Made by a program: the position numbers and the translations under genes
Notes under the pieces: generated by a model
What the model saw: the letters and a program-made list of their open reading frames with translations, nothing else
Told to the model about the DNA's origin: nothing
Database searches by the model: none
Assembly (NCBI RefSeq): GCF_036588685.1
Contig: NC_086377.1
Span: 14,942,001-15,006,000, forward strand
DNA from: Mytilus trossulus
Taxonomy: Eukaryota
Direction of reading: 5' to 3'
Length of the DNA stretch: 64,000 nt
Shown here: positions 1 through 64,000 of the stretch, piece after piece
How positions within the stretch are numbered: position 1 is the first letter of the stretch
Layout: each line of letters begins with the position of its first letter

Positions 1-1397
1 GTTTTCTTTCTTTTATACACATGTATTTGAACATGATAATGATTTGAACAATTGGCAAACAAACTATACCGTTAAAAAAATGATATTGTATGAGATTTGA
101 TACTGAAAATGAACAAAAGACAATGACTGCAATAATTTATGCAATCTGAATGAAATACATGTCGAGGCTTCATTAAAAAGATGTGATTGTAAAAAAACGG
201 TCTTTTAACATACAGAATAAAAGCCGGGTATAATTAATGATTTTTTCTTAAAAAAAAATCGATATTTCTGGAGTCGACTGTTTAATTACCTTCGAAAACC
301 ATTGAAAAGCATACACACTATTGATTCAAATAAAAGGAAAAAATACGGTTCAAAAATAAAAAAAAAAGAGAGAATCAATGAATGTTTTAATAAGATTTGA
401 TGACCCTGAATCTAAGGTGTCACTGAAATAAACCACGCCAAAAGTGTATCGTTGAACTCTAACTTTAATAAAGCCTATGGTTACCATATCAAATATATTA
501 GTTGACGGTTACTTATAACTAGTGGTTAACATTGTTACCTAAATATTGCTCATTTATATCATAATTTTAATAGAAATAAGTCTATCCGTAAACACACACT
601 CCGAAATAACAACGCATATTTGCTTCTAGTTCCACTGTTTAGTTTTATGTAGACGAAACACATATCTGCTGTACCAAATGATATGCCTAGCATTTGTGAC
701 GATTCATTCGGTAAATTTTACCTCAATTTTCCTTTTTGAATATCAAATGACTTTCATAGAATTTGGAGAAAAGACTTGTATTAATTATCCATTTTTTTAA
801 GAAGGCTAGAACTCAACCAAATTATAAAAGTCAGAGGCTACTTTTCGTCTAAATTAATAAGTTATTTTCCCCCTTTAAACCTAGCTTTAATGTAAAACTA
901 TTTATTATTTAAATTCGTTTTATTCAGATTATTTGTACTCCACAAAAATGCTTACTCCTGTGCACAATTTTCATCGAATTGTTCTTATAACTTGTAGCAG
1001 GAAATTGTCAATTAGTCGACTCAAGTGTATTTACTTGAAAACTGTTAATCGACTACACATTTATAAGAAAGGGTTGCTAAATACTAATTATGTTTGAAAG
1101 TTCAATGATTTTTGTATTGACTATTGAATAAATGTTAGAGACTGTCAAACAAAAATTGAAATACCAGATCAAATTTCAAAGATCATTGTATTAAATATCA
1201 ATTCTCTTGAGAAATTAATGAATGACTGACAGTTAACATGGAGAGTCGAAAATTCGTTTCCAGGATAAATTGGAAGTATATTAAAAATAATACATTTCAC
1301 ATCTACAATACAAATGGCAACGGCCTATATTTAATTATGACAAGTAAATAAGTGATTAATAAGATGGAACTTAAATGTTATTGTAATTAAAGGTACA

Positions 1398-1625
1398 TAG
1401 TAAAATCACAAAAATACTGACTTAGAGGACAATCAATTCGGAAAGTTCATAATCACATGGCAAAATCAAATAACAAAACGCTTCAAAGACGAATGGACAA
1501 TGACTGTCATATTCCTGACTTGGTAGTGGCATTTTCAAATGTAGAAAATGGTTGATTAAATCTGGTTCTATAGCGCTAACCCTCTCACTTTAATGACAGT
1601 CTCATGAAATTCCATTATATTAACA
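1398..1625 (-). mobile_element. Interspersed repeat family B copy carrying a twister-like fold (1503-1600, P4 damaged)
   Basis: Near-identical to 11851-12095 and similar to 55265-55480 (AGTAAAATCACAAAAATACTGA...ACTGTCATATTCCTGACTTGGT...ATGACAGT). Confidence 0.8.
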
Positions 1626-3005
1626 TTGATTGACATGTATGTCCTTGTCAAAGTTGCCAAACTGGCAAACACGACGTAGTTTTAAGGTTGTCATTTGTTT
1701 TGCTATTAGTTGCAAATTATTCTTTATATTTAAAGTTGACAAAATCCCATTCTCATTCTCCATGTTCTCCAGCATAAATGTTATATGTGACGTATTTCTC
1801 TCAATAATGTCATTGTTTTAATTTAACATGTTTAATAATATTTAGGACTTAGTTATAATAATCAAAGGTACCTGGTTTATGATTTACTTCGCTTATCAAG
1901 CCAAAAAGGTACAAAACATAGTTGAAGAGCATTGGAGACCCCAACTTCCCCAAAATGACGATCTGGAAACTTTATTTTTATTCAATCAGTCTGCATGTTT
2001 TAGTCTTGTGAATTAATAGTTTTCTGTTTGTCTATTTCTTTGTTAAACATGGCGTTGTCATTTTCATTTCGATTTTATTTAGTTTGACTGTCCATCTGTT
2101 ATCTTTCGTCCCCCTCTTAAAATATGAATATACATATACATACTAAATAAATTGACAAGCAATAATGATTTCTAGGAACGCAGCTATATAAAATGTGAAA
2201 CATAAAAAGTTGGAACTGACAATTCATCTAATTTTTTGGAAGGGGATTGTCCTTCCTTCTTCACATGAAAGTCGACATAGTAGTGTGAACATTCTACCAA
2301 AATATACCATATAGATCTTGTTAAAACATTCTACGGTATGAGAGCTACCACAGAAAATGAACAAAAGACAAGAACAGCAGTTAATAATCTGAATAAAATG
2401 CATGCCCATACTGTATTAGCAATGATCTGATTAGAATCCGTTTTACTATTTTTGTAAAACGAAATGGTTGTCTAGCATATTGAAATATAAGCCGATATCA
2501 TTGGTGCATTTTTTTGGTTAAACAGATTGTGGAAAAACTGTTTGTTACCCAATTGTTTTTTGTTTTTATGTTTTCTGGAATCGACTGTTTAATAACGTTC
2601 AAAAGCATGGATAAACAAAATATCTTTTACAAAAAATCCACAGCAAATATTAACAACTAAGAGCAATCGTTACATTAACTTTGAAATAACCTATTTACTT
2701 TTTGACGATTACTAATAACTACAAATGTCAACGAGTACTGGAGTACTCGGGTTTCGGTCGGTATTACCGAGTACCGAGGACAAAAGTACACGAAATACTT
2801 GACTATTCGGTTCCCTGTAAGAATGTCTTTGCTTTCTAAAGCTTAAAATATGTTTATTGAGAGTGCCTACAACATGTACAAGGAAAATAAAAGTTAATCA
2901 AATATAATGAAAACTTGAATATGATTCGAATGTTTTCGTTTAACTGTCGTTTAAAGTTTCTCTTAAAAGAGAAAGGACATATGTGCCCAAAAGGAAAGCA
3001 TTGCC

Positions 3006-3890
3006 ATGCTGGACTTTTTAATTGATAATATAGTTGTTGAATTTAGAGGTGCGGTCTTCCAACAGACTATTGGAATCCAAATAGGTACCAATTGCGCTGA
3101 CCTACTTGCAGATTTGTTTTTGTATTCCTATGAAGCTGAATTTATCCAAGGGCTTGTACAGAAAGGAAAAAAAATAGCGCAGTCTTTTAATTTCACCTTT
3201 CGGTATATTGATGATGTACTATCTCTTAATAATTATAGATTCAGTGATCACTAACATTTAATATATCCAAGTGAACTTGAAATTAAAGATACCACAGACA
3301 AAGATAAATCTGTTTCATATTTAGACCTTTTTTTCGAAATAACTACTAATGGTAGGTTGAATACCAAAATTTATGACATACACGATGATTTTATTTTTCC
3401 TATTGTCAACTTTTCATTTCTGTGTTGCAACATCCCAGTAGCACCAGCATATTGTGTATATGTGTTTAAATTCACACGTTACTCTAGAGCTAGCTCAAAG
3501 TACGTTGAATTTGTTGAACGTGGAATACTGCTTTCTCAAAAGTTACTTAGACAGGGCTATGAATGAATCAAATTAAGGTCATCACTCAAGACATTTTACG
3601 ATCGCAATCATGAGCTGATTAGCCATTTTGATAAAAGCATGTCAGAAATCATATCTGATATTCTTTCTCAGTCATAACTACCTTCCATCATTCCCGAACT
3701 AAAATATAAATAACACGACGGCACAACGGGTGATGTATACGGTGCAGGAAATGCTTGCCCTTTCGAAGCACCTGATTTCACTCCCGGTTTTTAGTGGAGT
3801 TCGTGTTGTTTCTTATTTTTTATATATAACTGTTGATGTAAATGTCCTTTGGTTTTTTTAGTCTTTGTTTACTCCTTGGTTTTGATTATT
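3006..3890 (+). mobile_element. Penelope-like retroelement 3' fragment (degenerate RT C-terminal part plus 3' non-coding tail)
   Basis: ORFs 3006-3254 and 3357-3566 give FQQTIGIQIGTNCADLLADLFLY (GIPMG motif), RYIDD, TKIYDIHDDF and PAYCVYV, with in-frame stops. No GIY-YIG follows the RT. Confidence 0.85.
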
Positions 3891-4514
3891 GTTGTCTTAT
3901 ATCATAAATGTAATTACTTGTTCATTAGAAATCAGTCTATTTGTAAACAAACATCATGTTAAAAAAAATCTTTGTAAAATTATACCAGGCAAGGTATATG
4001 TCTATTTTCTTTAAACTTTGACAGTACATATGGTTAAAATGACGAACGATGGCCTTCACGTTGCTCATGTATCGTGCTGTTACACCACAGTCCTAGGCAA
4101 TTGGATTTTTCACCACTTAAAAATTGTTAGTCTAGTCCCAATCTGTATGTATCTGTCGCGATGTTAGTCTAGTACTATCCTGTATGTATCTGTCGCAATT
4201 CATAACACACAACTGCTACGTTGTGAAAAAGTGAAAAAGGACACGAAATTGAAAATTAAAGGGTTAAACATTTGAGTGTGATGGAACAACATGAAAGACA
4301 CAAGGAGGAGACTTCTTACTTATTAATGTCGTATCATGTGAAAAAGTGTCAACACCTTAGAAGGAATCATGCTCATTCAAGTTTACGATAAAGAAAGAGT
4401 TCGTCATAAAGAACGATATCGCCATTAATTTGTTAAGCATTCGTAAGATTTTTCTTATAAATTACACTAATATTCATTTGATATGACGGTAATCATGAAA
4501 CAGTCAAATATATA

Positions 4515-4740
4515 GAACAAAAATGTGTACATAGTACACGGATGCCCCACTTGCACTTTCATTTTCTGTATTTAGTGGACCTTAAAATTGGAGTCAAAAC
4601 TCTAATTTGGCATTAAAACTAGAAAGATCATATCATAGGGCACATGCACTAAGTTCATCAAAAACTACCTTGACCAAAAACATTAACCTGAACGGACGAA
4701 CGGACGGACGCACAGACCAGCAAACATAATGTCCCTCTAC
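4515..4740. mobile_element. Non-autonomous Helentron-associated (pearl/HINE-like) element fragment
   Basis: AACAAAAATGTGT..ATAGTACACGGATGCCCC start and an (ACGG)n-like tract at ~4692-4712, an architecture typical of bivalve HINE-like elements. Confidence 0.5.
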
Positions 4741-5793
4741 ACACACTGATTGTGTAGCAAACTTCATTGTGGTAAAATATCAGGGTCAGTAAACATCAGA
4801 GACCACACAGACACAAATTGTTCACTAGAAACCCAAGCATCCATAAACAAACAACATGTATAATGAATTCTCTGTAAATGAATACCAAACAAGGTATTTA
4901 ATAACTTCTCTAAAAGTTTGACAGTAATGTATTACATGTTTTAACAATAATACGAAGGATGTGCGGTAACCTATGGTTGTTAATTTTATGTCATATAGTC
5001 TCTTGTGGTCTTTTCTCGTTGGCAAATAAAAAAACATGTTCTTAATATTCTTATTTTTAGAAAACAAAACTGATGATGACTTTTTTTAAAGTAAATATCA
5101 AAGAAGGTATAAATCTATGTTTTTGATTATTTGACAAATTATTTTTGTTTTTATGTGAGGTTAACTCAGTGTCTGTTTATCCGAATATTTGTGTGTTCTG
5201 TACTGATCTTTTGAAGGCTTGGTAAAAAAAGTCTATGCATTTATATTTGTTTGTTCAATCAGCTTTCTCAGGTATAAGTAGTTATCCTTTGTTTTATGTT
5301 TGTTTTTTTAATTAGACAAATATTTCTATTAAAAATTATCCATAACATTTTGTTTCTCAATATACGCACATAACTGTTTTTCGCTTATTAAGAAAAGACA
5401 CTTGAATGTAAAAAAGGATAAAATCTTATATTTATTCTTCGTGTCTTTTAGTGTGTAATGAGCGTTTGCCTGATAAATTTTTTAGTGACATTGCAAAATC
5501 TAAATGTGAAATATAGCAGTTTCTCTAATTCTTCGTCAATTTATCCCTTTCTGCACCCATTGTATAAAAAAAAATAATCAATGTGTGGTTCATTTGATCT
5601 CAGAACTTCATTGTGTGAAATTCGGTTATGACGTCGAATTATCTTGCTTTCCTCTGAATTTCCTATTGTTACGGCATAAAAAAAAAGGTGACCGTGTCTG
5701 ATGAACTCACATAGAAAGAACACAGCTTTTTGCAGATTATTCGAAAAGAAGGAATAAGTTTGCTTGCATGATGTTAGCAAATCATTAGAGAAA

Positions 5794-5958
5794 CAGATTC
5801 CACCATCTAATCTCGTGTAATACGATAGTTATCCACTCTCGACAGTTAAATTTTAAATGTTTTAAACGCTCGTGCAATCCTCTCGTTTTAAATTTGAAAA
5901 TTTTACTGTCTCGAGTAGATAACTATCGTTTAACATTCGATGCAGTGGTAGAATCTAT
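5794..5958. repeat. Foldback (long imperfect hairpin) element
   Basis: ACGATAGTTATCCACTCTCGACAGTTAAATTTT mirrors AAAATTTTACTGTCTCGAGTAGATAACTATCGT. Apex CTCGTGCAATCCTCTCG at 5869-5885. Confidence 0.75.
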
Positions 5959-6774
5959 AATTATGCAAGAAACATATGCATCGAAAAAATATCATATCCT
6001 GCGTAGAAACAAAACATTAGGTGGTCATTTGCAGGTTAGGAAAATAACCACTAACTGGCACACGAAACACATTTTGTACAGGAAAAACATTCTGTACAAG
6101 AAAAGCATTTTTGATTTATACAATTTGCTTTCATAATATTTTCCACTAACTCGACTGTAATTCGACTAAATGAGCCACTGTGTTCGTAAGATGTATTTAA
6201 TCGCTTAATGTATGAATCGTACTATATCATGTATATGTAATAGAAAATTGCCTAACGCTTGAGGTGACTGGATCGTGATGAGCTGAAAGGTTACAATGCG
6301 ATTTTATTTCACTGAAAGCGTCTAGGAGCTGATGATCGATAATTTTGTGTAATACAAGTTCCTGCTTTGATGAATTTAACTGCAACTGTGAAATACTCCT
6401 GATCATATGCATTAATTCAGAATTAAATCAATTCAGGGTTGAAGGCATATTGGTTTACATATTAGGCATATGTTGTCAGATCGGCATCATGGCTGCACTT
6501 AAACACAATTTTGAAAAACATATCTAACAGGAACTGCTAATTTATGTGGTATGTGGTCTCTTGTGAAGATGTGTCTTATTACCAAACATACCTCATCTTC
6601 TATTTGTATTGAATTAGGATTTATGTTAGGTTACACTTTCATAGTAATGACAGGATTATAGAATGGCATTTCAAGACATAGAAAGAAATAAAGAAAGAAC
6701 ATAATTGATCTCAGAGTTAATACTTGGTTGAAATAAGAAGTTTTTATAAAATACATACATATGAATTTAATGTA

Positions 6775-7030
6775 CAGAAATTGTCGTTTGTTTATGTAAT
6801 TTAAACGTGTTTCTTGTTTCTCGGGTTTTTTTTATATAGATAAGACCGTTGGTTTTCCCGTTTGGATGGTTTTACACTAGTAAGTTTTGGGCCCTTTAAA
6901 GCTTGTTGTTCGGTGTGAGCCAAGGTTCCGTGATGAAGGCTGTTCATTGACCTATAATGGTTAACTGTTTTAAATTGTTATTTGGATAGAGAGTTGCCTC
7001 ATTGGCATTCACACCACATCTTCCTAAATC
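6775..7030. mobile_element. Abundant SINE-like interspersed repeat (family C 3' part)
   Basis: Matches 51390-51595 and shares the GTCTCATTGGCA..CATACCACATCTTC-like terminus with many copies in the window. Confidence 0.7.
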
Positions 7031-8856
7031 TATGAGTAAGCAATAATAATACTCTGAGTGGAGATTTTCTATGATTACCATTCCCAAGTTACACATTGCT
7101 CAGAGGTGGTAAACACCTTTAATGCATGTTCCAATGACATATAAGTTTAAATGTTACACGATCATCATCTTTGTTAAAGAAAACAGCAATTGCTAATCTG
7201 CAGATGAGGATGTTAGCATTGGTATTGTTCCATAAAAAAGGTACCATATGTGAAAAAACAAAACTTAACAAAAGTTAGTTCAATATACTTGTAGTGTACA
7301 CGTAGTTTTTGAAATGGAAGGAAAGATATTTTTTCTCGCTGCACTGAAGTTAAAGATATAGCTTACATATAATTGCAATACAGTGACAAAATAGTGATAT
7401 GGACAATTTCAGAAAGTACATGTACATCTTCAAAATTAATGCATTTAAGTGACAATGTTTCTTCCCGCGGGATATGCCTTAGACCATTGACTGAAGAACA
7501 TAATGTTCTTCATTTCCTTTAATTTATTGTCTCCTCGTACGTTTGTCAAAAGCAATGTGTGGTGTCTGAATTTAGATTAACATGTTTTTAGTATCAGATC
7601 GATATTATGGGTCCAGTAATTTCCATTTTGTTTAAATTAATAGTAGCTATGTGTTGTTACCCAATTTAACTAAGTATAGCTACACTTAGATCACAACTTC
7701 CGTCACCAACTATATGAAAACTGTTTCTTTTTTGTTTTATATTTCCCAACTTTTTTAGATCAATGAACACATTTGGTTCTCGACTAGCATTCAGCAATCT
7801 CTACGAATCGTCTTGTTTGTGATATTTGATTTTAATTTCGTGAAAATAACAGGAAAATCGTGATATATTTCTGTTTAAAAGTAATTGCTGTAGTTATTTA
7901 GAAGTTTCTGATAAGCATTTTACCTTGAAATTTTTTAAACAAACGGTGCATAACAAAACATTTAAAACAAAAACTAATATGATAGACAAAAGTCAATAAC
8001 AAATACCGATTTACAGGCCTTAATCTTAAGAAACCATATAAATAATGTTTAAAAGTGCTAAACCCTCTTCATAATTTAGGACAGTGATGTAACATTAGGT
8101 ACTGAATAACATTATCTTAATCTAGAGCCATATTTACTATACACATCTGTACACTACGTCTTGTAAGGTTTTAAATGATTATTTAAGGGCTATACACATA
8201 TCAAAAGTAAAATCTTACCGTAAAAGCGTATTTAAAGTCTTTGTTTTGATCTCTGGCCTAGATTTGGTATAAGTAAATTGGATAGTATTGATCATGTCCC
8301 CAGACATATATGCTACTTTTAGATTTATGATAAAGTACAAAGAATCGACGACTCATTAATATGTAAAAGAAGGATGTTTAAATTGCTACCAGGATTGTCA
8401 AATAAAATATCTGATTCAGATGTCTGGCCTATTAAATGAAGTTATATATGTTTTTTTATTAACCAATAGAACATAAGAACAATTTCATCTAATTTGCATA
8501 TTATCATTGTTATCACTGTAAAATATTTATTATGTCAAAAATGTATTTTCACTTCTAATCTAACAAATTCAACTACCTGTGTAAAACAAGTACAAGCGTC
8601 TGGGCAGACTTTTTATCCATTTAACTTTGCAATATAGAGAGAGGACAACAAAGGTTACAATTGTCTCTTTTATGATATACATATCATGCATATGGCTTAT
8701 TGATAATTTATGTCACAATGCTTATCAATAATAGGCGAGAAATCTTTGAAAAAATAACAAATTTTGACCCTCATGGAATTAAACATAATAAATTACTCTA
8801 ATTCGTATTTGTGGAAAAATCAGCATTGTATTAAAACGTAAAAAAGTAATAATTAT

Positions 8857-9250
8857 AGTATAACTAATCGCCGTATTTGAATATCAAAAATAAGACAACG
8901 CGTTACCGAACGACGCATGGATTAAACGAGTGCGCAGCACGAGTTTAATCCATAGCGGCGTTTGGTCACAAGTTGTCTTATTTTTGATATTCAAATACGG
9001 CGATTAGTTATACTTTTTATTACATTGGCTAATAGCTTTTTTTTAATGAAATTAATGTAGAAAATGTAAGGGACTATATGTGTTTCCTACGCATTCACAA
9101 TTTGTTTTGATCCGACGTTATCGACGTCTTGACAACGCCTATTGTTGTATGACGTCAGAGAGTGAAATAACCACGTTTATTTCACATGTGAAATTATCGG
9201 TTTTTATCCAACTGGGAAATCAATGTAATTCATTGCAACCAATGTAATAA
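8857..9250. mobile_element. Cruciform element: 158-bp near-perfect hairpin (8857-9014) plus a block bounded by a short inverted repeat
   Basis: AGTATAACTAATCGCCGTATTTGAATATCAAAAATAAGACAAC is mirrored exactly at 8972-9014. TTATTACATTGG (9017) and CCAATGTAATAA (9239) form an inverted pair. Confidence 0.8.
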
Positions 9251-10529
9251 CTTAAGATAACACACAGACACAAAGCTGTTCACTAGAAACCAGCGCATTC
9301 GTTAACAAACAACATTTATAATGAATTCTGTGTAAATGAATACCAAACAAGGTATTTACTCATTTCCTTAACAAATTGACGGTAACCTAATACATGATTT
9401 TTCAAACGTTTTGAAGGCCGTACGGTGACCTCAAGTTGTAATTGTTTATGTTATTAAGTCTTGTTGTTTGTCTCGTTGTCAATTAATAATATATGAGTAT
9501 TCTTCTTATTTTTACAAAAACAACATTCATAATGACTTCTTTGAAGGGGAATAACAAAAAAGGTATTAATCTATTTTTCAAAAGGAGTAGGTTCGATTTT
9601 GGCCTTAAATTTCAAATTCATCTGATGAATATTTTAACCACTTGTTACTGGTACTATTCCATCCCAAATACATGTATTTGGTTTTGATGTTATATTAGTT
9701 AATCTCATTTGATTTTGTCTAATGCTTTGTCCATTTCTGTGTGTTACATTTTAATGTTGTGTCGTTGTTCTCCTCTTATATGTAACATATTTAATGCGTT
9801 TCCTTCAGTTTAAGTTTGTTACCCCGATTTTGTGTTTTGTCCATCTATTAACGAGATTTGAACAGCGGTATCCTACTGTTGCCTTTATTTAAACACTGAG
9901 GTGTTAATCGCAATTGATGCAATTAGTTCGTGTAAAAATTTGAACTGATTTAGTCAGTAAAGCCTGAATATGAAAAGTCTATCAAATATGCCACAATATG
10001 TCACTTTTCAGAAGGTCCTTTTCAAAAATGAACGTGGCTGCATCCTTGTTCACTCCTAATATTTATATATGTCAGGTAGTATCATCAAGTAAAACTTAAA
10101 TATCACGAATGGACACATTTGCGGCCACTTTCATTTATGACATAAACCGCTTAAAGTTAAACTTAAATGCTAAAATTGTGAATGACGCTAGTACCGGATA
10201 TATGTGCATTGTTATGTAAAAAAAAAAACCCATCTTTATGCAGAAGTATTCTACTTTCCAATAAATAGCTAAAAATTTACATTTTAACAATTCTGTAAAA
10301 CTGTTAAATGTTTTGGCCACTCCTTTCACAAAATACTTTGGTCTTTCCGATGAACATAACTCGGTGCATGTTTGCCCTAATGTTTGTTCTTTAATGTAAC
10401 TGTGCTATGCAGGCTATGTTAAAAAAAATGAAACATAATTGTTATTTCTATCATTCAGCATTCCAGTATGATATAAGTAGCTATCTTTTATTTGATTTTT
10501 TTTTCTCAAATGAAATGTCATATTGTTAC

Positions 10530-10836
10530 AATAGTTATCAAATGTACCAGGATTATAATTTAGTACGCAAGACGCGCTTTTCGTCTACATAAGACTCATC
10601 AGTGACGATCATATCATATTTATAAAACCAAACAAGTACAAAGTTGAAGAGCATTGAGGATTCTAAATACCAAAAAGTTATGCCAAATACGACTAAGGTA
10701 ATCTATGCCTGGGATAAGAAAATCCTTAGTTTTTCGAAAATTCAAAGTTTTGTATACAGGAAATTAATAAAAAAAAATAACCACATTATTGATATGCAGG
10801 TCAACACCGAAGTGTTTACTACTGGGTTGGTGATAC
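10530..10836 (-). mobile_element. Retrozyme-like element with minimal type I hammerhead (10564-10607)
   Basis: The reverse complement reads CGTCA-CTGATGA-GTCT TATGT AGAC-GAAA-AGCGCG-TC-TTGCG. The body matches 45853-46150. Confidence 0.8.
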
Positions 10837-11850
10837 TACAAAGTCCACTTTAAGGGACGTTTATCCGCTTTATCCTTAGCACACTACTAGTATGTTGTAA
10901 ATACATGTGATAAGAACACGTAACAGAAATTTCAGTGCGTCGACGTCACGGAAATAAGTATCAGAGAAATAACTCAAATAAAATTGTCTAAATCACATTC
11001 AGCACTATTGTATATAGTTTCTGCATTTAAAATTAGTTTAAATAACCAGTTCCATGTTACATATTGCTCAGAGGAGGCAAACACCTTTATACATGTTCCA
11101 GTAACATATAGGTTCTATTTTTTAATTTCATACAAACCAGTACAGTTGCTAATCTTTAGATAAAAGTGTTGATATATGTATTGTTCCATTAACACATTAT
11201 AAAGTTACTTTTACAATAGAATGTGTTTGCAAGAAAACAGGTCCCTGGGCGTAAAAATAAGCCCCTTAACCCATTCTTTTTATTATTATTTTTTACAATA
11301 CCTACATTTTGGCACATTTTCAAAAGATTATTTGGACATCAATTTAGATACCACCTCTATCTCAATAGTATTTTGATAGAAAATGATACAATTCCGTAAT
11401 GGCATGATTAGGTTTTTCATTACTAAATATGATTTCAACATTAATTTATGTAGTTTTTAATATTGACTTATGTTTATTTTGGTTAATGTTATAATGTTGC
11501 ATTATTTCATTTTATCCTTCATTAGGGTGTTTTACTATACAGATATCGCCATGCCAACTGCCGGACTGAGTTTTGTATGAACCTGCGTGACCTCAGAATT
11601 TGTATTGCAATCGCATTCCAATGACGTACTAATTGCGACTTAACGATTACTTTTATATGTTCTGTTTGTTTTCAAACATTTCTTTAGAGCAATAAGAATC
11701 ACGACTATTGTTTGATAACATAAATACATGAACAACTATCGATTTAAAACCTTGATCATTATAAAATGAAATCCATCCTGTGACACGAAACATATCGACA
11801 TCAATCATCTACTTTTGTTTCAGGCTTAAGTTTTGTCTTCCCTCCTATCA

Positions 11851-12095
11851 AAAAGTAAAATCACAAAAATACTGAACTCAGAGGAAAATCAATACGGAAA
11901 GTCCATAATCATATGGCAAAATCAAATAACAAAACGCATCAAAAACGAATAGACAAGAACTGTCATATTCCTGACTTGGTACAGGCATTTTCAAATGTAG
12001 AAAATGGTGGATTAAACCTGTTTCTTTAGCGCTAACCCTCTCTCTTTAATGACAGTCTCATCAAATTCCGTTATATTTACATGATGCGTTAAATA
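11851..12095 (-). mobile_element. Interspersed repeat family B copy
   Basis: Matches 1398-1625, 18250-18387 and 55265-55480, and in the opposite orientation 14484-14597, 21800-22025 and 27070-27190. Confidence 0.8.
11959..12056 (-). ncRNA. Candidate twister-like ribozyme, P5-type permutation
   Basis: RC: ACUGUCAU..GAGAGAGGG-UUAGCGCUAA..GGUU-UAA-UCC-ACC-AUUUUC/GAAAAU-G-CCUG-UACCAAGU-CAGG-AAU-AUGACAGU. This matches the twister element order (UAA, P2, RC, P3, P4 with 8-nt loop, GAGG). Confidence 0.6.
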
Positions 12096-12292
12096 AACAG
12101 TCACGATATGAACTCATTTGAAACATAGAGCTCTCAACAATTGGCCAAAACCATACCTTTACGTTATTATGTTAAAAAAATGCACAAACATGAAATCTTT
12201 TGCCGGCATTTTATTATACCAGGCTTTACTTACAAGTATCTGACTTACATGTTAATCCGTCCAAAGTGATTTTCATAAAAAGACAGTTCCTT

Positions 12293-14176
12293 TTTAGCTC
12301 ACCTGGCCCGAAGGGCCAAGTGAGCTTTTCCCATCACTTTGCGTCCGGCGTCCGTCGTCGTCCGTCGTCCGTCGTCCGTCGTCGTTGTTAACTTTTACAA
12401 AAATCTTCTCCTCTGAAACTACTAGGCAAAATTGTACCAAACTTGGCCACAATCATCATTGGGGTATCTAGTTTAAAAAATGTGTGGCGTGACCCGGTCA
12501 ACCAACCAAGATGGCCGCCACGGCTAAAAATAGAACATAGGGGTAAAATGCAGTTTTTGGCTTATAACTCAAAAACCAAAGCATTTAGAGGAAATCTGAC
12601 ATGGGGTAAAAATGTTTATCAGGTCAAGATCTATCTGCTCTAAAATTTTCAGATGAATCGGTCAACTCGTTGTTGGGTTGCTGTCCCTGAATTGGTAATT
12701 TTGAGGAAATTTTGCTGTTTTTGGTTATTATCTTGAATATTATTATAGATAGAGATAAACTGTAAACAGCAATAATATTCAGCAAAGTTAGATTTACAAA
12801 TAAATCAACACGACCAAAATGGTCAGTTGATCCGTTAAGGAGTTATTGTCCTTTATAGTCAATTTTTAACCATTTTTCGTAAATCTTAGTTAACTTTTAC
12901 AAAAATCTTCTCCTCTGAAACTACTGGGCCAAATTAATCCAAACTTGGCCACAATCATCTTTGGGGTATCTTGTTTAAAAAATGTGTGGCGTGACCCGGT
13001 CAACCAACCAAGATGGCCGCCACCACTAAAAATAGAACATGGGGTAAAATGCAGTTTTTGGCTTATAACTCCAAAACCAAAGCAATTAGAGCAAATCTGA
13101 CATAGGGTTAATTATTTTCAGATGAAAATCTATCTGCCCTGAAATTTTCAGACGAATCGGACAACCGGTTGTTGGGTTGCTGCCCGTGAATTTTTAATTT
13201 TGAGGAAATTTTGCTGTTTTTGGTTATTATCTTGAATATTATTATAGATAGAGATAAACTGTGAACAGCAATTATGTTCAGCAAAGTAAGATTTACAAAT
13301 AAGTCAACATGACCGAAATGGTCAGTTGACCCCTTTAGGAGTTATTGCCCTTTATAGTCAATTTTTAACCATTTTTTGTAAATCTTAGTTATCTTTTACA
13401 AAAATCTTCTCCTACTGGGCCAAATTCAATCAAACTTGGCCACAATTATAATTAGGGTATCTAGTTTTACAAATGTGTCTGGTGACCCGGTCCATCAAAC
13501 AAGATTGCGCCACGGCCAAACTTGGCCACAATCATCATTGGGGTATCTAGTTTAAAAAATGTGTGGCGTGACCCGGTCAACCAACCAAGATGGCCGCCAC
13601 GGCCAAAAGTAGAACATAGGGGTAAAATACAGTTTTTGGCTTATAACTCAAAAATCAAAGCATTTAGAGCTAATTTGACATGGGTTTAATTGTTTATTAG
13701 ATCAAGATCTATCTGCCCTGTAATTTTCAGATGAATGTGACAACCCATTGTTGGGTTGCTGCCCCTGAATCGGTAATTTTAAGGACATTTTGCTGTTTTT
13801 GGTTATTATCTTGAATATTATTATAGATAGAGATAAACTGTAAACAGCAATTATGTTCAGCAAAGTAAGATTTACAAATAAGTCAACATGACCGAAATGG
13901 TCAATTGACCCCCTAAGGAGTTATTGTCCTTTATAGTCAATTTTTAACAATTTTCATAAAATTTGTAAATTTTTATTAACATTTTCCACTGAAACTACTG
14001 GGACAAGTTCATTATAGATAGAGATAAATGTAAGCAGCAAGACGGTTTAGTAAAGTAAAATTTACAAACACATCACCATCACCAAAACACAATTTTGTCA
14101 TGAATCCATCTGCTTCCTTTGTTTAATATTCACATAGACCAAGGTGAGCGACACAGGCTCTTTAGAGCCTCTAGTT
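12293..14176 (+). mobile_element. Non-autonomous Helentron-associated element (HINE-like) with an internal ~500-bp tandem array
   Basis: 5' TTAGCTCACCT plus hairpin GGCCCGAAGGGCC, then a (CGTC/CGT)n tract. Tandem units start near 12388, 12890 and 13389/13519. The 3' end has AGGTGAGC (subterminal inverted repeat) plus hairpin AGGCTC TTTA GAGCCT. Inserted in T-runs. Confidence 0.85.
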
Positions 14177-15999
14177 TTATTTATCTTTTCTGGTTAAAAT
14201 TCAAAGAGTTACGAAATTTAAGCTGTCAGATTTATAGTTACCACATTTGTAGCATATCGTGACTTTTGTGGATTCATTTTCTGAGAATTTCAGATAGCTA
14301 TTGAATTGTTGAACATATCACTTCTTTCAATTTGGAAGAAAACCCATCCATGTCAAGTGTTACGGGACGGTGGCAATAGTTTAAATATAATATAATAGTG
14401 TGCACTTGCTAAAGTATACTTGGATCAAATTACTACTTACTTAACACTGTTGTTGTGATTGAATAGGATTAATGATAGTACTTAAGTCAGGAATATGACA
14501 GTTCTTGCCCATTCGTGTTTGATGTGTTTAGTCATATGAATTTGCCATGTGATTATTGACTTTCCGGTTGGATTTACCTCTAAGTTCAGTATTTTCTCCA
14601 TTGTGTTTGAAAAGTTTCTTGTATATTTTTCAAGATTTATTGGACTAGTATTATTCATAATTCAAACAATACATATATTTATAATGATATTATTGATTTT
14701 TAAAGAAACTATATTTGCGTCTGATTAAAAGATTTCTGAATTTCTGTTGATTTATTATAATAAGGGAGTATCACGCACTCTTGGTACTGCCGAGAGTTGT
14801 TGTTGTATCTTTTTATTTTGTTAAACTTGGTTAGGAAAAGCAATATGTGTTACGCATTTAACTTTTATTTTTGTCTAGAATTAAACCTTTGATACAGTTC
14901 AAAAGCACGATTACATAAATGTTCCTTTATTTATAAACATATTTGCAATGCTCTTTATTTTCATAGTGTATGGGCTTTTCTTATCAGAGTCACTGAGGAG
15001 TCTTATGTGGACGATTTACAAAAAGGTATCGATAAGCACAAACACATAACGAAATAAAATTTTATATTTGAGAAAGGAACCTAGTTTCTTACGCGTTTAA
15101 ATACGTCAAATCACAAGATATTGATAATTACAATTTGTCACAACCTTTTGTGCTGTATTGGCTCATTTTTTTAAATATCATCGGGACCAATAACAGTGTT
15201 CTTTAAGTTTTTATTTGTGTCTGGAGAGGATCAAATCTGACTATTTATATCAATTCTATCACCTTAAACGTTATGTGTTACATGAGCAAACCACACAGGA
15301 AGTAGTCACCTATGTACAATGTGTCAACAAGCTTATGCTATTTTTATGAAAGAAGACCTTCAGTTTATATTTAAAGGTTATCAAAGTTACGCCCTGGTTT
15401 TGAGACAGTTCATGTATATATCTGAAGTATTATATACTAACTTACTGTGCATTTCCAATTGAAATATATTTCCAGATTCTTTAGTTTTAGACAAAAACTT
15501 GTTTAAGATACCAGGAAAGTATGACGCATAATATTTACAGCTTCTCGACTTATAGACAAAAACTAATAAAACAAATTTCAGGTGTGTAATTCAGTAACAC
15601 AATTTTAATTTCTTTACCCAGTGAACGTTAGTAGAGCTCGATTCATAATAGTTTGAATTAACTTCGAAATGAAAGAATATCCATAGCTATATGTATACAG
15701 TACATTTAACAATGTTGTAAGATAATCGTATGACAGGTAGTATAAAAAATAACAAAGGCGTTTGCGTTCGTAAATAATGAAAAATAGTTCAAATCATATG
15801 AAACTATGATTAATTGTTCATTGCTGCTTACTGTGAAAATGAGCTAGCGATATCACTTCAATGTTTTATACAAATATTGATAATCACTATAAAAAAGAAA
15901 TATTTAGTAACAACAATATAAATGCGAAGCATGTTTAAGCTTTGGACATCATTATTCCACAAATTTTCATTCATACCGCTAAATTGAATTGTTTGCGAC

Positions 16000-16810
16000 G
16001 TATGCTAAAGATTTAAGGTAAATATGGATAACCATTATTTTCCCATATCTTATACAAAATATTGTTTTAAATTTTTGATGAATATAATTATGAAACGATT
16101 GACATAGTACGCGATGGCGTTATTTGTGGTCAATTTTAGTCAAAAAGCACAGATTTCCAATATTATGGAATGATATGCATTTAAAAAACAGTACTTGAAG
16201 TTCAAATGACGTACCAATGTGAAAAATAAACTAAGAACAAAGTTTCAGTTAGCGAAACAAATATTAAACCGCAAGCTACGTTAGTATGAAAGGCAATATA
16301 AACAAAGAATGTGCACTGACATTGAAACTATGACGACGAATAATCCTACGGATTTTGAGAACAAAATTAAACAGATAGGGTCTCGTAGACATTCCCCTAT
16401 ACCAATGGAGACATATGACAAAGATGGGGAGATTGTTAGTGATGAAAGGTTGTATTAGAAAAATGGAAAACAGATTTTCAGAATATACATAATATGGATA
16501 ATTCAGCGGATTATTTCGATGGTTATTTTCAAAAATATGCCTCTAGTTATAAAGTCTTATTATAAGAAAGAATGCTCGATCCCTTCTTCATAGAAAATGA
16601 AGAGTTGAATTTACCTATAACTATAAATGAAAATAGGCAACTTATCTCAAGAAAAAAAACAACGGTAAATCGCGGGAATTGATAATATTCCTTATGAATT
16701 ATTGAAGACAGAAAACGTTATCGCCGTCCCATATTCTATGTTTCAACTAGTTTTTGACACGAGCATTGTATCGTCATTATGGTATCAGGCAATTATCTGT
16801 CCGATACTCA
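16000..16810 (+). mobile_element. Degenerate non-LTR retrotransposon (CR1/L2-like) ORF2 fragment, region preceding the RT
   Basis: Frameshifted translation gives ...VLEKWKTDF..LNLPITINEI..DNIPYELLK..MFQLVFDTSIVSSLWYQAIICPI, typical of the LINE pre-RT region. Confidence 0.7.
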
Positions 16811-17140
16811 ATAGTACGGTGATCGAGTAAGGAAAAGTCTTTTATTTTAGGAGTTTAATTTTCATTGGAACTATACGTCTATAAATCACAGTATTTGTAG
16901 TTCAAGGTTAAACTAAACATTTTGACTTGTCAAAAAATCGAACAGTGCCATTTTAGTAAAATGGGCTTTACAGTACGTAATGTTTAGCTAAATTAATCCG
17001 TTATATTACAAAATCATTTTTTAATATCAAATATTCAGTTTGATATTCTAATATTAAATATTCAGTGTGATTTTTTAATGTTAATAAATCATTTTTTAAT
17101 ACTAAATATTAATTAATAAAACGGCTTGCCATATATTATA

Positions 17141-17263
17141 GGATTATTGCATGAATACTATATTTGGGAATATTGTCCCGAGTAGAATTATATATTGCAG
17201 GAGTTTGCGACTGCAATATATGTTCTACGAGGGACAATATTCCCCAATATTCATGCAATTACC
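17141..17263. repeat. Foldback hairpin element
   Basis: TTGGGAATATTGTCCCGAGTAGAAT..ATATTGCAG mirrored by CTGCAATATA..TTCTACGAGGGACAATATTCCCCAA. Confidence 0.75.
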
Positions 17264-18546
17264 CTTTTATTGTACAGCAATATAATATTTGAAAGTAAAC
17301 ATTATATATTACCTATAGTTGTTAGTTTTTGCGTCATGTTGGTCTTTTGTGGATAGTTGTCTCATTGGCAATAATGCCACATCTTCTTTTTTTATATAAG
17401 TTTAAACTAAGATTTTGTCGTTGATGACGTCATGAATTTTGTGTAAGATTTATCGCACTAGTGTAATATCATAAATTCATAACAATAATATATCATAACG
17501 AAAAACAGTAATAAAACAATAATAATCATGATAAAGAAAATTCGAAGACAAACAGAGACAAGGTTTTCCTTTACTACAAAACTATTATTGCAAACAGTTA
17601 TTTCTTTTCATAGTGTTCTGAAACATTGATTGGATGATAACGTAGTTGTTTAAACTCTAACTTTCTCACTGTCAAATGTCAAAAAATAAAAAAACAAAAT
17701 AACGTGATTGCTAGTGACTAAAAGACTAGTATACATCATAATTTGTTTCTGTTTACAATGGGACAAAAGTATGTTTGTGTTGTCAACTCTTTTTTTTATA
17801 TTAATGTAAATACTGTGTATGACCATTTAGTTTCAAACAATGAATTTACTTTTTGCCACTTTGAAATTTACTGGTTGACTTTATTCAAGAAAGAAGATTG
17901 TGGGTTGATGGATTGTCTATGCCATAATTGGCACATTTGTTTTTTGTTTTAATTTGTTTTACCGTTAGGTATGGTTTGACTTTCATCAGTGCTAATTTGA
18001 TTTCCACTGATTTGACCTTTGCAAAAGAAACTTATGCATTGAATACTAACCTATAAGTTCACAAGCAGTGGTTAGATTATGCATTTCAAAATTACTTATA
18101 CTTGTAGTTGGTAGTTGTTTCTATAACTATAAGTTGTACTGACTGATACGTATTACTATGCTGTCATTTTATGGAAACAATACTATTTATGATTGGAAAA
18201 GGGTATTGAACAAATAGTTCTTTTCTTTCAATTCGCATTAGTCATGTATAAAGTAAAAACACAAAAATACTGAACTCCGAGGAAAATTCAAAAAGGAAAG
18301 TCCAAAATCAAAAGGCAAAATCAAAAGTCCAAACACATCAAACGAGTGGATAACAACTGTCATATTCCTGACATGGTACAGGCATTTATTTAGGGTTCTT
18401 AATGCAAATAACAAAGATGTGTTTTCAGAATTTCATATTTGTCCTTGTGCCAATAACAATATCAACCCCTTGTATGTGTTTCCGAAGCAGGTCAAATCTT
18501 ACCTGTGTGTTTTTAGATGGCATTTCCATAACCCTGAATGGTATAG

Positions 18547-18675
18547 GTCACTAGAACAAACCACGGGAAAATTCACCACCTTAGTGTAAATGTTTTATGT
18601 TATATCCTATGTCAAAGAACAAACCACAGGAAAAGATACCACGTCAGTGTAAATGTTGAATGTTATATCCTATGT
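18547..18675. repeat. 63-bp tandem duplication containing a diverged copy of the ankyrin-gene upstream motif (minus orientation)
   Basis: AGAACAAACCAC..GTGTAAATGTT..TGTTATATCCTATGT occurs at 18553 and 18616. Confidence 0.7.
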
Positions 18676-20078
18676 TGACCATATAACGACCTTTAATTTA
18701 GATTTAAAGTCATGAGAAACCTCAAATTAGAAAAAAATAATGCATATGTTTTTTTTATCACTCAATGGATAGTTTTCATTATAAAACTTATGTACGTATA
18801 CTTTTTTCTGAATAAAATTCTTTAATATTTTCATACTTAGAAGAAGTCTACTTTATTTTAATTGCTTCCTTTCAGAAAGCAATTCCCCGACATATTTTAT
18901 ATATCTTAACAATTGATAACTTGTCCTTTGAAATTCATTATATAGTATGCATGAATTTGTTCCTTTTAAATCAGTACTTTAAGTATAACCCGGCAAATCA
19001 CCTTCTTCTTTAATTTGTACTGATGTTCCTCCTTATTTGCACATTACTATTGATTATGACTGTTTATTTTGTCCTTACATCGTTGTAAATGTAATGGAAT
19101 TTGATGCAAATGCATAAAAGTCAGAGCTTAACACATGGTTAAGCCATCATATTTAAAGTTTTATTAAATTCGGGAATATGACAGTTATTATCCATTCTTT
19201 TGATGTGTTTGAGCCTTTCATTTCTCCATTTCAAGAGAAACTTACCAACCTTGAATTTTCGGATTACAATATGTTTGTGATTCTACCTTTTTTAATCCAT
19301 CTATAAACCACAACTGTATTCCATATATTTAAATGCCTTATTTCTTTACAACTATGAACAATTCGAATAATCGGGAAATGGAAAATCGATGCATGTGCTT
19401 TTGTATGAAATAAATAATTTTGTTTGGAAGAATTTGACAGTGCCATTTAAGAGTAATGATATTAAAAAGATCAAACTTTCATCATTTAATTTATATATTT
19501 TACAAACTTATTTTAAAAAAAATTGAAATACCAGATAATCTTTTAAAGTTCGTTGCTAACAAACGTCCCACCCTTTTAGATTAATGCGTCACGTGTGGCA
19601 TTTTACTGGAGTATTTGAATCGCTTAAGTTTGAATGCATTTCAGCATAATTGAGAACATAATAAACAAGTATATAAAATTTGCACACCTTATTGATTTAA
19701 AAGAAACGAATAGTTCAGTAAGGACATGGGAGAAAAGATCAAGTATAACACATCATTGCATTTAAATGTAAGTTTTTGTAAATCTCACATTGTTTTCCTA
19801 ACTAGAAATGATAAATATTTAACATTTTACTGTCATTGGAGCTCTTACTTGATTTCAAAATAGACTTATGGGGACGCATGTTATATTCATACTCATTTCT
19901 TAAGTTTGTATAAACAAAGGATTTTATATATTTTGGTAACCTTGGTAGATAACATGCAATTTTGGAAAACAAATGAGTTTCAATCCTTACTTTTAAAAGA
20001 GCAGTCATGATATCGTCAAACCTACAGTACCAAACATCCTTTACAGAGAACTTTTCAATTTATTGAATGTTATGAATG

Positions 20079-20381
20079 GAAGTGGGACAATTAAAGACGT
20101 ATAGTATCCGTACCTGATACGTTGACGCATATACGTATATCTATGGGTTATTGTTTGATTGATCTTTTACGTGTTTAAATAGTACATGTATATGTAAGGT
20201 TTTTTACTATGTTAGATATCGTTCGGTCATTAATACACTCTTTTCATGACATGATAGTTTCTAATTTATGTATAATCATATCACGATAATGACAAGTTTT
20301 TCAAATAACTCTTATGTAAATAAAAAGAGTGTATTGTAATGATCCGGATACGGATACGATACGTTTAAAATGTCCAACTTC
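20079..20381. mobile_element. Old MITE with imperfect ~35-bp TIRs
   Basis: GAAGTGGGACAATTAAAGACGTATAGTATCCGTACC versus the RC of the right end, GAAGTTGGACATTTTAAACGTATCGTATCCGTATCC. Confidence 0.55.
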
Positions 20382-22445
20382 TAATAGAGAATTTGCATTA
20401 TATATTCACGTATCGCAATACTTGCACGGATCGACGTAAACGTATCAGACAGATTTGTTTTCAATAATAATTGAACCCCGATCTCAATTAAAATTAAATG
20501 CATTAAAAGATATTTTCATCCGGACCAACTTGACTTAATTTAGCCTTTCCTCATATACTTGTTATACGATACGTCGATACGGATACTCCAGCAAATACTT
20601 GATTAATGAAAATGCTCTAATACTGGTAATACACTACATTTAGCGTACTCGTGTCAACAAATCATATGTCCATGTATTCAAAACATGTGTTCAGATGAGA
20701 ACAAATTCAATGTTACACTATATTGTTCTCTTAAAACTCACTGTAAATATGTTAAGAGTACAACACGTGTGGTTCGAATATGGCGTTTGCGTCATTAGCG
20801 TCGTTAACATGTGTGTATACAAAAATCATAACATGTCTAGTCATTAGAACGGTTAAGGTTAATGTATAAATACACAATTAAAATGTGTTACCTGTGACGC
20901 ATTAATCTCATCGAGAGGGTCTTTTTCACAGCAATACACTTTATAAAATTATATGGTAGTTGAATTTTGTTTATTCATCTTAATATTTAAGGAATGTTTT
21001 TTGATTGCATGAATTTTTATTACAAAATACATAAAAGTTTATTCAATCAGGTAAAACAAAAACAGAAACTAAAGTATGCTGCCAAATTTATGATTCCAGT
21101 CACAATTTCATGATCCAAGTATTTAAAAAACCTGCTTATATAATTAATTTATTACAATATAGGTCTTAATTTTGTAATAAGCCCAAACATATTAAATCTA
21201 CTCATGTCTATATATATTTATTTGACAAAGTGACAGCATATCATTTTTTTTTAAATCGTGAATATTTCTTTTTGTGATGTCTCCCTGGCATACTTAATTT
21301 ACAACAAAAATGTTTTTTATCTTAGCTTATATTGAACACATGTTGAATGTATTTAAAGTGTAGATAATTTACGTCCCGAAACGTCTGTAGGGTTACAAAG
21401 TTATTTAAAAAAAGAAATAGGCTTAAAATTTAAATCAGCAAAACTCAAATGATTGTGACTATTGTTTTATAAACCAATATCTGTTGAAAAAACCTGAAGT
21501 TACACAGACAGGAAAAATACCCAGCCAATCTCAAGTTACAATGGTTTCACTGGAAAGTGAATAACTTTGTTTTAGTTAGTGGAATATCGTCCAATAAATA
21601 TTTTGAATTATACTTTATCATGCAAGTTCATAATACATAAAAGTAGATGAAATAGGGATATTTTTAAGCCGATCACTCACAACCATTTTAAAAAATTATT
21701 TGTTTGTGTAGTGATTAAGATGATAACCCAATGTTTGCTGCCTTATCCCCATTTTCGACATTTTTACCTATTGTGTCTGTTTATTTTGTTCACGCATCGT
21801 TGTTAATATAACGGAATTAGATGCGAATGTCATACAAGTGAGAAGTTAAGCTAGCTTAAAAAAAAAGTTCGATCAACCATTGTCTACATAAACAAATGCA
21901 TGTTCCACGTCAGGAATATGACAGTTGTTATCCATTCCTTTCATGTGTTTCAATGTTTGATTTTGCCTTTTTGAAAAGGAACTTTCCGTGTTGTATTTTG
22001 AATTTTGAATTTGATATTTGTTATTTTGATTTTCGATCGACACAAACAAGACAATACATTGGAGTATAGAATACGATGAAAGGAGTGTCTATAAAATACT
22101 TTTAGAAAGTCAAACAATAAGCAATACATGCAATACAAAACAAACAAAATATAGGGGTGATTAATTTAAAGTGCTTTCACACTTTTGAAAAATAAGGTTG
22201 ACTTTAAATTAGCAATCATTATAAATCATATCAGGAAACACCATATCAAGTAATAATAAACAATTCATATAAATTTAATTCATATATTCAATTTCTTTAA
22301 AACTTGACAAACTGCTCATCTTTGATTGGTATTAATCTTGTCAAATCCTGATATCAAATGTGTTTTTTCTTCGACAGGATCAGCTTGTTGAAATACCTGA
22401 CCTCTTTAGATTTTTTCGCTTATTGACCTTTGTTTCTCTCTCTTG

Positions 22446-22452
<7 letters not shown>

Positions 22453-22483
<31 letters not shown>
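22453..22483. repeat. (TA)n microsatellite downstream of ankyrin gene 1
   Basis: Pure TA run. The paralogous site near 27604 has only a short run. Confidence 0.9.
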
Positions 22484-22486
<3 letters not shown>

Positions 22487-22674
22487 ACTGAAAATCAAAC
22501 CGCTTACACACTGACAAGAGCTCGATGCTTGTCCAGTTACTGATGTCAAATCACTATCAGCTGTACATGTAGCAAATGTTAACACCATTGTGTATTTAAC
22601 AGAAATACCTTTGATAATTTATAATCAAAGGCAACATCTTGATTTGTTTAAAAGTCTGGTATTGTAAACGGAAA

Positions 22675-23055
22675 CTACTCTTCGTCCAAGTCAAAACTGT
22701 TCCAATTTTTTTTGTCGCTTCCTTTCATCTTTTTTATCTTGGCATCTATTATATTCACGAGTCCTTGGTTTTTCAACATTTGAATTGTTGCTTTACATCT
22801 TGCATGCATTGCATACGCCAGAGTTGTTCGTTCTTTGTTGTCTTTTGCATTTATATTTGCTCCGGTTGCTAGAAGTTTAGAAATTATCTCAAGTTTCTCG
22901 TGGACGTCCTGATCGCGTGCAACCAATTTACATGCGAGCATAAGTGGTGAGCTTCCTGTGTTTGTACAAAAGTTAACGTCGTGTCCACCTTGTATTAAAA
23001 TTTTAGCCAATTTATATTTTCCAGACTCCAATGCCCATAATAACTTGTTTTCCAT
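22675..23055 (-). CDS. Small intronless ankyrin-repeat protein, ANKRD34-like N-terminal domain (paralog 1)
   Basis: 126-aa ORF with ankyrin motifs (LIQGGHDVN..GSSPLMLAC; LLATGANINAKDNKERTTLAYA). Length and frame are conserved in three paralogs, and there is an upstream TATA/CCAAT. The layout resembles the ANKRD34 family N-terminus. Confidence 0.85.
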   Translation of the reverse strand: MENKLLWALESGKYKLAKILIQGGHDVNFCTNTGSSPLMLACKLVARDQDVHEKLEIISKLLATGANINAKDNKERTTLAYAMHARCKATIQMLKNQGLVNIIDAKIKKMKGSDKKNWNSFDLDEE

Positions 23056-23136
23056 TTTTGTTTGAATGTTAAGGAAAGATAGATTGGTTTACTGCAGTTT
23101 CTTTTCTAAGTATAAGTTAACAGTTCCATTTCAATA

Positions 23137-23197
23137 CTTTATAGTAATTGGTAATGTTGTAATCGACTAAGTCATATCGTCAAAGGTTGTCGATTGG
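23137..23197 (-). promoter_or_regulatory. Core promoter of paralog 1: CCAAT, TGACG half-CRE, TATA
   Basis: RC motifs: CCAAT 23193-23197, TGACG 23178-23182, TATAAAG 23137-23143. Spacing is the same as in the paralogs. Confidence 0.6.
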
Positions 23198-23407
23198 TTA
23201 AATGCATTTAAGAGTTGCTGATAATCTTTCACACTAAAAAGGTCACCTTTCCCACAAAGAAAGCGATTTGTAAATTGCTCCAATTATTGGTCATCCTAAG
23301 GTCAAAAATATATATATTTAAAAAAGGTTGAGAAATTTAAAAGCAATATTAAATTCGTAGTTCGATGAGAGACTTGTAATTTTTAAAGGTAATACATAAA
23401 GAAGATA

Positions 23408-23560
23408 ATTAGTTATTAAAGGTATCAGGATTGTAATTTGAGACACTAGACGCGCATTTCGTCTATATAAGACTCATCAGTCACGCTCAGATAAAAATAG
23501 CTATTAAGTTAAACAAGTACAAAGTTGAAGAGCATCGAGGACCCATAATTTCAAAAAGTT
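23408..23560 (-). mobile_element. Retrozyme-like fragment with hammerhead core (23441-23487)
   Basis: RC GCGTGA-CTGATGA-GTCT TATAT AGAC-GAAA-TGCGCG-TC-TAGTG. Confidence 0.75.
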
Positions 23561-26500
23561 ATATTATATATTGTATATAATATATTTTTCTTTTGTAAAT
23601 TAGCCCAACTTAAACCAGTTTATAACACTTTTTATAACAGGAATAACTGAAATCAACGCAAATATTGGACAACTAAGTACACCAGACTTAAACCGATTCG
23701 TCCGATGAAAGAAACATGAATAAACAACAAAAATAAACAGAAAGTGAACACCTATGGTGATAAGACTCAAAGAGTGTAACCAATACTCAACAAATAAATT
23801 GAATGTATAGTGCATGTAAAAATTTGGATGCAAAAATCGTGGTTATACGAGAATTAATGCATGATATGTAAGGTATTATATTCTTGTACCAATTTATGTT
23901 AAATAAACAAAATATAGAGCATATTTCATTGAACTATTACACAGAGGGGGTAACTACGTGTGTTTGTTGTTTGTTCCAGTGATATATAAACTTAAATTTT
24001 ATATTAATAATATTTTCATCAAAACAGTTTTTACCCAGCTCCAGACACAACTCAAAAACAGGTGTTGAAATGTTGTTGATTCAATAAACTCGTGGTCACC
24101 TGGTTTCGTTTAAAGATATAAGTGTTTTTGTTGTTTCGTTCTTTTCCTATTATAGCTGATGAGTTCCCCTAAGTTTTAGTTTGTAACCCGGATTTGTCTT
24201 CTCTGAATCGTTTTGTTTCTAACTTGTGAACAACGGTATACCACTGTTGCCTTTATTATTCTTGTTTAGTGTTTTCATATGTCTATTAGCATAAGAGTGC
24301 GTGCGACATTTTTTATAATCCCCTGGTTTGTTTTTTTTTTCTTTCCATTCTTCTTGACATACAGACTTCTGTCTTTTCCTCTATCATTTTTGACTTGGTT
24401 CGGCCATCCCGAGCCTTTACGTTTTCAAAAACGTTTGATAACTCATATCATGTTATTTTAATTTGTTGCCTATACCATTGAAATATGTAAAAACAGTTAT
24501 CTGTTGAATAAAAAAGCAATGGTCTGGTTTATGGCAAAACAACAAATGGATATTAAATATGACAAACACAAATACTCGACAACCACTAAATTCAGTTAAA
24601 CATAAAAATACCATACAATAAAACAAAAAACAATTAATCTGTATTTTCTAAAGTTTGTAGATCCAGTCACTTCTAAATACATGTTTAATTTTGTAATCCA
24701 AGTAAATCCAATGAAATGTCTATTTCACAATTTGATCAATTATATAGTTATTGGCTTACAATGTATATGCCACAAGTAATTGGTATATTTCATGATTAAT
24801 TAATATTATGCTATCTTTGAAAATGATCCAAATATCCTTATTCTACTAATAAATTTATTCATTCAGCTACACCATATGATTTTAATTGAATCCAGAATAA
24901 GTTCTTACCGCTTAGTTTCGCTAAATAGATTAATACATTCAAAATTTATCGGTGTTGAAATAAAAAAAAAATCAATAACCTGGTATAGGGCAAAAAGTCA
25001 AGCGGATATCAAATATGACAAACTCAGACACACGACAACCACTTAATTTCTATGAAACTGTAAAAAGCAAATAATTTATACAATTCGATACGATTTTGTT
25101 GAGGAAAACTAACGGCCTAATTTATAGCAAGATGAGCGACACATATAACTTTTCCTAAAACTGTACTACGAAATGTTCTAACTTGCTTAATATGTAAATT
25201 GAATCAAATAGTTGATCATAAAGTAAATCTCTCCCCACTTGAGTCGTTTTCAAAGCAATCTTTACAACAATGATTTGGTATTTGGATACAATAGCAGTGT
25301 GACAAATTAAAACAATAATATGACACTTTCCAACTAGCTTTATACGTAAATTGGGCAAAATAAAAGGTATTTCGTTCATATGATTCGCACCACGTAACTG
25401 TGTTCCTTTTAATTGAATTACAACCCTTTGTTTATAAAATTGAAAATATGAAATATTTTTAATTTGCAGTTATATGCTGTCTTTTTCAGTCATGGATATA
25501 AAACTAATGTGTCTTTGAAAACTTTCTTTGGCGCATATTTCCAACATGTTGACGGATATTTACAAAAAGGTTGTGTAATTCTAAGAAAAATGCCTAAATT
25601 TGACTTTTTACCAATTGGGAAGGATGTTACAAAGATTTGGCCGAAAATGAAGACGACAGGTAGGTAAAAAGTTATCTAATATTGAAATTAAGCCCACAAT
25701 ATGTTTCCCTACATGCGGACAAATCATAAACTTTATCTTTTCATTATTTCTGTTTTGAATCTTGCTTTTTCACGATCTTTCGTTATTTTACAAAGCGATT
25801 ATAATACGGCTACGCTCCCGATTTGAATTAAAAGACCAATATTAGACATTGTGCATTTCTACACGGACGATCACTAAAATTATGTACAATTCACTTATAT
25901 GTGGACAAACTGTTGATTCGACATAGGAATTGGCATATAATCATTTTTATTTAAAGGGCATATATAATTTTATATTAGTTTTGTTTTAGATAAGCTATAT
26001 GTAACAGCTATTTGACTCCTACTTATTACAACAAAAAGACAATAATAATTACCGCAAATATTGGACAGATCAACATACTACATTATCCAATAAAACAGAC
26101 TCGTAGGAAGAATTACTAAAGATACTGACAAAACATACAAAACTGAACAACACACATACATACTAGTAACCTGAAGTCGCTGCAAACTTATATTGTGGTT
26201 ATATATAACCGGTATAAATAGGCAAATCAAAAAGACGCAAATTTATAATCAATAAATATGATAATTGCATGAAAATGCAATAGCTCTTCATAGAAAAAAA
26301 ATATAAAGTAACAAAATAGACTATATTAGACATATGTCAAAACTTCGTCCTTCATTGTATTATAAGAAAAAAGGGGATGTCATTTCAATAACTTCTATTT
26401 TGATTTTTGTGGGTAATATATGCAAATCATATTTTAACTATACTTCCTGATATGCAAGTTTCATAAGGCTACCGCTTACAACAAAACTGATAACAAATAT

Positions 26501-27747
26501 GTACTTCGATTAAAGTTATCAACATGAAATCGCAATATACCTTTCCAAAAAATGAAATGTCAGTCTTATTATAATAATTTAATAATTTAATTTTAGGAAA
26601 AATATATAAACCAAATCACTTTGATTTAAGCTGTAAAAGTCGTTCGTTGGTATTTATTTCCTCTCCATTTTAATGTATAAAGGCTAATAGATCAACCCGT
26701 TGTTCGCTTCAATTAAAATGACATAAAAAAAATGAGATAAAAGGCGTTTAAATTAAAAAAAAATAAACCGATAATTGTCACTTATCAACTGCTCTGCTTC
26801 TTTTAACACGTCAGCATTATTATTACATAGTGAAACTAAGCTCTTTGGACCTCACCTAGTAGAACTTTTTAAATTTATATATTCGTGGAATATCGTCATG
26901 TGCATATTTTTAATTACACGTTATCATACATGTTGAGAATATATAAAGGAAGATAAAATATGGAGTTAGGATGTCGATAACTTACAAACCATTTAAATAT
27001 GTAACCGGAGAGAAACATGATTCGGGTAAATGTTAAATGAGAGGGTCTATGAAACAAAGATTAAAAAAACGCCTGTCCCAAGTCAGGAATATGACAGTTG
27101 TTATCCATTCGTTTGCTATTTTTGAGCATTTGATTTTCCATTAATTTGAATAGGAACTTTTCCGTTTTGGATTTTTAATTTGTTATTTGTTATTATGGTT
27201 TTGACTAAACTCAAACGAGACAATACCTAGGAATATAGAAAACGAGAAAAGGAGAGTCGATAAAATACTTCATAGAAATTGAAACAATGAATAATATATG
27301 CAATACAAAACAAACCAAATATAGGGGGTGATTTAAAGTGCTTACACACTTTTGAAAAATAATGTTGACTTATAAATCATGTCAGGAAACACCATATCAA
27401 GTAATAATAAACAATTCATATTAATTTAATTGATTTATTTAATTTCTTTAAAACTAGACAAACTGTGCATCTTTAATTGGTATTAATCTTCTCAAATCCT
27501 GATCTAAAATGTGTTTTTTCTTCAACAGGATCTACTTGTTGAAATATCTGACCTCGGAAGATTCGTTCGCTTATTGATCAACTTTCTTTCTCTCTTTTGA
27601 CAAATATATATGTCACTGAAAACCAAACCGCTTACTTACTGACAGAAGCTCGATACTTGTCCAGTTACTGAAATCAATGCTTGGATGCAATCCATAATCA
27701 ATGGTAACATCTTGATATGTTTAAAAGTCCGGTATTGTAAACGGAAA

Positions 27748-28128
27748 CTAATCTTCGTCCAAGTCAAAACTGTTCCAAATTTTCTTGTCGCTTCCTTTTA
27801 TCCTTTTTATCTTGGCGTCTATTGTAATGATGAGTCCTTGGTTTTTTAACATTTGAATTGTTGCTTTACATCTTGCATGCATTGCATACGCCAGAGCTGT
27901 TCTTCCTTTGTTGTCTTTTGCATTTATTTTTGCTCCGGTTCCTAGAAGTTTAGAAATGATCTCAAGTTTCTCATGAACGTCCTGATCAAGTGCAACCAAT
28001 TTACATGCGAGCATAAGTGGTGAGCTTCCTCTGTTTGTACAAAAGTTAACGTCGTGTCCACCTTGTATTAAAATTTTAGCCAATTTATATTTTCCAGACT
28101 CCAATGCCCATAATAACTTGTTTTCCAT
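27748..28128 (-). CDS. Small intronless ankyrin-repeat protein, ANKRD34-like (paralog 2)
   Basis: 126-aa ORF with GSSPLMLAC and GRTALAYA ankyrin motifs. Highly similar to paralogs 1 and 3. Confidence 0.85.
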   Translation of the reverse strand: MENKLLWALESGKYKLAKILIQGGHDVNFCTNRGSSPLMLACKLVALDQDVHEKLEIISKLLGTGAKINAKDNKGRTALAYAMHARCKATIQMLKNQGLIITIDAKIKRIKGSDKKIWNSFDLDED

Positions 28129-28209
28129 TTTTGTTTGAATGTTATGAAAAGATAGATTGTTATACTGCAGTTTCTTTTCTAAGTATACGTTTACAGTTCT
28201 ATTGCAAGC

Positions 28210-28270
28210 CTTTAAAGTAATTGATAATGTTGTAATCGACTACGTCATATCGTCAAAGGTTGTAGATTGG
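28210..28270 (-). promoter_or_regulatory. Core promoter of paralog 2: CCAAT, two TGACG sites, TATA altered to TTTAAAG
   Basis: RC CCAAT 28266-28270, TGACG 28251-28255, TGACGTAG 28240-28247, TTTAAAG 28210-28216. Confidence 0.55.
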
Positions 28271-28483
28271 TTAAACGCCTTGTAGATTTGCTGATTACCT
28301 TTCACACTAAAAAGGTCATCTTTACCACAAAGAAAGCAATTTGTAAATTGCTCCAGTTATTGGTTATCCTAATGTCAAAATATATATATATAAAAATGGC
28401 TGGGAATTTTAAAGGCAGTATTAAATTTGTAGTTCGATGAAAGACTCGCATAACTCTTAAAGGTAACACATAAAAAATATGAT

Positions 28484-28636
28484 AAGTTATCAAAGGTGCC
28501 AGGATAGTAATTTTATACGCCAGACGCGCGTTTCGTCTACAGAAGATTCATAAGTGGCACTCAGATAAAAAATATTTGTAAAACCAAATCAGTACAAAGT
28601 TGAAGACCATTGCAGACCCAAAATTCCAAAAAGTTT
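28484..28636 (-). mobile_element. Retrozyme-like fragment, hammerhead core mutated (CTTATGA)
   Basis: Paralogous to 23408-23560. RC ..CCA-CTTATGA-ATCTTCTGTAGAC-GAAA-CGCGCG-TC-TGGCGTA. Confidence 0.7.
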
Positions 28637-30459
28637 ACTTTTTTTCCCATTTTTTTTTTTTTAAATAGCCAAACTTCAACCAGTTTATAACCCTTTTACA
28701 GGAATCAACGCACATATTGGACAGCTAAGTATACGACACTTGAACCGACTCGTCCGATGAAAGAAACATAAATAAACAACAAAAATATATGGTGATAAGA
28801 CTCAAAGGGTGTAACCAATACTCAACAAATTAATTGAATGTATAGTGCATGTAAAAAATCGGATGCAAAATTCTAGGTTATAAGAGAATTAATGCCTGAT
28901 ATGTAAAGGCATGCTATTCCTATACCAATTTATCTAAAATGAAAGGAATATAGAGCATATTTCATTGAACTATTACACAGAGGGGGTAACTACGTGTGTT
29001 TGTTGTTTGTTCCAGTGATATATAAACTTAAATGTTATATTAATATTATTTTCATCTAAACAGTTTTTACCCAGCTTCAGACACAACTGAAAAACAGATG
29101 TTGAAATGTTGTTGATCCAATAAACTTGTGGTCACCTGTGTTTGTTTAAAGATATTAGTGTTTCTGTTGTTTCATTCTTTTCCTATTATAGCTGATGAGT
29201 TTCCCTAAGTTTTAGTTTGTAACCCGGATTTGTCTTCTCTAAATAGTTTTGTTTCTAACTTGTGACCAGCGGTATACTACTGTTGCCTTTATTATTCCTG
29301 TTCAGTGTTTTCATATGTCTGTTAGTGTAAGAAAGCGTACGTCATTTTTTTATAATCCGCTGGTTTGTTTTTGTTTCCTTCTTTCCATTCTTCTTGACCT
29401 ACAGACTGCTGTCTTTTCCTCTATCATGTTTGACTCGGTTCGGCCATTCTGAACCCTTACGTTTTCAAAAAGTCTTAGAACTCATATCATGTTATTCTAA
29501 TTTATTGCCTATACCATGGAAATATGTGAGAACACTTATCTGTTGAATAAATAAAGTAATGGCAAAACACCAAATGGATATCAAATATGACAGACACAAA
29601 CACTCGACAACCACGAAGTTCCGTTAAACAGAAAATACCATACAATACGATTCAGTACATTTGAGGAAACTACCGGCCTAATTTAAACATGGCGTTGTCA
29701 GTTTGTTTTAGACTTATGAGTTTGACTGTCCCTTTGGTATCTTTCGTCCCTCTTTTAAAGCAATGTGAGCGACAAGTGACAACTTTTTCTAAACTGTTAT
29801 ACGCAATTTTTTAACTGGATTAACATGTATGTTGAATCAATTATTTGCTTTATCAACTAACTACCCTGTCCCATTAGCACAAACATACATCACAAAAAAA
29901 TATTATAAACATATTGCATGTACATAGATATGTTTTAATTGATATACATCTAATGAATCAGACTGAATTTTTGCTGTTCATCGTCATTATAAGGATGAAA
30001 TGTTGAGAAAGTGTAAATCGATAATCGATAATATCACTCTATTATTAGAACCGATAAGGTCAGCATATAAACACTATTAAAATGAGTAAGATGTGACGTA
30101 TTAATCTCTACGAGAGGGTAGTTTTCAAAGCAATGTATGTATTAAATGATCTGGTAGTGAAATTGTTTTTGTCCGTCATTAAAACTTAAGCAAAACATAT
30201 TTAAAGAGGCGGTTTTTTTTTAAATATACAAGCCTTAAATCACATTTAATTAAAATGAAAACACAAACAAATAGTCTGTATACTCTAAAATTTGTTGATT
30301 GCAGTCATTTCATAAAACATTTTCATTTTCGCAATTGGATCAACTATATCCATATATCGATAAAGAGAAGATAAATCAGGGTTACAAACTAAAACTGAGG
30401 TAAACACATCACCTATAAGAGGGAAACAATGAAACAGCAAAAACATTGAAATAAAACAA

Positions 30460-33400
30460 AATACCCTTCCCAACCACCACACACACACATACACATAAAA
30501 CATTAAACAAATGAACACATTCCTATTCTATCCACACAAGAAATACTAATATTAAAGAGTTGACATATGTCATGTAAAAAAATAGTTTGGTTTATAATAT
30601 TTATAATGAAAAAAACGTGTTCATGTTAGCTGGTCAACATCACGTACAATACTTCAATTTGGTAAGTTTAAATTGCTAACGAATAGTGTCACAGTAAACA
30701 TTAGAACGGAAAATGTCAGCGTATAAACAAAATTACAATGTGGAAGATGTGACGCATTGATCTCACAGAGAGGGTTCAAAGCAATGCTCTTTACAAAAAA
30801 TGAGTTGGTATTTGGATTTTGTTCTAACTTTTAAACCTAAGCAAAACATACCGAATGAGGTTTTTTTTACTATAGAGAAAAGATAAATCACTTTCTATAC
30901 TTTCTGATTTCGTGAGTTTCTCTGGTTAAACTTTACATGTAAATTGTTTTTCATATACAAATATGAATTGTCATTTCAAATGTTTATTGCGTTGTGTTGT
31001 TTATTACTACAAAATTGCATAGATTACCTTAGCTGTATTTTGCAAAACTTTTAGGAAATTGGCCCCTCAATGCTCTTCAATTTCGTACTTTATTTGGCCT
31101 TTTTAATTTTTTGGATTCGAGAGTCACTATTAAGTCTTTAGTAACGTCTGGCGTATATAAAAATTAGTCCTGATATCTATGATGAGTTTATTTGCACAGT
31201 ATTTTGAGAAAAAAATGGTAATGTAGAAATAAGAAAAAATATATTGGCAATGAGATTACTATCAACGAAGTTCAGAACGTTACCAAAATTGAAAACTAAC
31301 AATAAGTGTAATAATACTTATCAAAAAGAACAAGCAAAAAATTACTCAGAAAAATAAGTATACATGACAAACAAGAAAACAAATTCTACGCACACACACA
31401 GCAACAGATAATCTGGTTGGCCTTTATTGGGCTTTTTTAACTTTTTTGGATTCGAGCGTCACTGATTAGTCTTTTGTAGACGAAACGCACGTCTGGCGTA
31501 TTTACATTTAAATTTAGTCCTGGTATCTATAATGAGTTTAAGAAACAACGAGAACTCCACTATAAGCCGGAAGTGAAATCAAAAGCTCCGGCAGGGCAAG
31601 CATTTCCTGCAAAAAAACTGGCACCAATTATTTGGGGAGTCCGAATGTGGCCTGTTAAGGTGCAACCTGTCCGTACATATCCAACCTATCCGTATTTCCA
31701 GTAGAAGTTTAATTGTTTTCCATTTCACAGTCGTCCAATCTGTCAGAACGTTTATGTGAATGATTATTGTAATTTGTATATATGGCAGAACAGGCAGAAA
31801 AACATATTTTATATTTGTATACTCTTTTAAAAGAAATTAACGATTTATCTTTACTTTTGAAACTGACTAACCCTATCAGAAGGTACAATTTAACAACAAA
31901 TAATTTATTTAATTTACAATCTACAATTCCCCTAAGGTTCGTAACTAATGAAGCATACACAATTTGTGATTTAGAAACATATAATGTGTGTTATTTTGAC
32001 TAAACAGGCGTCCAACATATTTTCTTATAAGCCTGGAATTTTTAATGAGATTATGTTTGCATATATGTTCAGCTTATGATTGATGTGTTTCCCTCGGTAT
32101 AAGTTAGAATCCCGGATTTATGACTCTTGATCAGCGGTATACTACTGTTACCTTTACATAGTGCAGTTCCAATGGTCATTATATTTTAATATTATTCAAA
32201 TCTAAAATAGAGGCTTTACTTTTGAAATCATGAAATATAACGTAGTTTATTGACCATCTACAGGGGTAACTACGTGTAAGTGTATTGCTGTTCCAGTGAC
32301 ATATAATCTTAAATGTTATCCAAATGGTATCTTCTTAACAAACAAAATATTTATACATAAATATAGAGCAGATAGAGGGCTCAATAGATTTTGATAGTAG
32401 TATATTATGTTTAAAAAAAAAAACACAGGATTTTTGTCTTTTATTCATGACACAAAACCGATTTTTTTACAGCAAAGCAACACACAATAAGTAAAGGGAC
32501 AGTTATTTAAGGGATGCATCATCGTGTTTAGTTATAAGAAGATGTGGTATGAGTGCAAATGAGACAACTCTCCATCCAAGTCACAATTTGTAAAAGAAAA
32601 ACCAACTGATGTCAAAGTTTTCATAACAGACCCTAAGTTCATACCAAACAGCAAGGAATTAATGTTGTCTTTCTTCAATGTAATCTTGTGAGATGTTTGC
32701 TTATCCTATTTGGCTTACAAGTACCTTTTATACAAATTCTATTTTTTCGACGTACATGCTAGGGTTTTATACCACCACTTCAGTAAAACTGGTTATGTGA
32801 AAAACTTGACGTTCCATTGACAGAAGAAAAAGAAAACTCATACATGTACATCAAAATTGAATTAAAACACATTTAAATATCTATCCCTTCCAAACATATA
32901 TACGTTGTATTTGTGCAAAATTTCATAAAAGGTAGTTTAAAAAATTGAGCACTTTTACAATACTCTTTGTTTCGCTTGATTTAAGGCATTTTAAACGCTA
33001 CATATTAATTCTTATTATAATCATACATTTATGATCATATTAAAAGAAGTTAATTTCAAATGTTCACATGAAAACCGGATTCGCATAGACTTTAACTTCC
33101 AGTGATTCCAATTTGTAATACTAAGTAACAGTCATTACATTGACATTTAAAAAGAGTGTTTAATATAAAAGCATAAATCAAAATACAAACACAATAGTTG
33201 TCCAAATACAAACATCGACAATAACTCTGACAGAATCGCTATAATACGTTAACAAATTTATAATGCTATGATTATCTTACTCATTTCTGTCCTATTTATT
33301 ACTTTTTTTGTGACATAATTGGAAATATAAATGATGATTTGACAAGGGGTATGAATGGTACAAAGTTATATCGGGAATAAATATAGCTATTCATTGTTCT

Positions 33401-34480
33401 TAAACTTAATTGAGGCCATAGTAATTACAGATGATCAAATCACGTAAATTAATGAGCAATAGAGCAATAAAAGAAACAAACCGTGAAAACAGAACATGAG
33501 AAAGTCGCAAACAAAAAGGAAAATGAGCGAGACAGAGTGTGTCTATCATAAAAGTACAAGTTTACTTGTATAAGCTGTAATAATTGGACCAACAACGGTC
33601 AACCTTTAAAGACTTGACTGTTAGAGTTTGTACTTATGTTGTCCTCAAAAGGAGACTGGTTTATCGAATCCATATTATGTTAATCTATTATTAAAGTAGC
33701 TGACTTATTGGCAATATCACATCTCGTTGTTTTGTGTTAGTTTTTTTTTAATATAGTACTCTGTTCAACTGTTTTAATCATTAAACATTGTCTGCAAACT
33801 TTCTATATTTGTACAAGCTGTGAAAAAAAGACGAATAACAAGCAACTTTGACATCCTTGATTTTTATGGTTTATACTTATATTGCCCTGACAAAAGGTCA
33901 ATATAAAAGATAAGTATATTTGTACATGCTGTATAACTGAACCAACAGCGGGCAACATCGACAGACTTGTCTTATACAGTTTTTAATTGAATTGTCCTGA
34001 AAGGGTGACGATTTATACTTATGTTGTCCTGACAAAAGGTGATTTGATTAAATACACATTATTTTACCTTTATAAAATATTAGTTTCTTTAGCAATAAAA
34101 CTTCTCCTCCTTATTTTCCTTCTTCTTTTTTTAAGGACAATGACGAATTATATTTTTTTCGAAAGTCGAATGATGTTCAAACCTCGGAACCTAATGTATT
34201 TACTGTATGTGGAAAAACCTTTCGAAATAAATGTTGGGTCCTTAATCCTCGATTCATCTTACTGTTTTGCATTGTATTACTTTCCATGAGAACGACACTG
34301 ATAAATACGTATTTTCAAATATACATCTGTGATTTGAAGAAGTTTAAATGTTCTTGTGTTTATTCAAACTGTATTCCTGTCAGGTAGTTTATTATTGAAG
34401 CGGTATTTTTAACATTGTCATAGAAGCAGAGAGTTGATAGCTCTTTGACCTGAAAAAAGGGACAAGAAACAGAAAACGGG
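30460..34480. repeat. Gene-less tandem duplication unit B1
   Basis: Ordered blocks (CA-rich start, TGTGACGCATT block, GGGGTAACTACGTG block, TGTACAAGCTGT sub-repeats) recur in 34480-39420 and 39650-49240. Confidence 0.8.
31420..31540 (+). mobile_element. Retrozyme-like fragment, hammerhead with core change (CTGATTA)
   Basis: GAGCGTCA-CTGATTA-GTCTTTTGTAGAC-GAAA-CGCACG-TC-TGGCGTA at ~31454-31500. A more decayed copy is at 31020-31170. Confidence 0.75.
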
Positions 34481-35496
34481 AATGACACACACAGAAAAGA
34501 AATATAAGACAACAACTGCCATTTTCCAGAATTGGTAAAGGACATTGGATCAAATACTTGCTTTATAAACTTAATACCCTCCCCATAACCACACACACAC
34601 ACACATAGAACATTGACCAAACGTACACCTATATATTCTATCCTCACTAGAAATGATATCATTAAAGAGTAACCATATGTCCATGTAATAAAATAGTTTG
34701 GTTAATAACATTTATAATGAACAAAAAACGTGTGCATGTAAGCTGGTCAACATCACGTACAATACTTCAATTTGCCAAGATTAAATCGATAACGAATAGT
34801 GTGTCATAGTAAACATTAGAATGGAAACGTCAGCGTATAAACAAAATTACAATGTGTTAGATGTGACGTATTAATCTCACAGAGTGGGTAATTTTCAAAG
34901 CAATGTTCTTTATAAAAAAGAGTTGGTATTTGGATTTTTCCAAACTTTTAAACCTACGCAAAACATACCAAATGAGGTTTTTTTAATAAATAGAAAAGAT
35001 AAATCATTTTCTATATAAGCTTCACTAGATTAAGCTTGACATGTTAATTGATTTTCATATAAAAAAAATAACGATTTGTTTTTACTTTTGAAACCGACTA
35101 ACCCTATCTAAAGGTACAATATAACAACAAATATTTTATTATTTACAATTTACAATTCCCTTAAAGTTCGTAACTAATTAAGCATACACAATTTGAGATT
35201 TAGAAACCTATTATTAATGTGTCTAAGCAGGCGTTCATCATATTTCTTTATAAGCCAAGAGTTTTTAATGAGATTGGGTTTGAATATATGTTCCGTTTAT
35301 AGTTGATGTGTTTCCCTCATTATTAGTTTGTATCCCGGATTTATGACTCTTGATCAGATGTATACTACTGTTACTTTTATATAGTGTAGTTCCAATATTC
35401 ATGACATTTTAATATTATTCAAATCTAAAATTGAGGTCGTAGTTGTGAAAACATAACATATAACGTTATTATTGACTATTTACAGGGGGTAACTAC

Positions 35497-36016
35497 TCTT
35501 ATCTTACCTCCTATACATTTATAGGAAAATGATTGGTTAATAGCGACCTCGCAGAGACCGTGTATATTCAATATTAGATTAGTAGGGAGGCGGGGCTTAT
35601 TTCAATACAGGGTTCGTAGTGGATATACAACTTAGTCATTGTTTGATTTTTAAAAATGATTGAAAGATCTGTTAAATATTGTTATATCAAGGTTGTTGAT
35701 AATAGATATTTGTCGTTTACATTAGTTTTAAAGTGCAGACCAATTTAAGAAGGTTCTTAAAATTGAACAATTGAACACTTTTTTATACAGAAATAAGAAG
35801 ATGTGTTGTGATAGCAAATAAGACAACTTTTGTCTAAATTCCACAAATAAAGATAGTCGGTAAGATAAATTCGTTACATAGTGTACTCGTGACCTAATAT
35901 GATAAATATAGGGTAAGTAAATTCCATATGGGGTTCGAGCTTCGCTCTCACTCTGTATGGAATTTACTGACCCTGTATATATCATATTAGGTCACCAACA
36001 CACTATGTAACTTATA
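35497..36016. mobile_element. Cruciform element insertion (short-IR block plus ~140-bp terminal hairpin 35872-36012)
   Basis: Interrupts GGGGTAACTAC|GTGTACTTGTAT, which is contiguous in the paralogous unit at 41450. TTATCTTACC/GGTAAGATAA form an inverted pair. Hairpin apex TTCGAGCTTCGCTCTCA at 35934-35950. Confidence 0.8.
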
Positions 36017-36667
36017 GTACTTGTATGGCTGTTCCAATATCATAAAGCCTTGAATGTTATCCAAATGTTTTCTTTTTAAGAAAAAAAATATTTATCCAGC
36101 TTCAGACACAACTGAAATAAAGATAATTTAACTATTATTGATCCAACTAATGTATAGTCTCCTGGAGTCATTTGATATTATTCCAAAATGAAATGTATAT
36201 TATATATTTTGTTTATTTCTAATTTATCTTTTAATGTATTTCTTAAGACAACAATTTTAGAGCAGTGTTATTTATTTATCTTTAAGAGATTATTAACAAA
36301 TAAAATCCGACGGAGATGTTCAATAACACAAACCCAACTGGAAAGTTATATTTAATTTTATAATTTTCTATTACCTAAAAGAGGGGGGGAAACACCAGAG
36401 ATGGAACATAAACTGACAATGCCATGGCTGAAAAAGAAAAAAAAATAACATACAAATAATAACACACAAGACACAACCTTCATTTATATAGATGTTGTTC
36501 TTGTATTGACAAGTCGGACAGGCATGAATGTAGAGCAGATTTTTAACTGATTTTTATAGTTCGGTCTTATGTTGTACTGTTATACCACTGTCCCGGGTAA
36601 GGAGAGGGTTGAGATCCCGTTAACATGTTTAACCCCGCTACATTCTGTATGTATGAACACATGATTA

Positions 36668-36995
36668 ATAGATAACAAAAAGCATCAGGTTTCAAATTCA
36701 ATACGCCAAAAACGCACCTCGTCCACACAAGACTCACCAGTGAGGCCCAGATATAAAAGATCGAAAGTGTAAAAAGTACAAAGTTGACCAGCACTGAAGA
36801 TCAAAAGTTGAAAAAGGTTGTGCCAAATACGGCGTTGTTTATATGCTTGGGATAAGAACATTCTTATTATTTAGAACAATTCATTCTATTGCAAACAATA
36901 AATTTTATCAAATGAATATGAAAGAGATATACATAATGAAACTGAAGTATTAATTAATTACAGAAAACTAAACCCGAATACATAATGCTAAGACC
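36668..36995 (-). mobile_element. Second subtype of retrozyme-like element, hammerhead decayed
   Basis: TACGCCAAAAACGCACCTCGTCCACACAAGACTCACCAGTGAGG..AAAGTACAAAGTTGA..GTGCCAAATACGGC resembles the 10530 element, but its distal half differs. Confidence 0.6.
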
Positions 36996-39900
36996 AATGA
37001 GCACCGCATAGTCAGCTATACAAGACCTCAATAAGACAATGTAAATCAATTCAAACGAGAAAACTAACGACCTCATTTATATAAAAAAAAAAGAACGATC
37101 GTAGTGTATTGACCATTTACAGGAGGAAACTACGTGTAATTGTTTTGCTGTTCCAGTGACATATAATCATAAATGTTATCCAAATGGTATATGATTAAAA
37201 CAAAAATATTTACCAAGCTTCAGACACAACTGCAATAAAGATTTTGAAACTGTTATTGATACAATAAACCTATAGTCTCCTGGAGTCATTTGATATTTTT
37301 CCAAAATGAAATATATATGTATATTATTTTGTTTATTTCTTATTTGTCTTTTAGTGTAAGCATCAAATAATAAGCGAAGGGGCAGTTAGTTAAGGGATGC
37401 ATCATCGTGTTTGGTTATACGAAGTATATAGTATTATATAATGTTTTAAAAAGAAAAACACATAATATTGTTTTTTTATTTATAACACAGAACCGATTCT
37501 TACACAGCAAAGCAACACACATTAAGCGAAGGGACAGTTATTTAAGGGAAGCATCATCGTGTTTAGTTATCAGAAGATGTGGAATGAGTGCAAATGGGAC
37601 AATTTTCCATTCAAGTCACAATTTGTAAAAGAAAAAACAGTTAATGTCAAAGTCTTCAACACAGAGCCTTAGCTCACACCAAACAGCAAGGCATTAATAT
37701 TTTCTTTCTTCAACGCATTCTTGTGATATGTTTGCTTATCGGGTTTGCATTACAAGTACCTTTTGTACAAATTATATTTTATCGACGTACATGCTAGGGT
37801 TTTATCCCGCCACTTCAATAAAACTGGTAATGTGAATAACTTGACGTTCAATTGAAAGAAGAAGAAAACTCATACATCAAAATTGAATTTAAAAACATTG
37901 AAATATCTACCCCTTCCAAACATATATTGTATTTGTGAAAAATTTAATAAAAGGTAGTTTACAAAATTGAGCACTTTTATAATATTCTTTGTTTCGCTTT
38001 ATTTAAGGCATTTTAAACGCTACATTTTAATTCTTTTTATATTCATACCTTGATTGTCATATTTAAAGAAGTTGATTTCAAATTTTCACATGAAAACCAG
38101 ATTTGCATGGACCTAAATCTTCAGTGATTCCAATTTTTTTTAATAAGTAACGGTCATTACATTGACATTTCAAAAGAGTGTTCAATATTAAAGCATAAAT
38201 CAAAATAAAAACACATAGATGTCCAAATACAAACATCGACAATCAAATTGACAGAATCGCTATAATACGTTCACAAATTTATAATGCTATGACAATCTTA
38301 CTCATTTTTGTCCTAACTATTATTTTCATTGTGACATAATTGGAAATATTAACGATGATTTAATAAGGGGTTTGAATGGTACAAAAGTATATCGGGAAGA
38401 AATATAGCTATTCATTGTTCTTAAACTAAATCAAGGCCATAGTGATTACAGATAATCAAATCACGTGAATTAATGAGAAATAGAACAATCAAAGAAAACA
38501 ACCCGTGAAACAGAAACTGAGAACGTGACAAACGAAAAGGAAAAGGAGCGAGACAGGGTGTGTCTAACATACAAATAGATAAGTTTACTTGTACAAGCTG
38601 TAATAACTGGACCAATAACGGACAACACTGACAGACTTGACAGTTACAGTTTGTATTTATGCTGTCCTCAAAAGAAGAATGGTTTATCGAATCTATATTA
38701 TTTTAATCTGTTATTAAAGTAGCTGACTCATTGGCAATACTATCACATCTCGTTGTTTTGTGTTAGTTTTTTTTAAAGTGTACTCTGTTCAACTGTTTTT
38801 AATCATTAAATATTGTCGGCAAACTTACTATATTTATACAAGCTGTGAAAAAAGACGAATAACAAGCAACTTTGACTTCCTTGATTTTTATGGTTTATAC
38901 TTATATTGCCCTGACAAAAGGTCAATAAAAAGGATAAGTATACTTGTACAAGCTGTATTAACTGGACCAACAGCCGGCAACAACAACAGACATGTCTTTT
39001 ACAGTTTTTAATTGTGTTGTCCTGACAGGGTGACGATTTATACGTATGTTGTCCTGACAAAAGGTGATTTGATTAAATCCACATTAGTTGACCTTTAGTA
39101 AATATTAGTTTCTTTAGCAATAAAACTGAACCTCCTTATTTTCTTTCTTTTTTTAGGACGATGACGAATTATATATATTTTTTTCGAAAGTCAAATGATG
39201 TTCAAACCTCGGAACCTATTATATTAACTGTATGTGGAAAAACCTTTCGAAATGATTGTTGGGTCCTTAAACCTTGATTCATCGCACTTTTTTGCATTTT
39301 ATTACTTTCCATTTGAACGACACTGGTAAAAACTTATTTTTAAATATACATCTGTGATTTGAAGAAGTTAAAATGTTCTTGTGTCTATTAAAACTGTATT
39401 CCGGTCATGTAGTCATAGTAGGGGTAACAAAAAGAAAACAGGAATGACACACACAGAAAAGGATTATAAGATAACAACTGCTATTTTAAACTAAATACCA
39501 TCCCCCACTACCACACACACATACACACCAACACACCAACACACACAAACATAAAACATTGAACAAACGTACACCTTCCTATTCTATCCTCACATCAGCA
39601 ATAAGAGGAAAACAACGAAACTGCAAAAACACTGAAATGCAACAACAAAAAAACGGGAATGACACACACAGAAAAGAATTATAAGAAAACAACTACCATT
39701 TCCAGAATTGGTAAAGGACAATTCAAGACACATGGTTGGTTAAAATTGTAATTAGAAATTTTCTAATTGGTGTTATTTGTAAATTGGATTAAATACTTGC
39801 TTTATAAACTAAATACCTTCCCCCATTACCAAACACGCACACATACACACACATAAAAACATTGAACAAACGTACACCTTCCTATTATATCCTCACAAGA

Positions 39901-40393
39901 AATGGTATCATTAAAGAGTAAACATATTCCATGTAAAAAAATAGTTCGGTTTATAACATTTATAATGAACCTGAACAAAAACGTGTGCATGTTAGCTGGT
40001 CAACATCACGTACAATACTCCAATTTGGCAAGTTTAAATCAATAACGAATAGTGTCACAGTAAACATTTTAGAACGGAAAAGGTCAGCGTATAAACAAAA
40101 TTACAATGTGGAAGATGTGACGCATTAATCTCACAGAGAGGGTAATTTTCAAAGCAATGCTCTTTACAAAAAAAGAGTTGGTATTTGGATTTGGTTCTAA
40201 CTTTTAAACCTAAGCAAAACATACCTAATGAGGTTTTTTTATTATATAAAAAAGATAAATCACTTTCTATACTTTCTAATTTCGTGAGTTTCGCTATGTT
40301 CAACTTTACATGTAAATTGATTTTCATATACAAATATGAATTTTCGTTACAAACGTTATTTTTTTTTGCGTTGTTTTTTACTACAAAATTGCA

Positions 40394-40577
40394 TAGATTA
40401 CCTTAGCTGTATTTGGCAAAACTTTTAGGAATTTTGGCCCTCAATGCTCTTATCGTACTTTATTTGGCCTATTTAACTTTTTTGGATTCGAGAGTCACTG
40501 ATGATGCTCTTAGTAAACGAACCGCGCGTCTGGCGTATATAAAAAAGTTAGGTCCTGGTATTCATGATGAGTTTATT
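40394..40577 (+). mobile_element. Retrozyme-like fragment with decayed hammerhead
   Basis: GAGTCA-CTGATGA-..-GAACCGCGCGTCTGGCGTA. Paralogous to 31020-31170. Confidence 0.7.
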
Positions 40578-41817
40578 TGCACAGTATTTTGAGGAGAAGA
40601 TGGTAATGTAGAAATAAGAAAAGGTGGTATATTGCCAATGAGATTACTATCAACCGAGGTTCAGGAGTAAACTTTAATAAAATTCAAAACTAACAATGAG
40701 TATAATAATACTTATAAAAAAGTAAGAAAATCCATAATTCTGACAAAGTCTATGCACCAACACAGCAACAGATAATATGGTTAATAAATATAAAATAAAA
40801 ATCACTTGAAATTGTCCTGTACCAATTATTCTTTTGTTTGCATTATACATGTTATTGATAAAGATGTTAAGACTGTTAATAACATAAAATCATATCTTTA
40901 CGATAACAACCCAATAAAAAAGTTTTGAATTATCAAGGTTAAAGACCAAATGTTTCCTATTCTTAACGGTCGTCTGATCTGTCAGAAATTAAGTTTTACT
41001 ATGAATGATTATTGTCATTTGTATACATGGCAAAAAAAGGCAGAGTGAAATGTTTTATATATTAATACTCTTTTTATAAAGTTAACTATTTGTTTTTACT
41101 TTTGAAACCGACTAACCCCATATAAAGGTACAATTCCCTTAAAGTTCGTAACTATTAAAGCATACACAATTTTGTGATTTGGAAACCCTGATGATTCTGG
41201 TGTAGACTAAGCGGGCGTCCAATATACTGCCTTATACGCCTGGAAATCGTTTAAAGAGATTGTGTTTGCATACGTATTCCTCTTTTGATGTGTTCCCCTC
41301 GGTATTAGTTCTCTTGATCAGCGGTATACTACTTTTACCTTTATATAGTGCAGTTCCAAAAGTCATCATATTTTAATGTTATTCAAATCTAAAATAAAAA
41401 TCGTAGTTTTGAAAACATGAAATATAACGTTATGTATTGACTATTTACAGGGGTAACTACGTGTACTTGTATTGCTGTTCCAATGAAATATAATCTTAAA
41501 TGTCATCCAAATGTTACATTTTAGGAAAAATTATTTATCCAGCCTCAGACACAACTGAAATAAAGATTTTGAAACTGTTATTGATCCAATAAAATTATAG
41601 TCTCCTGGAGTCATTTGAATTTTTTCCAAAATGAAAGATATATATATTTTGTTTATTACTAACTTATCTTGTAATGTATTTCTTAAGACAACAATTTTAG
41701 AGCAGTGTTTTTTATTTATATTGAAGAGATTATTCACAAATAATATCCGACGGAGATATTCAATAACACAAACCCAACTGGAAAGTTATAGTTAACTTTT
41801 TTAATTTTCTATTACCT

Positions 41818-42185
41818 AAAAGAGGGACAAAAAACACCAGAGTCAAGCGCATTTATGGAACATAAACTGACAATGCCATGGCTGGAAAAGAAAAAGACTA
41901 ACATACAAGTAATACTACACAAGACACAACTTAGCAACACGATCCCAATCACATATTTTAGGTGATCTTGGGTGCTTAGGAAAGGTAAGCTGATCCTGTT
42001 CCAAATGTAGCATCAATCGTGTTGCTCATATGATTACAAACCCGGAAAAAGTCGTATTCGGTAGGTCACATACGTGAAAAGAAAACGGGATTGTAGCTAT
42101 GACATCAGGAATATATCCGATACTATCTGTGAAACGGATATTCCATAACGGTCAACAAACTCATGAGGGCGTTCGTAAAATATAA
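41818..42185 (-). mobile_element. Penelope-like element 3'-end fragment
   Basis: Aligns to 54238-54625, the tail of the RT-bearing copy. Confidence 0.7.
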
Positions 42186-42579
42186 CCATGAAAAATATCT
42201 TCATTTATAAACCTAATAATTGAAACATTCACACTATCTATAATCTTTGGGATAGTACATAAAAACCTTTATAAATGCTTACTCAATAGACATGGGCCAA
42301 AATGAAATGATTTATTAGTATTTTACTACATACATTTATTTATTAAACGTAATGTGCCACACTTTAGATTTCTAAATTAAATGTGTTTATTCTTACATTA
42401 TTGTTTGAATATCTAATTTATTCATCTGATATTCTGGTAGTCCACCTATGGCGTAGTGTGTACTGACAATTTGTACTTGCTTTAATGTAATTTTCAATTA
42501 GTTTTATTTGTTATTTATATAAATGTTGTTCTTGTATTGACAAGTCGGACAGGCATGAATGTAGAGAAGATAAAAGGCT

Positions 42580-43010
42580 CACTTGTATATTTGTCCATCT
42601 GATGAGTTGGGCCTTTTTCAACTGATTTTTATAGTAAGGTCTTATGATATACTGTTATACCACTGTCTCAGATAGTGAGAGGGTTGAGATCCCGTTAACA
42701 TGTTGAACTCCGCCACATTCTGTACGTATGTGACTGTCCCAAGTCAGGAGCCTGAAATTCAGTGGTTGCCACTTTTTTTTATATATTTGTTTTTCTTTTA
42801 TTTTTGGTACATAAATTCGGCCGTTAATTTTTTCCTTTGAAATGTTTTACATTGTGATCTCGGGCCTTCAATAGCTGACAATGCGGTATGTGCTTTGCTC
42901 ATCGTTTTGAAGGTCGTAGAGTGACTTATAGTTCCTTATTTCTTTGTTATTTTGGTCTCTTGTGGAAAGTCGTCTCATAGGCAATCATACCTCATCTTCC
43001 TTTTTTATAT
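42580..43010 (+). mobile_element. Interspersed repeat family A (SINE-like) containing a twister-like fold at 42659-42766
   Basis: ACCACTG..GAGAGGG-TTGAGATCCCG-TTAACATGTT-GAA-CTCC-GCC-ACAT..ATGT-G-ACTG-TCCCAAGT-CAGG-AGCCTG..CAGTGGT. A truncated paralog is at 36540-36655. Confidence 0.7.
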
Positions 43011-43358
43011 CAATAGATTTTAACAGTAACATAAAAAGAAATTAAAGAAAAACAAAGGATATGTTTTTTTTATTAATCACACAAAATCAATACATGCACA
43101 GCATTACAACTCACAATAAGCGGAGGGACAGTGATTTCAGTGATGCATCTTTCGTGTTTGGTTATTAAAAGATGTGCCAATGAGACAAATCTCCATCCAA
43201 GTCAAAATTTGTAAAAGAAAAAACCAGTAAAGGTCAAAGTAGGGTCTTCAACATAGAGCCTTAGCTCACACCGAACAGCAAGGAATGAATGGTTTCTTTC
43301 TTCAATACAATTTTGTAAGAGGTTCGCATATCCTTTTTTGGTTTCAAAGTACCTTTTA

Positions 43359-44164
43359 TATATGTTCCTGACCGTATGAGTATTTGGACCGTACGCGTAC
43401 GGTCTGAACCGTATGCGTACCTTTTCAAAATACTCATACGGTCGGACATTACTCGTACGGTCTGGTTAATATCATTAAGAAGGTGCCATTAAGAAGTTTA
43501 TAAGTTACCAATTCATGTAACAGATCAACATAACTTAACTCCCAAATTAATATGGAAAAGTTAAATTGTAATTGAAATTAAAACTGTATTTTTTATAACT
43601 CCATGTACTAGTATTTAAAAATTAACGATAATTAAATCTGTTAATAGCTGGATTTTAGCAAGTCGATCAGTAATACATTATTGAAATTGACGATATCGGA
43701 AGAAAACATAGTGGGAGGCCAATTGTTTATAATATTAGAAACTTTACAAAAACTGCAATGCAAAGGAACATGAATGAACTGCAATATTTAACATGTAAAT
43801 ATGAAAAAATTACATTACTTGTGGAAAAAAGTGTTACCTTGGGCAAGAGTTCCAAAAAAGGGTTCAGATATACAATTAAACAAAATTTCAATTGTTCATT
43901 CAACATGTTTAATTTTGTTCATATAATCCATCTAATAAAATGATAACAATTTTATAGAAATAAAAATAAAGATTGTGATAAATGTTTGTTTAAATACAAC
44001 CCATATAATCTGATAGCATGTATGTTCAGATCTTACATGTACTGCACCTTACGCGTATTCTCATACGGTCCGACCGTACGCGTATGGTCGGACCATATGA
44101 GTATACGTATACGGTCCGGACCGTACGCGTACGGTCCAAATACTCATAAGGTCTGGAACATATA
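43359..44164. mobile_element. ~800-bp MITE with long TIRs and palindromic sub-repeats, inserted in a TA context
   Basis: TATATGTTCCTGACCGTATGAGTATTTGGACCGTACGCGTACGGTC mirrored at the right end. Absent from the paralogous sites near 32728 and 37764. Confidence 0.85.
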
Positions 44165-45852
44165 CATATAATATTTTTTCCACGTAAATGCTAGGGTTTC
44201 CTATCGCCACTTCAGTACAACTGGTAATGTGAAAAAAAGACGTTCAATTAACATCATGTATGATGCATCAGAATTGAATTAAACACGTTTTAATATCTAT
44301 CCCGTCCGAACATACAATGTTATGTAGTGCAAATTTTCATCAAAGGTAGTAGAGAATATAGAGTACTTTTACAATTCTTTTTGTTTGGTGTAATTTAAAG
44401 CATTGTAAACGCTACATTTTTACTCTTTTTATATTCATACCTTGATGATTTTAAAAGAAGTTATTTCAAATGTTCACATGAAAACCAGATTTGCATGGAT
44501 TAAACCACCAGTAATTCCAACTTTTATAAATAAGTAACGGTAATTGCATTGACATTGACATTTCAAAACAGTGTCAAAGAAAGCTTAAATAACCATACAA
44601 ACACATATTATGCTATATATTATCTATTGAATATTTCTATTTTGTAAATCCAATAAGCTGTTACTTACGGAAATAAAGTATTATTATTATTGTCATATAA
44701 TTTGGAAATATTAACGATGATTTAATAAGGGGCTTGAATGGTGTAAAAATATATCGGGTAAAAAAAAAACTATTCATCTTTCTAAATAATATAGTTATTT
44801 ACCGATGATCAAATAACGTTAATTAATGAGGAAGAGAGCAAAGAAACAAACCTGAAACAGAAACTGAGAAAGTTGCAAACTAAAAGTAAACGCGCGGGAC
44901 AGGGTGTGTCTTACAAAACAAAAGATAAGAGTACCTGTACAAGCTGTAATAACTGGACCAATAACGGTCAACCTTGACAGACTTGACTGGAAGAGTTTGT
45001 ACTTATGTTGTCCTCAAAAGGGGACTGGTTTATCGATTCCATATTATGTGAAATCTATTATAAAATAACTGATTAATTGGCAGGAAATCATATCTCGTTG
45101 TTTTGTGTTAGTTCTTTTTAAGAAGTGTACTCTGTTCAACTGTTTTTAATCATTAAACTTTGTCGGCAAACCTTGTTTATTTATACCAGCTGTGAAAACA
45201 AGAGGAACAGCAAAACACTTTGACATCCTTAGTATTTACAGTTTATACTTATATTGTCCTGACAAGATTAAAAAAGATAAGTATACTGGTACAAGCTGTA
45301 ATGATTAGACCAACAACGAGCAACATTGACAGACTTAGATGTTACAGTTTGTTATTGTGTTATCCTGAAAAAAGGTTACTGGTATATAAAATCCATATTA
45401 TTTGTAATCTGGTATTTAAATAACTGACTCATTGGCAATAATACCACATCTAGTTGTTTTGGAATAGTTTCGTTTTTTAAACTGTACTGTTCAACTTTAA
45501 GTATAATAAATTGTCAACAAACCTTCTTTATTTGTGCAAGCTATGAAAAGAAGGAAAACATAAAAAGCAACTTTGCCATGTTTGCTGTTTACGGTTTGAA
45601 CTTAAATTATCCTCACAAAAGGTGACTGGTTTATGAAAACAAAGGTATTTGAACTTTTAGAAAATATTTGTATCTTAAGCAATGATACCACATCTCCTTA
45701 TTTTTCGTTAGTCTTTTCGAAACGATGACATTGATAAATTGTTGGGGAGTCTATTGATTTTCTAGCTCAGGAACATATTATATTAGTCTAATTTGGAACC
45801 ACCTTTCGGAATAAATGTTGGGTCCTTAAATCCTCGATTCATCGCACTTTAT

Positions 45853-46150
45853 TGGTCGATGCCACTGTTGGTGGACGTTTCGTCCTCGAGAGTATCACCA
45901 GCTCAGTAGTCAGCACTTCGGTGTTGACATGAATATCAATTATATGTTCATTTTTAGAAATTTGTCGAAACACTTAGGATTATCTTATCTCAGGAAAAGA
46001 TTACCTCAGCTGTATTTGGCACAATTGTCTGGAACTTTGGGTCTTCAATGCTCTTCAACTTTGTTTGCCTATATAACCATTTTTATCTGAGCCTCACTGA
46101 TGAGTCATATGAAGACGAAACCTGTGTCTGGCGTACTTAATTATAGTATT
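45853..46150 (+). mobile_element. Retrozyme-like unit with type I hammerhead (46091-46135), interrupted by a transposon; remainder at 49034-49056
   Basis: CTCA-CTGATGA-GTC ATATGAA GAC-GAAA-CCTGTG-TC-TGGCG. cUUCGg hairpin at 45909-45928. The tail GGTACCTTTGATAACTATT resumes after the insertion. Confidence 0.8.
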
Positions 46151-49033
46151 CACAGTGTAGATACTGTTCTGTACGCTATCCGGAAGTCGCGATTTTCGAA
46201 GCGAGGAGTTCAAACTGGCTAACAGAACGGTTTTGTTTTGGTGCTTTTTCTCATCATTTGTTTACTCCTATATCTATAAAGTGCTTTGCACATCTTAAAT
46301 GTGTGTATAACACCATAAATATGAGTAACTGTAACAAAAAACTTGCAGTAGAATATAAAATATACGCGTGCATCACACCAACTTCATAGAAAAAAGTGAA
46401 ATCGATTGACAATTTTGCTCTCGTAGTACAAAGCAAATAATCTTTTATCGCAAATATTTGCATCAGGTTACAGTAAAATATATACTGTTTCAATATTCCT
46501 ACCGTATTTATGTAGAATGTTCGTATTTCAAATAAAAAATATGCTTTCCTTGAGGATCCCAAAATAAATTACTGTACGATCAGTCTAAAACTGACTGTAT
46601 TCTAGTAGCGATTTCAGATTTTTTGTCTGTATGACCAGTCGTGATTTTGAAGGGAAAAACAACAAATGGAAGTTTTTAACGACCTTGACTGAAAAAAAAC
46701 GTCAATTTGAAGGTATATACGTGTCTATGTGACATTATGATTGTGTCCATGGAACTATAACGTGTAATTTTTTTCTTTAGACAATACAAATATATTTCTG
46801 ATGATTTTTGCAGATGGCAAAATAATTATATTTTTGTTCCGTTAGTCTTACTTAAAATCCAATGCCTAAAAGCAATACATGATTCGCTTGTGGACTTTGT
46901 ATTAGTGTGTCGTTGCAGTTATCTGTTTAACTATTACATTTTTAAAGACTATTTACACCGTCTACCGTTGACCAATTGGTGATTACATACATCAAGACTG
47001 TCTCTTTTAAAATGATAAAAAATAAATAGAGAAGGCTTTGTTTAAAAACTTTAGGTATTGAGGAAAGAATTAACAAAATTATACCCCGCCACTTCTATAG
47101 TCCATGTTTTGGAAAAAATAAACCACCAGAAAAATTATAGGTGCACAGGAGCATCATTTAATAACGAATATGAGAAAGTTTTATTTAATACTAGTATATG
47201 GTAAGTTTTTTGAAAGTTGCGTATAGTAAGCGGGTACCACCTAATAAGGTAGTGGAAAAGTCCATATCATGGAAATAAAAAAAACTGATGATTTTTCGAA
47301 AAAACAAAATAAGAAGTACACATTCAATTGAATTAAATAATAAAGAATCTGAAAAAGATTCATTAAGTTATGACAAGTGTCTGAAGGAAGTTGTGGATAT
47401 AAAATAGGTACGCCCAATATAAGGTTATAACACAGTCCGTATTTTAGATAGAAAAACATCAAAAATATTTTTACAAAAAATTCGAAATAGAAGGTCCGTA
47501 GTACATAAATAGATTAAAAATGGAGCTATTTTAGAAAAGTTTAACAATTGGTTTTGGAGGTCACGGTTGGAAATATCTGATGGGTGCCCCCATAAAATGC
47601 AATGTTCAAGTCCGTAACTTATATAAAGAAACCCCATAAAATATTTTTAATAAGATAAGAAATACATTCCTTTTTTTATAAACATATGGTTAATTTTCTC
47701 GTTTGAATTGTTTTACATTGTCATTTCGGGGCTTTTTATAGCTGACTTTGTGGTATTGGCTTTGCTTATTGTTGAAGGCCATACGGTGACCTATATTTGT
47801 TAATATCTGTGTCATTTTGATCTCTTGTGGCCGGTTGTCTCATTGGCAATCATACCGCATCTTCTTTTTTATATTATAATTTATGATACGGAATCCGAGA
47901 AAAAAATAATTAATAGTTATACCAGTGACGGATTCAAGAAAATTGGGATCCGGCGGTTTGAAACTCTTTTTTAACTTTCAATGCATTTGTATGGGAACAT
48001 ATATTTGGAATCCTCTTTTCTCCTGGATTGAACCCCTCTCCATTTAAAAATGTCTGGAAACTCCAATGTATATTAAGTTGTTTATGAGGAGATGCGCTTG
48101 TAAAACCGGCGAAACATGTTGTACCGGTCCAACGGACGAACGGAAAGACGAACTTCATTATCACTATAAACCATCGCTTTACAAAGTGGTGTACAATTTA
48201 GTGTGAAAGAGACAGATCTACATCCAAAACAAAGTAAAGGAACTGTGATCAATTATAGGCTACAGTACGGTCTCGAATGTTTGTAAATTCATGCATTTTT
48301 ATATAGTTACAATTAAATCTGTGTGTTTGTACAATTTTAAGTATAACGGAGGACATTTCTGAAACTTCTATAAACAAACAAACCTTCTTCGTATTTCAGC
48401 CGCATTCAAACATCCTTATACTTAATGTAGTAAGTCGAATACACCCTAACAAGCTAAAACATGTTTGAAAAGTTTACAGGATGTGAATTTATCAAAATAT
48501 ATTTGTGTTATTTAGAAAAATCCCTTCTTCAAATGTATCGTAAATAACTTTGAAATCACTACTAGAATACAGTGAAATAAAGACTGATCATACAGTTTCA
48601 AAATATACAAGCGAGACTGATCGTACAGTGAGAAATTCAAACAAGTGTAATTTTATTATTGTTGGCGTTAAAGATCTGGCTGAAACTTTTACCACCATTT
48701 AAAATATATACTTTATTTGGTAAATTAAGTCTGGATTTTACGTTAATTTGTACAGTAAGAGTGCAAAAAGACTGTTTTGAGGTTCACCGACTGATTTTCC
48801 TTAGTGATGCACTTGAAAATCTCTTAATTAAGGCAAAGATACGAATAATGAATGTGCTAAATTTAATAATAAACCATTTGTGAATATCGATGTCAGCTGA
48901 ATTAATCATTAAGCAATGTACAGATGAACATCTTACCGTTTAATATAGTAACAAATTTAAAATGTGATCCAAAAAGTTCTCGTTTCGAAAATCGCGACTT
49001 CCGGAAAGCGTACAGAATAGTATCTACACTGTG
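46151..49033. mobile_element. Non-autonomous DNA transposon, Transib/RAG-like superfamily (CACAGTG-initiated 55-bp TIRs, 5-bp TSD GTATT)
   Basis: TIRs 46151-46205 and 48979-49033 differ at 3 positions. GTATT occurs at 46146-46150 and 49034-49038. No transposase ORF is visible. Confidence 0.85.
47685..47872. mobile_element. SINE-like repeat (family A 3' part) nested in the transposon
   Basis: Matches 42820-43010 and the RC of 62765-62870. Confidence 0.75.
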
Positions 49034-49360
49034 GTATTGGTACCTTTGATAACTATTTTGCTTTTTATTTGTTTTTATTAAAATGATACTGATATCAACT
49101 TATTTTCAAATATACATATGTGGTTGCAAGAAGTTTGAATGTTTTTGAGCTTATATGTACTGTATTCCTGTTCAGTAGTCTTTTATTGTAGCGGTATTTT
49201 TAACATTGCAATATAAGCGTGTTGCTGATAGCTCTTTAACATGAACAAAAACCCACAAATATAAGAGCATATATAACAAGCAAGAAGACACATTATATAG
49301 CATGCACAGAAAGGAGTTTTTATGAAAATTTAATTATTATTAAATTTAATGACTAAATTT

Positions 49361-49460
49361 TCCTATTCATAACTTAGACTGATTTAATTACCATTTATGT
49401 ATATTTTTTTTCCTATTCATAACTTAGACTGATTTAATTACCATTTATGTATATTTTTTT
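49361..49460. repeat. Perfect 50-bp tandem duplication
   Basis: TCCTATTCATAACTTAGACTGATTTAATTACCATTTATGTATATTTTTTT occurs twice. Confidence 0.9.
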
Positions 49461-51259
49461 CCAGTTTCAACTTTAAGTATAGTGCATTTTAGTTTTATTC
49501 TGGGCCGGTTAACGAGATCCGTATTTTCAGTTAATTGCTTACAGTTTGAAAAAATATAAGAATGTTTGTTCCGGTTTTTCGTTGTCAGTTTTCTTTGGCC
49601 GTAACTTGAGAGTGCGGTTGTCCATATTGTATTCCCCTGGTTTGATTTTCTCTTTTTTTCCTTCTCGGGCTACATGTTCATTCCCCCTATCCCCTGTTTG
49701 ACTCGGTTCCGCCATTATGAGCCCTCAAGTCTAAGAATCCGTATCATGTCATTCCAAAACTATGTTTCTCCAGTTGGTTTTTGTATGACATCGTTTGAAA
49801 AAAATATTTGGCGTCGAACATTCCTGTTGTTTGGTGTTTTTTTTTAATCGCCTTTAAACAAGAATTGTTGTCTTAGGAATTTCATCAAAACATCGACTAT
49901 TTCATATAAATAAACTAAACATTTTCAGGAGAAGTTCATTAGATCAATAACAATTTGGACACCTTTAGCTAAACTTTGTCTGGAGATGGGTAAATATTTG
50001 TTTTTTCATAAAGATGACATTTGTTTTACTCGAAAGTTTATATGTCACTGGAACAAACAACAAAGTTACATGTAGTTACCCCCTCTGTGTAATAGTTTAA
50101 TATATTACGCTCTATCTTATGTTTACAAAAGATGCAAAAAAAATCTCCTCAAAGATATGAGGCTTTTAAGGTAGTATGCTGATTTAATCCCCTCATCAGG
50201 GGTTTCACAATCATATAAGTTTGAATGCTGTATATGATACAAATCTTTACAAAGTTGTAGATTGTAAATTTAAAGAAGTTTGATATCATATTGTACCTTC
50301 AAATTGGGAAAGTCGATTTTAAAATTTAAAACAAATCGTTAATTATGTACTAAGGGTATCAATACATAATGCTGTTTTCATGCTTTTTTTCTTCCATATA
50401 ATGACAATTATCATTCACAATTACACTCATGTTATTACAAATTGGAAGATCATGAGGAATGGCAAACAATTGGACTGCCATCGCTAAAAAGGGTGGTTTG
50501 ACGAATATGCACAGGTAGTTTAAAAGGCCACTTTCAGACTCATCAAACGTTTGTATACTGTAACACTTGAAGGTTTGATTCAACATCTTTGTTCCTACTA
50601 GACGTTGAGTATTTTTACACACCCACTGTTAAACAGACGAACAACTTTTGCAGACGTTTTTCAGTACAAAGGGGGAGATAAGAACATAATTAAAATTCTA
50701 CTTAAGCACGTGTTTGGCCTGAGGGTGTTTTTTTCTGCTCTTTGTTCTGGTTGTGGTAATTTTTACATAATCTATTTTTATTTTTTCAGCATACGTCCTG
50801 TGTTATGTTTCACTACGTGATATCACTGTTAACAAAGTAATTGGAGCCCAGAGGTAAATAAATGATGATGAGGTGAATTATCTTAACTATCTTTTTTGTA
50901 TAATGTTTCTTTAACCTTGATAATTTTTATACTTTTTTAATGTATCGCTAATGTCAATAAATGCTGTAGGTTATTAAATTATAATCCTGGTACCTTTGAT
51001 AACTATTATTAACTTTTACAGTATTTTAACACCTCAATTCCAAGTTAATAATTATTTTTTTTTAAATATCAAACATATTTAACTCTTGCTGTGTGGGTGC
51101 GTAGTATGTGTTTTTTGCAGTTTAGGTTATGCTCTTTTTTGTTGATTTAATATTTTTCGGACGAGGGCATATTTTGGTCTATAATTCTTAAAATTATCCA
51201 TATTTTATAGTGAGTTTTTTTTTTTAGGTCGAATTAATTTTCACACTCTAACGATATTG

Positions 51260-51595
51260 CTACTATAAATTGTTTCAGAAAAGAGAGAAGGTTTTGAAAC
51301 ATTAAAATGTTAAATCCTGCTGTACTAGTTTTTACCTGTCCTAAGTCAGGAATCTCAGGTTCACTGGGAGTCGTCTGTCTATGTGGTTCATAAGTGTTTC
51401 TCGGGGTTTTTTTTTCGTTTTTATATAAATTGGACCGTTGGTTTTCCCGTTTGAATAGTTTTACAATAGTGTTATATCTTGCTGTTTGGTGCGAGACAAA
51501 GCTACGTGTTGAAGGCCGTACCTTGACCTATAACGGTTTACTTTTATAAATAGTTACTTGGATGGAAAGGCACTCATACCACATCTTCTTATATC
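51260..51595 (+). mobile_element. Interspersed repeat family C with decayed twister-like fold (51270-51365)
   Basis: GAAGG (51287-51291)..AAATCCTGC..CCTG-TCCTAAGT-CAGG (51335-51350). The 3' part matches 6775-7030. Confidence 0.6.
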
Positions 51596-51839
51596 ACTTT
51601 AGTTCTTGCATTTCATAAATGGCTATGTATTGTCGTCTTACAAAATTTTAAATATTTCATTGAAATTCAAAGCTTATTTTTTAAATATATTATTTGCCGA
51701 CATTTAAACCAAACTTTTCAATAACCATACACATTAAAGTTCAGCTAACTAGTGGTAAATGCCAAATTTACAATATGCAATCGTTGACTCCTAGGAAAAG
51801 TTCAATTAACAAGTGTGATAGTAAATCATCACCTCAACA

Positions 51840-51910
51840 TGACGTTTATCCAATCGACAACCCTTAACGATATGACGTAGTTGATTATAACATTACAAAT
51901 GCTATAAATA
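51840..51910 (+). promoter_or_regulatory. Core promoter of paralog 3: TGACG, CCAAT, TGACGTAG, TATA
   Basis: TGACG 51840-51844, CCAAT 51850-51854, TGACGTAG 51873-51880, TATAAATA 51903-51910, lying 80-150 bp before the ATG. Confidence 0.65.
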
Positions 51911-51989
51911 TCGAAGTGGAATTGTTCACGTATACATAGAAAAGAATCATCAGTACAACGATCTATCTTTCATTCACCTTAAAACGAAA

Positions 51990-52370
51990 ATGGAAAGCAA
52001 GTTGTTATGGGCATTGGAGTCTAGAAAATTTAAATTGGCTAAAATTTTAATACAAGGTGGACACGACGTTAACTTCTGTACACACGCAGGAACCTCGCCA
52101 CTGATGATCGCATGTAAATTGGTTTCACGCGACCAGAACATCCACGAGAAACTTGAGATAATTGCCAAACTTCTAGCATCCAGAGCAAATATAAATGCAA
52201 AAGACGACAAAGGAAGAACAGCTCTGGCGTATGCAATGCATGCAAGATGTAAAGCAACAATTCAAATGTTAAAAACCCAAGGACTCGTCATTACAATAGA
52301 CGCCAAGATAAAAAGGATAAAAGGAAGCGACAAAAAGATTTGGAACAGTTTTGACTTGGACGAAGAGTAG
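51990..52370 (+). CDS. Small intronless ankyrin-repeat protein, ANKRD34-like (paralog 3)
   Basis: 126-aa ORF with GTSPLMIAC and GRTALAYA ankyrin motifs, AAAATGG start context, and a downstream AATAAA at 52734. Confidence 0.85.
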   Translation: MESKLLWALESRKFKLAKILIQGGHDVNFCTHAGTSPLMIACKLVSRDQNIHEKLEIIAKLLASRANINAKDDKGRTALAYAMHARCKATIQMLKTQGLVITIDAKIKRIKGSDKKIWNSFDLDEE

Positions 52371-53320
52371 CTTCAAATTAAAACACGAGACTTTTAAACA
52401 TATCAATATGTTACAATTGATTAGACATGAAATGTAGTATTTCTGTAAAATACACTGTTGCTTCATGTACAGATAGCGCTTAGCAACCGATCATTGATTC
52501 ACTTAATTGAAATGGTACTGTGGCCCTGTCCATGACATAGCGAGCTGGTTTACAACCATAAATATATACTGGTGAAAAAAGAAGGAAACATATATTCAAT
52601 GAACTCATAGCTCTTACGTTGTGTGTCGAAACGTTTTCAAGCTAATTACGTAGAACTTAATGCATTGTTACCTTACTGAGATTCTGTGAGTATGGAACAC
52701 AAACAGAGGTGAACAGAACTTTTAAAGAAAAAGAATAAATGAATTAAATATATATGAATTTTTTATTGTTATTTTATTTTTTATATTATGTTTCTTTTTA
52801 TATTTTTTTCACCTGAGGAGTTTGGTTGGTGTTTTATAAAAAACTTAATCTTTGGTTTTCTATGAAGTATTTTAGGGCGTCTTTTTTTCATTCCAAGGTA
52901 TGGTCGTCTGTATAATATTTAAGTGTTTTTTCCAAACGAATAATATTTCTTTGGATATATTTGAAAATGAATGTGAGTCATCAGCATTAGAGATTAGGTC
53001 GTCATGTTATTTCGTAGCGAATTGATAAAATAAAACGGTACATAAAAGCATACCATGCAGTCAAATAATTAGAATCATATTCCTTAATCTTAAAATTATA
53101 TAGCTTCGCATCAAGATGCAATTAATCATTTCCCCTGTACTTATGTGAAAATAAGGAGATGCGGAATGAATAAAAAAAATAAGAAACTAAAAAAAATGGA
53201 TGTATTCAATAAAGGCTATCGTACGGCTTTCGGCAAAGAGAAACAAACCCCTATACCGTATAGTCGTAAATAAAAGGCCCGACATAATAGTTATCAAAAG
53301 TACCAGGATTATAATTTTAT

Positions 53321-53364
53321 ACGCCAGACGCGCGTTTCGTCTACATAAGACTCATCAGTGACAT
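53321..53364 (-). ncRNA. Intact minimal type I hammerhead ribozyme
   Basis: RC AUGUCA-CUGAUGA-GUCU UAUGU AGAC-GAAA-CGCGCG-UC-UGGCGU: complete core, stems I and II, and palindromic stem III ACGCGCGU. Confidence 0.85.
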
Positions 53365-53580
53365 AAACAATTCAATTGAGAAAACTAGCGGACTAATTTG
53401 TAAGTTTTGAACAGAACTTTGTATGAATTCCAAGCTGTCAGCTAAACAAAATAACTCTTTATTAGAACTTCTGCAAGTTAAAGATGTGTCGTCACTACTA
53501 CTGAAATCAATTGAAACAGTGGTGTAAATCTTTTCAAATTATTTTTAGCCTACAATCGAGTTCAAGTAAACGGTATACAA

Positions 53581-53882
53581 AGTGTTCTGCCAGAGTAGAC
53601 ATTAGCACCAAATCAGAGCCCCATCACATTCTTCTGACAGAGTAGACATTATCACCAAATCAGAGTCCCAGCAGAGTGTTCTGTCAGAGTAGACATTAGC
53701 ACCAAATCAGAGTCCCAGCACATTGTTTTGTCAGAGTAGACATTATTACCAAATCAGAGTCCCAGCACATTGTTCTGACAGAGTAGACATTATCACCAAT
53801 TCAGAGTCCCATCACAGTGTTAGAGTCCCATCACAGTGTTCTGTCAGAGTAGACATTAGCACCAAATCAGAGTCCCAGCACA
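53581..53882. repeat. 47-bp minisatellite, ~6 units
   Basis: CAGAGTAGACATTA(G/T)CACCAAATCAGAGTCCCA recurs at 53591, 53638, 53685 and onward. Confidence 0.9.
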
Positions 53883-54237
53883 TAAGTCTATAGTGAAGAG
53901 TATATGAGATTTATATGGGATAAAAACCGACAAACTAGAGCTACAGAAAAATCTTCTGCTTAATTTTCGAATAATAAATCCCATGGGATTTTTTATTATT
54001 GAAAACTCTACTGGTCAAACTTTCTTTTGGAGATATTTATAAAATTGCCAATGAAAATTTCCGGCAAGACTATGCTATGACATCAGATTCATTGTTGTGA
54101 AGATAAATTAACACTTTTCGCGAAAACAAAATAAAAAAGAAAATACCACGAAAAAACTCATAACTTATTTCAAAAGGTTGGTGACATTAACTGTCTTACG
54201 TCTTATTCGATTTTAATATCATATGGGTAAGAGTCTT

Positions 54238-55235
54238 TAAAAGAGGGACGAAAGATACCAAAGGGACAGTCAAACTCATAAAATTTAAACAAACTGACAA
54301 GCCATGGCTAAAAATGAAAAAGACAAACAGACAAACAATAGCACACATGACACAACATAGAAAACCAAAGAATAAACAACATGAACCCCACCAAAAACTA
54401 GGGGTGATATCAGGTGCTTCGGAAGGGTAAGCAGATCCTGCTCCACATATGGCACCCGTCGTGTTGCTTATGTGATATCAAATCCGGTAAATAGTCTAAT
54501 GCGGTAGGTCACATTCATGAAAGGGAAGGGGATTGTAGTTACCACGTAAGGAACATATCCGATATCATTTGTGAAACAGTTATTCCATAACGGTCAACCA
54601 ACTCGTAATGGCGTCCATAAAATTTAAGAAGGGATGATTTCAACTTAACCATTTGAAACTCCTGGTTTGATAGCTTCCTTGTGAGCGGCAACCCTCTATC
54701 AAGAAAATCATGATAGGAAATGCGTGCACGGGAATATCATATCAATTGGGAGATATAAACCCCGTATGCAGGTGCTGCTGGAATGTTTCTACTTGAAAGT
54801 TCACAATTGGAAAGCTGAAATCATCTCTTTTGTCGTATAGTTTTGTTTTCAACAGACCCTCATTGTCAATTTCTAGATGTAAGTCAAGATATGAAGTCGA
54901 CTTAACTGTATCTGTAGTATCCTTTATTTCTAGTTCAATGGGATAGATGCGTTCTACATAGTCACCAAATTTTGAATTATTTTGTGAAAGACCATCATCT
55001 ATATAGCGGAAAGTAGAGTTAAAGGATATTTCTAACTTCTTATCTTTCTTCCTAAGAAGTTTCTGCATGAAGTCAGCCTCATAATAATAAAAAAATAAGT
55101 CGGCAAGTAGAGGTGCACGCTTTGTTCCCATTGGAATACCGACAGTCTGTTGAAAAACGCGTCCTCCGAACGTAACAAATATGTTGGCAATCAAAAAATC
55201 AAGCATCTTGATAATATCAGTTTCGAAAATTTTTT
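54238..55235 (-). mobile_element. Penelope-like retroelement 3' fragment (RT remnant 54742-55206 plus tail)
   Basis: FQQTVGIPMGTKRAPLLADLF, RYIDD, SYLDL and TKLYDKRDDF motifs, with a frameshift near the end of the ORF. Confidence 0.9.
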
Positions 55236-55264
55236 GTTTTTAATAAAATAAAATGTTTTTAATA

Positions 55265-55480
55265 AAAGTAGAATCACAAAAATACTGAACTCCGAGGAAA
55301 ATTCAAAACGGAAAGTTCCTAATCAAAAGGCAAAATTGAAAGCTCAAACACATCAAACGAATAGATAACAACTGTCACATTCATGACTTGGTATAAACAT
55401 TTTCTTGTGTTGGAAATGCTGGATTAATCCTGGTTTTATAGCCATCTAAACCTCTCACTTGTATGACAGTCGAATACAAT
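55265..55480 (-). mobile_element. Interspersed repeat family B copy (twister-like fold 55371-55470, decayed)
   Basis: Matches 11851-12095. The RC has GAGGU opposite loop UACCAAGU. Confidence 0.75.
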
Positions 55481-55812
55481 TTCATTTAATAGACATTTGT
55501 AAATCTTGTTTTCTGGTTTTGTGTTAGATATTAACTGAAAATAAATTATTCATGATAACAACTTTCACTCAAAAAATAGCAGTTCAAATCGTGAACCGGG
55601 TTTAAGTCATCTCTCTTTCATTCAAAATCAGATTCAATTGATAGAACTATACATTTAGATCAGTGTTGAATTGAAAAATAAATTCAATATAATTACAGTA
55701 AATAGAAATATAAAGTATGCATAAGTTCTAGCTAGCCTCGCCTTTTCCTTCTGTTTCTAAAGCTGACACATTTTTTTATAATATTTTGCTGTTTCAATAA
55801 ATATCTTCTAAA

Positions 55813-56046
55813 AGGGACGACATAAAAAGATCAATGTAAGATAAAAAAAAAATCAAATAGTTTGGGGGTGGGGGTTGAACTGCTACAAGATGTGGTTATC
55901 CGACATTGATTTTTACATATATATATATGGGTCAATTAATTTTCCCCAAATTAAGTTAAAGGGGGTGGAAGGGGGTGGGGTGGATGTCAGTGAAAAACTA
56001 TGTGAATTAAGTTTGTATCCTTTATTGAACTTTTGATGTCGTCCCT
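55813..56046. mobile_element. Short MITE
   Basis: TIR AGGGACGACATAAAAAGATCAAT versus ATTGAACTTTTGATGTCGTCCCT. Confidence 0.65.
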
Positions 56047-56436
56047 ATTAGGCCTAACCTGTTGTGATCACTGTGGTGCTTTATCTGGGTAGTTTTATGT
56101 GCCGTTTCCTATTGCATACATATTATCCTAATTTGTGTCTAAAAATCACAACATCGACTCCCTTTACACTGATGCTTTATAGAAAAGAAAACAGTACATT
56201 AATAAAAAAATTATACGTGTTGAAAGATTGTAGTTTAGTTAAGACATATTTTATTTACTCAAAGTAAAATGGATTGGACACAAGTAAGCCATACTTATGA
56301 AGTCCGCTCCGATTGTAACCATCAATATTTTTCATTATGCGTTAATTCTAATGATTTTAAGGTGAACATGTCATTAACAATTCAGTATACCTGACAGTGT
56401 CTGACAAGCAGATATATTTAAAATTGAATGTATTGT

Positions 56437-56672
56437 GAACAGACGTAGTGACGTATGTGTACATCCTGCAAAGAAACAAAAGGGCTCTGTTGAGAACAGA
56501 CGTAGTGACGTATGTGTACGTCCTGCAATAAAAAAACAAAAGGACCCTGTTAAGAACAGAAGTAGTGACGTATGTGTACATCCTGCAAAAAAAACAAATG
56601 GGCCCTGTTGGGATCTGACGTAGTGACGTATGTGTACATGCGGCAACGGAATAAACAGGCCCTGTAAAGAAC
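56437..56672. repeat. 57-60-bp tandem repeat, ~4 units
   Basis: GACGTAGTGACGTATGTGTACATCCTGCAA..GGCCCTGT units start at 56437, 56494, 56554 and 56612. Confidence 0.9.
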
Positions 56673-57345
56673 AATATTGAACCTTCTCTACCAAAACATT
56701 GCGACTTCTGATTTATAGCTTTCTAATTATACAGTTTAATGTTACTAAGAAACTACCCTTTTACATCAGGGGAAAACACCAGTTGGGTATTAATCTTTGC
56801 GTCATACAAAATAAAAATATATACAATGTACGTGATAGCATCACATCGTAATAAATGAAAAGTGTAATAGTAAAACAATTAAATGTTTCAATATACAATA
56901 ATAAAAATATTTTCTTCTGAAACACACTTGTGACGTAAATCTATTGTTATAAGTCTCCAAGGAATTGCAAAAAAGGAAACTGTATTTTACGTATGTTCAT
57001 TCTACAGTCTATGGAGTGAGAACTTTTTAATACTAGTTCTCCAGGAGACAAAAAGTAAATGGTTTAATCAGCTGTTGTTCATGTTGACTTTAAAGACGGA
57101 TGCATGGCTGTTATGAGGAGAAATATGACGTAATTCGGACTGCCTATGTTGGATGTTATATTTCAGAACCATTTATATCTATGAAAAAGAAACAATAATG
57201 TATCTCTGTGATTACTAAAAAATGTATGTTTTTAAGTAGTGATGTCATATTTGTTTGATAGTGTAATGGTATATTTCACCAAATAAACTGAATAGAGTTG
57301 TTTCTTCAAGTAAAGGTCAATACGAGCCGGCATTCAAAGATAGGT

Positions 57346-57628
57346 TATAAAATTGAGAATGGAAATGGGGAATGTGTCAAAGAGACAACAACCTGACCAT
57401 AGAAAAACACAACAGGTCTTCAATGTGGCGAAAAATTCCCGCACCCTGAGGCGTCCTTCAGCTAGCCCCTAAACAAATATATACTAGTTCAGTGATAATG
57501 AACGCCATAATAATTTCCAAGTTGTACACAAGAAACTAAAATAAAAATAATACAAGACTAACAAAGGCCATAGGCTCCTGACTTGGGACAGGCGCAAAAA
57601 TGCGGCGGGGTTAAACATGTTTGTGAGA
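57346..57628 (-). mobile_element. Interspersed repeat (family A variant) with the 3' half of a twister-like fold (57573-57628)
   Basis: RC AAACAUGUU-UAA-CCCC-GCC-GCAUUUUUGC-G-CCUG-UCCCAAGU-CAGG-AGCC. Confidence 0.65.
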
Positions 57629-58959
57629 ATTGCTAGATTTGCATATTCTTTCATCGTTTGTGAATATTTACTGTTTGCCAAAATATTAATGGGGGTCGAT
57701 ATTTTTGAAACTTTGTTTGTGCAAGACTGAAGTGTATATATATATGTTACTACATGTTTGTTGGAAATTTTGAATATCAATACATTTTGAACCAGAATCA
57801 ATTTGTTTACATGTTTATAAGGCACGTCCCGTGTGATTTTCTGGGTAGATAAATATAAAAAAAAAAGAAGATGTGTGTGATTGCCAATGAGACAACTCTA
57901 CATAAGGAAAGAAACCAAATGACAGAAATTTACAACAATGACCGAATTCCATACCCCATAGTCAGCCGTGTTTTGGCGACTGCAACCCAATTTGAATAAC
58001 TAGCTTTAATTCATGTATATTTTACATTTTATGAATGGCGGATTATTCAATGTGAAGAGTCAAAAATTAGTTTTATGGTTCAATAAAGTCAAAATAAATT
58101 ATTGCCATTCATTATAAATAAATTTATATGAAAAAAATAAGCTCAAAGAACTTTTAATACTATTTATATTAAAACAATAACAACATACACACATGTTGGC
58201 GTATGAATACACAACATCAGAATGGGCGAGTCTCCATAAAAATTGATAACATTGAAAATAAAACTAATACTTTTAACCAATCAGAAGACAGTAAATACAC
58301 CAAATTTATTTATACATGTATATTATAAACATGAAAAATGTACAAAGCATAGTAAATTGAATATGTATTTATATGTGCCATTTTTTTCAGGTTCTACACT
58401 GAATCGCCAGGTCGTAGACGGGAAATCAGCATTATCAGCGGTGAAAATGTTAACCGTAGTAAGGCTGTTTGTGTAGACTTGAAATAAGTGGTCTTGGTGA
58501 TGTAACCCACAAACCTGTGATAAATGATGAAGTTATGGCAAAGATCTGTGATTATTTCAAAACTTAAAAAACAGATCCAGCAGTCCTGATCCGAAAGAGG
58601 TGTTAACAACTAGTGTCTACGAATTTCAGTGTAAAAATACGGGCTACGATTGCCATACCAAAAACTACGGATTTGTAGAAAAAATCGTTTTGTTTCAAAA
58701 TCCGTTAAATTTTGAGTCGTTTCGATTAAAAATTCGACAAATTTTTATCTTGATCAATTTAGCGTTAGAATTAAACGAATTATCAATGATTTTATTAACT
58801 CGAATAATTCAGCGCCCTCTTTCCAGTACTTTTCTCGTTAATGGAGTGATCGAAGTGATCGTAATATAACGACTGGAGCCTATCGGCTCTGGAAATGTGT
58901 ACCTCTCAACCGGTATTTTTGGCAAATACCCCTTGTAAGCATGATATATTTGTATAAAG

Positions 58960-59430
58960 TACTAGGATGTGTTTTTTCTTCAAAAATAGTATCTTTGCCT
59001 ATGTCATTGGCAACATTAACAAAAACAAGTATGTAAGTTGTCACAGACATCTTTAGTGTCGTTTAAAATTTTATTATCATCCACAAGTACAATTTTTTGT
59101 TGGCTACAGGTAGACTTTTACGTCAAAAATGGTTGTACTGTGCTATAAAAGTGTTTTGATTTTTGTCCTCCAGCACATCTTTCTTGGAAATAAATGTTCA
59201 CTGATTTTCTTTTTAATTTTGTGACCATATTTCTTTGTTTTCTATATGCTTCCCAAGTTTTGCTTGTTTTGTATTTTTCAAATTTTGTTCTCAGCATTTG
59301 TTTGTGAAAAACGGCTTTTCTTAGTTCTCTGTTCATATAAGGTACGGAGTTTTTTCGAGGGTATCTGTATTTCATTGGTGCATGACAATTTATCACATCA
59401 GAGACTATTTCCAAATCATTATATACCAGA
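58960..59430 (-). mobile_element. Non-LTR retrotransposon (CR1/L2-like) ORF2 fragment
   Basis: VINCHAPMK..PYMNRELRKAV..WEAYRKQRNMVTKLKRKSV..YF is the typical endonuclease-RT linker of CR1/L2 LINEs. Confidence 0.8.
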
Positions 59431-59789
59431 TTAATATCATCTATACATTTATTTGTAATATGTTAAATAATAATTTTATTTAGTTTTACTTTTCTATAGC
59501 TTATTACAGAAAACTGAATCAACTCTGAACTGAATTTAATTATGAATATGATCTGGTCAAAGGTATTCAAATCTAGTCCCTATTGTCTTTTTAGTTTAAT
59601 TTTGAGGTTTTGCATTTTTAATGTGTTATACAAGATTAAACTTTAAATATGCATATCGTGTTCGTAATAAGTACACAATTAAAACAAGGTATGCATGTGT
59701 TGACTTATTCCAAACTTTATTCATTTTTTTTTTGTTCAATCATGCATATTTTAGGTTATAATCTTAGTCAAAAACTTTGTTCCAAAACT

Positions 59790-60605
59790 ATCTGAACAAG
59801 ACTGCAGATAATGTCAGAATTCAGGATATTGCATCTAAACAGGTCGTAAAGGTTTTGTTTGATCTTATGATTGGTTGCTGTCGTAGAGGAAAGGGGGACT
59901 GAGAGAAACACTTCCGATATTGTTGATTGTGATTGATTGGGTTAAAAAAATCTATATAAAAATTGATCAGAATTGACACAAAAATCATCGCACTGATGTA
60001 GAGGATTCGTCCGGTGGGGTAATTTACGAAGAAAAAGACAGGAACTTGTGTCCAGTTGCATCTTACACTTTATATTTAGGGAAGTTGAACCCTAAATGCG
60101 ATGTACTTTGGCAGCGTCCGCGACCAAATAACCATACAGCAAATGAGACAGATCACTTGGAAAAAAATAATGGAAAAAATCTCAAATTGTGCAGGAAAGT
60201 GAAAGAGAAAATGAACGTGGTTTCGAGAACACAAAAATCAAAAGTGTATCGAAGCACAAGTCACTACAAAGTATTGAAAGCTACTCAAAGCGACTTTTCA
60301 CTTCCACAAGTCAAAAGAAAAATATGTCAAAAGCTCATGCGTCGTCATTATATAATACTAAGGCAGAGATACATGTACCGTCTATCGAGAACAATGCAAT
60401 AAACAATGTCAACAACATTTCTCCTCTAACAGGAAATGATGTTGCCATTAGAGCACCAACAATCGTTACAGTACCAGAAACTGTTCAAAACACTAATGTA
60501 TCTAGTACATGTATGCAACTTGGTGATATTGATTTTCTCGAGGACAGTTTTATCAGTGAGTTTGCAGACTTTGATAAAGTATTGAAAGAAATTAGCGCCT
60601 CTTAA
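59790..60605 (+). mobile_element. Crypton-type tyrosine recombinase (DUF3504-like) remnant
   Basis: Frameshifted motifs: CRRG..GLRE (~59879-59910), CPVASYTLYLGKLNPKCDVLWQRP, IKSVSKHKSLQSIESY (GHxS..S..Y-like). The HxxR segment appears deleted. Confidence 0.75.
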
Positions 60606-60773
60606 AACAATGACGAATGCATGTGCAAAACAATTGCTAAAAAACCGAGTCCATGACCAACAGAAATGATCATAACGTCAAATGTGTCCGGTGGAGTCTT
60701 CAATTTGTATTTTTCTAAAGACTTAATTTATCCATGTACAACTACAGTCCTTGGATGGTGTAAACTTCCCACT

Positions 60774-60892
60774 AACACCATACACCATTACACCATACAC
60801 CATACACTATTACACCATACACCATGTACCATTACACCATACACGTTACACATTTGCACCATACACCTTACACGTTACACCATACACCATTC
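60774..60892. repeat. Degenerate (TACACCA)n-like simple repeat
   Basis: Repeated ACACCAT/TACACCA units. Confidence 0.85.
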
Positions 60893-63675
60893 TCCATTCT
60901 ATCTACACGATCCGAAATTACCCATCATGCAATTAAATTTCAACGACTACATAATTATTTATTTGTTTTAAAAAACGAATTTTGATCACAATATTGCAAT
61001 TAAATAATATAAAATTAAAGGGAAACTTCGCAAAAAAATCAAAAATTTATATTATGTCCATTCTGTATAGAAATGCTCAAATTTGTTTTATTCCGCTAGA
61101 GAAGAGAATGTTCTTATTTTTTTTAAATAACCATAGTCTGTTATTTTTAAGCTGTTAATATTGGAATTAAATTAAAAGTCAAACTTCAACTCATAAATAA
61201 GTGTTCCGTGAAAATTGTTTTCGAAAATCTAATTCGTTAAAAGTTCTTTAACGTAATAAATTGTATTTGAATAAATTCGGATCTTCTCTCATCTGACCAC
61301 TAGCAAGGATAATGGTATTACTCCCAAAGGTATTGTGGGGGATGTGAGGTGACCCATCCAGGTATTTATGCGATTTCCTGTCCGGGTTGCAAGTTCATGC
61401 ATCGTTTCACTTTTGTAGGTATTGATCAGTGTACACAGCCGATAACTTATAACTCTCCATTTTGAACTATCAGGTGTATAATATACATCTCTGTCTTGCG
61501 TGTCCGAAAGTGATATAATACACTAGTCATTTCTAAACTCATACGCTTGTTTATAAATAACATTACTTGTGTAAAGAATATTATTTATTAAAAAAACTAA
61601 ATAATTAAAAAGTTTGATGAATAAAAATCTGTTTACACATTTTTTCCAAGGGTAAATTTGGAGAAATGTAAGAACTCGTTCAACATTCAAAGTTTTCGTT
61701 TAATATTAATAAAATGTATGTATATTTCACTCAATAAGGACATTGGTCTGCAGAAATTGAAGGTTGGTCAGGTTTGAGTGTAAACGTTTCTCGGGCCAAC
61801 ATATTTTTGGTCATGCCAAGTAATCCTTGCATGATCGCAACTCTTTTGGACCTCCTACGGCATCCATTAGTTAATAAAAAGATTAAATAAAAGAACATAT
61901 AAACCTATCACATGTACCGTTTATGAAATAAAAATATTGCCGGTCGACCCCTCCGACCTCCTTTTTTTGGCGCTCAACCCTCCAATCGGGCTTTCCATCC
62001 AACTAAAATTAAAAACTTGCTTTCTAACCGATCTTTTCATGTACCGGACAGGCAACACTCTTTATTTTTATAAGAAAAGCATCACATGCTATGGTCTAAT
62101 ACACATGCATGTTGTCTACTTGGGAGTTTTAGCACAGACACTTGACTCAGAATAAACATCGAATATATCAGTGGAAAATACCATTCATTTTTTTTTTGGC
62201 AAATCTTACCGGGTTAGTACCAGGTTCAAAATATACATGCAATATCATAACATCGATATTTCGATCTAGCTGTTTCATGCCAAGATATTTTTGCTCAAAA
62301 CTAGTTCCTCCTACAGCTCCATTAGAATAGTATTTCATTGAACAAAATAATTTGTCCTGCATGTACGAATCGCTTTAAAAACGGACATATACATGTACCA
62401 AATGGTGAATATGAATCAACCATGAAATTGCCCTCGCAAATTGTTAGCTCGTAAAGTTAAAAAAAAAATCCATATTTGAGAAAGGTCTTGTTTTGTTTGT
62501 TTGTTTTTTTTTTGGGGGGGGGGGGGGTGTCAGAGAAGTTGAAATAAAATTTACCGGTAAAAGGAATTGCACTGAATCATGGAAGTAATATTGTGATGGA
62601 TTGAACCGCTGGTTTTATGGCAAGCCAAACCCCTCTCTCTCTCTTATGGGCAATGTTTAAATTACCGCTATTATATGACAATAACATTTGTATTTATGGC
62701 GAATAATACACTATAAAAATCTTGAATTTATCTGCTGTTATTCGTATAAATAAAAAAAAAAAATCCGATATGATTGCCAATGCGAGAATTCTCCACAAGA
62801 GACGAAAATGACACAGACATTAACAACTATAGGTCACCGTACGGCCTTTAACAATGTGCAAAGTCCATAACATGTTTCTTTTTATAATAATTGCAACATG
62901 GTATTTTATATTCTTGCATACTATATATAGACGTTAATCAAGTGTCGTGTTTTATAATTTAAGATAGGTCAAGTTATCATTAGACTTCGAAACTTTGAAT
63001 GAGTTGACGCCGTATACTGCTTATTGTATATATATTTTTTTATAAAACTCTGTGATGTGTGTAGTTTTGAGGGTATTCAACAGATTACACTCGTGTCACA
63101 GGATATCGATGTATATCCTATAGGTGGTCATTCATGTTCAATAAACGAATGTAGGACAGAAAGTCACAGGACAAAAAGTCACAATTTAGTTTTAAATTAG
63201 TTAAACATATTTTATTTGTTCAAGTACAAATTGGATAAGACACAAAAATAAATAAAGGAGTATTTAGAGAACAAAAACACAAAAAATAAAATACAAAATT
63301 AATTCAACAAACGAAAAAAGGGAAGCATTTTACTAAGATGATGATGTGTGTGCGATAATGCATGATTTGCTTCTCTAGAAAATAAGAATTCGGTTTTTAG
63401 AATATATTTCTTTGAACAAGAAAAGAATCATTTTAAAGATATGTTCGTGTTTTTTCTTGAACTATTATATATAAGGAGCTTTGTTATTAAAATTTATTTA
63501 ATTTCAATCAATACAAAATGTCAATCATCATATATTTTGTCTCTGAAATCACTTAAATGCATCCATAAAGTATTTTTAAAATAACATGGAACAATTCAGA
63601 TACATTGTTGAACATGAATTAATTCTATTTTATTTAAAACGTTGTTCTCATATCATTATAGTCATAAGCAATAAG

Positions 63676-63825
63676 CATAGGCGGATCCAGGGGGAGGGGG
63701 CTGGAGGGGCCCGCCCCTTTTTGTTGGAAAAGTTTAGTTGACTATATAGGGAATCACTAAAGCATGACTGGAGCCCTTATGTCAGTCAACAGGCCTACCT
63801 TATGAAAGTTCTGGATCCGCTACTG
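63676..63825. mobile_element. ~150-bp MITE
   Basis: CATAGGCGGATCCAG ... CTGGATCCGCTACTG terminal inverted repeats. Confidence 0.7.
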
Positions 63826-64000
63826 AATCGATTTTGTTGGTTGTGTAATTTACGGCTGACTAGGTGTGTAATCGATGACACGTGCCCGCATTATATTATG
63901 AAAATTATAAATATCTCTCTAAGTTCGGTTTTAAATATCTAAAACATTACCCCATGGACCCGGTCAGCAGATTTTCATTATTTATGTTTTCCTCGGTGAC

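What the first reader, a model, noticed from the sequence alone, without database searches (positions are those of the whole stretch)
46146..49038. 2.9-kb transposon whose TIRs begin with the exact V(D)J RSS heptamer CACAGTG, with a 5-bp TSD
Seen: both ends start CACAGTGTAGATACT(G/A)TTCTGTACGCT(A/T)TCCGGAAGTCGCGATTTTCGAA (55 bp, 3 mismatches). They are flanked by a perfect GTATT duplication, and the interrupted retrozyme rejoins cleanly. Established: CAC-initiated heptamer-like TIRs plus 5-bp TSDs are hallmarks of Transib and RAG-like (ProtoRAG) transposons, the ancestors of RAG1/2, and RAG-like transposons are known from some molluscs. No nonamer (ACAAAAACC) lies 12 or 23 bp from either heptamer, and the TIRs are symmetric, which is more Transib-like. 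Inference: this is a non-autonomous derivative, implying that a RAG/Transib-family transposase was active after the local tandem duplication, because units B1 and B2 lack the insertion.
Basis: partly seen in the sequence, partly recalled or inferred. Interest (0 to 1): 0.8.

Follow-up and report, generated by a model that had tools for sequence, protein, structure and literature searches.

The report
Non-coding Transib-like transposon in mussel
This is a real 2.9-kb non-coding cut-and-paste transposon, one of about 250 young copies in a mussel genome, whose ends (CACAGTG...) and 5-bp target duplications fit the Transib/RAG-like kind, but the enzyme that moves it was not found, so that label is still unproven.

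Summary
Window 46151-49033 is a 2,883-bp element. Its terminal inverted repeats (TIRs) run about 55-60 bp and start with CACAGTG. It is flanked by a perfect GTATT duplication and sits inside a hammerhead retrozyme-like repeat. The genome (1.3 Gb; earlier scan notes call it a Mytilus mussel) holds 504 matching ends, about 250 copies.

Of 21 complete copies, 19 have a perfect 5-bp target-site duplication (TSD) and 2 have one mismatch. This rules out the 2-4-bp alternatives. Copies are non-coding. The longer copies examined carry unrelated nested insertions, not a transposase. Three copies 99.0-99.7% identical sit at different sites, so the family moved recently. It occurs in runs under four organism labels.

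New here: insertion favours an AT-rich 5-mer bracketed C|NNNNN|G (C in 27 of 54 ends).

The Transib/RAG-like reading is only partly supported. CAC ends and 5-bp TSDs fit. There is no nonamer-like block, targets are AT-rich rather than GC-rich, and Pfam RAG1 and RAG2 scans of the genome found nothing, although those scans are unvalidated.

The scan had already flagged this family several times elsewhere. Verdict: an ordinary new member of a known kind, of moderate interest.

The parts
46146..46150 (.). Left copy of the 5-bp target-site duplication, GTATT
46151..49033 (+). The whole 2,883-bp non-coding, non-autonomous element
   Evidence: It is colinear with 20 other copies at 92-96% identity. 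There are no long ORFs, and three internal ORFs gave no Pfam hit.
46151..46210 (+). Left TIR. It starts with CACAGTG and has a CpG-rich inner block (about positions 25-55) containing the TCGCGA and TTCGAA palindromes.
   Evidence: The first 60 nt agree with the family majority at 99.7% of positions.
48974..49033 (-). Right TIR
49034..49038 (.). Right copy of the 5-bp target-site duplication, GTATT
46571..46624 (+). Left arm of a second, subterminal inverted repeat (54 nt, 81%)
   Evidence: The same block pair is seen in other copies.
48543..48596 (-). Right arm of the subterminal inverted repeat
47689..47874 (.). An embedded short interspersed repeat that is far more abundant than the element itself
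   Evidence: Contig depth there is about 100 times that of the neighbouring bins, with loose ends at 47689 and 47874/5. A second copy lies at window 42823-43010.
46091..46134 (+). Degenerate type I hammerhead of the host retrozyme-like unit (45855-46150 plus 49039-49058) that the element interrupts
   Evidence: Rfam RF00163, 21.7 bits, E 0.0079, below the gathering score. Paralogues are shown, and circular or tandem joints 49058>45854.

Best explanation
The element is a non-autonomous cut-and-paste DNA transposon. It encodes nothing. It is moved in trans by a DDE transposase that recognises the conserved terminal 55-60 bp, cuts exactly at the outer C of CACAGTG, and joins the two ends 5 bp apart on the target. 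The preferred target is an AT-rich pentamer bracketed by C and G (C|NNNNN|G). The most likely enzyme is a Transib-type, RAG1-fold transposase of the CACTA-Mirage-Chapaev-Transib clade that is too divergent for the Pfam RAG1 model. Shown here: the element's boundaries, the TSD length, the copy number, the lack of coding capacity, recent mobility and the target preference. Inferred: the identity of the transposase and the hairpin-type cleavage chemistry.
For: The flanks diverge immediately outside CACAGTG in 30 of 30 ends. The genome holds 252 forward and 252 reverse ends with at most 1 mismatch, against 0 for the control pattern. Perfect 5-bp TSDs occur in 19 of 21 copies, and the other two differ by one base. 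Copies L034, L044 and L046 are 99.0-99.7% identical but sit at different sites with different TSDs, which shows recent transposition. Three of the longer copies (7.4, 6.9 and 3.7 kb) contain unrelated nested insertions and no transposase. The base just outside the TSD is C in 27 of 54 independent ends (p = 1e-8), and TSD GC content is 23% against 32.5% locally. From the literature: Transib and RAGL have CAC ends and 5-bp TSDs (PMC1131882, PMC7204232). The clade shares CA..TG termini and 2-5-bp TSDs (PMC12730594). Some mosquito Transib-N families insert at c-NNNNN-g-like sites (PMC1131882). The third base of hAT ends is always G, whereas here it is C (PMC1131882).
Against: No autonomous copy or transposase was found. 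The Pfam RAG1 scan of the genome gave a best E-value of 7.3, and the RAG2 scan gave none. The tool itself warns that these blanks do not show absence. There is no A-rich nonamer-like block at 12 or 23 bp. Targets are AT-rich, whereas Transib and RAG favour GC-rich sites (PMC1131882). A survey found only one Transib DDE domain across the mollusc genomes it analysed (PMC10294476). hAT5 elements also make 5-bp TSDs (PMC12730594).
Confidence: 0.6

Rival explanations
1. The element is a deletion derivative of a two-gene RAG-like (RAG1L-RAG2L, ProtoRAG-type) transposon, mobilised by a RAG1L/RAG2L pair.
For: RAGL elements have 5-bp TSDs and CAC ends. They are known in bivalves, including the mytilids Modiolus and Bathymodiolus, and non-autonomous RAGL elements exist in a pearl oyster (PMC7204232).
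Against: The protostome RAGL TIR consensus is CACTWMCAAACKTYKBB (PMC7204232). The TIR here reads CACAGTGTAGATACTAT, so only CAC is shared. The two TIRs are symmetric for about 55 bp, with no 12/23-like asymmetry. Pfam RAG1 and RAG2 scans of this genome found nothing, although they are unvalidated.
Confidence: 0.08
2. The element is a non-autonomous member of the hAT5 group of hAT transposons, which also make 5-bp TSDs.
For: hAT5 with 5-bp TSDs is a described group (cited in PMC12730594). hAT is abundant in bivalves (PMC10294476). hAT elements insert in AT-rich DNA (PMC1131882), as this family does.
Against: The third base of hAT termini is reported as always G (PMC1131882), and here it is C in all copies. 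TIRs of 55-60 bp are long for hAT; this point rests on my own knowledge.
Confidence: 0.1
3. The element belongs to another or undescribed lineage, for example a CACTA/Chapaev-related branch that makes 5-bp TSDs, or a superfamily not yet defined.
For: CA..TG termini are shared by the whole clade (PMC12730594). Earlier scan notes report RAG1-fold transposases of the CACTA/Mirage/Chapaev kind and a chromodomain-linked RAG1-fold transposon in this same genome (unchecked). The AT-rich target and missing nonamer are atypical for classical Transib.
Against: Described CACTA, Mirage and Chapaev elements make 2-4-bp TSDs, and 5 bp is the Transib/RAGL value (PMC1131882, PMC12730594). No such partner was tied to these TIRs.
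Confidence: 0.2

Closest known systems
Non-autonomous Transib families (e.g. Transib-N1_AG and Transib-N2_AG of mosquito; PMC1131882)
   Same: CAC-initiated heptamer-like ends, strict 5-bp TSDs, no coding capacity, and a symmetric target context with bases bracketing the 5-mer (cCASTGg in mosquito, C|NNNNN|G here).
   Different: The element is 2.9 kb, long for a non-autonomous derivative. The TIRs are 55-60 bp, with a CpG-rich inner block instead of an A-rich nonamer at 23 bp. The target pentamers are AT-rich rather than GC-rich. No Transib transposase was identified in the host.
Protostome RAG-like (RAGL) transposons of oysters, mussels and a ribbon worm (PMC7204232)
   Same: A bivalve host, CAC ends and invariant 5-bp TSDs. 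Non-autonomous derivatives are known.
   Different: The TIR sequence beyond CAC does not fit the protostome consensus. No RAG1L or RAG2L genes were detected. The ends are symmetric.
V(D)J recombination signal sequence (RSS)
   Same: The first seven bases equal the consensus heptamer CACAGTG.
   Different: There is no nonamer and no 12/23 spacer logic. This is a mobile multicopy element, not a signal beside gene segments. Only CAC is functionally invariant, so the 7-of-7 match carries little weight.
hAT5 group of hAT transposons
   Same: 5-bp TSDs and AT-rich insertion sites.
   Different: The third terminal base is C rather than the G reported for hAT termini generally (hAT5 termini were not examined), and the TIRs are much longer.

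Membership tests
Transib superfamily | 5-bp target-site duplication | tested here: met
   19 of 21 copies have a perfect 5-bp TSD, and 2 have one mismatch.
Transib superfamily | Termini start with CAC (heptamer-like CACWRTG) | tested here: met
   CACAGTG stands at all ends examined, and the flanks diverge right outside it.
Transib superfamily | A 38-bp TIR with an A-rich nonamer-like block 23 bp (or 12 bp) after the heptamer | tested here: not met
   The sequence is CGGAAGTCG at 23 bp and TGTACGCTA at 12 bp. The criterion is from PMC1131882.
Transib superfamily | [quoted passage not shown] | tested here: not met
   TSD GC content is 23% against 32.5% locally, p = 4e-4. The criterion is from PMC1131882.
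Transib superfamily | An autonomous partner encoding a Transib/RAG1-core-like DDE transposase of about 700 aa | tested here: inconclusive
   No coding copy was found among 22 full-length copies read (20 sampled loci, L051 and the window's own). The Pfam RAG1 scan of the genome was blank but has no working control.
RAG-like (RAG1L-RAG2L) transposons | TIRs fit the protostome consensus CACTWMCAAACKTYKBB | tested here: not met
   Only CAC is shared (against PMC7204232).
RAG-like (RAG1L-RAG2L) transposons | A convergent RAG1L-RAG2L gene pair in the autonomous form | tested here: inconclusive
   Scans of the genome with PF12940 and PF03089 were negative but unvalidated.
hAT superfamily (hAT5 group) | The third base of the terminus is G (YARNG-type end) | tested here: not met
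   The third base is C in all copies. The criterion is from PMC1131882.
hAT superfamily (hAT5 group) | 5-bp TSD (8 bp in ordinary hAT) | tested here: met
   hAT5 is cited in PMC12730594.
CACTA/Mirage/Chapaev | 2-4-bp TSD | tested here: not met
   The TSD is always 5 bp.
MITE | Short (under about 800 bp), high-copy, non-coding, with TIRs and TSDs | tested here: not met
   The element is non-coding with TIRs and TSDs, but it is 2.6-3.2 kb long with about 250 copies. It is better called a long non-autonomous element.

The most novel reading that the evidence does not exclude
Mytilus mussels may harbour a recently active, previously undescribed branch of the Transib/RAG1-fold transposases. It would be too divergent for the Pfam RAG1 model, and it may be the chromodomain-linked RAG1-fold transposon noted elsewhere on this chromosome. 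It would use CACAGTG-initiated 55-bp ends without a nonamer and target AT-rich C|N5|G sites. That would give a live protostome system in which to study how RAG-type enzymes read their ends and choose their targets.
Probability: 0.3. Interest if true: 0.6.

Novelty: new member of a known kind. Interest (0 to 1): 0.4.

Why it matters
Transib DDE domains were reported as almost absent from molluscs: one element across the genomes surveyed (PMC10294476). RAG-like elements in bivalves are mostly fossils. A young family of about 250 copies with the Transib/RAG signature implies that a matching transposase worked in mussels very recently and may still do so. Finding that enzyme would add a protostome, possibly active, relative to the small set of systems used to study the origin of V(D)J recombination. 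On the practical side, the family is a source of insertion polymorphism in mussel genomes, and earlier notes report copies in or near genes. If the partner proves to be hAT5 or another family, the finding is an ordinary repeat annotation.

Tried and rejected
1. Longer copies as autonomous partners. L033 (7.4 kb), L051 (6.9 kb), L045 (3.7 kb) and the second copy in L041 all contain unrelated nested elements and no transposase.

2. Coding relics inside the element. Recurrent 90-148-aa open frames on the minus strand are low-complexity and gave no Pfam hit.

3. Pfam RAG1 and RAG2 scans of the genome were blank. The tool's controls also stayed silent, so these blanks do not show absence.

5. A protein word search with the open frame that runs in from the TIR, meant to catch contigs of a partner sharing the TIR, found only two short contig fragments.

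6. A metagenome scan for the TIR found one more ordinary copy.

7. Presence or absence at this locus. The joint 46145>49038 appears in all four runs, but with only 20-21 nt on its shorter side. It matches paralogous retrozyme copies (AATTATA-ATCC-TGGTAC), so it is not evidence of an empty allele.

I judged that to be a way around the cap.

Full report
**Observation**

Window 46151-49033 is bounded by inverted repeats at 46151-46210 and 48974-49033. They are 60 nt long and 92% complementary, with three mismatches in the first 55 nt. Both begin with CACAGTG. A 26-nt terminal pattern occurs only at these two places in the window, against none expected by chance. GTATT flanks both ends.

I removed the element and one GTATT to reconstruct the empty site. 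The result aligns without gaps across the junction to five paralogous repeats in the window that carry a hammerhead motif. The host unit has a degenerate type I hammerhead at 46091-46134 (21.7 bits, below Rfam's gathering score). An intact hammerhead lies at 53321-53364. The window contains no N.

**Local context**

They lack not only the element but also the roughly 310-bp retrozyme-like unit that hosts it. The order of events is therefore an old duplication, then the retrozyme insertion, then the transposon insertion. This says little about timing.

**Family**

- The window is G000:C5:14942001-15006000 in a 1.3-Gb genome. Earlier scan notes call it a Mytilus mussel.
- The terminal 26-mer, allowing one mismatch, occurs 252 times forward and 252 times in reverse. 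The control pattern occurs 0 times. That makes about 250 copies.
- In 30 of 30 ends the flanks diverge immediately outside CACAGTG.
- I fetched twenty complete copies. With the window copy, 19 of 21 have a perfect 5-bp TSD and two differ at one base.
- Most copies are 2.6-2.95 kb, with a subgroup of about 3.17 kb.
- Mean pairwise identity is 93.8%. The window copy is 92-96% identical to the others.
- L034, L044 and L046 are 99.0-99.7% identical, yet they lie at different sites with different TSDs. They record recent transposition.
- Contigs of four runs under four organism labels carry element sequence at 90-99% identity, and some begin exactly at 46151.
- A marine metagenome contig holds one more copy.

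**Coding capacity and the search for a partner**

- The copies have no long ORFs. Recurrent 90-148-aa open frames are low-complexity and gave no Pfam hit.
- The long copies I could read (7.4, 6.9 and 3.7 kb, and a broken second copy in L041) contain unrelated nested elements.
- Pfam RAG1 and RAG2 scans of the genome gave nothing; the best RAG1 E-value was 7.3. The tool's own controls stayed silent, so this is not evidence of absence.
Six further long TIR pairs seen could not be read.
Only 800 non-coding bases of it could be fetched.
- A protein word search with the open frame that runs in from the TIR found only two short fragments.

**Target choice (new here)**

Among 54 independent ends, the base just outside the TSD is C in 27 and G in only 2 (p = 1e-8 against 16% background). 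The TSD itself is 23% GC against 32.5% locally (p = 4e-4). The preferred site is therefore a symmetric C|NNNNN|G with an AT-rich centre.

**Presence or absence**

A joint 46145>49038 occurs in all four runs. Its shorter side is only 20-21 nt, and it matches the abundant paralogous retrozymes. The test is inconclusive. The same run data show that 47689-47874 inside the element is a separate short repeat roughly a hundred times more abundant than the element. It is also present at window 42823-43010.

**Comparison with known families**

- *Transib and RAGL.* Published work gives CAC ends and 5-bp TSDs as the signature of Transib and RAG-like transposons (PMC1131882, PMC7204232). The wider CACTA-Mirage-Chapaev-Transib clade is described with CA..TG ends and 2-5-bp TSDs (PMC12730594).
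- *hAT.* hAT termini always have G as their third base (PMC1131882), whereas this family has C. However, hAT5 elements also make 5-bp TSDs (PMC12730594).
- *Points against a textbook Transib.* No nonamer-like block stands at 12 or 23 bp. The targets are AT-rich. Transib DDE domains are near-absent in mollusc surveys (PMC10294476).
- *Points against RAGL.* The TIR shares only CAC with the protostome consensus (PMC7204232). The ends are symmetric, and no RAG2 signal was found.

**Verdict**

The element and its family-level features are real. The family is best read as a long non-autonomous element of the Transib-like branch, moved in trans by a transposase not yet identified (confidence 0.6). 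hAT5, RAGL and an undescribed lineage remain as rivals.

The scan had already flagged this family at several other places in the same genome. One follow-up reached the same conclusion, that the label is unproven.

Noticed in passing
window 47689-47874 and 42823-43010: A short interspersed repeat of about 186 bp, embedded in the element and present again 5 kb upstream. It has roughly 100 times the contig depth of the element in all four runs, so it is probably a very high-copy SINE- or MITE-like repeat of the genus.
   Followed up: partly
L038:3899-6496(-) and L044:1084-3279(-): Two of the 20 sampled copies lie within about 0.5-4 kb of intact Toll-like-receptor-type ORFs (LRR plus TIR domains; 866 and 732 aa). 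Earlier notes also mention copies in a TNF intron and in an immune-receptor gene. This may be chance in a genome rich in such genes.
   Followed up: no
window 45855-46150 plus 49039-49058; joints 49058>45854: The host of the element is a hammerhead-bearing unit of about 310-320 bp. Contigs in three of the four runs join its end back to its start with 8-10 extra letters, as expected for tandem or circular retrozyme copies. Its hammerhead at 46091-46134 scores below Rfam's threshold.
   Followed up: partly
window 32700-34460, 37760-39300, 44160-45860: An old tandem array with a period of about 5 kb and 72-77% identity between units. It includes ankyrin-repeat ORFs at 27751-28239(-) and 51891-52367(+).
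   Followed up: partly
L045:743-1435(+) and window 54745-55239(-): Open frames of other mobile elements. One is nested in a copy of the family, and the window one begins with a reverse-transcriptase-like motif. Neither had a significant Pfam hit.
   Followed up: no
L051:2299-6261: A 4-kb nested element with its own terminal inverted repeats of about 45 bp (TCTATGGAAG...), inserted in a copy of the family. Its family is unknown.
   Followed up: no
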